Positions 1 through 64,000 are shown, counted from the stretch's first letter. The stretch is 64,000 bases of DNA from Candidatus Babeliales bacterium (GCA_963743635.1 CAVUQO010000002.1:512001-576000), one strand, 5' to 3'. Numbers and translations are program-made. Notes: generated by a model not told the origin, from the sequence alone.

Positions 1-1
1 T

Positions 2-49
2 CGTATTGAGAAGTTTGAACGCAAATACAAAAACTTTAAAAAGTCCTAG
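2..49 (+). CDS. rpmE: 50S ribosomal protein L31, C-terminal end (partial)
   Basis: Frame from position 2 reads [15 protein letters not shown], the typical L31 C-terminus; directly upstream of prfA (conserved rpmE-prfA order). Confidence 0.8.
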
Positions 50-63
50 ATTTCGGGCGATTT

Positions 64-1143
64 ATGGATACCGCTACACTGTGGGAAACCATACAGCGTC
101 GTCACGATGAAATTGCGCATCAATTATCTGATGTCAGCATTGATCAGGATAAACGTCCCAAACTTCAGAAGAATTTTTCTATTTTGACTGACTTGCTTGC
201 AAAGCGACGTGAGATTTTGGATCTTGAACGCAAAGTTCAGGAAACGCACGCTGAAGCTGCTGCAAATGCAGATCATGAAATGAAGGAATTATTCGAGCAA
301 GAGGCCGTCGATTTAGCGGCTCGTGTTAAGCTCAAAGAGCGAGAACTTGATGAACTCATGTATCCGCCTGATGAGCATGACAATCGATCAGTGTTTCTTG
401 AAATTCGAGCTGGTGCGGGAGGAAAAGAGGCAGCGTTATTCGTGGCCGATTTACTCAAGATGTATACTAACTATGCACAGAGAAAACACTGGCGCGTAGA
501 GGTAGATAGCTCAAGTGATACTGATCTTGGTGGCTTTAAAGAAGTGGTTCTGCACATTGAAGGCAAAGATGCATACGGACATTTAAAACGTGAATCTGGC
601 GTGCATCGCGTGCAGCGAGTTCCCGCAACTGAAGCTGCAGGCCGTATTCATACCTCAACCGTAACGGTTGCAGTGCTGCCTGAAGCAAAAGAAGTTGACG
701 TTCAAATCAATCCTGCCGATCTTCGTATTGACGTTTACCGTTCCAGTGGTGCGGGTGGTCAACACGTAAACACTACCGACTCAGCAGTGCGCATAACTCA
801 CGTTCCTACGGGAGTAGTGGTCGCCTGCCAAGACGAACGTTCTCAACACAAAAATAAAGCGAAAGCTATGAAGATTTTGCAGTCCCGTATTTTGGCGGCT
901 CAAGTCGAAAAGCAGGCAGCTGAAATGAGTAAAGAACGTAAACAGCTTGTTGGTACTGGTATGCGTGCTGAAAAGGTACGCACTTATAATTATCCTCAAA
1001 ATCGGGTGAGTGATCATCAGGTTGAAGTTACTCTCAAAAGACTTGAACAAGTTATGGAGGGTGACCTTGAGGAAATTATTCAAGCACTTCGTGATCAAGA
1101 ACGTCAATCGCGTCGCTCTATAGTTGATTCGATTATTAAGTAG
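64..1143 (+). CDS. prfA: Peptide chain release factor 1
   Basis: GGQ motif ([18 protein letters not shown]), PAT specificity tripeptide (RVPATE), [10 protein letters not shown]. Confidence 0.97.
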
Positions 1144-1168
1144 TGCTTATTTTATATGATATAAAAAC

Positions 1169-1203
1169 AAAATGCGTCTTCTTAAAACAGGACGCATTTT
1201 TTT
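1169..1203 (+). terminator. Intrinsic terminator after prfA
   Basis: AAAATGCGTC...GACGCATTTT hairpin followed by T tract. Confidence 0.7.
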
Positions 1204-1495
1204 ATGTTCGTTTGATTGTAGAATCTTCTTGCGCCAAACTAGATAATTCTTCATCATAAAATTGCCATTCAAATATTCACTCCTTTGCGGTCGCTCAGGA
1301 CAATCGGAGCGTAGGCCCCAAGCATGAGTAAACCGTATAAATTTTACAACGCGCCCTCCTAAAAAAGGGCGCGTTTGTGTTATTTGTGTTGCCCATATTT
1401 TGGCCTCAGTGTAAGATACCGGTAGCGTGATATTATAAATCAGGTATCATTAACTGTTATTTAAAATATTATTCAATCGTGCGTAGGATCTTAGT

Positions 1496-3222
1496 ATGAC
1501 GAAATTTGTAGTGGTAGCTGGAGGAGTTATTTCTGGTGTTGGTAAGGGGGTAACAACTGCATCATTAGGAAAGATTCTCAAGGAACATGGCTATAAAACA
1601 ACACTGATCAAAATTGATCCCTACATCAATTATGATGCGGGCACCTTGCGTCCAACCGAGCATGGTGAAGTGTGGGTAACTGCTGATGGCGGTGAAATAG
1701 ATCAAGATTTGGGTACCTATGAACGATTCATAGATGAAGATATTCCCCGTCGCAACAATATTACTACCGGCCAAGTATATAAGGCTGTGATTGATCGCGA
1801 ACGTCGAGGCGAATATTTGGGGCAGACGGTTCAATTTATTCCGCACATTCCAGATGAAATTATTGCGCGCATTAAAGAAGCATCAGAAGGCTATGAGATT
1901 GCGATTATTGAAATTGGGGGAACGGTTGGGGATTATGAAAATACGCCATTCTTAGTGGCGTTAAAGACCCTTGAGCGGGATATTGGTTCAGATAATGTGG
2001 TCTACATGCTGGTCAGTTATTTGCCGAGTACCAAAACATATATATGAAATGAAAACAAAGCCGACGCAACAATCGATTCGATTACTCAATGAAGCGGGCA
2101 TTTTCCCTGATTTTATTTTGTGTCGCGCAGCAACAGTACTCGATGATGTACGTCGTAAAAAGATTGAAACGTATGCAAATATTTCTGCAGATCATGTGAT
2201 TTCAGCGCCTGATATTACGACCGTCTATCAAATTCCTCTCAATTTTGAACGCGAAGAGTTGGGCAAGAAAGTGTTAACGCACTTTGGCCTTGCGTCTCGC
2301 AAGCAGCCTGATTGGCAACGATGGAGCAATCTCGTTGATGCCATTTTAAAACCAAAAGAAAAACGACGCATTGCGATTGTTGGTAAATATTTTGCAACCG
2401 GCGATTATAGTCTTACCGACAGTTACGTGAGCATTTATCAAGCATTAGTGCATGCGGGTGCAGCGCTTGACGTAGGCGTTTCAATTACTTGGATCGATGC
2501 GCAGCAGCTTGAGAATAATCCAGAAAGCGTTGTACGCTTGAGCAATTTTGATGGGGTTATTATTCCTGGTGGCTTTGGAGAAACGGGCGTAGAAGGAAAA
2601 TTAAAAGCGATTCAATATGTGCGTGAACAGCGATATTCCCTATCTCGGATTGTGTTATGGATTACAGCTTGCAGTCGTTGAATATGCGCGCAATAAATGC
2701 GGCATGAAGCAAGCGCATACTACTGAAGTTGATGCGCATACGCCATATCCGGTGATTGACGTGCTGCCATTGCAAAAAGAACTGCTTGAGAAAAAGGCAT
2801 ATGGTGGAACCATGCGATTGGGCAACTATAATGCAGCATTGCGTGCCGACACGAAGGTGTACCAGCTCTATGACGAGGCGAAGTGGGTCGATGCGCAAGG
2901 GCGTGTTACTGAACGGCATCGCCATCGCTATGAAGTAAATCCGCAATACGTTGATCTCTTGGAAAAACAAGGTCTTTGTTTCTCCGGGTATCATCTGCGG
3001 GATGATGGCACGAAATTGATGGAATATCTCGAGCTTAAAAATCATCCATTCTTCGTGGCAACGCAGGCGCATCCTGAATTCAGAAGTCGATTGGGCAATC
3101 CTAATCCACTTTTTCTTGGATTCGTACGTGCATGCTTGAATCGCAAACAATCACATTTATTTGTTCCATCGACGATGTTGCAATCGTATGATGACTTTAC
3201 CCGAGAACATCCAGTCGTATAA
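1496..3222 (+). CDS. pyrG: CTP synthase (two apparent frameshifts near 2030 and 2630, probably sequence errors)
   Basis: [48 protein letters not shown] spread over three overlapping ORFs. Confidence 0.95.
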
Positions 3223-3237
3223 ATACAATAGTAAAAC

Positions 3238-3277
3238 AAAAAGGCGCACGGTATTTCAAAACACCGTGCGCCTTTTT
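3238..3277. terminator. Bidirectional terminator between pyrG and the NUDIX gene
   Basis: AAAAAGGCGCACGGT...ACCGTGCGCCTTTTT. Confidence 0.75.
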
Positions 3278-3291
3278 ATTTGATCAAAGTA

Positions 3292-3714
3292 TTATATCAA
3301 ATCTACATATCGTTTGAGCCATTCAGGTGTGTTGGATGCCGCGTGTATTTGTTCACGTGTCATCCAATAATATTCGGGCACTTCACGCGGAGATGGGACG
3401 ACATTGATGACGGTTTTATCGAGTTTACAGTAAAAAACTGAATGTATGACCTGTGTGCCATCTGCTATAGTAAAATAGCTGCTCGTAACATAGATGAGGG
3501 GATCCTCTAAGATCAAGCCAACTTCTTCAAAGATTTCTCTTTTTACTGCACTACGCAAAACATCGTAGTGATCTGTTTCTTGTTGCCCTTCAACAGTACC
3601 GCCGGGAAATGCTAAAAGTCCAGCGGCGTGTTTTCCTTCAGGTCTTTTGATAATCAATAACTTGCCTTCATGTTCGATGGCACATTCGGTCGTGACCATA
3701 TAGGCTTGGGTCAT
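3292..3714 (-). CDS. NUDIX hydrolase
   Basis: Nudix box FPGGTVE...AVKREIFEEVGL. Confidence 0.9.
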   Translation of the reverse strand: MTQAYMVTTECAIEHEGKLLIIKRPEGKHAAGLLAFPGGTVEGQQETDHYDVLRSAVKREIFEEVGLILEDPLIYVTSSYFTIADGTQVIHSVFYCKLDKTVINVVPSPREVPEYYWMTREQIHAASNTPEWLKRYVDLI

Positions 3715-3820
3715 TTTAGATTCCTATTATGTATTTGGTTTATGTGTAATTATGGTGTGTGTATAGCAAAAAAAGGGACTTCCGAAGAAGTCCCTTTTTA
3801 CAATTGTTATTGCGGGTGAT

Positions 3821-4396
3821 TTACTTAGCTTTAGCTGCTGCTGCTTTTACTGCTACTTCAATAAGCTTATCTGTATCCCAGGTTTCTCCGAACTTTTTCC
3901 ACGTTTCGTAATTAGTATTCCAAAGTACATATGTTGCAGCAAAGGCGCCTAAGCATCCAAATGTTTGGGTGAGAGGTTTCGCCATTTGTGAGCACCAACC
4001 GCCAAGACCGCGTGCTTCAACTTTTTCTTTGTAAACTACCAGTTCTAAACCAGAACCATCATCTCTTGCTCCAACACCGATTGAACCTTTTTTCTCACCG
4101 TGGCCGATAACGCCATCATCATAAATGTTTATGAAATTTGAACAGATGTATGAAATGTCTAAATTTTTAATTTTTTCGATATCGTAACGATTTGGTTTGT
4201 TGTCAGGATTACGAGAGAAGAATCGGAATAATGATGCAAATAATGCAGCAGCGGCAGTGCCTTTTAGTGCGGGTACTACGTGCGATGTGATAACTGATGC
4301 ACCGGCATTAGATGCCGCCATAGCGCGTGCAGGCATTGCGGGAACAAGCAAGCATGATGCAATGATAAGACCTTTTAATGATGTTGACGTTTTCAT
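3821..4396 (-). CDS. Hypothetical secreted/membrane protein
   Basis: 191-aa ORF with signal peptide ending PARAM, hydrophobic segments, terminator at 3768-3799. Confidence 0.7.
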   Translation of the reverse strand: MKTSTSLKGLIIASCLLVPAMPARAMAASNAGASVITSHVVPALKGTAAAALFASLFRFFSRNPDNKPNRYDIEKIKNLDISYICSNFINIYDDGVIGHGEKKGSIGVGARDDGSGLELVVYKEKVEARGLGGWCSQMAKPLTQTFGCLGAFAATYVLWNTNYETWKKFGETWDTDKLIEVAVKAAAAKAK

Positions 4397-4674
4397 TCCA
4401 ATCTCCTGGAAAAGAAAGAGTGTGTAATATAATTCATAGTTAATTGCTCAGCATTTTTTTACTGATTTTTGTGAACAGAATATTCATTTTTCAGTATATA
4501 TTTTTTGCGATAATACACTAATAAATAACATTAAAGTTATACCGGCAATTCTTTTTTATGTCAAACATAAAGCATCGGGTAATGCGTGATTGTTCAGGTT
4601 TGCTCGTTGCCTTGCGCGTAAAAAAAAGCGGCGTTTTTTAGACGCCGCTTGCTTATCATTTTAAAGTGTAGTTT

Positions 4675-5889
4675 TTACATGCCAATAAAAGGATTGTGAT
4701 AATATAAGTAGCATATCAAGGTAGCGACGAACGTTACAAATACGGGCGCTTTTACTGGTTTAAAATTGAATAATTTATAGGCAATATTGCAAAAGGTGAG
4801 CGCAATAAGTACGGGATAGCCGATGTAGCAAATAGGTCCACTAGTTAAGGTTAATACACTTTTAAGCCCTGCGGTTGAAAGTGGCACGCATGAAACCAAG
4901 GCGATGATCAATGCTGGAATGTATCCGATGGTATTTTTGCATAATTCATACTGGATGTATTCGGCGATGACGGCAGCGAGCGCGATTGCGGTTGAAAGGC
5001 ATGCCATCAAAACTGCGGTTGCAATAATGAGAGCGCCTTTATCGCCAAGAACTCTGAATGATACAATGCTAAAAAGTTCACCGCTATTGATATTGATAAT
5101 GCCTTGGCCATAATACACGCCAAGGAAACTCATACCAACATATACAATCGCAAGAAGTCCTACACCGAGCATGCCGGCTTTTAAACTCATGACGGCAAGT
5201 CCACGTTGATCATTTGCAGCCTCTTTGCCGGCAGTTTTGCGTAAAATAGTCAGTATGATTGATGAGAAGAAAATCGCGCCCAATAAATCGAGCGTTTCAT
5301 ACCCGATAGTAAGGCTATTGAATATAATATCGCTGATTGGGGTGGAATTAGAAATAGCTACGGTCGTATTCCAATAATATCCAGCACCAATAATGATGGC
5401 GAGGGCGCCAAGCAAGAGTGGGCTGATGATGTTGCCAAGTACGTCAACAATATTGTTTTCGCGGAAGGTAAGTAAAAAGGTAATGCCAAGAAAAATGAGG
5501 CAAAACACAAATGATGATGCAAGTGTGATGTCGTGCAAAAAGGGAATTGGTATGAATGGCGCGATCATGGTGTGCGAGAGGGTAACAATACGCGGTATCG
5601 CAATTAATGGCCCAATGATAAGCATAGAGATGCAAATCATGATAGAGCCAGCGCTTGAGCCAAGTCTATTGAAGAAGGATTTGTAATCGCCATTAAAAAG
5701 AATCATAGCAAAAAGGCCGAACACAGGAAGGCACGCTGCGGTAGTGAGGAATCCAAGAAGGCCCCATATTACCTGATTACCACTTTCCATGCCGATTTTG
5801 AGTGGGTACATTAAGTTTCCAGCACCAAAAAACATTGAAAAGATCGCAAGACCCGTGGTTACAATGTGTGATTGTAAGAATTTTTTCAT
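4675..5889 (-). CDS. brnQ: Branched-chain amino acid transporter BrnQ (LIVCS family)
   Basis: FSMFFGAGNLMYP, AIPR, GYETLDLLGAIFF, ACLSTAIAL motifs; about 12 TM segments. Confidence 0.93.
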   Translation of the reverse strand: MKKFLQSHIVTTGLAIFSMFFGAGNLMYPLKIGMESGNQVIWGLLGFLTTAACLPVFGLFAMILFNGDYKSFFNRLGSSAGSIMICISMLIIGPLIAIPRIVTLSHTMIAPFIPIPFLHDITLASSFVFCLIFLGITFLLTFRENNIVDVLGNIISPLLLGALAIIIGAGYYWNTTVAISNSTPISDIIFNSLTIGYETLDLLGAIFFSSIILTILRKTAGKEAANDQRGLAVMSLKAGMLGVGLLAIVYVGMSFLGVYYGQGIININSGELFSIVSFRVLGDKGALIIATAVLMACLSTAIALAAVIAEYIQYELCKNTIGYIPALIIALVSCVPLSTAGLKSVLTLTSGPICYIGYPVLIALTFCNIAYKLFNFKPVKAPVFVTFVATLICYLYYHNPFIGM

Positions 5890-6255
5890 GAATAGTCCTT
5901 AAAAAAAGAGAACAATAGGTTTCGTTATGGTTTGTTTTTTAACTAATTATTATGCGCGAGACTGCGCCCATAATGGAGAGGCGGGCGGCAAGAGATAGTT
6001 GGACGATATTATATCTACAAAATACATTATTTTTATGCATACAATTGGGACTCAAGGCATTATAATTATACCTCATTGAGTATTCCTTTATGGGTAGTTA
6101 AACAGTTAGATATATACTAAAGTATTGTCCATACTGTGTTTCAGTATAGGCATTTTGGCATTATTTAGCAACTCGGGGCCTGGTTGGATAAACTCTTGCT
6201 GCGTGAAATATGGATTTGTATGCTGGGTAACCAGTTCAATTTTAATAGGTATGAT

Positions 6256-8670
6256 ATGAAATATATTCGTTTTTTTGATGAGTTGCGCTTGAAAGATGTC
6301 CCTTCAGTGGGAGGAAAAAATGCCTCTTTAGGTCAAATGATTGCCGATTTGGGATCGCAAGGGATTGATATACCTTTTGGCTTTGCGATTACCACAGAGG
6401 GGTATTGGCATTACTTAAATGAAAATAAGCTCGTTGAGCCGATCAAAAAAGTTATGGCTGAGCTGACTGATTATCATCAGGTAGCGGTCTTGCAGCGGGT
6501 GGGGTCAACGATACGCGATCTCATTGTCCGCGGTACCATGCCGGATGATTTAAGGCAGGAGATTACTACGGCCTATGATCAGCTAGCAAAAAAATATCAC
6601 CTGGATCAGAAGACATTGGACGTTGCCGTTCGTTCTTCAGCCACCGCCGAAGATTTACCAACCGCATCATTTGCAGGACAGCAAGATACCTATTTAAACG
6701 TTCGTGGCCATGAAGAGCTCATTGAGGCGTGCAAAAAATGTATTGCCTCACTATTTACCGATCGCGCAATTGCGTATCGCATTGAGCAAAAATTTGATCA
6801 TTTCAAGGTGGCTCTTTCAATTGGGATCCAAAAAATGATCCGCTCAGATTTAGCAAGCTCAGGGGTTGCATTCTCACTTGATACTGAATCTGGTTTTAAA
6901 GACGTTGTCATGATCGATTCTTCCTATGGCCTTGGCGAAAGTATCGTGAAGGGGCTGGTGATTCCCGATGAGTTCGTGGTGCATACGCCGACTTTACTGA
7001 AAGGCTATCGATCGATCATCAGAAAAAATTTGGGCGAAAAAAGTACCAAAATGATCTATGCAGATCATGGAGAAATCAAAGCAGTGCCAGTTTCGGCAGA
7101 TCAATCGGGCAAATTTTCATTAACTGATGATGAGATTTTAATCCTTGCGCGTGCCGTTACGGTTATCGCAGATGCATTATGCAACCCTCAAAGGATCATG
7201 GTGCCCCATGGACGTTGAGTGGGCTAAAGATGGCAATGATAACAAAATATATATTGTTCAGGCGCGTCCTGAAACGGTTCATGCAACTGAAGATAATGAA
7301 AATAGTATTACCGAATATATAATCGCCGATGAAGCGCGTAAAAAGTTGGCAGACAGTACATTATTACGGGGCAAAGCATTGGCAATCAGATTGTGACTGG
7401 TACGGTGCGCATAATTCAAGATGCTCATGACATTAATCAGATGCAAAAGGGTGACATTTTAGTGACCGATATGACCGATCCGGATTGGGTGCCCATTATG
7501 AAGCGTGCTGCGGGCATTATCACTAATCGCGGTGGAAGGACTTGCCATGCGGCGATTGTGAGCCGTGAGTTGCGCGTTCCGGCGGTTATTGGTACCGGTA
7601 ATGCAACGACGAACTTTTAAAATCAGGAATGGTCGTAACAATCGATTGTAGTCGTGGTGGTACAGGCTACATTTACAGTGGTGATGTGCCATTCGAGAAA
7701 AAAGTAATCAAGCTCAATACATTGCCCCATATTCCCGTTAAGCTAATGGTGAACATGGCTGATCCTGAAACCGCATTTCATGCATCAAAAATTGCCCGTT
7801 GATGGCGTTGGTCTTGCCCGCATGGAATTCATTATTAGGCAATGAGATCAAAATTCATCCTATGGCATTATTGCATCAAGAGCGAGTGACTGATGATGCA
7901 GTGCGTGCGCAAATTGCGCATATCACGCGTGCTTATGAAGACAAAAAGTCATTTTTTGTGGATCAATTAGCATATGGTATTGGCACGATTGTGGCTGCCT
8001 TTTATCCGCGTCCTGTATTAGTGCGTACCTCTGATTTTAAAACGAACGAATATCGTAATTTGATTGGTGGCACTTATTTTGAGCCGATAGAAGAAAATCC
8101 GATGATCGGATTCCGTGGCGCATCACGTTATTATAACGAACGTTATAAAGAGGCATTTGCACTTGAATGTGCAGCACTTAAAAAAGTGTACTATGAAATG
8201 GGGCTTTCAAACTGCAGATCATGCTGCCATTTGTCCGTACCGTTGATGAAGCGCAAAAAGTGTGTGCCGAAATGGCGCAGCATGGGTCTTGAGCGGGGCA
8301 AAGATGAGCTGAAAATGGTAATGATGTGCGAGATTCCGTCAAACGTATATGCTCATTGAAGAGTTTAGTCAGTATTTTGATGGCTTTTCAATTGGGTCAA
8401 ATGATTTAACGCAATTAACACTCGGCGTTGATCGTGATTCAGCATTATTGAGTGCAATGTTTGATGAGCGTGATCCTGCAGTTAAAAAGATGATGGCATT
8501 GGCGATTGAAGGAGCTCGTCGTAATAATCGTACGATCGGTATTTGCGGTCAAGCTCCCTCTGATTATCCTGAGATTGCGCAGTTTGTAATACAAATGCGG
8601 CATCAATTCAATATCGTTAAATACTGATTCAGTGATTATCATTTTTGATGCGTTTTGCTCAGAAGCAACA
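6256..8670 (+). CDS. ppsA: Phosphoenolpyruvate synthase (multiple apparent frameshifts; end approximate)
   Basis: [44 protein letters not shown] (phospho-His), [27 protein letters not shown]. Confidence 0.95.
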
Positions 8671-8699
8671 ATGATCCTAGTAAAACAATGATAGTGCGT

Positions 8700-9383
8700 C
8701 TATGGAGCGATCAATTCTAAATGATTGCAGATATACGAGATGAATTTCTTCAAGGCAGGGCTTTGCAGGGATGCATTGCCCGGGTCTGTGTAATACAAGG
8801 TTATTTCCGCATTCTGATTTATTACAAAAAAGAGCACCCAATGGCCACCGGTATTACAAAGAAAGTGTATCGGAGATTGTAGCTGATTATTCTTTAATAA
8901 TAGCGCGAGTGTTTTAAGCGAATGTTCTTTAGCTAAAAGTGCATCAAAATCAGATTCCTGAGCTACACTTTGAGGTATTATTTGGGCGATGGCTGACCGA
9001 CGAGTGGATCCAAGGACAAATAAATTATCGAGCATAAGATGGTGAGATTGTAGAAAATATTCAATGTTCTGGGAAGATAACTGAGCTCCTTTTGCGCAGA
9101 AGCGCATTGTTTCTAGGTAGTTGAGCGCGAGAAGCTCTTGGTGTAAGTTTTCAGTATTTAAGGATAGATATTTTTTTGAAAGATTGGTGAGTGCAGCAGC
9201 CACATACAGACTGCGATGTCCGCACGTTGTACCGTCAGTTTGTCGATCTTTATGCGCAAGATTGAGTTGCTGTATCCTGATTGGAGATTTGATTGCATGG
9301 CTTTGCAAAGAAAGCAGCGCAATCATACTGAATGAAATACGCATTTTTAAGTGCGTAGTGTAATTTTTATAACATCTATCCAT
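8700..9383 (-). CDS. Putative secreted papain-fold cysteine peptidase (Josephin/CE-like deubiquitinase candidate)
   Basis: Q-x5-CG (QTDGTTCG), FLCNTGGHWVLF, YYTDP; paralog of the adjacent ORF. Confidence 0.6.
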   Translation of the reverse strand: MDRCYKNYTTHLKMRISFSMIALLSLQSHAIKSPIRIQQLNLAHKDRQTDGTTCGHRSLYVAAALTNLSKKYLSLNTENLHQELLALNYLETMRFCAKGAQLSSQNIEYFLQSHHLMLDNLFVLGSTRRSAIAQIIPQSVAQESDFDALLAKEHSLKTLALLLKNNQLQSPIHFLCNTGGHWVLFFVINQNAEITLYYTDPGNASLQSPALKKFISYICNHLELIAP

Positions 9384-9506
9384 TGTATACCCTCAGATTT
9401 GGCAAGATTAATGAGATCTTCGATATCAGCTCGAAGCTAACATTTTTTGATCTGAGGTGTCATGCATAATCGAGTCAAAGAGTAGATCGATTGAGGGGTG
9501 GGGATT

Positions 9507-10553
9507 TTATTTTTGAAGTCCTAAATACTTTTTGATGTATTCAACATAGTCATCAAAATGTCTTATGGTTACATCTTTATTTAATGAGTCAATGTACCAA
9601 AGAATTGGAGTACGTTTATTATTGATCACCGAAAATAATACCCAGTGACTGCCAGTACTGCATATAAAATGTATGCTCGGTATTATCGGTTCATTGGTGT
9701 CAGGATCAGTATTTCTTAAAAGGGTTTGTAACACAACTAATCGAGACGGTACATCACTAAGATTTAAGATGTCAGTATCTTTCTCACTAAGCGGCAAAGG
9801 TATAATGTCGGACCCAGATGCTGTAAGAGCTTGTCTACCGAGAACAAAAAAGCGGTTAAAATCGATTTGTTTTTTAATATGATGCTCAATGAAATCTCTA
9901 AATTCAGTTGACGCTAATTCATAATTTTGCACACATTCTGCGATATTTTTGTCATAACGTATCGCAGGACTAACCAGAGCATTATGCAACGTTATAGGAT
10001 TTATGACGTACGATGGTTTTGCAACAATATTGTCTAGTGCCGCTGCAAAAAGAATGGCGCGAGGTCCACACGTGAGTCCCGTTACTTGTTTATCGGTATC
10101 CTCGACTGCAAGTTGATGTACGGTGATACCTGCGATATTTTTTTCATATACGCCAGGTTTTAAATCTTTTGCTTCACTGAGCGCGAGTGCTTTTTGCAAC
10201 TCTTTATCTTCTTTTGGTTGTTGTGTAGGTCTGCTACTACTGGCAGTAGTTGGAGGCAACAAGCGCGGCATTGGTTTTTTTCCGGGCTGAATAATAGGTT
10301 TCCTATTTTTTTGCTGTTCAGCCGCTAAGCTACGAGCAAGGGCTGCATCTTTTTCTAATTGTTGTGCTTGTTGTTCTGCCTCAGTGAGAGTCTGTGCTAT
10401 TGCTGCATCAGTAGCTGCTTGCTCCTCTTCTCGTTTTTCTTGTTCTTCCAGTTTCTTAAATTTTTCCAGTTGTTTTTCACTCATTGCCAGCATTGATTGG
10501 CTGCAAAAAGTGAATAAAAAGGCAAAAAAGGCTAAATTTTTCATTATTTTCAT
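9507..10553 (-). CDS. Putative secreted cysteine peptidase with UIM/MIU-like motifs (deubiquitinase candidate)
   Basis: Signal peptide ending MLAM; DAALARSLAAE and EDKELQKALALSE motifs; QVTGLTCG...FICSTGSHWVLF...WYIDSLN. Confidence 0.65.
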   Translation of the reverse strand: MKIMKNLAFFAFLFTFCSQSMLAMSEKQLEKFKKLEEQEKREEEQAATDAAIAQTLTEAEQQAQQLEKDAALARSLAAEQQKNRKPIIQPGKKPMPRLLPPTTASSSRPTQQPKEDKELQKALALSEAKDLKPGVYEKNIAGITVHQLAVEDTDKQVTGLTCGPRAILFAAALDNIVAKPSYVINPITLHNALVSPAIRYDKNIAECVQNYELASTEFRDFIEHHIKKQIDFNRFFVLGRQALTASGSDIIPLPLSEKDTDILNLSDVPSRLVVLQTLLRNTDPDTNEPIIPSIHFICSTGSHWVLFSVINNKRTPILWYIDSLNKDVTIRHFDDYVEYIKKYLGLQK

Positions 10554-10798
10554 AGGTATACCTCGATTTTATAGCTGGGAGATATCCCAGGTATAAACAG
10601 CATACCAATATTTCAATTATAAATCAAAGACTCGGTTGATTTATGGTTAATATAGAGAGTTCTACGCTGTTTTTATAGCTTATTTTTAAAAATTAAGCCT
10701 GATTTGATGCTATAATAGAAAATATTGTTGAAAAGCAGTAAAGGTATTTGTTAGTATGATTGGGAGTAATGTATCAAGGTTTATAAAAAGGAGTTTAT

Positions 10799-11485
10799 AT
10801 GAAAAGAATAATGGCAGGACTTTTTCCCGCAATATGCATGGGAGTTGCCTGGATTTGTATTGAATCGGACAGGTTCGAATCCCAAAAAAATAGCTTGAAT
10901 GCTGAGATGAATCAGTTGATAGAAGCTGAAGCTCAGGTTAAAAATTCAGAAACTAAGCCAGCAGAAGTAACTGAGACAAAAACTGAATCAACTCCGGTAG
11001 AAGAGCCGACCGCTGTCCCTACGGCGGTCCCAGCTCCACCTGCCGTTCCGCCCGCACCAAGTGAAGTAAAGCCGGCAGCGCAAGAGCCAAAAGCAGAAGA
11101 AAAAACGGCTCAAGAAGAAGCAATGCCCGCGCCTACGCAAGAAGCACCGGCTGGTGAATCTGACGAGGTAATGGATAAAATTGCCCATGAGATTGGCGAT
11201 TTAGTAGCGAAACAAGTATCAGATAAGATTAGTGCCATGATTCAAAAGCTTGCCCAAGAGCATTTGCATGAGTTTATTAAACAAGAAGTGGAAATGGTAA
11301 TCAAATCATTGTCTGAAGGTACGATGGGCGCTGAAGCTAAAGCAGAAGAGCCAAAAGCTGAAGAAGCTAAGCCAGCTGAGGCAACTGAAGTAAAGCCGGA
11401 AGAAACGAAAACAGAAGAAGCTCAGCCTGAAGAGGCAAAGACTGATGAAGCAGTAAAAGCTACGTCAGCAGTAGGCCAGCTGTAA
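10799..11485 (+). CDS. Hypothetical Pro/Glu/Ala-rich exported protein
   Basis: AAGGAG RBS, N-terminal hydrophobic segment, low-complexity EEPK/AEE repeats, terminator at 11508-11539. Confidence 0.75.
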   Translation: MKRIMAGLFPAICMGVAWICIESDRFESQKNSLNAEMNQLIEAEAQVKNSETKPAEVTETKTESTPVEEPTAVPTAVPAPPAVPPAPSEVKPAAQEPKAEEKTAQEEAMPAPTQEAPAGESDEVMDKIAHEIGDLVAKQVSDKISAMIQKLAQEHLHEFIKQEVEMVIKSLSEGTMGAEAKAEEPKAEEAKPAEATEVKPEETKTEEAQPEEAKTDEAVKATSAVGQL

Positions 11486-11564
11486 GATTTGTATCACGTA
11501 AGATCATAAAAAAGAGGGTGTTTTAGGACACCCTCTTTTAGTTATTACATATTAATTGAATATA

Positions 11565-12338
11565 TTAATTTCTGAATGCGTTGAGCTGCTTTTTGATATC
11601 TACAAGTTGCTCCTGGAGCCCTTTGATCATTTCCTCTTGCTCGCGTGACAGCTGTATCTGCGTTGGATTGGAAGATGATGAAGATGTATTAGGATTTTGA
11701 TCAATTACTTCTAGAGTCATTTTGAGTGTTTTCTTTACATCGGAAAGCTGTTCTATCAGCTGTGCATGCTTTTCTGTTCGCGCTGCTTTCTCTTGTGCTG
11801 CACGTTCTTCAGCCATGCGCTTTTTTGCAGCCTTAAATTTATGATCAGCCTGGATGAATGCTAGATCGAGTGGTGTCTTTTGTTCTGTGGCATCTTTGAG
11901 TTCTTGTTTCATTATTGCAATAGATTGCTGTAGCTCTTGATCGCTCATTTTTGCCGATTGCTTTCTGATCTCTTGGAGCGCCGCGCGTAGATCGTTAATT
12001 TTCAAATCATTGGCTAGAATTTGATCAGCTAATGCTCTTTTGTCTCGGCCTTCTGGTATTTGATGTTCTTCCAATTCAAGAAGGTCAAAAGCCCGATATG
12101 CTCCGGCTATTTCCTGTTCTTTTTCCCGCGTTTCGGAAGTAATTGGATATTTACCTTTTTGTACACGTTCACGCTCTTTTTCTTGGAGTACACGTTGATT
12201 GTGTGCTTGTATAGATGCGGGCGTCATATCCTCGATATCAAGAATGGGTGCAGGCCGACGTATTTCATCATCGTTCATGCCGTGTAAAATTGGAGCGCTC
12301 AGTGCCATAAATAAGGCTGTTATTAGATAATTTTTCAT
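11565..12338 (-). CDS. Hypothetical secreted coiled-coil protein
   Basis: Signal peptide MKNYLITALFMALSAPILHGM followed by a long E/K/Q-rich helical region. Confidence 0.75.
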   Translation of the reverse strand: MKNYLITALFMALSAPILHGMNDDEIRRPAPILDIEDMTPASIQAHNQRVLQEKERERVQKGKYPITSETREKEQEIAGAYRAFDLLELEEHQIPEGRDKRALADQILANDLKINDLRAALQEIRKQSAKMSDQELQQSIAIMKQELKDATEQKTPLDLAFIQADHKFKAAKKRMAEERAAQEKAARTEKHAQLIEQLSDVKKTLKMTLEVIDQNPNTSSSSSNPTQIQLSREQEEMIKGLQEQLVDIKKQLNAFRN

Positions 12339-12487
12339 AATTTTCCTCACATTTTGTAATAATAGATACCTTATATACAGTATATAATAGTGCTATTATA
12401 AAGCAAAAGCCCCCAGGGGACAGGGACGGAAGCATAAAAAAAGGGTCCTTTTTTAGGGGACCCCTCTGAAAAAGCGATTTGATGAAA

Positions 12488-12868
12488 TTATTCAAGATCT
12501 TGAAGCACCGGCTCTCCGCCAGGGTTTAAAACTCTATATTGTCCAAAAAGTTGATATAACTTCTCATCGACGACGTTATCGGGAACGGTCGTCATTTTCT
12601 TTGATTGTAGTTCAAAATAACTTGGCTTTTCTGGACGTATGTACCAGCGATTGGGATAGCGATAATGACCGCAGTAACTGCATTGGCCGTGCGGCAATCG
12701 TTTATAGTTTTTGCATGGGCAATAACATTCAACGTTATGTAATGTGTGATAATCATTATCTTCCGCATATGGATCATGCTCAAAGCTCATGCATTCCTTG
12801 TCGCCATATGCTGATGCGCCGATGATACTCAATACGCACGCGATTCGTATAATAGTTTTTTTCATCAC
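12488..12868 (-). CDS. Hypothetical small Cys-rich secreted protein
   Basis: Signal peptide, CYCPC and CSYCGH motifs, GGGGGAG RBS. Confidence 0.7.
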   Translation of the reverse strand: MMKKTIIRIACVLSIIGASAYGDKECMSFEHDPYAEDNDYHTLHNVECYCPCKNYKRLPHGQCSYCGHYRYPNRWYIRPEKPSYFELQSKKMTTVPDNVVDEKLYQLFGQYRVLNPGGEPVLQDLE

Positions 12869-12931
12869 TCCCCCCTTTGTGATTTATTTTACTCCATTAT
12901 ATCAAATCGGTTTTCAAATAGGCAATGATAA

Positions 12932-13957
12932 TTAGAATTGATCCAAAAAGGAAAGGCTGCTGCTATGGAACAGACGAATATCGTCGATGCTATGACGAAT
13001 CATTGCGAGTCTTTCAACGCCTAATCCGAATGCAAATCCACTATGCGTTTCGGGATTTATGCCGTTGATACGCAATACGTTTGGATGAATAAGTCCTCCG
13101 CCAAGGAGCTCAATCCAACCCGTTTTCTTGCAAGTAGAGCAGCCCTTGCTACAAAAAGGGCATGAAATGTCAATTTCAAGACCCGGTTCAACGAAAGGAA
13201 AATATCCAGGGCGAACGCGGATACGAAGATCTTCTTTTTGAAAGAGTTGTTTCAAGAAGCTTTGTGCAGTAGCCAGTAGATGAGATAGTGAAACATTTTT
13301 ATCGATGAACATGCATTCAGCTTGCGTGAACATAAAATCGTGCGAAGCATCAGTAGCTTCATTGCGATAGACGCGGCCCGGAGCAAATACCGCTAATGGT
13401 AGTTGGTTTTGTTCCATGGCATGAGCCTGCATCGTTGAAGTGTGTGTACGCATGAGCATGTCAGGGACATTGAGCCAGAACGTATCATGCATATCTTTGG
13501 CCGGATGATCCATCGGAATATTTAAACTCTCAAAGTTGTAGTAATCCGATTCGATTTCAGGACCATCTATGACGTTATATCCCATGGAAATGAAGATATC
13601 TTCAAGTTCTTGTATGATCTGCGTATAAATATGAAGACGCGCAGGAAGATCGTTTTTCTTATATGCGGTTACATCAAAATATTTATTCGCTTCATGGACC
13701 CGTGCCACTTGAGCAGCAAAAAGTTCCTGTTCGCGCTTTCTATAGGATGTTTCCAGATCAATTTTGAGCTGATTGAGTTGTGGGCCGACTACTCGTTTTT
13801 CGTCTGCCGAAAGATCTTTGAGTTGCTTCATAAGCTCAGTCAGATGGCCGCTTCTGCCCAAAAAGGCAACCCGTACCTGCTCGAGCGCCTGCTCGGAGGT
13901 GGCGTTTTGGAGTTCGGATAGGAATTGTGTATAAAGGGCGGTAAGCGAATCTTTCAT
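12932..13957 (-). CDS. pheS: Phenylalanine--tRNA ligase alpha subunit
   Basis: HPAKDMHDTF, RTHTS, PGRVYRNE, YFPFVEPG, GFAFGLGVERLAM. Confidence 0.97.
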   Translation of the reverse strand: MKDSLTALYTQFLSELQNATSEQALEQVRVAFLGRSGHLTELMKQLKDLSADEKRVVGPQLNQLKIDLETSYRKREQELFAAQVARVHEANKYFDVTAYKKNDLPARLHIYTQIIQELEDIFISMGYNVIDGPEIESDYYNFESLNIPMDHPAKDMHDTFWLNVPDMLMRTHTSTMQAHAMEQNQLPLAVFAPGRVYRNEATDASHDFMFTQAECMFIDKNVSLSHLLATAQSFLKQLFQKEDLRIRVRPGYFPFVEPGLEIDISCPFCSKGCSTCKKTGWIELLGGGLIHPNVLRINGINPETHSGFAFGLGVERLAMIRHSIDDIRLFHSSSLSFLDQF

Positions 13958-14124
13958 AGGAAATTGGCCATCTAAAGGGGATAATTAATTTTCTACAGCG
14001 TAGCAAAGAGACGCAGGATTGGCAATATTATAAATGCCAGGCATAATATGAGAAAAGTATCTGTTTATATTGACAAAAAGAGCTGAACGGGTACTATTAT
14101 CAGTGTAATTTTCTTTACATATAT

Positions 14125-14199
14125 GCCGGGGTAGCTCAGTGGTAGAGCGTAAGCCTGAAGAGCTTAGCGTCGTTGGTTCAATTCCGACCCCCGGCACCA
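14125..14199 (+). tRNA. tRNA-Phe(GAA)
   Basis: GCCGGGG...CCCCGGC acceptor stem, anticodon arm TAAGC-CTGAAGA-GCTTA, GGTTCAATTCC, encoded CCA. Confidence 0.96.
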
Positions 14200-14257
14200 T
14201 TCATTTTTCAATCCTCGTCAGTTGAACGCTTTCGTCGCAGCTGATAAAAATGAATGG
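14197..14257 (+). repeat. About 60-bp MITE-like element with CATTCATTTTT/AAAAATGAATG terminal inverted repeats
   Basis: 55/60 identical to the reverse complement of 33664-33723. Confidence 0.8.
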
Positions 14258-14312
14258 CAGGCCTTCATTTTGACTTCTAAGTATCAATTTTTTAATAATT
14301 AAAAGGGTAACC

Positions 14313-14620
14313 ATGAAAAAATTATTAGTGTTAGCTGCTGTGATGCAAATGAGTCTATTGGTAGCAGGTGAAGTCAATATCAAAGGCTTGGATAAAGGAG
14401 CCTTATTTAAAGCGCTTTATGCCAATGCTGGAGGCGATGCAGACGATTTAAATGATGCCGGAATTCAAAAAGCTTCAAACGGATTTGTTTACTTCATCAA
14501 TGGACGACTCATGAGAACAGATGTATCGAAAATTGGTTTGATACGTGGTTGTATAATGGGGAATACGGAGTCAATGCTGCAGAAAATGTCATTGCAGAAC
14601 TTCGTAAACCGAATCAATAA
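14313..14620 (+). CDS. Hypothetical secreted protein (probable frameshift near 14530)
   Basis: Signal peptide MKKLLVLAAV...; the alternative frame after GAAAATTGG continues NWFDTWLYNGEYGVNAAENVIAELRKPNQ*. Confidence 0.6.
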
Positions 14621-14879
14621 TTGGTTTTATAAAAAGTAATTATGATGGGCGATATAGGTAAAACTATATCGCCCATTTTTTTGCGTAAATTTTACTGACA
14701 TCCGGCCCCTCCAAAAAATCTCCCATTTTTTATTAATTCTTCCTTTTGCAGCCAATCTTAATGGCCAGCTTACATAGATTGTTTTCATAATGGGCAAGAG
14801 ATGGTATGGTTTACTGAAAGAGTAGTAAAATGCTCGAGTAGTAAATGAAGAAAAGAGCTTAGATAAAGGGTTATAAGCG

Positions 14880-15548
14880 ATGAGACATGTACCATCAGAT
14901 AAATACAATGTAGCATGGTTCAAGCTGGCAGAGTGTGTATCGCGTGGTGAGAAGGAACGTGCGCTTGGTGTGTACAGACTATTAGCCCATTCATTTGGTG
15001 ATGAAGCATTTGCATATCAGTTGATGGGAGATTTGCTCTTATCGTTTGACGATGTGCAAGCGATTGCAAAATATCAAGAAGCGGCAGATCGTTATACGTA
15101 TGAAAAACGCTGGCTTGAAGCGGCAGCAGTGTATGAACATTTATTGACCTTTGATCCCACCAATATCGCTTATCGCAAAGAATTGTTCGACTTATATAGA
15201 GAAACGACCCTGCAGGGAAAAATTATCATTAATTTGACCCATCTTTTGCAGCAATATATTGATGCCGATAATTTGGATAATGCGCTGCAGACTATGGAGC
15301 AGCTTGATAGCTATCTTTCAGTGCAAGATCTTGCGCCGATTCGTCAGAAATTGGTTTATGCGTTACTGACAAAGCGGATTGTGGTTCCCGATATAGTGAT
15401 CGAACAAATACATCGCACCATCGATGGTTATTTCGCGGCAAACAATACCAAAGCATTAACGCAATTTTTAACGTACCTTGAGCAGGTAGGTGATTATTAT
15501 TTCGTTGAAGCTTCAAAATATATGGAATCAGATACGTTTAAATTGTAA
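14880..15548 (+). CDS. Hypothetical TPR-like helical protein
   Basis: 222-aa ORF with TPR-like helices (AYQLMGDLL, AAAVYEHLLTFDP). Confidence 0.75.
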   Translation: MRHVPSDKYNVAWFKLAECVSRGEKERALGVYRLLAHSFGDEAFAYQLMGDLLLSFDDVQAIAKYQEAADRYTYEKRWLEAAAVYEHLLTFDPTNIAYRKELFDLYRETTLQGKIIINLTHLLQQYIDADNLDNALQTMEQLDSYLSVQDLAPIRQKLVYALLTKRIVVPDIVIEQIHRTIDGYFAANNTKALTQFLTYLEQVGDYYFVEASKYMESDTFKL

Positions 15549-18500
15549 GGCGAACATCAATCGATTCTGTTTCGAGATTCGCAACGATTTCGTTATCAAG
15601 CGACAACCTTTTCTTTGGTGGTCAGCCGTAATTTTTGACCATTCTCATGGAATATCAGTTCGAGTGGTATCTTTCCTTTGCCCAATAATTCTTTGAGTCT
15701 TTTAACCTGTGCATCTGTTATACGTGGTGGCATAGCGAGCGAAACTTTGCTGATTGCCGGCCATTCTTGCAGCAGTAATTCGATCGGTATACACTCATCA
15801 GCTTTAATTTTACATTTTTGTTGTGAGGTAATATCAACCGCACCTTTAATCATGAACACATGATAGCTATCAAGCCATTGTTCAACTTTTTTAAATGTTT
15901 TAGGAAATAGCACGATTTCTGCATGTGATTCCATGTCTTCAAACTGAATGAACGCCATGCGATCACCTTTTTTTGTAGTGATATCGCGGCGACTTTTTAA
16001 AAGTCCGCAGGCAATTACAATCGGTTCTTGCATAGAATTATGAGCATTTGCGGCAGCGAGTGATTGCGCAAAGGTAGGAATGTTGAGCCAGTTTAGTTGT
16101 GCGCGGTAGGTTTCAAGAGGATGCGAACTTAAATAAAATCCGATCACTTCTTTTTCTTTTTCCAGCTTTTCCCGATCATCCCATTCTTTGAGTGGCTGGT
16201 ATTCATAGGCGGTATGTGCATCTTGATCGTATGCGGCTTGCTGAAAAGGCCCATTTGGCCGGTTGCTTTTGTTTTTTTATATTCAACAGCATAATCGATA
16301 ATTTTTTGTGCTTCTGCATGTTTTTGAGAGCGCCGTCCAGGCAAGTGTATCAAATGCTCCCGCGCAGATCAGATTTTCAATAACCCGTTTATTGGAAGTT
16401 CTTAAATCGATACGTTGGCATAAATCGAGCATATCCTTAAACGGTTTTTTGGTTCGTTCGGTAATAATATTTTCAAGTGATGTGAGACCAACATTTTTGA
16501 TGCCCTGTAATCCAAACAAGATTGCTTGATTTTCAACGGTAAAATCGATTTCAGAGCGATTAATGTCAGGAGGCATGATGGTGATGCCCATATCTTTCGC
16601 CTCTTGTAGGTAAAAGGACATTTTTTCCGCATGTTGCACTTCAAGCGTGATTAAACAGGCCATAAATTCAGGTGCATAATTTGCTTTTAAGTATGCGGTT
16701 TGATAGGCAAGCAGGGCATATGCAGCAGAGTGTGATTTATTAAAACCGTATCCGGCAAAATATGCCATAAGATCGAAAAGATCTCCTGCTCGTTTCCCAT
16801 TAAAGTTACGCTCAAGAGCACGTTTTAAAAAGAGCTCTTTTTGTTCTGCCATAACTTCTGCTTTTTTCTTACCCATTGCACGGCGTAAAATGTCCGATTC
16901 GCCAAGGCTGTAACCAGCAATGGTAGATGCAATTTTCATAACCTGTTCTTGGTAGACAATAACGCCATACGTTTCTTTTAAGATTGGCTCAAGCTCATCG
17001 AAATAAATAGGTTATTTTTTGGCGGCCATGTTTGCGTTCAATAAAATCATCGACCATCCCCGATCCGAGTGGTCCTGGTCGATAGAGTGCGTTTACCGCA
17101 ATAATATCTTCAAACGTAGTTGGCTGCAGTTTACAAAGAACATCTTGCAATCCGCTCGATTCTAACTGGAATACGCCTGATGTTTTTCCGGCGCTGATTA
17201 GCTCAAATGTTTTGGGATCATCGAGAGCGAGCTTGTGCATATCAAGATGAATGCCTCGATTTTTATAAATAAGTTTTACCGCTTTATCGATAAGCGTAAG
17301 GTTTTTAAGGCCTAAAAGATCGATTTTGAGAAATCCTAAACTTTCCAGTTCCGTCATTGCATATTGTGTCACCAATTCGGTGCTGCGTGGCGGTACATAA
17401 ACTGGCAATACTTCATCGATCGGATGTGGTGAAATCACAATGCCGGCAGCATGTTTTGATGCGTGCCGCGTGAGTCCTTCAAGACGAAATGCAAGATCAA
17501 ACACTTTGTGAACTTTGGGATTGCTATCAATCAGTTCCTGTAGACGTGGCTCTAATTCGATCGCTTCTTTGAGCGTAATTTTGAGTTGATCGGGAATTAA
17601 GATTGGTGATCATGTTCGAGTCTTCAAAGGGCACGCCCAGTGCGCGTGCAACGTCCTTAATGACTCCTTTTGCCATCATCGTACCGAACGTAATAATTTG
17701 GCATACTTTATCGTGTCCATATTTATCACGTACATAGTTGATAACGGCCTCACGGCCTTCAATGCAAAAATCGATATCGATATCGGGCATGGTTACCCGT
17801 TCAGGATTTAAAAATCGCTCAAAAAGTAAATTATATTTAATCGGATCGATATCCGTAATTTCAAGGGCCCACGAAACAAGTGACCCAGCAGCGGACCCCC
17901 GTCCAGGGCCTACGGGAATACCGTTACGCCGCGCCCATTGAATGAAATCACTCACCACCAAAAAGTATTCAACAAATCCCATCGATGTAATGAGTTCAAT
18001 CTCAAGTTTTAAACGGTCGCGATAGGCTGCTTCCTGTTCGCGCGGTATGCGTTCGTTATTGAGTAATTTTTCAAAGCCAAGTTCTGAAAGATATTTAAAG
18101 TGGCTTGCAGGAGTATGATCTTTTGGAATTTCAAATTGCGGGAAAAATAATTTACCGGTTTGAAACTCAAAATTACAGGCATCGGCAATGACGCCCGTAT
18201 TCCATACTGCTTCATCATGACCGGGAAATTGTGCAAGCATTTCATCCGCAGTACGCATATAAACCCGACAATCACCAAAAGTATAGCGATCGTGATTATC
18301 CATTTTGTCATGCGTTTGGATTGCAAGCATCACTTCATGTGCTTCATGATCGGCAAGGCTTGGATAGTGGCAATCACCCGTTGCAACGAGTGGAATACCC
18401 CGCCGTTTTGAAAGATCATAGAGTTGATGATTGAACATTTTCTGTTCTTGCTGGTCCTCTGGCTGTATTTCAAGATAATAGCGATCTTCTCCAAAAACGC

Positions 18501-18984
18501 GCAAAAACCAATCGAGTCGAGCATCGAGCGCAGCGTGATTGCCTTCGCGCAGCAAATTGGCAACGTGTCCGCCTAGGCAAGCACTGGTGGCAATGAGTCC
18601 CTCAGAATATTCTTCGAGCACATTGTAATCGATGCGTGGTTTAAAGTAGAAGCCTTTTTGGAATGAAAAAGAGATCAGTTTGCAGAGATTTTTATATCCT
18701 TGTTCATTCTGCACGAGAAGAATTTGGTGATAATATTTATTTTGCGCGTTTTTAATGCTCGCATCTTCAGTAAGATACGCCTCAATACCTACAATCGGCT
18801 TAATGCCGGCCTTTTTGCATTTCTCAAAAAATTTGACCGCGCCAAAGATGTTACCATGATCGGTAATAGCTAATGCTTTGAGGTTTTGTTCTTTGCCGAA
18901 GGCAACCAGCTTATCAAGCGATATGGCACCATCCAGCAATGAATGATCAGTATGCAAATGCAAATGAGTGAAATGTTTTGACAT
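15538..18984 (-). CDS. dnaE: DNA polymerase III alpha subunit (several apparent frameshifts)
   Basis: PHP domain (HLHLHTDHSLLDG, AITDHGN), GPGRGSAAGS, MPDIDIDF, KHAAGIVI, FAGYGFNKSH, OB fold; reconstructed C-terminus ...IDVRLTI* ends at 15538. Confidence 0.96.
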
Positions 18985-19065
18985 GCCAAAAAATGTTTTG
19001 AGTTTACAATATAGGATTTGAGACGGTATTAGTGTAGGTCAAAACGGGCAAAAAGTGTAGAAGAA

Positions 19066-19959
19066 TCACACAATGTTCTGTGTTTGTTCACGCGCTTTTT
19101 CAAGTTCAACTTTCACGTTAATGGCAAGAGATCCGATCGTTGCATCGGAACATTTTGCTGCAATGGTGTTAATTTCACGTGCAAGTTCTTGCAGGGTGAA
19201 ATCGAGTCGTTTACCTTTTTCGATGGAATCTGATTTCAGATGCGCGGTGAGACTTTTCAGATGAGTTTTGAATCGAACGATTTCTTCGTGGATGTCCATT
19301 TTATCAAGGAGCGTATACAGCGTGTTTTTATGAAAATCATTCGCTTTGGTTTCATCTTCGGTCATCTCTTTGAGCGCAGCATGAAGTTTTTCTTTTTGTG
19401 CTTCCATCAGACCAGCAGAATTGTGTTCAATAGTCTCGATCTCTTTTTGCATGATCGCAATGCGTTGAGTGATATCTTCATGCAATGTTTTACCTTCAAC
19501 TTCTTGCGTTTCAATAACTTCATCAATCAGTTGTTTTGTGGTTTGTAAAATCAGTTCCGTTGATGCGGCATCAAGACTTTTTTCAGCGAGATTAAAGACG
19601 TTGGGCAGCTGAAGAATGTTATCTAGTGTGAGCGATCCTTCGAGCTTGCAGTCCTTTTTTATGATATCGATTGCGTGTAAATATTCATGTACGATTGAAA
19701 GGGATGGTTCAACAACGCTTTTAAATGCATTGGGCGTATTAGTATTGATCGTAAAGTAGATGTGTCCGCGATAGAGATGCTGCTTGAGGAGTTTGGTAAT
19801 CTCTGTTTCAAGATTACTAAGCGGGTAGGGCAATTTGCAGGTTACTTCAAAAAAGCGAGAATTGAGTGATTTAAGACTGATGGCAACTTGGGCTTTGCTC
19901 CCATCTTCAAGGGTAAACACTAAGCTCTTGGTCGCAAAACCGGTCATACTTCGAATCAT
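19066..19959 (-). CDS. yicC: YicC/YloC family endoribonuclease
   Basis: MIRSMTGF, SLNSRFFE, DIHEEIVRF, GKRLDFTLQELAREINTIAAK, EKAREQTQNI. Confidence 0.93.
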   Translation of the reverse strand: MIRSMTGFATKSLVFTLEDGSKAQVAISLKSLNSRFFEVTCKLPYPLSNLETEITKLLKQHLYRGHIYFTINTNTPNAFKSVVEPSLSIVHEYLHAIDIIKKDCKLEGSLTLDNILQLPNVFNLAEKSLDAASTELILQTTKQLIDEVIETQEVEGKTLHEDITQRIAIMQKEIETIEHNSAGLMEAQKEKLHAALKEMTEDETKANDFHKNTLYTLLDKMDIHEEIVRFKTHLKSLTAHLKSDSIEKGKRLDFTLQELAREINTIAAKCSDATIGSLAINVKVELEKAREQTQNIV

Positions 19960-19972
19960 AAACGCCTTTTAG

Positions 19973-20690
19973 TTATACGAGGTTTGAGAATACATTTTGC
20001 ACATCATCATGATCTTCAAGTTCAGTCAAAAACTTGTAGACTTCTTCACTATCCGAATCAGAAAGTTCTATGGTGTTTTTAGGTACCCATTCAAGATCAG
20101 CGCTTTCGATTTTAAATCCTAATTTAATAAGCTTGTCTTTGATTGGTTCAATGGATTTAGGATTGCAATAAATAGAGAAGAATCCTTCATCATTTTTAAT
20201 TTCATCCACATCATATTCCAGCAGGTGCTCGAGTAAATCATCTTCAGTGATACCTTGCTTTTCGGCGCGTACTACACCTTTGCGTTCAAACATCCAGCTG
20301 ACGGTTCCAGTTTCCCCCAAGCTAGCGCCATGAGAGGTAAAGAGTCTACGAATTTCGGCAACGGTGCGATTTTTGTTGTCAGTTAAGCGCTTCGATTACG
20401 ATGGCAACATTATGTGGGCCATAGCCTTCATACATAATGTGCTCATAATTTGCGCCAGTGGTATCGCTAGTGCCGCGCTTGATGGCGCGTATTGCATTTT
20501 CTTGTGGCATATTGATTGCTTTGCTTTTATCCAAGAGCAATCGTAAGCGTGGATTGCCAGCAGGATCTCCGCCGCCAAGTCGTGCACATACCGATATTTC
20601 TTTGATAAGTTTGGTAAACGCTTTGCCGCGTTTTGAATCTTCTACTGCTTTTTTTCGTTTAATGGTAGACCATTTTGAATGACCGGACAT
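19973..20690 (-). CDS. yebC: YebC/PmpR family protein (one apparent frameshift)
   Basis: [42 protein letters not shown]. Confidence 0.95.
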
Positions 20691-20802
20691 AGCCAGTTTC
20701 TCCTGACCAACATATATAATGTATAAAATACTTGTTTTGTTAATATCCTATCGTTTTATACTCGAGATGTCGAATGGTTATACCACATAACAGGGAGGAA
20801 GT

Positions 20803-21105
20803 ATGACTAGACGTTTTTTACTACTATTGAGTGTCACGTGTATGGGGTATGCGATGAATAATGGCCGGTTTGCTGATGCGATAAATGGGCGACAGTACAA
20901 TGAAAATCAGAGGTTATTGAATAGACAGCGCGATCAAGAAAACTGCGTGCAGGCTGTCGTGAGGTATTGCACTGATCGTCGCGCTGGTGCATTAATAGTG
21001 TGTGGTAATTGTTTGTGTGCAGGGCTTATTGGGGTGGCATGTTGGCATGCAGGGTGTGTAGATGCAGGACAGGCGAGTCGAATAGTTGCACAGGTAATGC
21101 AATAA
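20803..21105 (+). CDS. Hypothetical secreted Cys-rich membrane protein
   Basis: GGAGG RBS, signal peptide ending GYAM, ENQRLL, Cys-rich C-terminal hydrophobic segment. Confidence 0.65.
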   Translation: MTRRFLLLLSVTCMGYAMNNGRFADAINGRQYNENQRLLNRQRDQENCVQAVVRYCTDRRAGALIVCGNCLCAGLIGVACWHAGCVDAGQASRIVAQVMQ

Positions 21106-21119
21106 AAGGGGGATGGCCA

Positions 21120-21454
21120 ATGCGTCTTTTTCTATTGGTGGCTCTGAGTAGTTCATGTTTGAGTTACGGCATGAATGACAATAATAATAACAATAATAAT
21201 GGGTATTGCAGTGAGGTAGCGATGCAATATTGTTGTGGTCTTTTGACGGAAAGTATTATCGCGCGATACAGTGCAGAGCGGCAAGCGCTCTTAACTCTGG
21301 GAATATACAGCAATCTCCGAGTATCGGGGAGCGTACGTGCCGTGCATGTTGTGCTCGCCATTGGGGCAAGATATGTTGCTGCTGCTCGTGTTGTTGTGTA
21401 TCGGTTGCTGGTGGAGCAATTGCGTTTGCGGGAGGGCATAAGGCGGGGTGTTGA
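21120..21454 (+). CDS. Hypothetical secreted Cys-string protein, probable paralog of the upstream ORF (probable frameshift near 21300)
   Basis: Signal peptide ending SYGM, poly-Asn, ERQALL; second frame gives ICCCCSCCCVSVAGGAIAFAGGHKAGC, matching the ...HAGC of the upstream ORF. Confidence 0.5.
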
Positions 21455-21498
21455 TGCGATGAAGAAAAGTGCTAATACGGGCGGTAATGCAGTAGTTT

Positions 21499-22530
21499 TT
21501 AGCGCAAAATAGTATTTTGTCCCAAGAAACGCTGCTTTAAGAGCGCCAATTTTTTGGGGGAATTTGTCGGCCGCGGGGTGTTTTTTCAAGATAGCCTTTT
21601 TGCATAAGAAACGGTTCATAGACCGCCTCGATGGTATCTTTATCTTCACCAATAATTGATGCGAGTGTTTCCAATCCAACAGGGCCGCCATTAAAATGTT
21701 CCATAATTTTTTGCAGAAGCATGAGATCAACTTTGGTCAGACCTTCGGCATCGAGTGCCTAAGAAAGTCAAGTGCTTCATTCACCAATTTTTCATCGGCA
21801 ATATTTTGATTGTTAACTTGCGCGAAATCTCGCACTCTGCGCAAAATTTTCTTTGCAATGCGGGGTGTTCCGCGTGCACAGCGCGCAATTTGAGCGCTGA
21901 TTGCATCGATAATTCAAGTGCAAGAAAACGGGCACTTTGCAGAATAATGTCGCGCAGTTCTTCATCGTTATAAAAATCGAGTCGTTCAATAATGCCAAAG
22001 CGGCTGCGCAATGGCGCGGAAATCATACCACTTTTGGTGGTGGCGCCGACAAGCGTAAAGGGATTGATCGGTAGATTGATCGATTTTGCGCCTGCGCCTT
22101 GACCAATAATGACGTCAATCCGAAAATGTTCCATCGCATTGTAAAGCACTTCTTCAACATTGCTAGGCATGCGGTGAATTTCATCAATAAATAAAATATC
22201 GCGTGCATCTAAACTGGATAAAATGGCCACCAAATCGCCGGTGCGTTCCATCATGGGGCCACTGCAAATTTTAATATTGGTGCCCATAACGTGTGCCATA
22301 ATTTGTGAAAGCGTAGTTTTACCAAGTCCAGGAGGCCCGAAAAGCAGCAGATGATCGAGCGGTTCATTGCGCATTTTTGCAGCTTGCGTATAAACTGCTA
22401 ATTTTTCCTTGAGCTCTTTTTGCCCCAAATAATCATCAAATGTTTTGGGGACAAAATCGTGTGTTTTTTCTTCGGGAGTTTCGTGGAGGGTCAGAAACTC
22501 AATACCGTTGATTTCTTCCATGGATGGCAC
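21499..22530 (-). CDS. ruvB: Holliday junction branch migration helicase RuvB (apparent frameshifts near the 3' end)
   Basis: [52 protein letters not shown]. Confidence 0.96.
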
Positions 22531-22760
22531 TTTTGATTAAAGGGTTGCACTTGGAATGGAGTGTATACCAAAGCAGTATGGTTGTGAAATGATATGCATG
22601 ATTTTTGCAAATGCGTTGCAAAAATTTTTGACGAGATAGTAGATTGGTTTCAGCCTTAGAGCCTATATTTTTTATGATCATATTTATTGAGGAAATATAC
22701 TTCTGGAGCTTGTTTTTTGCAAATGTTCTTTAGATTGAATTCACGTTAAGGTGGGTAATT

Positions 22761-25700
22761 ATGTTTCTTAAATTCTCGAAAAATTTTCAGATGTTTTTCA
22801 TCTGGGGTGTAATCGAAAGCTTATTGCTTTCAGGCTCTCTTTTGGCCGCTACAATTCAAGTCACCAATACCGACGGTGGGTCATATCTACCTGGTTCTCT
22901 AGGCCTTGCTATTCAGCAAGCCCAAGATGGTGACATCGTCGACTGTTCACCTATCGCCGGACAAACAATCAGTGTGTCAGGGGAGCGCCTATCACCAATT
23001 GTATCTTCTTGCACTATTTTGGGCAGTGGCGTGATCATCGATGGCGGCAGTGAATATCCCGTTTTCTCGTCAGCCCAAGGCTCGGCTAGCATTACTGATT
23101 TCATCATTCAAAATGGGCTTTCGCAAGGCGGCGCTGGAGGTCTTGGGCAAACCGGCGGGGGCGGCGGAACCGGTGGCGGTGGTGCTCTTTATATACACTC
23201 AGGCACTACTTTGACCATCTCTGCAATAAGTCTCAATACCAACCAAGCCATTGGTGGTGCTGGCGGCGCTGGTAACACCGGCGGCTCTGGCGGCGGCGGT
23301 GGCGGTTTTGGCGGTGGGAGGGGTGGCGTTTCGACGCATACTGGTTCTACTGCTGGCGCGGGCGGTGGCGGCGGTGGAAATAATGGTGGATTCATGGTGG
23401 ACTCAAGGGGCTGGGTCACCCAATACGTTTTGCAAATTATGCCGGTGCTGGCGGTGGCGGGGAGATTCCTTCTGAATATGTGCCTGCGGGACACGGAGGT
23501 AGCGTTGCCGCTACTTATACGACTCCTGCCATAAATGGTGGAGGGGGGCTCGGGCAGCGCAACTAATGGTGCAGGAGGCGGAGGCGGCGCTGGCTCGGGT
23601 GGAAGCGGTTCGCAGGGTTCTGATTCGATCGATGAGGGGGGAAGTGGTATAGGGGGTGCTGGCGGTTTAGGCATCGGCGCTGAATTATGGTGCTGGTGGT
23701 GGAGGCGGCGGCGGAAATGGCGGTGGCGCAGGCCATGGCATAAGTGGCGGTGGCGGAGGATTTAATGGTCCTGGAGGTTCGGAGGTATTTTGGGCGGCGG
23801 AGGCGGTGCTTCAAGCAGTAGTGCGGGTGGCAATGGCGGTTTCGGTGCGGGCGGTAGGCGGAGGCCATGGTGGTGGCGTCGATATTTATGGCCTCGGTGG
23901 AGCGGGTGGCTCAGCAACAGACGAGCCTGCAGGCGGCGGCGGAGGATCTGGACTTGGCGGAGCCATATTCATTCAAAAAGGGGCCCAACTCATCATTCAA
24001 GATGGCGTCAGTTTTTCTGGCAACTCGACGACCGCTGGAATGGGCGGTACAGCAGCGGGATACGGTAGTGGAGAAAATGGATCTTCTCTTGGACAAGATA
24101 TCTTTATCCAGTCGGGAGGAAGTCTTAACTTTCAGGTCAATGGTGCATTAATACTTTCCAATCCAATTGAGGGAGCGGGTTTTTTATCCGAAGCCACGGA
24201 GCCTGGACTCATTAAATCGGGCACGGGGACTGTTAGTCTGACTGGTGCTAATACTTATCTGGGCGGTACCCTCATTCAATCGGGAACATTGAACTTGAAT
24301 GGATCTGTCAGTGGAGATGTGAATATCGAATCAGGCGGCACATTATCGGGCAATGCAATTGTTAATGGTAACATCTATAGTAATGGATCGATCTCACCAG
24401 GTAATTCGATCGGCGAAATTTTTACTACCGATCTCTATTTATATCCTACAAGCATCTATAACGTCGAAGTCAACTCTGCAGGCGATAGCAATATAATCAC
24501 TGCGTCTGGATTCGCTCAGATTGGCGGTGGTGTCGTAGTGAGCCCTGATAATTTCAATTTCACGACGCCACTTACCTACACCATCATCAGTACGAGCACC
24601 GGCGTGATCGGAGAATTTTCTTCGCTCACCAGTTCCGTTCCATCTCTCATGAGTTTGATTTATAACCCTCTGACCGTTCAACTCACTTACTTGCCGTTAG
24701 ATGCCATCGGTCTTACATGCAATGCGCGCAACGCTGCAAACTGTTTTGCTACGCTTTCAGCGCTTCCAGGGTCAGATGCAGCAACGATCAGCAATGCTTT
24801 GCTTGCTTTAAACTTTGATAGCATCGAGGCAGCCTTTGAACAGATGAGTCCTGCGCAGTTTTCGGGTCCTACAGAAGTTCAACTTCTCGATGCCATCCTC
24901 GTTCGTTCTACTTACACCAAACATTTGCAAAAATTTTGTTTCAATCAAGATCCGTATTATGAACAACCGCTCAGTCTTTGGATCGATGGCATTGCTCAAT
25001 GGCAGAATCAAGGAAATCCATTTGGATATAAGGACACCACTGCCGGCGCTACGATCGGCCTCGATTACTTCATTCGTGACTGGCTCTTGGGATTGGCTTT
25101 CAGCGTCACGAACGATCACTGCCATTTGAAACAGTGCGCTGGCAAAGCCACTATTAACAGCTATTACGGAGGATTATACGGCTGTTGGAATCGCGATCGA
25201 TTTTATCTGAATGCCGCCGTTCTCGGCGCGTTCAACAAATATAAGACCACGCGCCAACTCAATTTTGGCACCATCGAACGATGTGCGTACTCTCAACATA
25301 ATGGGAATGAGTGGTTGCCTCATGTGGGCTTTGGGTATCAAGCGCGCTCGCCTCATTTCCAGTGGACTCCTTACCTCAATCTCGATTATGTCCTAGAGCA
25401 TGAGCAGAGCTACACTGAAAGTGGCGCTGATAGTCTTAACCTCCACGTGAACTCCAAAAATGCAAGACTCTTTCAAGGAGAGGTTGGAATTTCTCTGAGC
25501 ACTACCTATGAAGCTGGTAATGGCGTGTTTATGCCAATACTTAGTTTGGCGTATATAAACCAAACTCCTTGCGCGAGCAAACAGTACGGTGCAAATTTCG
25601 TAAATTCTTGCTGCTCGTTTACTGGTAAGGGCGGGAACTATGAACGAAATTTATTTGTCCCTCGTCTGGCTTTCATTTATCAAGGTTTCTGCGATGTCTC

Positions 25701-25776
25701 GATCTATTATGACGGCCAGGTAGGTAATAAATACTGGGCTCAAGACGTGGTATTTGATCTCACGTTCCATTTCTAA
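22761..25776 (+). CDS. Glycine-rich autotransporter (type Va) with C-terminal beta-barrel; frameshifts in the GGC-rich part
   Basis: Signal peptide, GGGGxG repeats, passenger repeat LIKSGTGTVSLTGANTYLGGTLIQSGTL, barrel ending in the aromatic LTFHF. Confidence 0.88.
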
Positions 25777-25777
25777 T

Positions 25778-26887
25778 TTAAATGTGCATATCAATATAGA
25801 ATCTGCGCATTGAAATGCCATTTAACCAGCCGAGTGATGCAAGTGTAATCCATAAATTACTCACGCCGTAACTGATGAGCGGTAGCGGGATGCCGACGAT
25901 GGGCAGTAAGTCAGTTACCATGCAGATATTAATGAGTGCCGAAAATACGATATGCATCAAGAGTCCTGTGGCAAGGACTTGAATTGCCAAGTGCTTGATG
26001 GTAGCTACCATGGCAAAGAGGCGAGAAAAGAGCAGGATGTACAGTAAGATAATGATTAGTACGCCGCAAAAACCAACCTCTTCTGCAATCACTGCAAAAA
26101 TAAAATCGGTACGACTTTCAGGTAAAAAAAAGAGCTGGTTTTGAGTGCCTTGTAAGAATCCTTTGCCGGTCATGCCGCCCGATCCAATGGCAATTTTTGA
26201 TTGTTCAATTTGATAGCGCTCTTTCTGCGAGCTGCCATAACCGAAAAATACGAAAATGCGTTGCTGCTGATAGGGTTTGAGGCAATGCCATAAAACGGGT
26301 GCTGCAATGGCACATGCCAAAAAGCCGCAGATGAAAAACTGCTTATCAACGCCGGCGACCCAGAGCATGCTGAAGGTAGCGAATACTAAAATTAGTGCGG
26401 TGCCCAAATCTGGTTGTTTAACGATTAATAAAAAGCTGATAGCAAGGAGTATAAAGATGGGGATGAAATCTTTGAACGTTAGTTTGCGTTCATAATGGGT
26501 GTAAAGGTAATAGCCAAAAAATGCCGGAAAACATAATTTTGTAAGCTCAGATGGTTGCACTTTAATAATACCCAAATTAATCCATCGCTGCCCACCCATG
26601 CCAATATGCCCCTTAATAATCGTAAATATTAAAAGTCCGATGAGGATGAAATATGCAAAATATCCCCAACGCATAAGCGATCGATAATCGGTGAACACAA
26701 AGATGAGATAGATGATAAATCCAGAGATGCAGCCAATGAGTTGCTTATAAAAGAAGGTAGAGTAGGGCTGATCAACGCGATACGTTGCGCTGTAAACTGC
26801 AACTAAACCGATGCCAACCAAAATGAGCGTGAGTATGAAACTCACCCAATCAAAATCGCGTATATGATAACTTTTTATACGTGCCAT
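25778..26887 (-). CDS. rodA: Rod shape-determining protein RodA (SEDS family)
   Basis: QRWI, QPSELTK, QPDLGT, QSKIAIGSGG, LPESRTDFIFAVIAEE, GIPLPLISYG. Confidence 0.93.
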   Translation of the reverse strand: MARIKSYHIRDFDWVSFILTLILVGIGLVAVYSATYRVDQPYSTFFYKQLIGCISGFIIYLIFVFTDYRSLMRWGYFAYFILIGLLIFTIIKGHIGMGGQRWINLGIIKVQPSELTKLCFPAFFGYYLYTHYERKLTFKDFIPIFILLAISFLLIVKQPDLGTALILVFATFSMLWVAGVDKQFFICGFLACAIAAPVLWHCLKPYQQQRIFVFFGYGSSQKERYQIEQSKIAIGSGGMTGKGFLQGTQNQLFFLPESRTDFIFAVIAEEVGFCGVLIIILLYILLFSRLFAMVATIKHLAIQVLATGLLMHIVFSALINICMVTDLLPIVGIPLPLISYGVSNLWITLASLGWLNGISMRRFYIDMHI

Positions 26888-27005
26888 TAAAAAACCTTTA
26901 GTATTGAGATGCTACTAGGATAGCCTGATTTTCAGTTATGTACAAAATGATGATAGTGTATTATGGTTGCTGTATTGAGCATTGATTTGTTTTAAGGGGT
27001 CATTA

Positions 27006-27449
27006 ATGAAAAATGTGATGTTGAGCATGATGTTATTTAGTGCATTTGCTTTAAATGCAATGGATGGCAATAATTTTGAAGGTGGGCGTGATCTAGAAGC
27101 GGGCACCGCCATGTCCGATTTTAGCAATCATCACATTCAAATGCTACCGGCGCATTATCCATCATTGACTCCGGAAATAACGCCGCATGCATTGCTTTTA
27201 GAGCATCAATATCAAGACCATTCGCCATCAGCATCGCCAACGACGCTGTTGAATGTCTATGTGCCTCAAGCGGTCGATAATAATGCCGAGAATCGCTATT
27301 ATATCCATGGAAATCGATTGCTTCATTATGTGCGAATTCCTTTTTTGCATAATGAGACAAAAATGTACGGAGCGGGGTTAGCTGTATTTGCCCTTGGTGC
27401 GATAATAGGATTGAAAGCGAGTCCTTGGTTGAACGGATGCAATCAATGA
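27006..27449 (+). CDS. Hypothetical secreted protein with C-terminal TM segment
   Basis: Signal peptide ending LNAM; C-terminal MYGAGLAVFALGAIIGL. Confidence 0.7.
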   Translation: MKNVMLSMMLFSAFALNAMDGNNFEGGRDLEAGTAMSDFSNHHIQMLPAHYPSLTPEITPHALLLEHQYQDHSPSASPTTLLNVYVPQAVDNNAENRYYIHGNRLLHYVRIPFLHNETKMYGAGLAVFALGAIIGLKASPWLNGCNQ

Positions 27450-27455
27450 TGATTG

Positions 27456-28280
27456 TTAGATTTGGCAAATTTCAACTGATTCATTAACTATCGCTTCGAT
27501 TTCTTTTTGAGAAAATCCTAATTTTTTTAAAATGTGAGCATGCTTTTCTACGTCATGACACAAGACCACATTTTCTCCTATGAGCATTCTCTTTTGACTT
27601 CCACTCAAACTCGTGAGTGCCGTGACCGGATGCAATCCATATTTGGCCACAAGGTCGGGCAAGGACTTGCCCTCGGGGTACGACCATCCAAGGAGCTGAA
27701 TGTTTCGACATTCGGCAAATTTGATGGCTTGCGTGGTGAATTTGGTATTGGTCACGATCCATGCTTGGTGAAATTCTGGCGCTCGCTTTTTTCCCCATGC
27801 TTCCTTTACATCATCAAATCGCGCTTTGACGTAGAGTGATACTTTTACATCGCATTTCAAATCCTGACGCCCGTGAAATTTACATTCAACCATATATCGT
27901 TCGTTATTGTTGGTGCAAATGGCATCGATTTCATGGTCGACGCAGTGGCCCGTCACAATTTCATTCGTGGTTACCGTATATCCTTCTTTGCGAAACAGGT
28001 CGGCGATGTATTGCTCGAAGGGAAATCCTGCGGGTCCTAATTCAAGGAGTGCTTGCTTTAAGCTATAGCGGCCGCCAAATGATGGTTTTGTCTTTTTCAA
28101 ATGGCTGTATGCAAATTCGTAAATCTTTTGCGTGGTACGCAAGTCCGTATTTTTTGTAACTTCTTCAAGGATTTCTTGAATCAGCTCTTCCGGCGCTCTT
28201 GATTTGCGCAGAGACCGTTTTAATTTTTCCGGATCGAATAATTCTTTCTCACCCGACATTTTCGTTATATAAAAGGACAT
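27456..28280 (-). CDS. ATP-cone domain fused to an Mrr-like PD-(D/E)xK restriction endonuclease domain
   Basis: N-terminal ITKMSGEKELFDPEKLKRSL (ATP cone); FEQYIADLF, HEIDA, VECKFH, IVTNTKFT. Confidence 0.85.
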   Translation of the reverse strand: MSFYITKMSGEKELFDPEKLKRSLRKSRAPEELIQEILEEVTKNTDLRTTQKIYEFAYSHLKKTKPSFGGRYSLKQALLELGPAGFPFEQYIADLFRKEGYTVTTNEIVTGHCVDHEIDAICTNNNERYMVECKFHGRQDLKCDVKVSLYVKARFDDVKEAWGKKRAPEFHQAWIVTNTKFTTQAIKFAECRNIQLLGWSYPEGKSLPDLVAKYGLHPVTALTSLSGSQKRMLIGENVVLCHDVEKHAHILKKLGFSQKEIEAIVNESVEICQI

Positions 28281-29029
28281 TGTTCACCACCATGCGTAAT
28301 AGTTGGGGTATTTTGTTCACGCTCTCAAGGGTAGCCGCGAAAGAGGTCTGATGTAAATAGTAGCGTATTTGAACTCTCAAATAGGTTTAAGTAGTGAATG
28401 GATTCTTGTTGCAAAAAGAGGGCCCAACCTGTCGGCAGGACCATGTCCATTTTTCAGCATGAAAGAATACGGGGTTTTGGGCGCCGCGTTGCCACAGTGA
28501 TGCTCTCTGGAAAGAGCGTTAAAACTGTGCATAATATGCGCGAGTGCAATAAAAGCAACGCGTTTTTGAATTATCAGCCTGCACGGTGTTGCGAGTGTCT
28601 TTTTGTCTCATTTGTAATGATTTTAAAATATTTTTTTTTAATTTTAACATTAACTATGTGAAAGGTTTTTGATTTATCAAGGTTCGGTGACGCTTGTTTT
28701 TGCATTTTTGAGGATGTCAGGCAGAAATCTGTGCTTTTTGTGCTTTTGGTGTGCTTGCTTATAACTTTTTTTGAGTTATACATGGATTAATATATTAAGA
28801 AAAACTTTAAATATTGAGGGATTTTTGTGCGGATAAATGAATAATGCAGGCAGCGATCTAATCCAGGCTTCATTTGTTCAGTCTGCGCTTCCTGCGGAAG
28901 CTACTTCTGACAAGCCGGCCTGTCCGACATAGCCGTAGGCGACGACGGAACTTTCTATTCGCATGAAGACGAGGACAAAAACTAAGTTTTTTTATGCGAA
29001 TGAAACGCCATATAACTGGAGTAAGAGAC

Positions 29030-29377
29030 ATGAAACCAATCAAAATCATAGGATACCTCCTCGTGATTGCAGCGCTTGAAGGGGCGGTGCAAGAGTATCT
29101 GAGGATGACCGCATCACATGCGAAAGAGGATCCTTATTATTATGGGGATTATCATAATCCCGTGCGAAAGGATGATCGAAAGAAGGAATCGACTCATTCA
29201 TGGTACGAGATTGTGTTGGCGATCATGCAGAGCCTGTGGGCGATGTTGGTTCGCACTGTACAATCAATGTGGCATGCTATTCGCGAATGGGTTGAACTTG
29301 TACTGATAGTTTTTGAATGTTCAGAACTCGTTCATAAACTTGCAGGACGGTTCAATTTGTGGGGAGGATTGCAGTAG
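29030..29377 (+). CDS. Hypothetical protein
   Basis: ORF with GGAG RBS and N-terminal hydrophobic segment. Confidence 0.5.
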   Translation: MKPIKIIGYLLVIAALEGAVQEYLRMTASHAKEDPYYYGDYHNPVRKDDRKKESTHSWYEIVLAIMQSLWAMLVRTVQSMWHAIREWVELVLIVFECSELVHKLAGRFNLWGGLQ

Positions 29378-29491
29378 GTGCGTGTGCGGGAAAGGGTGCG
29401 CCTTGAATGGCGCATTCTCCTTGCGCAATGAGATTAATAAAAAAGGCTCTCTTCAAACAAAGGGAGCCTTTTAAACTGAGTGCTGAGGATG

Positions 29492-30055
29492 TTATTCGGT
29501 TGGAGTAATTTTTTTAACTTCTTCTTGTCTTACCAAGACCCACTTCAAACCTTGTTCACCGATTTGTTGTCTTGCAGGAATATGGTCCATTTGTGTATCT
29601 GGAATGAGTTGGCGCTGCATGTCGTTGTATCTGATTTCTTCGCCTGCTGCAATTAGACAACCTAAAATGGATAAACCAGCGGGTAAAGACGTGTCTACTT
29701 TATGGACTAAACCGTAGACGTGAGTAGCGACGCCTAAAGTTCCAAGGACAACCTTGGCGAAGGACGCATTTCCTTTTCTCGCGTCAAGTAATGCGACTGC
29801 TTGAGGACCGAATGCTTTGTAAGTGCGGCGTAGCGTTACGTTATTATTGTTGTTGTTATCATTGTTATTATTTGTTGATTCTACATGGTCATAACTAATT
29901 TTGTAGCGGGCTTGTCCCAAAAGTGAACGTGTGTCTACAGGGTAGTCTTTGCTGAGAGTTATGATTTCTGCAAGTCCTTTGCTTCCACTGGGGCTTGCAT
30001 GAAGGTTGCCCATAGTTGAGATCAGTAATGCTGCTGCAATAATGCGGTTATTCAT
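29492..30055 (-). CDS. Hypothetical secreted protein with poly-Asn and two TM segments
   Basis: Signal peptide MNNRIIAAALLISTMGNLHA, downstream terminator. Confidence 0.7.
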   Translation of the reverse strand: MNNRIIAAALLISTMGNLHASPSGSKGLAEIITLSKDYPVDTRSLLGQARYKISYDHVESTNNNNDNNNNNNVTLRRTYKAFGPQAVALLDARKGNASFAKVVLGTLGVATHVYGLVHKVDTSLPAGLSILGCLIAAGEEIRYNDMQRQLIPDTQMDHIPARQQIGEQGLKWVLVRQEEVKKITPTE

Positions 30056-30261
30056 AATCGCCTTTCATTGTGGTTTTTAAGGAGATTTTTATCGCATATA
30101 AGGTTACTGCAAATCATGTGTATTGCAATAGAAATGTGATTGCTATTGCCGTAATTCTGTATAACGTGATATCGCGCTTGATATTACAATAAAAAAGGCG
30201 CTCTCTTTAACCGAGGTAAAAGAGAGCGCCTTTTTATGAGAGATTGTGTTACGAAATTAGG

Positions 30262-31239
30262 TTATTGGTTTTGTCTACAATATGGACATGTTTTAGTGAT
30301 ATTGGGATCATAGAGATTATTGAGATCGATACACTCTTTATGGAATTTATGTCTGCATCTTAATGATTTAATGGGGCGAGCACTATCCATCGTGGAATAG
30401 CATATGCTGCACTTGTTATCGGCGTTCTGAATTTCTTCAGGCATATCTGCTGCTGGCATAGATTCTTTTATTTCGCTTACCAAAAACCATGCAACATTTC
30501 GATTGTTCTGCTCAGCAGTGAATGCATGTAACGCTGAATGATCTTCTGTGTTATCAACATGGCCTTCTAGTAATCGTTCAGTATTGCGTGACTTCTTATG
30601 ATTAAGATATGCCAAACCTGCACCAATAAGAATAGCGGCACCGGGTTTTAAGATAGAATCCTTGGTTCCATTCCACAGTATCGGCTTCACAATATCAAAA
30701 GATCCTGGATATTTTGTATTTAAGGCATAACATTCGCCGACGACTGTCAGAACACCTATTGTGTTTGCAAGAAGAGCAATAGATTTGTAGAATAGACCGG
30801 TGGTAAGGATGCTCTCGAGTGCATCATGAATATCACGCTCATTGCGTAATGTTGCGATCGTGTTTTTCGCCGATTTCTTATCATGAGCTTCATAGGTAAT
30901 AGTGCCTTTGACCTCATAGACACGATCATAGTAGGTATGATCAAATCTATTAATTGGTGTGCCAAGTGTACTAGTATCTATTGCAATTGAATCATTGAGC
31001 TTAAGCTTGGCTTTCCAGTCATTTTTCAATTGTGTGGCCCCTTGAGGTTCCAGAGATTTAAGAATTCCGGCCACTTCAGGCATAGTTGGTGCTTGCACCA
31101 AAAGAAATGGTCTTTCTAATAAGCTTGCCTTCAGCAGTTTCAGCGATTTTGGTAATGGATCCATTGCCTGCATAGTCCCCTGGGAAATTAATCCCATGGT
31201 GAATGCGAGTAGTATTGATTTTAAAGTCGTCTTTTTCAT
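30262..31239 (-). CDS. Secreted protein with C-terminal RING finger (E3 ubiquitin ligase candidate)
   Basis: Signal peptide ending QAM; CSIC...CRHKFHKECI...CPYCR RING-H2 pattern; two TM-like segments. Confidence 0.85.
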   Translation of the reverse strand: MKKTTLKSILLAFTMGLISQGTMQAMDPLPKSLKLLKASLLERPFLLVQAPTMPEVAGILKSLEPQGATQLKNDWKAKLKLNDSIAIDTSTLGTPINRFDHTYYDRVYEVKGTITYEAHDKKSAKNTIATLRNERDIHDALESILTTGLFYKSIALLANTIGVLTVVGECYALNTKYPGSFDIVKPILWNGTKDSILKPGAAILIGAGLAYLNHKKSRNTERLLEGHVDNTEDHSALHAFTAEQNNRNVAWFLVSEIKESMPAADMPEEIQNADNKCSICYSTMDSARPIKSLRCRHKFHKECIDLNNLYDPNITKTCPYCRQNQ

Positions 31240-31277
31240 TATGGAGCCTTCATATTCGTTATTTTAATTGAGATCAA

Positions 31278-32474
31278 TTATTGTTGTACTCTTCTACAGG
31301 TTGGGCACGTGAGCGCGTGATGATTTGTTCTTTGTGTTGCAAACCACCGATTGATGCAATCTGCATGAAATGTGTGTGCGCAAGTCAGTACTCTTAGATT
31401 ATTATCATGAGATGGTATAGCATCCTGACAAATAGCACATTCACTTTCTTCCGCTTCATTTGCATCTACGTGACGTTCAGCTACTGGGTGCGCTGCAACT
31501 GCGGCTCCTGGTAGTGCATATGCTGGTTCTGGTGCTTGTGCAGGGCGGTAGCTTTCAGCGATATGGAGCGCATTGTATGCGAGATGTACTCCACTAATAC
31601 ACATGAAGCCTATACAGACTCCTGCCACTCGAGGGAACTGGGTGACTATTCTACTTAAGGCAGAAGTTACCGATCGAGCAACCAATGATGGCAAAGTATT
31701 TGGTTCGATTTGTTGTGTCGGTGGTGTAATACCCAGAATGCGATCTCTCATGCGATCGCCGAGCGCCTGTAGGTTCTGTAATGATTCAAGAAGTGTGTCT
31801 TCAAATATACTGCGACGAGCTCCGAGATTTTGTAATGCTTCAATAAGTTTATCGAGTAATTTTTCTTGTCTGATTGCGGGAGCTTGCACCGAAGTCAATA
31901 TATGATATGCCGCGATTGGAGTAGTTACGACTCCTGAGCATAACGCTGCGCAAAATATGTCGTATTGTTCAGGATTGAGTCGGCGTAACCTTGCCAACAG
32001 TGTATCAATGTTGTTTGAAATATCTGCGTTGATGCGATTCATAGCAACAGTTAATCTTGTTGCAGTCGGCATAATGCACGAATAAGAAGCAGGTTCTATT
32101 ACTACAGGTTCTGCTGCTTGTTGGCGTGGCGCAATATCAAAAAGTTGTCTGCCGGTAAGTCTATTTAAAGCGTCTAGACCGGGTGTGATAACTGAGTAAT
32201 GTCTGTCGTTTTCATTTGGTTGTTCCTGTACGGCAGGAGCTTGTTCTTGTCTTCGTGGCATGACATCAAAGAGCTGTCTGCCGGCGAGTCTATTTAGCAT
32301 CTCTAGGCCGGGTGTGATAACTGAGTTATGTGTGCGTTCAGCTACTGCTGGTGCGGGTATTTCTGATATCTGAGAACTTGGCGATAATCGACCATTCATT
32401 GCCTGCATAGTTCCCTGGGAAATTAATCCCGCGGTGAATGCGAGTAGTAATTTTTTTATAGCTGTTTTCTTCAT
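31278..32474 (-). CDS. Secreted protein with C-terminal RING-H2 finger (E3 ubiquitin ligase candidate)
   Basis: Signal peptide ending QAM; CAIC...CAHTFHADCINRW...CPTCR; internal 26-aa duplication HxSVITPGLxxLNRLxGRQLFD. Confidence 0.88.
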   Translation of the reverse strand: MKKTAIKKLLLAFTAGLISQGTMQAMNGRLSPSSQISEIPAPAVAERTHNSVITPGLEMLNRLAGRQLFDVMPRRQEQAPAVQEQPNENDRHYSVITPGLDALNRLTGRQLFDIAPRQQAAEPVVIEPASYSCIMPTATRLTVAMNRINADISNNIDTLLARLRRLNPEQYDIFCAALCSGVVTTPIAAYHILTSVQAPAIRQEKLLDKLIEALQNLGARRSIFEDTLLESLQNLQALGDRMRDRILGITPPTQQIEPNTLPSLVARSVTSALSRIVTQFPRVAGVCIGFMCISGVHLAYNALHIAESYRPAQAPEPAYALPGAAVAAHPVAERHVDANEAEESECAICQDAIPSHDNNLRVLTCAHTFHADCINRWFATQRTNHHALTCPTCRRVQQ

Positions 32475-32609
32475 GAAAACTCCTTTATTGGTATTGTTAT
32501 TATGTTTTTATCTTCTATATAATATTATCAGATAGAAATGTGTTTGTAAAAAAGGGGGGCTGTTGTGGCTCTGGGAGGCTTGATTCATGTGAGGATAGGG
32601 TGGAAAGGG

Positions 32610-32690
32610 CCCTACTACGCTATCCTTCGCCTCCTTCGTCAGGCTCAGAACCCGTTCAGGGTGAGCATAGACGAACCACGAAGGGCAGGG
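32610..32690. repeat. Nested REP-like palindromic elements
   Basis: CCCTACTACGCTA...CGAAGGGCAGG (same ends as 33626-33655) interrupted by a TTCGTCAGGCTCAGAAC-CCGTTCAGGGTGAGC element also seen near 53740-53825. Confidence 0.6.
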
Positions 32691-32827
32691 TTGTTGAACC
32701 CGGGGTGAACCTGTGTTGAGGCCTGTATTTGTCTATCTGGGCCCTGGACTGACGCGTAGCAGTAATCAAAGTAAAAAAGGCCCTCTTTAACCGGAGTAAA
32801 AGAGAGCCTTTTAAGAAATTGAATTAC

Positions 32828-33457
32828 TTACTTTGTAGGGATTTCAAGATTGAATGTATTGGAGTTAGTTTTCATGAAATCAAACCAGCTGTTTGATCGC
32901 AGTTCGATTGAAGTCTCCAAAAAATCAGGGACAACAAAGGATTGTGTTTTCCCGTCGGCATCTTTAGGGTATTCAACGTCAGCAAAAATCACTGTTTTAA
33001 ATGTTGATCCTGGTTCAATCGTAATAGGTTGATCGCCCGAGCTAAATCGTTCAATGAGTGGCTTTAAGGCCTGCAGCTGTCCTGCTAGGTTGGATGTTGC
33101 AAAAGCGAGAGGTATAAGAGCGATCGTTATTACAAAAAAGAACGTACCAATATTGAGAGCGCTTATTTGTGAGTCTATGCTTTTTGGTGTGAGTACTTTG
33201 GCATTCAATACTTCAGTGAAGTTATTCGAAAATACTGTAGCCTTACTGCTATTATTCGTTATAGAAAGAATGATGGGATAGACATGTTTCGTATGCAAAT
33301 CTTGATAAAAAGTATCTAAGCATTCTCCTGCAGACATTGCCCGTGCAGTGATAACTATTCCATCCTGTGATTGCGAAACGAGCTCTGGTCTAGCGGCATA
33401 TGCCAGTGGGCTGAGTAATGCCAACGCGAGAATTATTTTAGATAGGTTGAGATTCAT
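32828..33457 (-). CDS. Hypothetical secreted/membrane protein
   Basis: Signal peptide MNLNLSKIILALALLSPLAYA, central TM segment, GGAG RBS. Confidence 0.7.
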   Translation of the reverse strand: MNLNLSKIILALALLSPLAYAARPELVSQSQDGIVITARAMSAGECLDTFYQDLHTKHVYPIILSITNNSSKATVFSNNFTEVLNAKVLTPKSIDSQISALNIGTFFFVITIALIPLAFATSNLAGQLQALKPLIERFSSGDQPITIEPGSTFKTVIFADVEYPKDADGKTQSFVVPDFLETSIELRSNSWFDFMKTNSNTFNLEIPTK

Positions 33458-33663
33458 TGTTATGACTCCATTCTGATATAAAAGGTGCACTAAAATGATG
33501 GTAGTTTAGCCTAATTATGAAACAATAAAAAGGGACTTTTTAGACCGACCTTTTGGCCGTTCAGATTGGGAAATGATGGATGAGTACAGGTGATTTTTTT
33601 GCCTATTGGTTAGGCAGGATAGGTACCCTACTTCGCTAAAGCTTCGAAGGGCAGGCTGGCTCG

Positions 33664-33723
33664 CCATTCATTTTTATCGGCTGCGACGGAAGCGTTCAGC
33701 TAAAGAGGATTGAAAAATGAATG
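33664..33723 (-). repeat. About 60-bp MITE-like element, second copy
   Basis: Reverse complement is 55/60 identical to 14198-14257; lies 3 bp after the GIY-YIG stop codon. Confidence 0.8.
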
Positions 33724-33726
33724 TTT

Positions 33727-33975
33727 TTACTGTCGGAAGAATCGCTTCATTATAAAAGCTCTTCCTGACTGAGTCTTTAAATATTTCTCAAATTCTATGG
33801 CTGTAGATTTTTCCATAAACCCTGTGTGAGCAATCATATTCCAGGGTCTATATTTAGCTGTATGAGGTGATCCACCAGTATTGTGAATTCGTAAACGATT
33901 AGAAATGTTTGCTGTGTAGCCAATGTAAATTTGGTCAGGATCAGCAATCGAATGGAGTAAGTATACGTAATACAT
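33727..33975 (-). CDS. Small GIY-YIG nuclease family protein
   Basis: YYVYLL...IYIGYT...RLRIHN...TAKYRPW...FEKYLKTQSGRAF. Confidence 0.92.
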   Translation of the reverse strand: MYYVYLLHSIADPDQIYIGYTANISNRLRIHNTGGSPHTAKYRPWNMIAHTGFMEKSTAIEFEKYLKTQSGRAFIMKRFFRQ

Positions 33976-34133
33976 GCTGAGTAAGGTTTAAATTAAGAGA
34001 ATGTTTTTTTATAAGGAGGTCCGTCTACGCCTTTGGCTACGATCGGACAGTCTACGTTCTGTCTCTTTTTCTATCAAGTAACATTCATTAAAAAGACTGG
34101 CGTGCCAGACGTAGTTCCGTAAGGAACGTAGAC

Positions 34134-34209
34134 TGGTCGGGGTGGCCAGACTCGAACTGACAACCCCTCGCTCCCAAAGCGAGTGCGCTACCAATTGCGC
34201 TACACCCCG
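34134..34209 (-). tRNA. tRNA-Pro(TGG)
   Basis: Reverse complement CGGGGTG...CTCGC-TTTGGGA-GCGAG...GTTCGAGTC...CACCCCGACCA. Confidence 0.96.
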
Positions 34210-34356
34210 ATGACCAAATTTTCAATCATAGATTTGTTATTCAGACGCTTTATGTATAAAGCAGAATAAGATTTACCCTAATTTAGCTGTTTTTCAGGCG
34301 CATTGCAACTGAAATTCATAAATTAATTACGCCATAGCACTATGCGCGAAGGCGAA

Positions 34357-34433
34357 TGGGGTGAATGGTGGGAATCGAACCCACGACCACCAGAGCCACA
34401 ATCTGGTGCTCTACCAACTGAGCTACATTCACC
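34357..34433 (-). tRNA. tRNA-His(GTG)
   Basis: Reverse complement G-GTGAATG...CCAGA-TTGTGGC-TCTGG...CATTCAC-CCCA, with G-1. Confidence 0.96.
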
Positions 34434-34622
34434 ATGTCAATTTTAGGGTACGGGTTAAGTATACGGTGTTTATTGCAAAAATCAACGAATCCGACACGGT
34501 TTGTGCATTTTATCTTACTCGCGATATATGGTATCATAGAGTATATAAAGTATCAGTTCAGGTTGCAATGATCGAATCGGGTACAATTTTATACGTAAAT
34601 CATCAAATAAAAGGGGGTCATG

Positions 34623-37198
34623 ATGGCTCAAAAACATAGCTGGATTAAGGTCTTCGGTGCCAAAGAGCACAATCTAAAAAATATTAATGTCGATATTCCC
34701 AAGGATGCGCTGACGGTTATTACCGGGCCATCTGGATCAGGGAAAAGTTCCTTAGCGCTCGATATTCTCTTTACTGAGGGTAAACGGCGTTATATGGAGT
34801 CATTGTCTTCTTATGCCCGTCAGTTTCTTGGTGTCGCTAAAAAGCCTGATGTAGATCGTATTGATGGGCTGTGTCCAGCAATTGCAATTGAGCAGAGTAC
34901 GGTTGGTTCAAACCCACGCTCAACGGTCGGCACCATTACCGAAATTTATGATTATTTACGCGTGCTTTATGCGCGTATCGGTCAAGTCCATTGCCCTAAT
35001 TGTCGCATGCCTATTCGCGCAGAATCTCCTGAAAATATTACTGCTATGTTACTTGAAAATTTCAATGATCGCCGTATTGCCATTGCGGCGCCTGCAGCGC
35101 ACGAAAAAAAGGGTGAGTTTACCAATGAAATCCTTGATCTTTTTATAAAGGGTTTTTATCGTCTACGCATCGATGGCGTCATGCATCGATTTCGACTCAG
35201 AAGCTGAAGTAAAGGCGCTTAAGTATCAAAAAAACATACAAACACACCATTGACGTGATGATCGATCAGATTGACGTACATCATGATGATCGCGCGCGTT
35301 TGCAAGAAGCGATCGAAACCGCATTTAAATTGAGCGGCGGCATGGTAAAGATTATTGTCGGTGAGCAGGAGCATATGTATTCATCGCATCGCATGTGTAT
35401 TCGCTGCGCCGAATCGATGCCAGAACTCGAGCCGCGATTTTTCTCATTTAACTCACCGATTGGTGCGTGTGAGCAGTGTCATGGTATTGGCATTATTCAC
35501 GAATGGCCATGGGAAGAGGGTGATGCTGAATCATGGAAGGAGCGATATCCGGATTATTTTGGCCATCAGTGCGCAAGAAAAACACTTGTTCGCAGTGTCA
35601 TGGCAAGCGTTTGAATAAATATGCATTGGCGGTCACTATAGGCAGCAAAAATATTTATGACGTTTGTGAACTTTCGGTAAAAGATTTATGTGCCTTTTTT
35701 GAAACGCTCAAACTCAATCGATACTGACCAAGAAATTGGCGGAGGTTATGGTACAAGAAATTTCAAACCGATTACACTTTTTATATGATGTTGGTCTTTC
35801 CTATCTTTCGATGAATCGTTCAGCTCGCACACTTTCAGGCGGTGAAGGGCAGCGCATTCGCCTTGCAACGCAAATTGGTTCCGCATTGAGTGGCGTTTTA
35901 TATATTCTTGATGAGCCAAGTATCGGTTTACATCAGCGTGATAATGATCGCTTGATTGAAACCTTAAAAAAGTTACGCGATCAGGGCAATACGGTGGTTG
36001 TCGTTGAGCATGATATGGATACGATTGAACAATCAGATTATCTCATTGATATGGGGCCTGCAGCCGGCGTATTGGGCGGGCAAGTTACCGCGTTTGGTAC
36101 ACCAAAACAGGTTGCGCGCAAATACCGATTCTTTAACGGGTGCCTATTTAGCTGGCCGACGTGCTATTGCCGTGCCTAAAGTGTTACGAAAGCCAGAAAG
36201 CTGGTTAACGCTTGCACATGCTCGAAAAATAATTTAAAAGATTTGACCGTACAAATTTCCGCTTGGCGTTATTTGTGGCGATTTCGGGCGTTTCGGGTTC
36301 CGGTAAAAGTACGCTCATTATGCAAGAATTAGTTCCTGCAGTAGAACGAGAATTGCTCGGCAACAGACAGTTCCCGTGCCAGATGCCGATTCAGGCGATT
36401 TGCAGGGCGCAGCACATGCTTGAAAGTATGGTGGTGATTGATCAAAGCCCGATCGGCCGTACGCCGCGCTCAAATCCAGCCACCTATTTGGGTGTGTTTG
36501 ATGAGATTCGTAAGTTGTTTGCGAGCTTGCCAGAAAGTAATGCGCGCGGGTATAAAGTTGGGCGCTTTAGTTTTAACGTGCCTGAAGGGCGTTGTTTTGA
36601 ATGCCATGGTGATGGTGTTATTAAAGTGACGATGCATTTCTTGCCTGAGGTAACGATGATATGTAAATCATGTAACGGCAGACGCTATAATAGCGAAACA
36701 CTTGCACATTATCTATAAAGGCAAATCGATTGCAGATGTTCTTGAAATGACTGCTTATGAAGCGCTTGAATTCTTCAATGCACATAGCACGATTGCAAAA
36801 CGATTACAGTTGCTGTGCGATGTTGGCCTTGATTATCTTAAATTAGGCCAAGCATCAACGACGCTTTCAGGCGGTGAAGCACAACGTATTAAGCTCGTTG
36901 ATGAACTTGCAAAGCGCGGCAATAAAACGCTTTACATTCTTGATGAGCCAACAACTGGTTTGCATACAAGTGATATTGAAAAATTACTTGATGGTGCTTA
37001 ATCGGCTTAGTCGATAAAGGTAATTCAATGATTGTGATCGAACATAATCTTGATGTGCTCAAAACCGTTGATTATCTGATTGATCTTGGCCCTGAAGGGG
37101 GCGATGCGGGCGGTACGATTGTAGCTACCGGTACGCCGCGTGAAGTAGCCAAAGCTCCGGCAAGTTACACCGGCAGATATCTGAAGAAATTATTGTAA
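34623..37198 (+). CDS. uvrA: Excinuclease ABC subunit A (many apparent frameshifts)
   Basis: [63 protein letters not shown], ending [11 protein letters not shown]. Confidence 0.96.
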
Positions 37199-37372
37199 CG
37201 CGTACAGCATTAAAAAGGTTAAGGGCCTCGAAGATACTTTCTTCGAGGCCCTTTTTTATGTTTGCTGATTACTATTCAGACGGCTTCTTGTTAGATGTGA
37301 GAAGAATGCAAAGAACTACGTTGCTCTCATCTAATTCTCGCTTTCAATAACTACTTTCAATAAGTTGAGACC

Positions 37373-37840
37373 TTAGGGATATGAAGGGGCCCATAGAATA
37401 TTTTGATTTTGTATGATATTACGAATGATGCGTGTGGCTAAGTGCCGATATGTGGGCTGCATCGCATAATAGGCATCTAATACAGCCGCAATCAAATTAA
37501 ATGGGATTGGATTTTGTGGGTTATTTTGGACAAAGTTCACAAGTTCGTAAAATAAGTTCATATTATTATCTCTCAGAGCCTCAAGTTGTCGAATAATAGT
37601 TAGGTATGTCTGTGGAAAACATAGGAATTGACCATTGTTTTCATAGATTCGGTAGTCGCCATCTTCTTCTTGAAGTGTAATGCCATTGAGATGTCGAGTC
37701 TGCAATTCTGTAACAATGGCATCATCGTTCATGGCGTCCACTTGTAGCTTTATGTGTGCTTGAGGACCAAGATTCATTGCCAATACTGACTGTCCATGGC
37801 AAACCAGGGCTACCATAGTTAATAGTTTTAAAATCTTCAT
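37373..37840 (-). CDS. Secreted orphan protein, array unit 1 (leader type A)
   Basis: MKILKLLTMVALVCHGQSVLAM leader. Confidence 0.8.
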   Translation of the reverse strand: MKILKLLTMVALVCHGQSVLAMNLGPQAHIKLQVDAMNDDAIVTELQTRHLNGITLQEEDGDYRIYENNGQFLCFPQTYLTIIRQLEALRDNNMNLFYELVNFVQNNPQNPIPFNLIAAVLDAYYAMQPTYRHLATRIIRNIIQNQNILWAPSYP

Positions 37841-38079
37841 ATTCTTTTTTCCTTTTTTATTAATGGTTAATGTTTGTTATCAACTATAAGAATACTAAAA
37901 GTTAAAGTTAAAAATCAACAATTTTCAACACTTTTATCATTTACAGGTTGAGATTTTGGTGCGCTGCGCGTGAAATAGCCAAAATTCCGGCACGTTACAT
38001 AGGCAGATATTTGAAGAAATTATTGTAATCGAACATAAAAAGAGTTCCCGGCGGCCACTCATTTTATGTTCTTCGTAAA

Positions 38080-38567
38080 TTATCGACTGGGTTTTGGTAC
38101 GTGCGTTAAATTACGATTTTTTATGATGTGCTTGATAACTGCGTCGCTTTCTTTTTTTTCATAGTCGTTATAATTAATGATGTCATAACCAACAACAGCT
38201 GTAAGTAAATTTAATGGTAAGAGGTTATTTTCGTTATCGGGATTTAGGACGAAATTTTGAATTTGATTGAATGTTCCGCAATCAGTTAGGCGTAAATTGG
38301 CAAGTAAATCGCAGGTTGCAAGATACTGTCTTGCCCTGCCTAAATCGATATATTGATTTGGTTGATTCGGCTGTGTAGCATATACCCATATTCGACCATT
38401 TTCCACGTACCCAAATCCATTGAGTGTTTCTGAGCGCTCTTCGACCATGTCATCACTCATATTTTCTAATTCCGTATAATTTGTTGTCTTTGTTGCTCTG
38501 TCAGTGCCAGTGCTAATTGTCCGTAGCACAGCAGGGTGATGAGAGCCATTAATTTTAGGTTTTTCAT
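38080..38567 (-). CDS. Secreted orphan protein, array unit 2 (leader type A; frameshift near 38475)
   Basis: ATG at 38567 gives MKNLKLMALITLLCYGQLALALTEQQRQQII; a shift joins it to ELENMSDD... of ORF 38080..38592. Confidence 0.75.
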
Positions 38568-38899
38568 ATTCTTTTTCTCCCTTTTTGGTCACGCCATAAC
38601 TTTAGCGACGGCGGATTGTGAATATTAATACTATAATCATTTACTAGCTTAATAAAAGTTAAAGTGAAAAATCAACAATATTATCGCCCAATGACTTATG
38701 ATTTCAGGTTAAAAAGGCGAAATTTATGGTTTGTAGTCTCAAGGGGGAGACTGCCCAGGGTGGGCCACAAAAGCCTTATTTTAGCTGTCGAAAAGCTGAA
38801 GGTGATATTTGAAGAAATTATTGTAACGCGTACAGCATTAAAAAAGATAAGGGCCTCGAAGATACACTCTTCGAGGCCCTTTGTTATGTTTTCTGATTA

Positions 38900-39427
38900 C
38901 TATTCCTTTTTCCCAAGAAGTGAGGGATGAGTGGGTAGTTGAGGTCGTCTTAATGTTATGTCGACACTCGATGCCGGAACATTTGGCGCGGTAGGCGTGC
39001 TTTTTGATGATGAACCACGGTATGCAGGAAGATTGGTCTTTTTCGCTTGCTCTTCTTCTTCTTCTTCCACTGGAAATGCAGGCCGTCTGAGTTCTGCTTG
39101 TGAGGCTTGTGGTTGTTGCTGAAGGAGGGAAGGATGGATAGGAAGCTCAGGCCGTCTCAATGTTGTGTCGACACTCGATGCTGCGCTGCTTGAAGATGCA
39201 GGGGCTTTTTGGGAGCTTTCGGTGAGACTTAAGCGTATTGCCTCTTGTATCATTGCATCCTCTTCTCGAGCTCGTGCCTCTGCCGCTGCTTTTTGGGCAT
39301 CTATGATACGTTGAGCCTCGTGTTGTTTTTTAACTCTTTCAAGCGCTTGCTCGCTCATTGCGAACATTGGTTGGGCACAGAAAGTTAATGTTAGTGCAAT
39401 AATGTTTATTATTTTGCATGTCTTCAT
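38900..39427 (-). CDS. Secreted protein with UIM-like motif, array unit 3 (leader type B)
   Basis: Leader ending MFAM; EEDAMIQEAIRLSLTES; repeated SSVDxTLRRPxLPxHPSLL. Confidence 0.78.
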   Translation of the reverse strand: MKTCKIINIIALTLTFCAQPMFAMSEQALERVKKQHEAQRIIDAQKAAAEARAREEDAMIQEAIRLSLTESSQKAPASSSSAASSVDTTLRRPELPIHPSLLQQQPQASQAELRRPAFPVEEEEEEQAKKTNLPAYRGSSSKSTPTAPNVPASSVDITLRRPQLPTHPSLLGKKE

Positions 39428-39637
39428 AGTACGTGGATCCTTTGAAAAAAGGGTTATAAAAGTTCATTATGTTCAAAAATAAAAAAGGGAGCGCGAAAAA
39501 CGCAATATATTTCATTGGGTGTCGGAATGTGTGGCTCGATTTTTGGAGAATGTGCGATCGCTCTAGAGTAAAGTAGGCCTTGGGAATACATGCTCTAAGG
39601 CCTACTCGTATTGCTTAGCGATTCTTTTGGCAGTTGA

Positions 39638-39922
39638 TTACTGCTTGCGCGTTCGCTTACGGTTTCTGAATAGCTTTTCAAGCGCTTTATCAAGTTTTGC
39701 TTCCGCTCGTTCCTGTTCAAGTAGATCCGAGGCTTTTTCAAGTTGTTCGTTCGCGCGTTGAATGTCTAGTATTGCTTCTCTTCGAGATTTTGTAATATCT
39801 GCCTGCAGTCTAGCATCGAAAGCTTGTTCTGTTTGGCTGAGTCTCTCTCTTTCTGTCATCGCCAGCATTGATTGCCCGTAGCACACCAATACCACGAGAG
39901 CCATTAATTTTAGATTCTTCAT
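39638..39922 (-). CDS. Small secreted coiled-coil protein, array unit 4 (leader type A)
   Basis: MKNLKLMALVVLVCYGQSMLAM leader; basic C-terminus RNRKRTRKQ. Confidence 0.72.
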   Translation of the reverse strand: MKNLKLMALVVLVCYGQSMLAMTERERLSQTEQAFDARLQADITKSRREAILDIQRANEQLEKASDLLEQERAEAKLDKALEKLFRNRKRTRKQ

Positions 39923-40001
39923 ATTCTTTTTCTCCTTTTTTAGTCACGCCATAGCTTTAGCGACGGCGGATTATGAAGATTAATGTTAATTATCAATTAC
40001 C

Positions 40002-40031
40002 AGCATAATAAAAGTTAAAGTTAAAAATCAA
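40002..40031 (-). promoter_or_regulatory. Putative sigma70 promoter repeated upstream of type-A array genes
   Basis: Minus strand TTGATT-N18-TATGCT; related AAAAGTTAAAGTTAAAAATCAACA blocks at about 37897, 38655, 40010, 42781 and 43519. Confidence 0.55.
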
Positions 40032-40283
40032 CAGTTTTCGACTTTTTTGTATCATTTGCAGGTTGAGATTTTGGTACGCCGCGCGTGAAATACCCAAAAT
40101 TCCGGCATGTTACATAGGCAGATATTTGAAGAAATTATTGTAACGCGTACAGCATTAAAAAGGTTAAGGGCCCCGGAGATACGCTCTTCGAGGCCCTTAT
40201 CTTTTGTTTTCTGACTGCCCTAGAGTAAAAAAGAAGGGCGCAAAATGCTATGCATGGTGTTTGGAATGTATAAATGCATAATA

Positions 40284-41996
40284 CTAATCCCCATTCCATC
40301 TTCCTAGATCGAGTATCGTAATTAATTTACGAGCTTTTATGGCAGCTCGGCCAGCATTTCTGTTCTGTGCTACTTCTTCAAATATTGCACGAGCCCCTTG
40401 ATAGTCCCCACTATTTGCAGCGTTTCTACCTTCTGTCAAACGAGCCCAAGCCGCTTGTTCAGCGGGGGATTCATCATAAAAAGAAGATAATGATGTTTGT
40501 GCCGCGCCCCCAAACTGAGGGGTTGTTTGCTCTCGAGTAGAAGCCTGGCCAGATTCAGTTTGAACTACCGATTTTTTACTACATGGTGGCATTAAGAATG
40601 TGGCATAAAGTTCGGTGTCAGTTGCCGTTTCAGTTGATTTTGAGGTGAATTGAATCCGAGTGACCGTGAATTCAGAGTCAACAAGTTTGAATTCATTGCC
40701 AAACATATCCGGACCGAGGCCTGAAATGCCTAGTATTTGCAGTATGTTATTTCGCTGTACTGAACTCAAACCATCTATGAAATTAAAACGTTCAGTTTCT
40801 TCCCAAATGGCCTTTCCATCAGCATCTACCCAAACATTTTCTCCAATCATGTTCCGGACAAGCTTTGCTCGTGCGCTCGGCTGATTTCGTGCAAGTACTT
40901 CTTTTATATACGGTGGATTTAAACGACCCAATGAGATATGCAGATTGTTGCCTGTTAATACTTCATTTCTTTCTTGGGGTGTATAGGTTCTGAATGTTTT
41001 TGGCAATTTGGCTGAATCCATAAAACAATTGCCATTCTGGGTTTGGACTCTTTGTAAATGATTTTTAATGGTATCAAGGAGCGATAGGAGTGCTTCGCCT
41101 GATTGGCGCGATTGGGGGAGTATTGCGAGCGGAACCCATATTTTTTGATGACTTCCATACGGAGGCCATTTTATGCTGCCAGTTGTTAAATCCAGAGGTC
41201 CGCATTGCTGTGAGACAGACCACTCATTGATGGCGGTTTCCACTGTTCTTACTACTTGATTGATAATATCATTTCGTCTTGGATCTCCATCATACATATC
41301 ACCAAGAGTTGGCAGCGTAATGTGAATATTGTCGGGATCTTGTTCGTAAAAAGAAAGGCATTTTTGTTTTGGTGGTATGAGAGTGAGCAATCGTATTGGT
41401 GCTGTTGGATGTGATTGATTGTAGGGTAAGATTTGCTCGTTGTTAAATCTCACTATTTCTTTGTTTTTTGCATTAATTTGCTCAGGAGTTGCGGTTGATG
41501 AATCGATTTTTTGTGGTCGTGCTTTGTGGAGGTCTGTGGGCAGAACGGAAGCCGCATTATGGTATCCAGCGTTGATCCGATTAATCTTTTCTTGCTCTAT
41601 TGGGAAAAAATTGCAGTCCGGATCTCTGATATTATTGATTTGAGTAATCTCGTCTTTTACATTCCGTATAAGGCCTCGAACCTTTTGTATTACGGTTGGC
41701 AAGTGTTCAACGTTGATGATTAAAGCATAGGTTCTTAAGGTACCTTGCTGAGAGGGTACATATGCCGCAATAGGGGCAACCTGGGAGGCGGATGATGCTG
41801 CGCTTCCTGAGGATACCGGGGGCCTTTGGGAGCTTTCGGTGAGACTTAAGCGTATTGCCTCTTGTATCATTGCCTCCTCTTCTCGAGCCCGCGCCTCTGC
41901 CGCTGTTTTTAGTGCTCGCTCGTTCATCGCCAGTACTAATTGGCCATAGAAGGTAAGTGAGAGTATTGCAATCACTATTTTTTTGAATGTCTTCAT
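40284..41996 (-). CDS. Secreted protein with UIM-like motif and putative 2H-phosphoesterase domain, array unit 5 (leader type B)
   Basis: Leader ending VLAM; EEEAMIQEAIRLSLTES; IHITL and LHISL motifs; C-terminal TPR-like helix pair. Confidence 0.7.
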   Translation of the reverse strand: MKTFKKIVIAILSLTFYGQLVLAMNERALKTAAEARAREEEAMIQEAIRLSLTESSQRPPVSSGSAASSASQVAPIAAYVPSQQGTLRTYALIINVEHLPTVIQKVRGLIRNVKDEITQINNIRDPDCNFFPIEQEKINRINAGYHNAASVLPTDLHKARPQKIDSSTATPEQINAKNKEIVRFNNEQILPYNQSHPTAPIRLLTLIPPKQKCLSFYEQDPDNIHITLPTLGDMYDGDPRRNDIINQVVRTVETAINEWSVSQQCGPLDLTTGSIKWPPYGSHQKIWVPLAILPQSRQSGEALLSLLDTIKNHLQRVQTQNGNCFMDSAKLPKTFRTYTPQERNEVLTGNNLHISLGRLNPPYIKEVLARNQPSARAKLVRNMIGENVWVDADGKAIWEETERFNFIDGLSSVQRNNILQILGISGLGPDMFGNEFKLVDSEFTVTRIQFTSKSTETATDTELYATFLMPPCSKKSVVQTESGQASTREQTTPQFGGAAQTSLSSFYDESPAEQAAWARLTEGRNAANSGDYQGARAIFEEVAQNRNAGRAAIKARKLITILDLGRWNGD

Positions 41997-42204
41997 GAGA
42001 CCCTCAATTCTTTGAAATAAGATTATAAAAGTTCATTATGTTCAAAAATAAAAAAGGGAGCGCGAAAAATGCAATATATTTCATTGGAGTCAGAATATGC
42101 GGCTTGATCTTTGGAGAAATACTTGTAACACGTACAGAGATAAGGGCCTCGGAGATACGCTCTTCGAGGCCCTTATCTTTTTATTCTATCGGCAGCTTTC
42201 GCAT

Positions 42205-42693
42205 TTACCGTGGCATGTTCATTGTTACTATGTGGTTGATGACAGAACCTGGCGCCGAGTTCCCTTCAAAAATAACAAGCATTGGATACTGCTTAAGTTC
42301 CTCAGCATTTTGTATATTTGCTGGGAAGGACGTGTCTTGGCTTCTAGAAGTCTCTATTGCGGCCACATAGCGGTTGTAAAAGTCAGGATTAGATGCTTTT
42401 AATGCTCTCAGCTGATTGAGTAAAGATATATAATATCTAGCAGTTCCCCACATACGTGGAGCATCAGGGGAATTGCCTATGATAAAGTTAAGTACCGGAT
42501 TGCCTTCATCATCTTCCTGCATTTTCACGTCATTAATTTTAATACCATTAAGAGCATTGATTTCAGCCTTTAACGTGTCTGCTTCCATCTTCATCACTGC
42601 TTTATCAATCTCTTCTCCTGAGATGCTCATTGCCAGCATTGATTGGCCGTAGCACACCAATACCACGAGAGCCATTAATTTTAGATTCTTCAT
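42205..42693 (-). CDS. Secreted orphan protein, array unit 6 (leader type A)
   Basis: MKNLKLMALVVLVCYGQSMLAM leader identical to unit 4. Confidence 0.8.
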   Translation of the reverse strand: MKNLKLMALVVLVCYGQSMLAMSISGEEIDKAVMKMEADTLKAEINALNGIKINDVKMQEDDEGNPVLNFIIGNSPDAPRMWGTARYYISLLNQLRALKASNPDFYNRYVAAIETSRSQDTSFPANIQNAEELKQYPMLVIFEGNSAPGSVINHIVTMNMPR

Positions 42694-43010
42694 ATTCTTT
42701 TTCTCCTTTTTTAGTCACGCCATAGCTTTAGCGACGGCGGATTATGAAGATTAATGTTAATTATCAATTAACAGCATAATAAAAGTTAAAGTTAAAAATC
42801 AACAATATTATATATTAAGTTTTAAATAAGGCTTAAATTTACTATTTTTCGCTGGAATTAGTACATTTAGGAGGATGTAGGGCAGGGTAGAATAGGTGAA
42901 GAAAATAGTTGCAAGACGTGCAGTATTAAAAAGATAAGGGCCTCGGAGATACGCTCTTCGAGGCCCTTCTGGTAATAATATTGGACTATTTTCTTCTGCT
43001 GAGCAGATTA

Positions 43011-43466
43011 TTACTTAATATTTATTGTGTAATTCCGATTTTGCATGATGTGAGCGATTATGTCTCTGGCAAGGGCGATGTCTTCATAATTATCACCAAT
43101 AACAGCTTGGAGTAAAGACCATTTCAAGGATGGATAATCTATACGTTTATAGTTATTCATAATGCTTTCGAATGTTGTCGCATCGGTTTCGCGCAACTCA
43201 TTGACCCATCCTAGAATCAATAAATATTCTCTTGGAGTGCATAACTTAGACGATGTCCCATCCAATTTTTTATAAAAATCTGACGACCCATCGCGATTGT
43301 AACCTATGCTACCGCCTTTTAATTTCGTCGCAATATTATCCACTTGTTGTTCGGTCATGCTATCTATCTCGTTCTTAATGACGGCTCTTTCCGCATCGTT
43401 AAGCGCCAGTACTGATTGCCCGTAGCACACCAATGCCACGAGAGTCATTAATTTTAGATTCTTCAT
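43011..43466 (-). CDS. Secreted orphan protein, array unit 7 (leader type A)
   Basis: MKNLKLMTLVALVCYGQSVLAL leader; weak similarity to units 1, 2 and 6 (LLxAV...HIxxNxN). Confidence 0.8.
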   Translation of the reverse strand: MKNLKLMTLVALVCYGQSVLALNDAERAVIKNEIDSMTEQQVDNIATKLKGGSIGYNRDGSSDFYKKLDGTSSKLCTPREYLLILGWVNELRETDATTFESIMNNYKRIDYPSLKWSLLQAVIGDNYEDIALARDIIAHIMQNRNYTINIK

Positions 43467-43628
43467 ATTTTTTCTCCTTTTTTATGAAGATTGTACTATT
43501 ACCAGTTATCAGCTTACTAAAAGATAAAGTTACAAATCAACAATATTGGTGATTTGTTGGTACATGCAGGTTTGAATCATGATATTTGGCCAGTTTTCTT
43601 TGTCCTTTTCCGAGGCAGGCCACGAAGA

Positions 43629-46295
43629 TTATTGGCTATCGAACGGTCGTTCTTTTAGCTTCCAAAGAAGATCAAAGGCCATTTTTGGTGAGAGCTCATC
43701 GTAATTGAGTGTCCTGAAGGGATTGAGAATTTGCTCGAGGACAGCCGCTTTTTGATGCGCTTCTTTGTAAGCATTCAAAAGTTGCTTGTTTTCGGTGCGT
43801 AAAGCCGTTAGTTGGTGGCCGAGGAGGGCGTCAGTTTCCTGATCGCGGACAGCGCCTTGCATGCTGCGAGCTAATGCCGCGCTTTGCTGCTCTTCGCTGA
43901 CTTGTAAGGTTTGCAAAATATGTTCAGCGCGTGTAATGACTGCGCGTGGCAATTCGGCTCGTTTTGCCACTTCTACGCCAAAGCTGCCATCGGCAACGCC
44001 CTTAACAATTTGATGCAGTAGTACAATGCCATGTTTGCCATTACTGCTTGCCGCATAATAACTCGCAATGCCAGGCAGATAATCTTGTAGGTGCGTAAGT
44101 TCATGATAATGGGTTGCAAAAAGGCAACGCGCTTTGATGTGCGTATGGATGTATTCCACTACCGCTTGCGCGATTGCAAGTCCATCGAAGGTACTCGTAC
44201 CGCGTCCTACTTCATCAAGGATAACTAAACTTCTTTCCGTTGCATGTTGGCAGATATGTGCCGTTTCTTCCATTTCAACAAGAAAGGTGCTCTTCCCTTG
44301 CGCCACGTTATCGCCAGCGCCGATGCGCGTAAATATGCGATCCAAGAGCGGTAATGATGCTGCTTTTGCCGGCACGTATGAACCAATTTGTGCCATAATT
44401 GAAATGAGTGCAACCTGGCGTAGGTAGGTTGATTTGCCGCCCATGTTTGGTCCGGTGATGATCCATAACGATTCTGCATCGGTGAGCATCGTATCATTTG
44501 GAATGAAACGACAATCCAAGCTTTGTTCAACAACCGGATGGCGGCCTTGTGTAATTGCTATTGAACGTGCATCATTCCACGTTGGGCGTATATACCCGCG
44601 TTCATAAGCCGTATATGCAAGGCTTAAGAGTACATCAAGATGGGCGAGTGCATGCGCTGCCTTGCGCAACGGATGTATTTGCTCAAAGACCTGCGCTTTG
44701 ATTTCTTCAAATAACTGTTTTTCAACGGCATCGATTTCATTACGTGCGGTGACTAGTTCATGCTGCAGATTTTGGAGCTCGGGCGTGATATACCGTTCGC
44801 GGCCGACGAGTGTTTGTTGGCGCTTATAGTGTGCGGGCACTAAATCAAGATTGGTTTTGGTAATTTCAATGTAGTAACCATGCACGTTATTATAGCGAAT
44901 TTTGAGTGAATTAATGCCGGTTGCTGCTTGTTCTCGCAATTCAAGATCAAGAATGTTTTTATGCGCATTGTGCACGAGTGAACGCATGCGATCAAGTTTG
45001 GCATCAAATCCTTGTTTGATGATCCATTCTGTACTGGTATCGGTATTGAGTGCACGCTCGAGTAGATCACATAATGCGCTAAAATCGCCCAAATACTGAT
45101 GTATGCTTGCAAAGATAATCGTCTTTGTGTGCGGGTAGAGCAGTTCGCGCAATTGTGGTAATCGCGAGAGTGATTCATGCAATGCCTGATAATCATGCAT
45201 ATGCGCGCGATTGAGTGCGATGCGGCCGATGATACGTTCTAAATCGCCAATTCCTCGTAAACCTTTTTGCGTTTGCTGCATGAGCGTAATGTGTTGCATA
45301 AAGGTGGCAATAATGTCGTGCCGATGCGCTATTGCATCCTGTTTGACGAGCGGGCGCAGGAGCCATTTTTTGAGCATGCGAGAACCCATTGAGGTGGTAG
45401 CCGTATCGAGAACTGAAAAAAGTGTGTGCGCCGTACTGCCATCATGATTGTTTTTAACGAGTTCTAAATTGCGTTGCGTTGCCGCATCGATGAGCAAAAA
45501 ATCATCCGGTTCATAAAAATGAATGGAGGTGAACTGTTCAAGGGATGATGATTGGGTGCGTTTAAGGTAGGCAAATAAATTGTAGAGTGCTTGTTGTAGT
45601 GCTGCATCAGTGCTTACCTTATCATGCGTTTCTCGATGCAATGTACGTTTGATGAGTGCGCGTATGCTATCGGTTTCATCATGATCATGCATGATGGTGG
45701 TGAAGTAGCCGAGTTGTTTGAAATTTTGTTGCAGCTGTTTTGCTTCAGACGATTGCGGAATTAAAATTTCATCGGGGAAAAAGCGAGAGAGCTCGGCCTC
45801 CAGTTGTTTAACGCTGTCTGTAGGCAGGATCGTGGCAAAAAGTTGTGCGGTTAATAATTCGCCAAATACCAAGCCCCATGATGTTTTAAGCGGTACGAAG
45901 GAAAATAAATAGGATGCAGATTTTTCATTGAGCAGCGTACTTTCAACGAGGGTGCCGGGAGTGAGCAATTGTGTGACGCCTCGTTTAACGACAGTGCCTG
46001 GCTTTGGCTCTTCAAGCTGATCGCAGATGGCAACTTTAAAGCCGCCTTTAACCAGCTTTGATACATAATGATCTCGCGCATGGACAGGGACGCCGCAGAG
46101 CGGGATCGGTTCCCCCTTACTTTTGCCTCGTGCGGTGAGGGTAATGCCTAAAAAGGCCGCTGCGGTCTTCGCATCATCATAGAAAAGCTCATAAAAATCC
46201 CCCACCTGGAACAAAAGGAGTGCGTCAGGATACTCGGCCTTTATGGCCTCAAATTGTTGCATTAAGGGGGTGGATTCTTTTTTATCTATGTCCAT
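43629..46295 (-). CDS. mutS: DNA mismatch repair protein MutS
   Basis: TPLMQQ, GDFYELF, ITGPNMGGKSTYLRQ, STFLVEM, DEVGRGTST, FATHYHEL. Confidence 0.97.
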   Translation of the reverse strand: MDIDKKESTPLMQQFEAIKAEYPDALLLFQVGDFYELFYDDAKTAAAFLGITLTARGKSKGEPIPLCGVPVHARDHYVSKLVKGGFKVAICDQLEEPKPGTVVKRGVTQLLTPGTLVESTLLNEKSASYLFSFVPLKTSWGLVFGELLTAQLFATILPTDSVKQLEAELSRFFPDEILIPQSSEAKQLQQNFKQLGYFTTIMHDHDETDSIRALIKRTLHRETHDKVSTDAALQQALYNLFAYLKRTQSSSLEQFTSIHFYEPDDFLLIDAATQRNLELVKNNHDGSTAHTLFSVLDTATTSMGSRMLKKWLLRPLVKQDAIAHRHDIIATFMQHITLMQQTQKGLRGIGDLERIIGRIALNRAHMHDYQALHESLSRLPQLRELLYPHTKTIIFASIHQYLGDFSALCDLLERALNTDTSTEWIIKQGFDAKLDRMRSLVHNAHKNILDLELREQAATGINSLKIRYNNVHGYYIEITKTNLDLVPAHYKRQQTLVGRERYITPELQNLQHELVTARNEIDAVEKQLFEEIKAQVFEQIHPLRKAAHALAHLDVLLSLAYTAYERGYIRPTWNDARSIAITQGRHPVVEQSLDCRFIPNDTMLTDAESLWIITGPNMGGKSTYLRQVALISIMAQIGSYVPAKAASLPLLDRIFTRIGAGDNVAQGKSTFLVEMEETAHICQHATERSLVILDEVGRGTSTFDGLAIAQAVVEYIHTHIKARCLFATHYHELTHLQDYLPGIASYYAASSNGKHGIVLLHQIVKGVADGSFGVEVAKRAELPRAVITRAEHILQTLQVSEEQQSAALARSMQGAVRDQETDALLGHQLTALRTENKQLLNAYKEAHQKAAVLEQILNPFRTLNYDELSPKMAFDLLWKLKERPFDSQ

Positions 46296-46352
46296 GGCTA
46301 TCGTTAAGTTGTGAAAGGACTATAAAACTGGTTCAACTGTAGCATAATTTCT

Positions 46353-46466
46353 CAAGAATGGCGACCTTGGAATGTGAGGTATAAGCAGGCGGGCACCGCA
46401 AGGGGGATTGCTGCCGTCCTTGGGTGATTCGATCGACATCTTACAGGTTCAGATGGCATGCTCTTG
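46353..46466. ncRNA. Candidate structured RNA (6S-like long hairpin)
   Basis: GC-rich island in an AT-rich intergenic region; ends pair (CAAGA/TCTTG, GACC/GGTT, TGTGAG/CTTACA) around an internal bubble and inner stem. Confidence 0.3.
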
Positions 46467-46588
46467 GCTGTTTTATGAGGCTTTTTGCCCTGATCGGTCT
46501 GTACAATTGGCGCAATAATTGGTAGTCTGGGGAATATGTAGGTTATAATGTGAGCCAAATTCTTTGGTTCATAGAGGGAATAATTATC

Positions 46589-47497
46589 ATGAATATATAT
46601 CTAAAAAATCTAGTCTTAGCGCTCGCTTTATGCGGTATGCCGCTTAACATCTATGCCGACACGCAAAACGCAGCTGAAATTAATGCAGCTGAACCTGTAG
46701 CAGCAGTTTTTAATATCCCCAAGATTGAAACAATTCGCATAGACTCCAAACAACAACATTTTGATCGCGTAGCTACTCGTTATCAGTACCTAAAATGGGG
46801 CTGTATAGGGGCATTGTCAGCGTATGTGGTATATAAAAATTTCATACAATCTGATACCATAGCGCCGGAAGCCAAAAAATTGGCAGAACTTACTCAACAA
46901 GTAAATAGTCTGGCTGAGCAGGTTGAAAAATTGGGTAAACCAGCAAATGAAAGTTTATTGTCGCGGATTGGTAGCACCGTAAGTAACATTAGTTTTGGCC
47001 TTGGGTTGAGTACCTTTATCCAAATTGTTGCCTATTCTATAGCGAGTAATAAATTAAGTCGCCTGGTAGACGTTGATAGTTTTTGGGAGACGATGCGATC
47101 CGAACCTGATTTGGTAAAAGGTATTATTGCGAAAAGCAAACGACTGGTGCCGGACATGAGCAAAGCTCCACTGACCAGCCTAGAAACAGATCATCTATGC
47201 CGTATGATCCAAGATAGTGGTGTGCTTCTTAAGAAAAACATTGAAGCGCTGATTGGCTTTATACGCCACAAACAGAGCCAGGATAAAGATCTTGATCCTA
47301 TCATTGTCGCACAAATCAATGATCAAATTCTCTATCTAACTATGACTTTTAACCATTTTGCTGAAAAAATGACCACTCTTTTGAATACTGACTATAGCAG
47401 CATGGATAAAAAGTCTGCGGCTATCATAGAGTGCGCGCAGCAATTTGGTGATGATTATGGCGTGATCAGAGATCAGTTTAAGGTACTCGCCGACTAG
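46589..47497 (+). CDS. Hypothetical secreted/membrane protein
   Basis: Signal peptide ending IYA, two TM segments with a short coiled coil between them. Confidence 0.78.
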   Translation: MNIYLKNLVLALALCGMPLNIYADTQNAAEINAAEPVAAVFNIPKIETIRIDSKQQHFDRVATRYQYLKWGCIGALSAYVVYKNFIQSDTIAPEAKKLAELTQQVNSLAEQVEKLGKPANESLLSRIGSTVSNISFGLGLSTFIQIVAYSIASNKLSRLVDVDSFWETMRSEPDLVKGIIAKSKRLVPDMSKAPLTSLETDHLCRMIQDSGVLLKKNIEALIGFIRHKQSQDKDLDPIIVAQINDQILYLTMTFNHFAEKMTTLLNTDYSSMDKKSAAIIECAQQFGDDYGVIRDQFKVLAD

Positions 47498-47717
47498 GAT
47501 CGTTTATTAATCGGCAGGTACAAAAAACAGCCTAAAAAGGTTATGAAATAGTAGAGTAAGAAGGGCATACAACTATGGACCAACCGATATAACTGTGCTA
47601 TAATAGCTGTAATTCCCAAAAATGCCCCGGTTCATGAGACATTCGGATCGGTGTGGCTATGGAAACATTAATTGGGTGTATCAATACGCATAACAGACTC
47701 AAGAGTAGGATAAGATT

Positions 47718-48083
47718 ATGGCAGAACAAAAACGAGGCCAATCGCCCGCAAAACCAGAAGAAATGCCGGTTTTCGAACAATATGCAATTTTCCAAACAGG
47801 CGGTAAACAATACCAAGCTATCCCTGGAAAAACGATCGAAATCGAAAAACTTGAAGGTGATGCTGGTAGTTCAATCGAATTTACTGAAGTATTGCTCAGA
47901 AAAACAGGTGACAAGAATGTTGAAATCGGCCGACCATACGTGGCAACTCCGGTAAAAGCATCTATCATCAAACACATGCGTGGACCGAAATTGATTGTCT
48001 TTAAATTCAAGCGCCGTAAAAAGGTTCGCGTGAAAAAAGGACATCGTCAGCCACACTCAGTGGTTCGTATCGAATCGATATAA
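47718..48083 (+). CDS. rplU: 50S ribosomal protein L21
   Basis: YAIFQTGGKQY, IGRPYV, KLIVFKFKRRK, KKGHRQPHS. Confidence 0.96.
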   Translation: MAEQKRGQSPAKPEEMPVFEQYAIFQTGGKQYQAIPGKTIEIEKLEGDAGSSIEFTEVLLRKTGDKNVEIGRPYVATPVKASIIKHMRGPKLIVFKFKRRKKVRVKKGHRQPHSVVRIESI

Positions 48084-48134
48084 ATTTTGGTTCTACTTTC
48101 GCTCATCATGAGCGGGACAAAGACAGAACGTATT

Positions 48135-48164
48135 AAGGCAGGATTTTTTAAATCCTGCCTTTTT
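48135..48164 (+). terminator. rplU terminator; related hairpins at 50117-50147 and 50684-50713
   Basis: AAGGCAGGA...TCCTGCCTTTTT. Confidence 0.8.
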
Positions 48165-48454
48165 CCTTTTATATGGGCAAAAACAGCTGCCAACCCTGGG
48201 GGTTGGCCTTTTTTTTATTCTAGGTAGCCCAATATCAAAAAGCCCCTCCTCCTCCCTGCGAGCCCAGCACTCCCCTTCACCCTCTATTTTTTAGACAAAA
48301 TATTACCAATAAGAAAAATATTATACCTTAAAAAAGGCTGGTTTGGCTGTTTTTTGCATTTTTGAGGGTAGGGGGGCGGTTGCGCAAAGTTTTCAATTTG
48401 ATAATATTAAGAGTAGATAAAGTATTTTTAATCAAATAATGGGAGACTAATAGT

Positions 48455-48754
48455 ATGAAACGTATTTATTTTAAAATTATCGTTCTTATGGCTGTTTTTG
48501 CTGTAGCAACACAGATGCAGGCGGGTAGGCCGAAAACAGCGCATGCAAAGCATGAAAAAGGGAGCCTCGTGACGCCTGCAGAACAAGACATAATGTTAGC
48601 AGCCGTCGCCAGCACCGATCAACCGCTCGAAAACTATTCATTAGAATCGAGTCTCAATAACTTGTCAGTAGAAAAAGTTGCAGTATTAAGTGCGCAATTA
48701 GAAAATACATTGAAAAATTTACATTACTCAGAGAGTCTTTTGTGGCGATCGTAA
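48455..48754 (+). CDS. Small secreted hypothetical protein (MKRxYF leader family)
   Basis: GGGAG RBS; leader MKRIYFKIIVLMAVFAVATQMQA. Confidence 0.65.
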   Translation: MKRIYFKIIVLMAVFAVATQMQAGRPKTAHAKHEKGSLVTPAEQDIMLAAVASTDQPLENYSLESSLNNLSVEKVAVLSAQLENTLKNLHYSESLLWRS

Positions 48755-48780
48755 TAGTATAAATTTAATGGAGGATTATA

Positions 48781-50097
48781 ATGAAACGTACTTATTTTAG
48801 AATTATAGGCCTTACGGCCATATCAATAGCTTCGCAGCACGCGTATGCGATGCAGAATGTAGTGAAGACAATGTCGCGATTGATGCCGGTAATAACGGCA
48901 TCAGCCAGAACAGCCGTCACCCCAACGGTTGCACCAGCGGCACGATTATTTACGGCGCAACCTGCACGCTTAGCATCTACGGTTGCATCGCGTAATACAT
49001 TTGGCTATCAGCCGGTTGAGAATGCAGCGCTTTTTGGAAGATCATTTTCTAGTACCGCAATCAGGCATAAACCAGATTTTAGTTCTAAGGATCCCTACAA
49101 AGTACTCGATGTAAAACCTGGATCTTCAAAAAAAGAGATTAAAGCAGCTTATTATAAAGCTATGCAAGAAAATCATCCCGATACAAATAATCATCCCGAT
49201 GCAAAATCGAACGCTCAGAAACTTAATGATGCCCATGCAAAGCTGACAGAAAAAGATACAGATGATCAAGGCTTTCAAGCCGAGGGATTTCAAGATGATT
49301 TCCAGAAAGCTGCGGCTTATCATCAAACATTCTATCAACCTTCAGCAAACCGCCAAGCGGCAATAGATAGATCATTTTCATATGCATATCGTTGTGAACT
49401 TCCTGCACATATTTACGGTAATTTCCACGGTAAAGGGCCGCACTTTTTTGAAGGTGGGCGAGTTATAGCAGTAGGTTTACGCTCTTTTGATCGAGAACCT
49501 GTTGATCCAGATCATGTGAGAGGCGAAATTACCTTCCGACAATTTGGTTCAGGGATTCTTGACGGAGAATATTTAGAGGTTGAATATACCCGCCCAATCA
49601 CTGCAGAAGATCGCGCAGCGAAAGCAAAAGTTAAAGAAATACTAGAGCGCGAATTGCCTGACATTGAAAAAAGACGGCTGGCTATTCTTGATAAGTGGGT
49701 TGAATATGGCGCATTGGATAACGACTATAATTACTTGTTAAATAAACGCGAAAACAAGTTTGTTGACGTAGAAGCGTGTGACTTTAAATTGGGCTTTGGA
49801 TTTATCTTGTATGATCGATATAACAAATTTGGCACTACGGTAGTGAATAAGGCAGAAAGAGCAAATATCATTTTTGGAAATGTAGTTGATCAAGTGACTA
49901 TAGACGATCTTATATACCATAAACAATGGAAATGTCTTGATCAATACGTCAATAAGAGCATTGTAAATGAAAAATGGGATCTTGAAAAAAATCATGAAAA
50001 TCTCGTGAAAAAGTATGAAGAAGCATTAGCGATTCATAAGCAAAAGCAATATAACAACATGATTGATCGCATGATCGGTGATTCAGAGCCGTACTAA
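48781..50097 (+). CDS. Secreted DnaJ (J-domain) protein with mitochondrial-presequence-like segment
   Basis: Leader ending AYAM; R/S/T/A-rich segment ending RSFSSTAIRH; DPYKVLDV...EIKAAYYK...HPD J-domain. Confidence 0.85.
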   Translation: MKRTYFRIIGLTAISIASQHAYAMQNVVKTMSRLMPVITASARTAVTPTVAPAARLFTAQPARLASTVASRNTFGYQPVENAALFGRSFSSTAIRHKPDFSSKDPYKVLDVKPGSSKKEIKAAYYKAMQENHPDTNNHPDAKSNAQKLNDAHAKLTEKDTDDQGFQAEGFQDDFQKAAAYHQTFYQPSANRQAAIDRSFSYAYRCELPAHIYGNFHGKGPHFFEGGRVIAVGLRSFDREPVDPDHVRGEITFRQFGSGILDGEYLEVEYTRPITAEDRAAKAKVKEILERELPDIEKRRLAILDKWVEYGALDNDYNYLLNKRENKFVDVEACDFKLGFGFILYDRYNKFGTTVVNKAERANIIFGNVVDQVTIDDLIYHKQWKCLDQYVNKSIVNEKWDLEKNHENLVKKYEEALAIHKQKQYNNMIDRMIGDSEPY

Positions 50098-50337
50098 TGT
50101 CATTATGAGATTAAGGAAAGGCAGGATTAAACTCCCTGCCTTTTTTTGTGCCTTTTCTATCCGGTCTCTGACCTTGGGTAAACCTGGGGTGATCTGTGTT
50201 TCGGTCAAAATTTAAAAAAAAGCCAATAAAATCGCACAAATCATTGATTTTGGTCATTCCAACTTGATACTATTATGGATGAGAAGGGGGATTGATGGTC
50301 AATCTCCGATTATTCTATATTTCAAGGTGAGGGACTG

Positions 50338-50658
50338 ATGAAACGTACTTATTTGACTATATTTGCTGTGGTGGCACTCTGTGCGGGAATGCATCAATTA
50401 CAGGCAATGCATAGCGAAGAAATGAAGAGGATAAACAGGCGTATAAGTGTGCTAAAATACAAGGGTAATACTGAAAGAAATAATATTGAAATGTCTGAAT
50501 TATATGCGCGAAAAAGAGAACTAGAGCGACTTGACGTGGAGCAAGCTGCGCGAGGGCTCAGACAGATGAGGCAGGAGCCACAGGGTAGAGATTCAGACGA
50601 TGACGAGTTTAGACAGATGCAGCAGGAGCCACAGGGTGCAGATTCAGACGATGAATAG
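50338..50658 (+). CDS. Small secreted protein with tandem C-terminal repeat
   Basis: Leader MKRTYL...LQAM; RQMxQEPQGxDSDD twice. Confidence 0.72.
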   Translation: MKRTYLTIFAVVALCAGMHQLQAMHSEEMKRINRRISVLKYKGNTERNNIEMSELYARKRELERLDVEQAARGLRQMRQEPQGRDSDDDEFRQMQQEPQGADSDDE

Positions 50659-50786
50659 ATACTAGTGAATCAAATGAACCAAAAGAAGGCAGGATTAAAC
50701 TCCTGCCTTCTTCTTTTTCTCAAAGTATTGATTATAGGGCTTGATTTGAACTATCCTCATAAAAAAGATCGTATAAAGGGGGGACT

Positions 50787-51200
50787 ATGAAAAAGCTTGG
50801 GGAAAAAATTGGCTTTTTGGGAATTATGCTCTTATTAATGTCGTATCTGCATGGTGTTGCATATGATATGCAATGCACGGGCATGTTTATCAATAATAAA
50901 GTCGATCGTAAAATGCTCATACGTTTTTATAATGAATTTAATGATGAGCAACAGCGCTATGAGAGTTTGCCCAATGAGCATCGCGAAGTCAGGCTCAAGA
51001 ATGGCGTTATGCAGCGATTGACGCGCGTGAGTGTTACGATGAGAGATCCAGAGACTGGTAATGATATCATGAAGGATCTCGATTATGAGACTAGTCCGAA
51101 AAACAAAATTGTTGGTTTAGAAATAATCATGAATCCCGATCTTCAATTGCGATGGCATTATGAGGATGAGGATCTTAAGCAAAATCCCTCAACTAAATAA
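50787..51200 (+). CDS. Hypothetical exported protein
   Basis: GGGGG RBS, N-terminal hydrophobic segment. Confidence 0.65.
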   Translation: MKKLGEKIGFLGIMLLLMSYLHGVAYDMQCTGMFINNKVDRKMLIRFYNEFNDEQQRYESLPNEHREVRLKNGVMQRLTRVSVTMRDPETGNDIMKDLDYETSPKNKIVGLEIIMNPDLQLRWHYEDEDLKQNPSTK

Positions 51201-51204
51201 TATT

Positions 51205-51939
51205 TCAGGCAGCTATGCGCTTGAAATATGCCAGAAATTCTTTGTTGCCGGTCGCGCCTTCGATAGGCGATTCAGTGACGCCGATGCATGAAAAGCCGAC
51301 GGCTTCTATTCCTTTGGTCACGTGTTCAATCACGCTTTGATGGATAGCGGGATCTTTGATGATGCCCCCGCGGCCTACTTGTCCTCGTTGTGCTTCAAAT
51401 TGCGGTTTGATGAGCACAATCATCTGACCATCATCTTTGAGCACGCTCAGGATAGCATCCATAACTTTCAGCACAGAGATAAAAGAAAGATCGAGTGTTA
51501 CGAGATCAACTTTCTCACCAATATCACGCACTTCGCGCAAATTAGTGCGTTCTTTTACGATCACGCGTGGATCGGTACGAATTTTTTCATGAACTTGTCC
51601 ATAGCCCACATCGATGCCGTATATTTTTTGTGCGCCGCGTTGCAGCAAGCAATCGGCAAAACCGCCAGTTGAAAGGCCTGCATCGAGGACTATCAAATTG
51701 GTCACGTCAATATTGAAATGGTCGAGCGCTTTTTCAAGCTTGAGACCAGCGCGACTGACATATTTTGGTTCTTCAATGTTGAGCGTTATGCGTGCATCAT
51801 CTGGAACGAGGATGCCGTTTTTGGTTATAACGGCATCATTAACGATCACTTTTCCTTGCATAATCCAGCTTTGAATTTGTCGGCGGCTGTATTCTGGATG
51901 AAGCTCTAACAGTTTAACATCAAGTCTTTTCTTGCTCAT
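51205..51939 (-). CDS. tlyA: TlyA family rRNA 2'-O-methyltransferase
   Basis: S4 domain KKRLD, YVSRAGLKLEKAL, DAGLSTGGF, DLSFIS, LIKPQFE, GNKEFL. Confidence 0.95.
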   Translation of the reverse strand: MSKKRLDVKLLELHPEYSRRQIQSWIMQGKVIVNDAVITKNGILVPDDARITLNIEEPKYVSRAGLKLEKALDHFNIDVTNLIVLDAGLSTGGFADCLLQRGAQKIYGIDVGYGQVHEKIRTDPRVIVKERTNLREVRDIGEKVDLVTLDLSFISVLKVMDAILSVLKDDGQMIVLIKPQFEAQRGQVGRGGIIKDPAIHQSVIEHVTKGIEAVGFSCIGVTESPIEGATGNKEFLAYFKRIAA

Positions 51940-53603
51940 TATGCCTTTGCGATTTTTAAACTGCGGTTATGTTGGCTTGCGATAATGTCACGCGACAAAT
52001 CGGTTAGCTGATAGCGGAAATCTTTTGATAATTGTGGTTCTTCTTGAACTACCTTATCCATAGAGAGTGCTACGAGAATGTTATCTGAAGTACGTGTCAA
52101 GTTGTCAGTAGCGCGAATGGTTAAGAATGTTTCACGAGCACCATTTTTTATCGCTTTTCTGAAATCTTCAAGCGTATGGACGATGACACCGTTAACTTCA
52201 TTGATGGTTGCACCAACGGTTAATGCGCGTGAGCGATGCAATTGAGAGTTCGGGAAAATATGTGTAATCAAGAGTACCGGTTCAGCACGATTTGAGAGTT
52301 CAACATATTTCATTAAACCTGGAACGCTATTTTTCATCACATGAATATGATTAAAGGTGAGTTGCATAACGACCATGCCACCAAAGATTTCATAATCTAT
52401 GTTTTCGTACATTGGATAGACTTCACGAATTGGCGGAAGTTCGGTTTGGCTGAATTTTACAGACACTTCCTTTTTCTTGCCTTTTCGGTACGCGACGATG
52501 GTGACATCTTCGCCAATTGATATGCGCGATACATAGTTTACGAGTGATATCTTATCTTCGCTCCAAGGCACTTTCATTTCGCCATAAATGTCGATTGCAT
52601 GTCCATTGATTTCATAGAGCATGTCGCCTTTTTCAATACCCGCTTTAAAGAGAGTGCTATCTTTCACCACTTCAACCACGTAGCAGCCGCCCGGTGCCGG
52701 GTTGCCAAGATATTGGGTTAATTCGCTGCTGGCATTATTGAAAAGAACGCCTAAGAATGGTTTTCGTAATAATGTTACTTTATACAGATCAGCTTCTATC
52801 GCCTTAAGATCATTGATAGGGATAAAATAGCCAACGTTATTTGCATCAGCAATAATCGCGGTATTGATCCCGACGACTTCGCCTCGTTTATTGAGGGTAG
52901 GGCCGCCTGAATTGCCGGGATTAAGAGCTGCGCTCATCTGAATCATATTTTGTTCGCGGCCGCTGATGACGCCGGTAGTACTTTTGAGGCATTGTTGACC
53001 AAGTGGGTATCCGAGTGCCATCACTTCATCAGAGCGGAATACGTTATCTGAATTTCCGAGAGCGAGGTAAGGGATTTTGCCCAATTTGCTTTTTACTTTT
53101 TCATAGCTTTCAGGGGTTAGCTTCATAAGTGCAATATCACGTTCAGGAGAAATGCTCACCATGACCACATCGATAATTTCCTTGCCGAGCGAAGGCATTT
53201 GAATCCAAATGGCGCGCGCTTGGTTGATGACGTGCGCGTTGGTAATCAGATATCCTTCAGCATTAATAAAGAATGCGGTGCCATAGGCAGTGTATTGGTT
53301 TGGGGTTTTATACGGCTCTAACGTGTTAATTTCGGCTATTTGGGAAAATACTTGCACAACGGTATCTCTGACTGCGTCTTGTACCGGGCGCCATACTTCA
53401 CTTTTACTAACGACCTCTATTGCTTCAGGGGAAAAATCAATATGGGTGCGCATGTCGGCGAGTTGATTTTGATCATTACGGATGGCTTCAAGCGCTTTGC
53501 GAAGGGATTCTTGTTCTTTGATTATTTCGCGAGAGTTATACCATAAACCAGCGCAAGTGCCGAGTAAAACTACTATTATTAAACCAGTTTGAGTTATTCT
53601 CAT
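51939..53603 (-). CDS. Trypsin-like serine protease with PDZ domains (HtrA/Deg family)
   Basis: GTAFFI, ITNAHV, DIAL, LNPGNSGGP, downstream PDZ-like regions, N-terminal TM segment. Confidence 0.9.
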   Translation of the reverse strand: MRITQTGLIIVVLLGTCAGLWYNSREIIKEQESLRKALEAIRNDQNQLADMRTHIDFSPEAIEVVSKSEVWRPVQDAVRDTVVQVFSQIAEINTLEPYKTPNQYTAYGTAFFINAEGYLITNAHVINQARAIWIQMPSLGKEIIDVVMVSISPERDIALMKLTPESYEKVKSKLGKIPYLALGNSDNVFRSDEVMALGYPLGQQCLKSTTGVISGREQNMIQMSAALNPGNSGGPTLNKRGEVVGINTAIIADANNVGYFIPINDLKAIEADLYKVTLLRKPFLGVLFNNASSELTQYLGNPAPGGCYVVEVVKDSTLFKAGIEKGDMLYEINGHAIDIYGEMKVPWSEDKISLVNYVSRISIGEDVTIVAYRKGKKKEVSVKFSQTELPPIREVYPMYENIDYEIFGGMVVMQLTFNHIHVMKNSVPGLMKYVELSNRAEPVLLITHIFPNSQLHRSRALTVGATINEVNGVIVHTLEDFRKAIKNGARETFLTIRATDNLTRTSDNILVALSMDKVVQEEPQLSKDFRYQLTDLSRDIIASQHNRSLKIAKA

Positions 53604-53981
53604 ATTGTTTCCTTTTTCAAGATGAGTGTGGATAAATGATTGCTCAGAGATAGTCTACTGTAATAAAAAATAAAAACTATTGGCTCTTTTTATGGGCGAA
53701 CTTCCTAGGCTTTGTGAACCAAATTTAGAGAACCCTGGTTCTTCGTCAGACTCAGAACTAAATGTAAGCCAATGCGCAATGACTATCGAGAGATTCAGGG
53801 CGCGCGGCCCGTTCATGGTGAGCCCTCAGCTCTGATTCTTGGAATAAACATCTTAAAGTTGAAATTTTGTTCACAGAACCTAGATTTTGAACTTATTGAG
53901 TGCTTCAGTTGCAAAAAATGCCGATTCTTATTAGGCTTTATCTGATAAACCCTCATAACACGTATGATCAAGGAGCTTTTC

Positions 53982-55289
53982 ATGTCATCGTCGGTAAGTC
54001 TAGATACCATTATTTCATTATGTAAGCGTCGCGGCTTTGTATATCAATCGGCGGAAATTTATGGTGGGCTTAACGGGGTATATGATTTCGGGCCTCTGGG
54101 TACTCTTTTAAATCAAAATATTCGTGCGACATGGCGGACATCTTTGGAAAATCCAAAAGGCGAGATCGTTGAGCTAGAAGGCTCATTGCTTGGGCCTCGC
54201 GCTGTTTGGGAAGCATCTGGTCATATTTCAAATTTCAATGATCCGATGGTGGATTGTCTCAACTGTAACCATCGTTATCGTGCTGATGATATTGATCTGA
54301 ATAAGCCGTGCCCGCATTGCGGTCAAAAAAAGTGGAGCGAGGTTCGTCAGTTTAATCTGATGTTCAAGACGTACTTGGGCGCGGTAGTTGATAATGCATC
54401 TGAGGCTTATTTACGCCCAGAAACCGCCCAAACCATTTTTGTGAATTTCAAAAATGTGACTTCAACCACGCGCGTTAAAATTCCATTCGGTATTGCGCAA
54501 GTTGGTAAAGCGTTCCGCAATGAAATCACACCAAAACAATTTTTATTCCGTGTACGCGAATTCGAACAAATGGAAATGGAATGGTTTTGTTCTGCCAAGG
54601 ATGCAGCAGAAGCATTTGATTTTTGGCGTGCAAAACGCATGGCATATTATGCTGAAATTGGCATATCAAAAGATAATGTGCGGTTTCATGATCATGGTAA
54701 AGATGAACTTGCACACTATTCAGTTGCCTGCACTGACGTTGAATACCAATTCCCTTTTGGTTGGAAAGAGCTTGAAGGTATTGCACATCGCGGGAATTTC
54801 GATCTTTCCCAACACAGTAAATTTTCGGGCAAAGATTTAGCCGTTTATGATGAAGAAACTAAAACATCTGAATTGCTGACCGTGATTGAATCGTCAGTTG
54901 GCGTTGGACGTTTGTTTTTAGCATTACTCTGCGATGCCTATGCTGAGGATGAAGTTGAAGGTGAAACACGCGTAGTATTAAAATTTCATCCGCGTATTGC
55001 ACCCATTAAAGCAGCATTTTTCCCACTCAGTAAAAAATTGTCTGAACCCATGGAAGCATTATTTAAAGCCGTTAAAAAAGAAACTGGCTACATGCTCCAA
55101 TTTGATGAAACTGGTTCTATTGGTAAACGGTATCGCCGTCAAGATGAAATTGGTACGCCACTTTGTTTCACCTATGATTTTGAGAGTGAAACGGATAACT
55201 GCGTTACCGTTCGGCATCGAGATAGTACGAAACAAGAACGCATTTCTATTGACCAGGTAGCTACATATATACGGCAACATATTGGGTGA
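53982..55289 (+). CDS. glyQS: Glycine--tRNA ligase (alpha2, eukaryote/archaea type)
   Basis: LCKRRGF, YDFGPLG, YLRPETAQ, GKAFRNEI, FRVREFEQMEME, SIGKRYRRQDEIGTP. Confidence 0.96.
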   Translation: MSSSVSLDTIISLCKRRGFVYQSAEIYGGLNGVYDFGPLGTLLNQNIRATWRTSLENPKGEIVELEGSLLGPRAVWEASGHISNFNDPMVDCLNCNHRYRADDIDLNKPCPHCGQKKWSEVRQFNLMFKTYLGAVVDNASEAYLRPETAQTIFVNFKNVTSTTRVKIPFGIAQVGKAFRNEITPKQFLFRVREFEQMEMEWFCSAKDAAEAFDFWRAKRMAYYAEIGISKDNVRFHDHGKDELAHYSVACTDVEYQFPFGWKELEGIAHRGNFDLSQHSKFSGKDLAVYDEETKTSELLTVIESSVGVGRLFLALLCDAYAEDEVEGETRVVLKFHPRIAPIKAAFFPLSKKLSEPMEALFKAVKKETGYMLQFDETGSIGKRYRRQDEIGTPLCFTYDFESETDNCVTVRHRDSTKQERISIDQVATYIRQHIG

Positions 55290-55341
55290 GCCGGTTCAAG
55301 GATGTCCATATATCTCTTTAAGCCAACAAATGATATAGTCT

Positions 55342-55516
55342 CCGTTCGCCCTGAGTGTTCTGAGCCGAATATATATGAAGGCGAAGAATGTATCGAATGG
55401 GTATGGAGCAAAATTAATATGCAATATTTCATGTTATATAAAATTATAAGCCAATATATCCCCGACCCATTCGATACATTTCGATCCTTATGGATCGAAA
55501 CACTCAGGGCGAACGG
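55342..55516. repeat. Inverted pair of REP-like elements
   Basis: CCGTTCGCCCTGAGTGTT...TGTATCGAATGGGT (55342-55402) and its inverse ACCCATTCGATACA...AACACTCAGGGCGAACGG (55465-55516). Confidence 0.8.
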
Positions 55517-55560
55517 GGAAAATTCCAATTTTATTGCATAGAAATATGGAAGGAAAATAA

Positions 55561-56169
55561 TTGTTTACCTACATGAAAAAAATATATGAGTGGATGGGAA
55601 AACAGGTTTATTCTCCCTATGCGGGCTACATGCTTTGCATCATGTTCTATTTAGAAGCAATCTTCTTTTTACCAACCGATCCAATCTTGATGCTCTATTG
55701 CCTTGAGCGGCGCGATCGAGCATTGTGGTATGCAACGATCGCGACCATTGGTTCTGTACTTGGCGCCTTGACGAGTTATGCGCTGGGATACTATCTATGG
55801 CAGACGGTGGGCGATGCGATTATTCATCAGTCGTTTTTGAATCGTTTCATTAAGCCGGAAAATTTTACTTATCTTTGCACTCAGTATCGCATTCACGATA
55901 GTTGGGCGGTGTTGGTTGCCGGATTTATTCCCATAGTTCCTTACAAGGCGGTCACGCTCACGGCAGGATTTTGCCAATTATCACTCGTCCCTTTTACCAT
56001 CTATTCTTGCATTGTGCGCGGGGTGCGATTCTATGCAGTTGCTATTCTCATTTCGATATGGGGCGCCCAAATTAAGCAATTTATTGACCAGTACTTTAGG
56101 CTCTTAGTAGCATTGGTGGTGCTAGTAGTTAGCATTGTCGTATGGATCATACGTTCATCTTATCAATAA
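55561..56169 (+). CDS. YqaA/DedA family membrane protein
   Basis: EAIFFLPTDPIL, ATIGSVLGA, FIPIVPYKA, RGVRFY. Confidence 0.88.
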   Translation: MFTYMKKIYEWMGKQVYSPYAGYMLCIMFYLEAIFFLPTDPILMLYCLERRDRALWYATIATIGSVLGALTSYALGYYLWQTVGDAIIHQSFLNRFIKPENFTYLCTQYRIHDSWAVLVAGFIPIVPYKAVTLTAGFCQLSLVPFTIYSCIVRGVRFYAVAILISIWGAQIKQFIDQYFRLLVALVVLVVSIVVWIIRSSYQ

Positions 56170-56181
56170 AGTAGGGAGTTT

Positions 56182-57525
56182 ATGGGAAAAAAGTTATCGC
56201 ATTTTGCACCTGGTTTTATTGTATTTTTATCTTTTGCCGTTGTGATTCTTTCGGGCACCCTCGCCTTAATGCATCCGGCGTGTCGAACACAACCAATATC
56301 ATTTATTGATTTATTGTTTACCGCAACGTCAGTAACCTGCGTTACGGGTCTTTTTACTGTGCCGATTGATCAGTTCACCACTCTTGGCCATGGGGTTATA
56401 TTGGCGCTCATTCAAATTGGGGGCCTTGGGCTTATTACGCTCAGCGTCTTTTTGATTTCGCTTTTGGGGAATCTTGGGTTGACCACTAAAATGATGGCAG
56501 GGCAGTTACTCGATCTTGAGGAATCGAGTAATATACGCGCGATCATTTTATTTATCATTCGGCTGACTCTATGCGTTGAGTTAGTTGGTGCGGTTTTGGT
56601 CTATTTTGTATTTCGCGAGAATTTCTCTCCCGGATATTCCTGGTTTTTGGCATTCTTCCATTCTGTTTCATCGTTTTGTAATGCGGGTGTTACCGTTTTT
56701 GATTATAGTTTGCTTACGTATAGAACGAATATAACCTTGTTATTAACCACCATGGGCTTGATGCTTTTTGGTGGTTTTGGTTTTATTACGTGGAAAGAAA
56801 TTGCACAATATATTCGTTCCTTTTCTAAACGAAAGCGATATGCATTTTCTTTGCACAGCAAGATTATATTGTACGGTTCGGCCGTTATGATTTTGTGGAC
56901 TACCTTTTTGTTATTAAGCCTTGAAGATAGAGGCGCATTTGCATCAATGAGCACGCCGTTTCGTATTTTAAATGCATTTTTTGAAGCGGTGTCATTTCGA
57001 AGTACTGGTTTTTTAACCATGGCATTAAACACTATGCAGCCGGCAACGGTGCTGTTGGCATTAGGCGTTTCATTTATCGGTTCATCGCCGCTTTCAACAG
57101 GCAGTGGTATCAAAATAACTACGTTCGTGGTCATATTGGCGACGGTACAAGCGGCGCTTGCAGGGCGCATGATGGTGCGTATCAGTAATCGTGAATTAGT
57201 TCCCGTGCAGGTGCACAAGGCATTAGCGATTATAATGGTCAGTCTTTTTTGGGTTATTGCAACGATTTTTTGTTTAGTAATAACTGAACCTCAAGGCGGG
57301 TTCTTCCAGATATTTGTTGAGGCGATTTCCGCATTTACTAACTTGGGACTTTCAGTTGGTTTTACCAGTCAATTATCAGCAATGGGTAAAATCATTATTA
57401 TGACGAGCATGCTCATGGGGCGTGTTGGATTTATCACCATGGTGTTAGCCGTACGGCAACTGACAATAGGTGAAGAAAAAAGTAGTATCGAATTTTCATA
57501 TCCCGAAGAACGGGTTATGTTTTAA
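56182..57525 (+). CDS. trkH: Trk/Ktr potassium uptake membrane subunit (TrkH/KtrB)
   Basis: FTATSVTCVTGL, IQIGGLG, SSFCNAG, STGSGIKITT, SAFTNLGLS, MGRVG. Confidence 0.9.
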   Translation: MGKKLSHFAPGFIVFLSFAVVILSGTLALMHPACRTQPISFIDLLFTATSVTCVTGLFTVPIDQFTTLGHGVILALIQIGGLGLITLSVFLISLLGNLGLTTKMMAGQLLDLEESSNIRAIILFIIRLTLCVELVGAVLVYFVFRENFSPGYSWFLAFFHSVSSFCNAGVTVFDYSLLTYRTNITLLLTTMGLMLFGGFGFITWKEIAQYIRSFSKRKRYAFSLHSKIILYGSAVMILWTTFLLLSLEDRGAFASMSTPFRILNAFFEAVSFRSTGFLTMALNTMQPATVLLALGVSFIGSSPLSTGSGIKITTFVVILATVQAALAGRMMVRISNRELVPVQVHKALAIIMVSLFWVIATIFCLVITEPQGGFFQIFVEAISAFTNLGLSVGFTSQLSAMGKIIIMTSMLMGRVGFITMVLAVRQLTIGEEKSSIEFSYPEERVMF

Positions 57526-57543
57526 GTTAAAGGGACATTGTGT

Positions 57544-58188
57544 ATGAAGTTTTGTGTTATTGGTCTGGGAAGATTTGGTGAACAGGTTGCCATTACGCTT
57601 GCTGAAAATGGTATGGAAGTTTTGGCAATTGATAGTAATGAAAGCATTGTTGCTTCGATTCGTGATAGCGTCACGCAGGCTGTCTGTATGCGCGTGAGCG
57701 ATGAGGTATCATTACGCAGTATTGGCGTTGATGAAATGGACGTTGGTATTGTAGCGATGGGCGAAAATTTTGCGCAATCCATTTTGGTAACGATGCTTCT
57801 GAAAAAACGCCTTAATCTTCCGACTGTTATTGCACGCGGCATGAATGATATGCACAAAGAAATTTTGAAATTGATTGGCGCTGATCGCGTTATTTTACCT
57901 GAACGAGCAATTGGGATTCGTCTTGCGGATAATTTAAGTTCTCCTTTTGCTGAATTGACTCGTTTGACCAAAAATTATTCGGTAAGTCAGATTCGCGCAC
58001 CGAAATTATTTGTGGGTAAGACAGTTGAAAGTATCAAAATGTATGAAACATATGGTGTTTATTGTATAGGGCTGAAGGTTTCAGATGAAAAGATGGTTCC
58101 TGTAGATCCAGATCATCTTATCCACGAAGATGATAAATTAATTTTTTCTGGATTGAATGCTGATCTCGAGCGCGTTGCACAGCTTTAA
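57544..58188 (+). CDS. trkA: Trk/Ktr NAD-binding RCK subunit (TrkA/KtrA)
   Basis: VIGLGRFG, ILKLIGADRVILPE, TrkA-C domain. Confidence 0.9.
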   Translation: MKFCVIGLGRFGEQVAITLAENGMEVLAIDSNESIVASIRDSVTQAVCMRVSDEVSLRSIGVDEMDVGIVAMGENFAQSILVTMLLKKRLNLPTVIARGMNDMHKEILKLIGADRVILPERAIGIRLADNLSSPFAELTRLTKNYSVSQIRAPKLFVGKTVESIKMYETYGVYCIGLKVSDEKMVPVDPDHLIHEDDKLIFSGLNADLERVAQL

Positions 58189-58274
58189 TTTTTTAATAAT
58201 TGATCAGATCATTGCAAAATAGTGAGCATCGCTATACAGTTATGTGGAATTTACGAACCTTAAAAGGAGATTCC

Positions 58275-59198
58275 ATGAATATCAGTTTGTATAGAAAAAC
58301 ATCATTTCTTGCACTTTCCATTCTTTTTTCAATCTCAGCGACGATCGATGCGCGACGCAGTACGCAATTTGCCGATATTTTTATACCATTTCCGGCTGCC
58401 ATGGAAGGTCATCCTTACGTGAATGCCGTCGAGGCATGTGATGCAAAAAACGAATGGCAATTGATTAAACGATTGTATACGCAATATTTAGTTACCGATC
58501 TTGATTGGGTTGATGAACCGCGCATTCCGAAAGTTATTCACCATATTTGGTTAGGCAGCCCGTTACCGGAAAAATGCAGAGTATTGCGTGAAACGTGGAT
58601 GAAAAACCATCCTGACTGGCAGATGATTTTATGGACTGATAAAGAGATCGAGCAACTTGGTCTTGAAAATAAAGCATTGTATGATGCATCAACCAACTGG
58701 GGCGAAAAATCTGACATTGCGCGCTATGAAATTATCTATCGCTACGGCGGTTTGTACGTTGATACCGATTTTGAAAGTATTAAGCCGATGGATGTGTTGC
58801 ATCATACGCTCGATTTCTATACCGGCATTTATACAAGCCATTCGCGCGGCAGTTCACCATCACTCGTAATGGGCATGGGGTTAATCGGCGCACGTCCAGG
58901 ACATCCGGTTATGAGAGCGCTCATTGACGGCCTCAAAAATACTCCAGTAGGAGGCGCGCATAATTCGTCTGCTATTCTTGCACGCACTGGCCCCTATTTC
59001 TTTACCCGAGTGGTACTCGAAAATGCGGGTAAAAACAATTTGCGCGACGTAATATTCCCGCCGCAGTTTGTCTATCCAACGCCTATTTCAGGGCGCGGCC
59101 AATCGCTGCAAGATCAACACAAAAATTTCATCAAGCATTCAACGTTTGCCAATCACATGTGGCACATGTCTTGGATTAATCATTCAAAAAAAAAGTAA
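58275..59198 (+). CDS. Glycosyltransferase, GT32/DXD family, exported
   Basis: IPKVIHHIWLG, SDIARYEIIYRYGGLYVDTD, TGPYFFT, HMWHMSW. Confidence 0.9.
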   Translation: MNISLYRKTSFLALSILFSISATIDARRSTQFADIFIPFPAAMEGHPYVNAVEACDAKNEWQLIKRLYTQYLVTDLDWVDEPRIPKVIHHIWLGSPLPEKCRVLRETWMKNHPDWQMILWTDKEIEQLGLENKALYDASTNWGEKSDIARYEIIYRYGGLYVDTDFESIKPMDVLHHTLDFYTGIYTSHSRGSSPSLVMGMGLIGARPGHPVMRALIDGLKNTPVGGAHNSSAILARTGPYFFTRVVLENAGKNNLRDVIFPPQFVYPTPISGRGQSLQDQHKNFIKHSTFANHMWHMSWINHSKKK

Positions 59199-59374
59199 AG
59201 CGTAGACGATAGGCGACCAAATGAGGTCAAATAGACGCGAAAAATAAGCACTATCGTGCGTTAATATGATGAGGGTTACCGAGCAAAAACGCGGTAACCC
59301 TCAAATTTTTTGTAATCAAGAAAAAGTAATTGAAATACTCTGTTTTAGACCATTTATGCAGTGAAATAGAGGAG

Positions 59375-59448
59375 TGCGCCTGGTAGGACTTGAACCTACA
59401 ACCAACGGATTCGAAGTCCGGTACTCTATCCAATTGAGCTACAGGCGC
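59375..59448 (-). tRNA. tRNA-Arg(TCG)
   Basis: Reverse complement GCGCCTG TAGCTCAATTGGATAGAG...CTTCGAA...GGTTCAAGTCC...CAGGCGCA. Confidence 0.93.
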
Positions 59449-59544
59449 GGATTGATACTCTTATTTGTACCATAAAAGGAGTAATTTTGCGAGAAAAAAC
59501 ATGTAAAAATTTTGTTTTTTAGCTATTCTTATGAAAATATTGAT

Positions 59545-59618
59545 GCGCCCGTAGCTCAGGTGGATAGAGCGGTAGATTCCTAATCTGCAGGCCACAGGTT
59601 CGAGTCCTGTCGGGCGCA
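59545..59618 (+). tRNA. tRNA-Arg(CCT)
   Basis: GCGCCCG...GTAGA-TTCCTAA-TCTGC...GGTTCGAGTCC...CGGGCGCA; no encoded CCA. Confidence 0.95.
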
Positions 59619-60011
59619 AACTGAATTTGAAAGCAGTATTCATCAGGACGAGAAGTTTATCCTGAGGGCTCCTGAGCGAAGCCAAGGGAGCATCGAAGGG
59701 AGTCCTGTCGGGCGCAAACTGAATTTGAAAGCAGTATTCATCAGGACGAGAAGTTTATCCTGAGGGCTCCTGAGCGAAGCCAAGGGAGCATCGAAGGGAG
59801 TCCTGTCGGGCGCAAACTGAATTTGAAAGCAGCATTCATCAGGACGAGAAGTTTATCCTGAGGGCTCCTGAGCGAAGCCAAGGGAGCATCGAAGGGAGTC
59901 CTGTCGGGCGCAAACTGAATTTGAAAGCAGTATTCATCAGGACGAGAAGTTTATCCTGAGGACTCCTGAGCGAAGCCAAGGGAGCATCGAAGGGAGTCCT
60001 GTCGGGCGCAA
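59602..60011 (+). repeat. 98-bp tandem repeat (4 units plus a terminal partial unit), each unit starting with the tRNA-Arg 3' end
   Basis: GAGTCCTGTCGGGCGCA at 59602, 59700, 59798, 59896 and 59994; units differ by only two single-base substitutions. Confidence 0.97.
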
Positions 60012-60276
60012 TTCATTTCACTTCATTGTAAAAAAAGTGACTTTAGCACAGACGTAAAAACGCCCGCAGTTATATATGAATAACTGCGGGCAAATCTTTT
60101 TGATATCAGTTTTTACGTGACGTTACTTTTTACTGATTTTGCTCAGTGATCTATTTTTTGACCAACATTAGCGGTAATTGCCACATAATTGGTTGTTGTA
60201 AAGATTGAAAAAAAGTTTAGGATTGGCTGTCGTAATGTAATTTCATTATGACATGTATCATAGCTAGGGGACATCC

Positions 60277-60576
60277 ATGAAAGTTATTTGCAATAAATGC
60301 GGTCGCATAATGCAGCAAGGCGAGGTTATGACGCATGCAGGAATATATTTGGCAAGCCTCATGTCATCCGTCTTCAAGGATATCTTAGTTAAGGCGGTAG
60401 TAACACATTTGGGATTAACCAAAAAATCCTGTTTTGATGATTCATTGGCAGCCATTGCAAACAGTATTGCAATAGAATGCTCAGACTGCAAAAATGTGGC
60501 CTGTTGGAATCCATGTCCCGATGCAGTAGAAGTGACTTTGGAATCAACTGCGCAAGAAGATGTCGTTATCAAATAA
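60277..60576 (+). CDS. Small hypothetical protein with two CxxC pairs
   Basis: GGGGA RBS; CNKC and CSDC. Confidence 0.6.
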   Translation: MKVICNKCGRIMQQGEVMTHAGIYLASLMSSVFKDILVKAVVTHLGLTKKSCFDDSLAAIANSIAIECSDCKNVACWNPCPDAVEVTLESTAQEDVVIK

Positions 60577-60608
60577 TTAAACCGTATAGAAAAGAAGGAG
60601 AATCTTTC

Positions 60609-61082
60609 GTGAAGGCATCAAAAAAATCATTGGTATTAGCGTGTCTGCTATCAACAACAGGCATGTCGGCGACTCAACACAATCGTTCAGTTGAAGTAAT
60701 TCAACGTGCCTATTCGTTAGATCCAGCAGCAGCTCGATTGCAAGAAGTTCTAGAGACTATCCTTACCACGGTAAAAATAGCTATAAGTTTTGAAGCAAAA
60801 TACGCCTGCAAAGCGCAAGTACGTTGCACCACATGTCAGCAAGAAGCGGTGTATAAACTCGTTCTTGATAACATTGCGCTCGAAGCCCTTGACGACATGG
60901 CTGTGAATCAAAACAAAATAAATGCAGCAAAAAGTTTAATGGTGCAAGCATTAGACATTTTCTCCCATAGAGAGCTTGATGAGATACTCGAATTTATGGC
61001 GCGCGCTGCAAATGAGCTTGAAATGCCGTGCAGAGAACCTAATTGCCCCGGAAGGCACTGGGAAATTGTCCGCGCTAACTAA
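60609..61082 (+). CDS. Hypothetical secreted protein with Cys motifs
   Basis: AAGGAG RBS before GTG at 60609; signal peptide; CTTC and CREPNC. Confidence 0.65.
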   Translation: MKASKKSLVLACLLSTTGMSATQHNRSVEVIQRAYSLDPAAARLQEVLETILTTVKIAISFEAKYACKAQVRCTTCQQEAVYKLVLDNIALEALDDMAVNQNKINAAKSLMVQALDIFSHRELDEILEFMARAANELEMPCREPNCPGRHWEIVRAN

Positions 61083-61183
61083 GTGTTAGACGATAATTAA
61101 AGATATAAAAAGAATGCCCGCAGTAATTCAGAAATATGAATTACTGCGGGCATTCTTTTTATATCAGTTTTTTTTACGTGGCG

Positions 61184-61471
61184 TTACTTCTGCGATGGTC
61201 TTGGAGCACTTGGACCACTTTTAGATCCAACGGGTGCATTTATTTTATTTTGCAGCTCCATTACGCGTTTATTCACGTCGCCTACTTCTCTTCTGCGTGC
61301 TTCGTACCGTGCTCTTCGTTCTTCGTCTTCTTGCGCTGCTTTTTTACTCTGTTCTAAGGCGAGTTCCATTTGTTCTTCTTCAGTCAATTGTGCTTGTTTT
61401 CCTTTGCCTTTGCGTATCATGCGACGTTCTTGCTCTTTTGCTTGCTCAGCTTCTTCAACAGGGCTTGGCAT
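61184..61471 (-). CDS. Small charged protein with UIM-like motif (possibly 5'-truncated)
   Basis: TEEEQMELALEQSKK. Confidence 0.55.
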   Translation of the reverse strand: MPSPVEEAEQAKEQERRMIRKGKGKQAQLTEEEQMELALEQSKKAAQEDEERRARYEARRREVGDVNKRVMELQNKINAPVGSKSGPSAPRPSQK

Positions 61472-61605
61472 GTAAAAAAGACACGTTATTATTGCAACCT
61501 CAGTATCTAAGGGAGTGCTGGCGGTGCAATTCCATAAATCAATGCATACGCAATAAAAAAGCCCTGATGTGAGAAAACATCAGGGCTTTGGGTTTTTTAA
61601 GTTTG

Positions 61606-62682
61606 TTATTTTTGAACTATTCTATCGAGAAATGCGCGCACGGATTGTTGGTACCCAGTACTTTGTCCAAGATGTCCATGTCCGAGTGAGAGATTAGTAT
61701 CTTCAAAACTTTCAACTTCTTTATGCGCATTTTGTAATGCTTGAACAATAGCTGCCGTATCGCGAGGATTTGCAGCTTTGTCGCCGCACAAGTAGCCAAT
61801 ATGCAGTTTTATGTGATCAGGAATATCTGCTGTTTTATCAAGAATAGTTGGTTCATTCCATTTACAATTGTGGAATGCGCCCTTGAAAATAAGTGGAATA
61901 GTCCATCGTAAGCCGCTTGGAACATGATTGTTAGCGACGTTCTCAGCAAATGGAGCAAGAGAACTTGATGGTGATTCTAGAAAAACTGCTTTAACGGGTT
62001 TTAACTTATCATCGTTCTTATATTGTGGATTAATCAGATAGTTAAGAACTCCGGTGGCGCCTTTGCAATCTCCTGAAAGGATGATTGATGCCTTAGGATT
62101 ATTCTCTTTAACCCGATTATACACAAAGTCTAAACATTTTTGATCGAACGCTCCACCAAAACTGAACGTTGAAGGATAATTGACTGGTCCTTCAAAACAT
62201 ACAACAGGTGTATTATCCGGGATTATGTTGTTCTTTAAGAGATTGATAGCTTCTTTTCCTGCCCATGCAAATTTAATGGGAGCGCTTCCCAAATAACCAT
62301 CATACCCTGGACTGTGTACTACTATTGCGCTGGTATTACTTGGTATTTCGCAAGAAAGTTGGTATTGTTTTTCTCCTATCGCAACATATTTTTGATCAAG
62401 TTCCTGGCGCCGCCCTTCTTTTATGGCTCGACATACGTCGAGAGGTTGCAGCTCTTCACGAGCAGCATCTTTTTCTACTGGTGTTATCGTGAAGACGTTC
62501 AGGTTATCAAGATTGGGTTGGAATGTTTCGCCGAAAGTAACAGCAGAACGATAGGTTGCCATGACGTTCGCTGCTATGTGGGGTGCGATTGCAGCGACTG
62601 CGAGCGCAGGTCCTTCGCATGCATGTATTGCATGACTTACGAATAGGACTGATAATAGAGACGTTTTTAACCAATTTTTCAT
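61606..62682 (-). CDS. Secreted alpha/beta-hydrolase-fold protein
   Basis: Signal peptide; IVVHSPGY, ILSGDCKGA elbow, AVFLESP, late Asp and His (GDKAA, GHGH). Confidence 0.6.
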   Translation of the reverse strand: MKNWLKTSLLSVLFVSHAIHACEGPALAVAAIAPHIAANVMATYRSAVTFGETFQPNLDNLNVFTITPVEKDAAREELQPLDVCRAIKEGRRQELDQKYVAIGEKQYQLSCEIPSNTSAIVVHSPGYDGYLGSAPIKFAWAGKEAINLLKNNIIPDNTPVVCFEGPVNYPSTFSFGGAFDQKCLDFVYNRVKENNPKASIILSGDCKGATGVLNYLINPQYKNDDKLKPVKAVFLESPSSSLAPFAENVANNHVPSGLRWTIPLIFKGAFHNCKWNEPTILDKTADIPDHIKLHIGYLCGDKAANPRDTAAIVQALQNAHKEVESFEDTNLSLGHGHLGQSTGYQQSVRAFLDRIVQK

Positions 62683-62852
62683 TATATAAACCCTCATTTT
62701 TGCAATAAACATATGAATTATTTATGATATATACTCTATTGTACAACTTTTTTTAAAAATTGTACAGGCCATGACTCGCTGCTTTTTGCCATTCAGGCGA
62801 TTGCCGGGTATCTTAGAAGTATCATAAAATTAGGCTAATAACAGGATATACC

Positions 62853-64000
62853 ATGCAAAAAAGACACATTATTATTGGAAGCTCGGCAGCGGGGTTGAGT
62901 GCTGCAAAACGATTGGCGATTCTTGCGCCCAAGGATGAAATTATATGTATTTCGGATGAGCCGGTTTTGCCCTATAATAAGTGTCATCTTGCTTCCTACT
63001 TAGCAGGAGAAAAACAGGAAATTGAGGTTCTGACGTTGCAGCCAGAAGAGTTGGAAAATAAAGGAATTACCTTCAATCTTGGGGTGCGCGTATTAAATAT
63101 TGATACGGATGCGCAGGAAGTTACCTGCGATGATGGCAGTGTGTTGCACTATGATACGCTCTTTATTGGCACCGGAAGCTCTCCTAAGATGCCTCCCATT
63201 TTAAATATTCGTGATTGCAAAGGTGTGCTTACCTTTCATTCGCTCGAAGATGCGCAGCGATTATTGCACCTGAAGGCAGAGAAAAAATTGCATACCGCGA
63301 TCATTATTGGTGCAGGCCTCAGTGGACTTGAATGCGCTGATGCATTACGATCTCACGGCGTCGAAGTGCATGTAATTGAATTGCGCGATCGAGTATTGAG
63401 CCAACAAGTGAATGCTGCGGGGGCTGCACTCATACAGACCAATATGGAGAAAGTTGGTATCCATTTTTACCCCAATCAGCAGGTAACGCAGATTCTGGAT
63501 ATTGATGGTTTTGTTTCGGGCGTATTGCTGGCCGACGGCCGATCTCTGACTGCAGATACAGTGATTGTTACGACCGGGCTTAAACCCAACACCGAACTGC
63601 TTGATAATACCTCCATAGAACGCCTCCAAGGGCATATTATGGTTAATGAGTATATGCAGACTAATCTGTCGGGCGTATATGCTGGCGGGGATGCTTGCAT
63701 GGTTATTGATCAAATTACCGGAGAGCGTGTGCCGAGTCGGGCTTGGTCCGACGCCATGCTCCAGGGGCTGACAGCCGCCTTCAATATGGTTGGGCAGAGA
63801 AAAATCTATCCTGGGACTGCTGTGGTTACCAGTTCAGCTTTCTTCAGCCTTAAATTTGCCACTTGCGGTGATGTGGTTGATATAGCCTCAAATAGTCAGG
63901 TACAGGAGGTCTCCACCTCCGATTCTTACCAGCTTTTTGTTACCAAAAATGGCATTTTGCGTGGTTTTCTCCTGGTTGGGGATACCAGTAAACTCAATCA
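62853..64000 (+). CDS. FAD/NAD(P)-dependent oxidoreductase (NirB/rubredoxin reductase-like), runs off the window end
   Basis: ATG at 62853: MQKRHIIIGSSAAGLSAA..., YDTLFIGTGS, IIIGAGLSGLECA, MQTNLSGVYAGGD. Confidence 0.9.
   Translation, partial: MQKRHIIIGSSAAGLSAAKRLAILAPKDEIICISDEPVLPYNKCHLASYLAGEKQEIEVLTLQPEELENKGITFNLGVRVLNIDTDAQEVTCDDGSVLHYDTLFIGTGSSPKMPPILNIRDCKGVLTFHSLEDAQRLLHLKAEKKLHTAIIIGAGLSGLECADALRSHGVEVHVIELRDRVLSQQVNAAGAALIQTNMEKVGIHFYPNQQVTQILDIDGFVSGVLLADGRSLTADTVIVTTGLKPNTELLDNTSIERLQGHIMVNEYMQTNLSGVYAGGDACMVIDQITGERVPSRAWSDAMLQGLTAAFNMVGQRKIYPGTAVVTSSAFFSLKFATCGDVVDIASNSQVQEVSTSDSYQLFVTKNGILRGFLLVGDTSKLN

Follow-up and report, generated by a model that had tools for sequence, protein, structure and literature searches.

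Between uvrA and mutS, the 64-kb window (the whole stretch of DNA that was analysed) harbors seven minus-strand genes, O1 to O7, which form an array bracketed by two reused boxes, one composed of uvrA tail and terminator and the other of promoter and signal peptide. The best explanation of the whole, which we regard as reasonably probable, is that of seven genes whose products are likely secreted and whose boxes were reshuffled by homologous recombination without a dedicated integrase. The array is flanked by uvrA (34620..37198, plus strand), which is broken into several ORFs in the assembly and ends with the codons ...GRYLKKLL*, and by mutS (43629..46295, minus strand), which is intact and inverted in orientation compared to relatives. 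Frameshifts in this assembly affect further housekeeping genes apart from uvrA. An Rfam search of the window resulted in five tRNAs only, none of them located in the array. A preliminary description of this DNA had listed seven minus-strand genes between uvrA and mutS, each starting with a signal peptide; coordinates could be fixed for all seven, and the starts, read by eye without a predictor, are indeed signal-peptide-like. O1 to O7 likely encode secreted proteins, and their cargo likely acts on a protist host. The label "effector" is our inference from the signal-like leaders, the UIM-like and 2H-like features described below, and the lifestyle of the group.

The segment copied in the array is the live uvrA tail of 69 nt (37130..37198, plus strand), followed by a hairpin (T0, 37221..37253) that is terminator-like on both strands. 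Clear copies of the coding tail were identified at 37958 and 40073 (69 nt each) and at 38804 (23 nt). The first belongs to T1 (37944..38028, plus strand), composed of a junction (37944-37957) and a dead tail copy (37958-38028), behind which lies a hairpin unlike that of uvrA (H1, 38031..38071). T2 (38804..38881, plus strand) consists of the 23-nt tail and a hairpin (38849-38881) and is preceded by a 121-nt spacer (38683..38803) with no second match in the genome. T4 (40059..40198, plus strand) again comprises a junction (40059-40072), a dead tail copy (40073-40143), and a hairpin (40166-40198). T5 (42106..42174, plus strand) revealed a weak tail remnant (42106-42128) and a hairpin (42142-42174), T6 (42897..42968, plus strand) a degenerate remnant and a hairpin (42936-42968), and T3 a diverged hairpin (39573..39605) within a copy site of about 39541-39605. 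Altogether, the uvrA hairpin occurs four further times in the array; the five hairpins are mutually 88–100% identical, those of T5 and T6 having the same sequence.

Each copy site was compared with 300 shuffles of itself. The match to uvrA tail plus hairpin exceeded all 300 shuffles at five of the six sites (T1, T2, T4, T5, and T6), and at T3 it was equalled by 243 of 300. For the coding tail alone, T1, T2, and T4 exceeded all shuffles, T5 was marginal (3/300 as good), and T6 (16/300) and T3 (228/300) were not significant. The T3 hairpin shares 61% identity with that of uvrA, with both sides changed in 4 of 14 pairs. Its position and the compensated pairs, not the alignment score, suggest a possible homology to T0. 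A rule of one uvrA tail per gene goes too far: the tails of T1, T2, and T4 and the hairpins of T2 and T4 to T6 are clear, the tails of T5 and T6 are weak, and T3 is no better than its shuffles. A genome-wide search for further tail and hairpin copies, as had been proposed, found them in this array only.

The copies at 37958 and 40073 are both directly preceded by the junction CAGGTTGAGATTTT, confirming the common junction noted earlier. In addition, T1 and T4 have a 2-nt insertion and a Thr-to-Ile exchange in common, at a position where Thr is kept in 20 of 20 relatives; therefore, one dead copy was propagated. Similarity to the live uvrA end amounts to 93% for T2 (over 102 nt), 89% for T1, 87% for T4, 84% for T6, and 74% for T5. 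Since the closest copy is T2 and similarity is not ordered by distance, a simple ordered accretion, with the newest unit beside uvrA and divergence growing outward, was ruled out. The identity of T1 to uvrA ends exactly at the stop codon and is followed by the unrelated H1. The uvrA copies displayed no synonymous bias (pN/pS of 0.92–0.95); the locus itself therefore gives no sign of a foreign-allele origin, and a simple tandem duplication could have founded the array.

On the other side of each gene, conserved upstream modules of two types were found, all on the minus strand. Type A precedes O1 (37841..37935, with a putative promoter-like core and RBS), O2 (38568..38682), O4 (39923..40038), O6 (42694..42809), and O7 (43467..43557), and type B precedes O3 (39428..39550) and O5 (41997..42118), the two B modules being 95% identical over 73 nt. 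Module comparison thereby corroborated the order A, A, B, A, B, A, A suggested for O1 to O7. Integron cassettes mostly lack promoters of their own and are transcribed from a single Pc promoter; in the array, every gene has its own conserved module, and sigma-70-like matches (21 vs. 15.7 ± 4.1 expected) were not above chance. Module A is not specific for the array, with 17 of 22 nhmmer matches located elsewhere in the genome. Tandem secreted paralogs with common leaders are also frequent in relatives. The near-identical leaders of O4 and O6 match at 176 of 183 nt (96–97% identity), and the match breaks abruptly 4 nt past the predicted cleavage site, at the end of the signal peptide, with unrelated cargos behind it. 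This pattern is explained as well by intrachromosomal gene conversion of the leader as by import of cargo. For the mature coding DNA, the first and last 120 nt revealed identities of 43–58% in every pair. By this comparison, leaders and terminators are far younger than the cargos.

Five cargos follow leader A, all on the minus strand. O1 (37373..37840, 155 aa), O2 (38080..38567, with a one-base frameshift near 38475, either real or a sequencing error), O7 (43011..43466, 151 aa), and, more weakly, O6 (42205..42693, 162 aa, a distant member) are full-length paralogs with 13–33% identity, here termed family A, and O4 (39638..39922, 94 aa) carries a helical-looking cargo unrelated to it. Cargo regions had been described as divergent or unrelated; with full-length paralogy in four of the seven, a mostly unrelated cargo set does not hold. 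The refuting case named beforehand, in which all cargos would be simple full-length paralogs, thus applies in part. A Pfam search with all seven cargos gave none over the cut-off, and a word-indexed search with O7 returned 31 candidates with O7 itself as the sole match. A profile of the four family-A paralogs detected 13 proteins, namely four from the window itself, eight credible homologs, and P0011, which was discarded as a repeat-protein artefact. Homologs in other datasets reach up to 33% identity to O7 and are as close to the array members as these are mutually. Structure modelling of family A resulted in a best of five models with a pLDDT of 81, the remaining four ranging between 49 and 59. 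This model gave no clear match in Foldseek or VIA-align (best Z of 4.7) and nothing in the ESM Atlas, by which a new fold is not established.

The two leader-B genes, O3 (38900..39427, minus strand, 175 aa) and O5 (40284..41996, minus strand, 570 aa), have a ubiquitin-interaction-like motif in common (39215-39262 and 41832-41879, respectively). For both, the Pfam UIM model (PF02809) was the top match at model positions 1-16 of 17, its scores of 12.9 and 14.6 bits lying below the cut-off of 21. The rest of O3 is of low complexity, and O5 displays a core that looks like a 2H phosphoesterase. This core revealed two Hx[T/S] motifs, namely HIT at residue 225 (HxT, 41313-41324) and HIS at residue 353 (HxS, 40929-40940), both kept in the homolog P0018. 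Based on ESM features, the best ten named matches all belonged to the 2H clan (about 0.90, with 109–129 features in common), with no Pfam match; the structure model reached a pLDDT of 38, and a sequence search against the PDB gave a keratin match only (E of 0.2). The core shares 57% identity with a relative's protein whose leader is of type A and whose C-terminus differs. Among 260 other genomes of the phylum, none matched family A or O5. When metagenomes were scanned with O7, a single locus was obtained, similar in the leader only, and scans of genome contigs with P0018 and P0005 found no locus. P0005 and P0009 are listed on one contig of 47,772 nt. A viral scan with P0018 and a phage search gave no match, and the hairpin pattern matched 16 times in viral sequences, none with wider similarity.

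A restored target gene with a displaced fragment at the far end is present at uvrA and at ten other genes of the genome, the latter hand-picked from a set of 30 downstream rows and ychF. In these ten, a tail copy of 43–227 nt lies downstream of inserted cargo DNA (0.17–5.7 kb, with no recombinase match inside), and six of the copies end no more than 1 nt from the stop codon. NCBIfam names seven of the ten, namely holA (below cut-off), ftsY, ABC-F, prc, murC, and two metal-ABC genes. Pooled over the ten loci, the tail copies revealed 57 synonymous to 28 nonsynonymous differences (pN/pS of 0.13; p of about 2e-9 against a duplicate-and-decay null), or 36 to 27 after removal of ychF (p of 2e-4). 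This bias stems mainly from ychF, prc, murC, and ftsY, and copies of the metal permease (pN/pS of 0.71) and troA (1.04) are without it. As judged from these substitution patterns, the synonymous-biased tails would point to added foreign alleles. The genome also yielded matches over the cut-off for comEC, dprA, recA, and mutL; such competence genes constitute a capacity for uptake, not proof of its use.

Taken together, ordinary homologous recombination, and not an integron-like enzyme, is the likely means by which the array arose and was reshuffled. By analogy with the ten other loci, DNA with a uvrA end and a convergent secreted gene would have entered by a single crossover in the tail, whereby a dead uvrA tail copy would remain behind the cargo. 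This dead copy and its junction were then copied themselves, as the common defects of T1 and T4 show. Subsequently, cargo may have been added, reordered, and exchanged through crossovers or gene conversion within the two boxes, tail/terminator and leader; here the decoupling of boxes and cargo is visible in the array, the route is conjectural, and the alleles were probably taken up from related strains. The hairpins have likely been kept for the terminator that every convergent gene requires. Of the "nursery" envisaged in the preliminary description, growth at the uvrA tail, later diversification, and swapping of cargo are supported, the swapping by the O4 and O6 leaders and by the other leader type of the O5 relative, but an integron or att mechanism is not.

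A rather unlikely alternative is a plain birth-and-death tandem cluster formed in place, into which no DNA of other strains entered: a duplication with its breakpoint in the uvrA end, followed by unequal crossover and fast divergence of cargo, with gene conversion keeping leaders and terminators alike. Four paralogous cargos out of seven, the single junction of T1 and T4, differences from uvrA that resemble neutral decay, the 75 local repeat clusters of the genome, and the tandem paralogs often seen in relatives all agree with it. It accounts poorly, however, for O4, whose cargo is unrelated to family A despite a near-identical leader, and for T1, whose identity reaches precisely to the stop codon and is followed by an unrelated hairpin; holA, prc, and murC show such an end too, and their synonymous bias points to foreign alleles. 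Outside homologs of family A that are as close as the array members are mutually also speak against it.

The homologous reshuffling that we favor also has to be weighed against a site-specific, integron-like or att-site system, in which the uvrA tail or hairpin would be the target where a trans-acting recombinase places cassettes; we consider this very improbable. Restored gene ends with displaced fragments are a signature of integrase islands (PMC4383910), and the search of the remaining genome for recombinases did reveal three tyrosine and two serine recombinase matches, but the nearest to uvrA is 91 kb away. For the integron integrase IntI (TIGR02249), none of four matches in the genome (85% complete) exceeded the cut-off (best 76 bits vs. 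265), and a simple attC core pattern without covariance model (RYYYAAC...GTTRRRY, 35-130 nt apart, both strands) was absent from 37001-43700. The junctions of the 11 displaced-tail loci had no 5-mer in common beyond chance (the top count, 5 of 11, was also attained by 303 of 1000 random sets). Neither an integrase inside the element nor a single fixed att core was found. Moreover, eleven unrelated targets would require eleven specificities, and the changes in T1 and T4, which go back to one dead copy, would not be tolerable in a working uvrA end. The likeness to an integron or att-site array seen at first thus did not hold. An assembly artefact of an error-prone long-read genome, in line with frameshifted housekeeping genes such as uvrA, is hardly credible, as the copies differ by many substitutions (72–93% identity over longer matches), the ORF differs from unit to unit, the changes in the hairpins are compensatory, and homologs of family A and O5 exist in independent datasets.

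Dependentiae are described (PMC4776705) as reduced-genome protist parasites with eukaryote-interaction domains. In this genome and its relatives, gaps between core genes are filled with lineage-specific, signal-bearing orphans, and 75 local repeat clusters occur in the genome. Only tentatively, we extend reshuffling by homologous recombination to a lineage-wide, integrase-free, competence-fed cassette system, in which the last 40-230 bases of housekeeping genes would serve as landing pads across the genome, leaders as second exchange box, and host-directed secreted proteins would circulate between strains as tail-tagged circles; the uvrA array might then be the most loaded and reshuffled pad, with an assortment of divergent alleles from a single new fold family. 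Together with the ten single-event scars, the array provides a concrete, testable route for the arrival of such genes and their refitting with a promoter and an export tag, in which mobile elements play no part, and a tail copy ending at the stop codon with mostly synonymous differences offers a cheap marker of additive gene gain in any genome. In a literature search of main texts, thin on subscription journals, neither arrays of this kind nor tail scars were found described for Dependentiae; for the mechanism itself, close published precedents exist.

In the terminal reassortment of type III effectors, a promoter and secretion-signal module is reused before unrelated cargo. The array resembles this in its reused promoter/signal module, but its leaders have the look of Sec-type signal peptides, and a tandem array is the setting to which exchange is bound. 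Phage e14 in icd is an integrase element that restores its target gene and leaves a displaced fragment. The same is given for integrase islands in the Islander report (PMC4383910), and the restored gene end, the displaced tail downstream, and synonymous differences at several loci are alike, but here the inserts hold no recombinase match, the loci lack a common att motif, and as many as eleven different genes carry such a tail. For the lpl cluster of Staphylococcus aureus, Tsuru and Kobayashi 2008 (PMC2568036) describe tandem host-interaction paralogs reshuffled at conserved boxes, so that the evolutionary unit is not the ORF. Recombination at conserved boxes among tandem paralogs is common to both; the lpl box, however, is central in the ORF, and the boxes of the uvrA array flank the mature cargo, one being derived from a neighbouring housekeeping gene, with non-homologous cargo included. 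Effector-immunity arrays of the Vibrio cholerae T6SS are, according to Kirchberger et al. 2017 (PMC5361080), additive and integron-like in look without an integrase, with sequential displacement proposed to proceed by homology-facilitated illegitimate recombination and then homologous exchange. In contrast, the uvrA array has neither effector-immunity pairing nor a secretion-system context, and its order of similarity is non-sequential. For rhs, Jackson et al. 2009 (PMC2935791) describe displaced 3' fragments strung behind an intact gene, for which circle formation and re-integration by single-crossover homologous recombination were proposed, a process that needs no integrase and includes inter-strain transfer. 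In the array, 3' fragments of uvrA likewise lie displaced downstream of its live end, clearly at T1, T2, and T4 and weakly at T5. Whereas the rhs anchor is a polymorphic toxin whose tips vary and which comes with immunity genes, uvrA is a housekeeping gene that keeps its product unaltered, and the cargo consists not of silent toxin tips and immunity genes but of whole opposite-strand genes with their own promoter-like and signal-like leaders. The displaced piece is just 23-69 nt long, and the leader acts as a second recombining box.

Between uvrA (plus strand) and mutS (minus strand) lie seven minus-strand genes, O1-O7 (window 37373-43466), each with a conserved upstream module and a start that looks, by eye, like a signal peptide. 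The modules run A,A,B,A,B,A,A, as in the preliminary description, A and B being two promoter-RBS-signal-peptide leaders. That description also gave each gene a copy of the uvrA tail and/or its hairpin, which holds for five of six copy sites, namely T1 (37958), T2 (38804), T4 (40073), T5 (42106), and T6 (42897), where the match of tail plus hairpin exceeded all 300 shuffles, but not for T3 (~39541), where it did not. On its own, the coding tail was clear at T1 and T4 (69 nt each) and at T2 (23 nt), was marginal at T5, and in the shuffle test did not reach significance at T3 and T6. Hairpins T0 (behind live uvrA), T2, T4, T5, and T6 were 88-100% identical, the one behind T1 is unlike that of uvrA, and T3 retained its stem via four double changes, suggesting selection on hairpin structure, provided that T3 is homologous. 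The window spans G000:C2:512001-576000. This genome (G000; 1.45 Mb, three contigs, 85% complete) was searched for further copies of tail plus hairpin, and none was found outside the array. Of its 22 leader-A profile matches, 17 lie outside the array, with varied cargo behind them and often in small tandem groups (G000:C2:420135-422186, G000:C3:492089-495184, and G000:C3:137785-140272); the C2 triplet combines 86-89% identity in its non-coding flanks with short cargos that differ. Frameshifts split uvrA and other housekeeping genes in this assembly, so that single-base breaks may be sequencing errors; the array itself is a real feature.

A scan of all ORF ends yielded 30 downstream and 22 upstream rows of non-coding tail copies, many of them involving short spurious ORFs or paralog clusters. 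Restriction to genes of at least 150 aa in 20-kb tiles left 1026 genes and, among them, 14 downstream vs. 5 upstream rows; by our own reading none of these five was a housekeeping gene. For a codon test, ten non-uvrA loci were chosen by hand, with the second copy at troA and two rows of secreted paralogs set aside: holA (name below cut-off), murC, ftsY, an ABC-F gene, prc, a metal permease gene and its binding-protein gene, a Sel1-repeat and a hydrolase-like gene (both below cut-off), and one that we take from its sequence to be ychF; the end register was slightly off in the pooled test for the ABC-F and Sel1-repeat genes. The tail copies measured 43-227 nt, and in six of them the end lay no more than 1 nt from the stop codon. 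Their pooled differences were 57 synonymous to 28 nonsynonymous (pN/pS 0.13; p ~2e-9 against a null of neutral decay in the copy and purely silent change in the gene), or 36:27 with ychF excluded (p 2e-4), while two loci lacked synonymous bias. On a plain reading, the two tails would each have served as a working allele, in separate lineages, before an incoming foreign allele replaced the gene end, carried cargo in, and displaced the former end downstream.

The troA-like locus (G000:C3:664002-670722), with two metal-ABC binding-protein tail copies among three tandem opposite-strand paralogs of ~580-620 aa, repeats the pattern of the uvrA array on a smaller scale. At G000:C2:297296-298152, a 650-bp insert carrying a YafQ-family toxin gene is flanked by a 102-nt copy of the holA tail; with 99% identity, it was added very recently. 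At G000:C2:189560-191667, a presumably uracil-DNA glycosylase-like gene has a second copy of its head (84 coding nt together with upstream sequence) 1.3 kb upstream at 96% identity, and the two copies enclose a 296-aa gene; as the mirror image of tail displacement, this single case favours homology over a 3'-specific enzyme.

The 30 relatives retrieved are all from other genera. Behind uvrA, 20 relatives carry variable, mostly signal-bearing orphans and no uvrA tail copy. In 18 of these 20 stretches, those reaching mutS, this gene lies downstream of uvrA in the same direction; thus, mutS is inverted in G000 (window 43629-46295) with respect to the order uvrA-mutS-rplU, with rplU in place and the inversion adjoining the distal end of the array. 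A tiled scan of six relatives (2.0 Mb, 1377 genes) gave nine downstream and six upstream rows; by our reading, three of the nine are housekeeping tails, presumably of DNA ligase, yicC, and mnmG, with synonymous bias in two (pN/pS 0.07 and 0.10). Among the upstream rows, one copies a ribD-like end at 100% identity. Synonymous-biased displaced tails up to the stop codon occur at L129:9432-11699 (397 nt) and L061:1018-3539 (62 nt) in two relatives. The scar is thus present in the family, at an apparently lower density than in G000 in this small sample.

At uvrA, T1 and T4 share the 14-nt junction before them (37944-37957 and 40059-40072), as noted at the outset, together with a 2-nt insertion and the replacement by Ile of a Thr that is conserved in 20/20 relatives. 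With a pN/pS of 0.92-0.95 against live uvrA, these common defects make them descendants of one already dead copy instead of products of repeated displacement of the working end. The same ratio, unlike that of the synonymous-biased tails elsewhere, speaks for a plain tandem duplication as the founding event, which we nevertheless consider unlikely; our preferred founding event would be a single-crossover addition. The copies do not rank by distance in their similarity to the live end, an argument for later reshuffling. The 2-nt expansion lies within a CG run (window 37967 and 40082) and recurs in a dead ligase tail of a relative, G013 (L061:3476-3539).

Leaders of O4 and O6 agree at 176 of 183 bases and part 4 bases past the predicted cleavage site, whereas the mature coding sequence shows 43-58% identity for each pair of array genes. 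O3 and O5 are 95% identical in the promoter-like part and 89% in the UIM region, but only 65% in the signal region. Judged by these identities, the boxes (leader and tail/terminator) are young, the cargo is old, and the two are decoupled. Duplication with even divergence is therefore ruled out, and recombination at the boxes, via cargo replacement or gene conversion, can explain the pattern.

The cargos, initially described as divergent or unrelated, include full-length paralogs (O1, O2, and O7; 24-30% identity across the mature part) and a distant member of that family (O6), while short O4 is indeed unrelated to the others. A profile search with the four paralogs against 1.84 billion representatives retrieved 13 proteins, of which four were the paralogs themselves, eight were credible homologs (seven with a comparable leader), and one was an artefact; a search of 260 other genomes in the phylum gave no match. 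The predicted O7 model is a small alpha/beta/alpha domain, for which structure searches found no clear match. O3 and O5 share ~42 residues at 83%, including a UIM-like motif below the Pfam cut-off. For the O5 core (57% identity to P0018, HxT and HxS motifs kept), language-model features pointed to the 2H phosphoesterase clan with a score of about 0.90, but the fold model failed, so this is a lead only. P0018 has an A-type leader and a C-terminus unlike that of O5; its nine-member cluster (P0018-P0026) carries one or two UIM-like repeats (559 vs. 577 aa). Together with O5 (window 40284-41996), these are likely secreted proteins pairing UIM-like motifs with a 2H-phosphoesterase-like core. Array products may be exported and act on a protist host.

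Elsewhere in the window, two tandem signal-bearing genes (30262-32474) with C-terminal RING fingers over the Pfam cut-off are candidate eukaryote-like E3 ligases. A stand-alone GIY-YIG nuclease gene (33727-33975) adjoins two tRNA genes (34137-34432) upstream of uvrA, and ~82-nt tandem repeats (59461-59977; period 98 nt, 99-100% identity) lie beside tRNA genes (59375-59618).

A search of the genome for recombinases returned three tyrosine and two serine matches, two of which we take from sequence to be XerC/D; none passes the IntI cut-off, and the nearest lies 91 kb from uvrA. The attC core pattern was not found in the array, and 11 displaced-tail junctions share no motif beyond chance. These checks revealed no site-specific recombination system, and the suggested resemblance to an integron or att-site array was abandoned. 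Genes comEC, dprA, recA, and mutL are present. DNA uptake could supply alleles, and the boxes could later have undergone unequal crossover, conversion, or excision followed by re-entry; a genome-wide integrase-free cassette system is conceivable, if somewhat doubtful.

Our literature search found no report of such an array in Dependentiae, and the available portion of PMC4776705 does not mention tandem arrays, signal peptides, or competence. The array lies outside the rhs, Vibrio T6SS, and lpl families and is not an integron. As far as the sections available describe them, it works like rhs C-terminal displacement (PMC2935791) and the displacement arrays of the Vibrio T6SS (PMC5361080), and its shuffling by way of boxes parallels that in the lpl cluster of S. 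aureus (PMC2568036).
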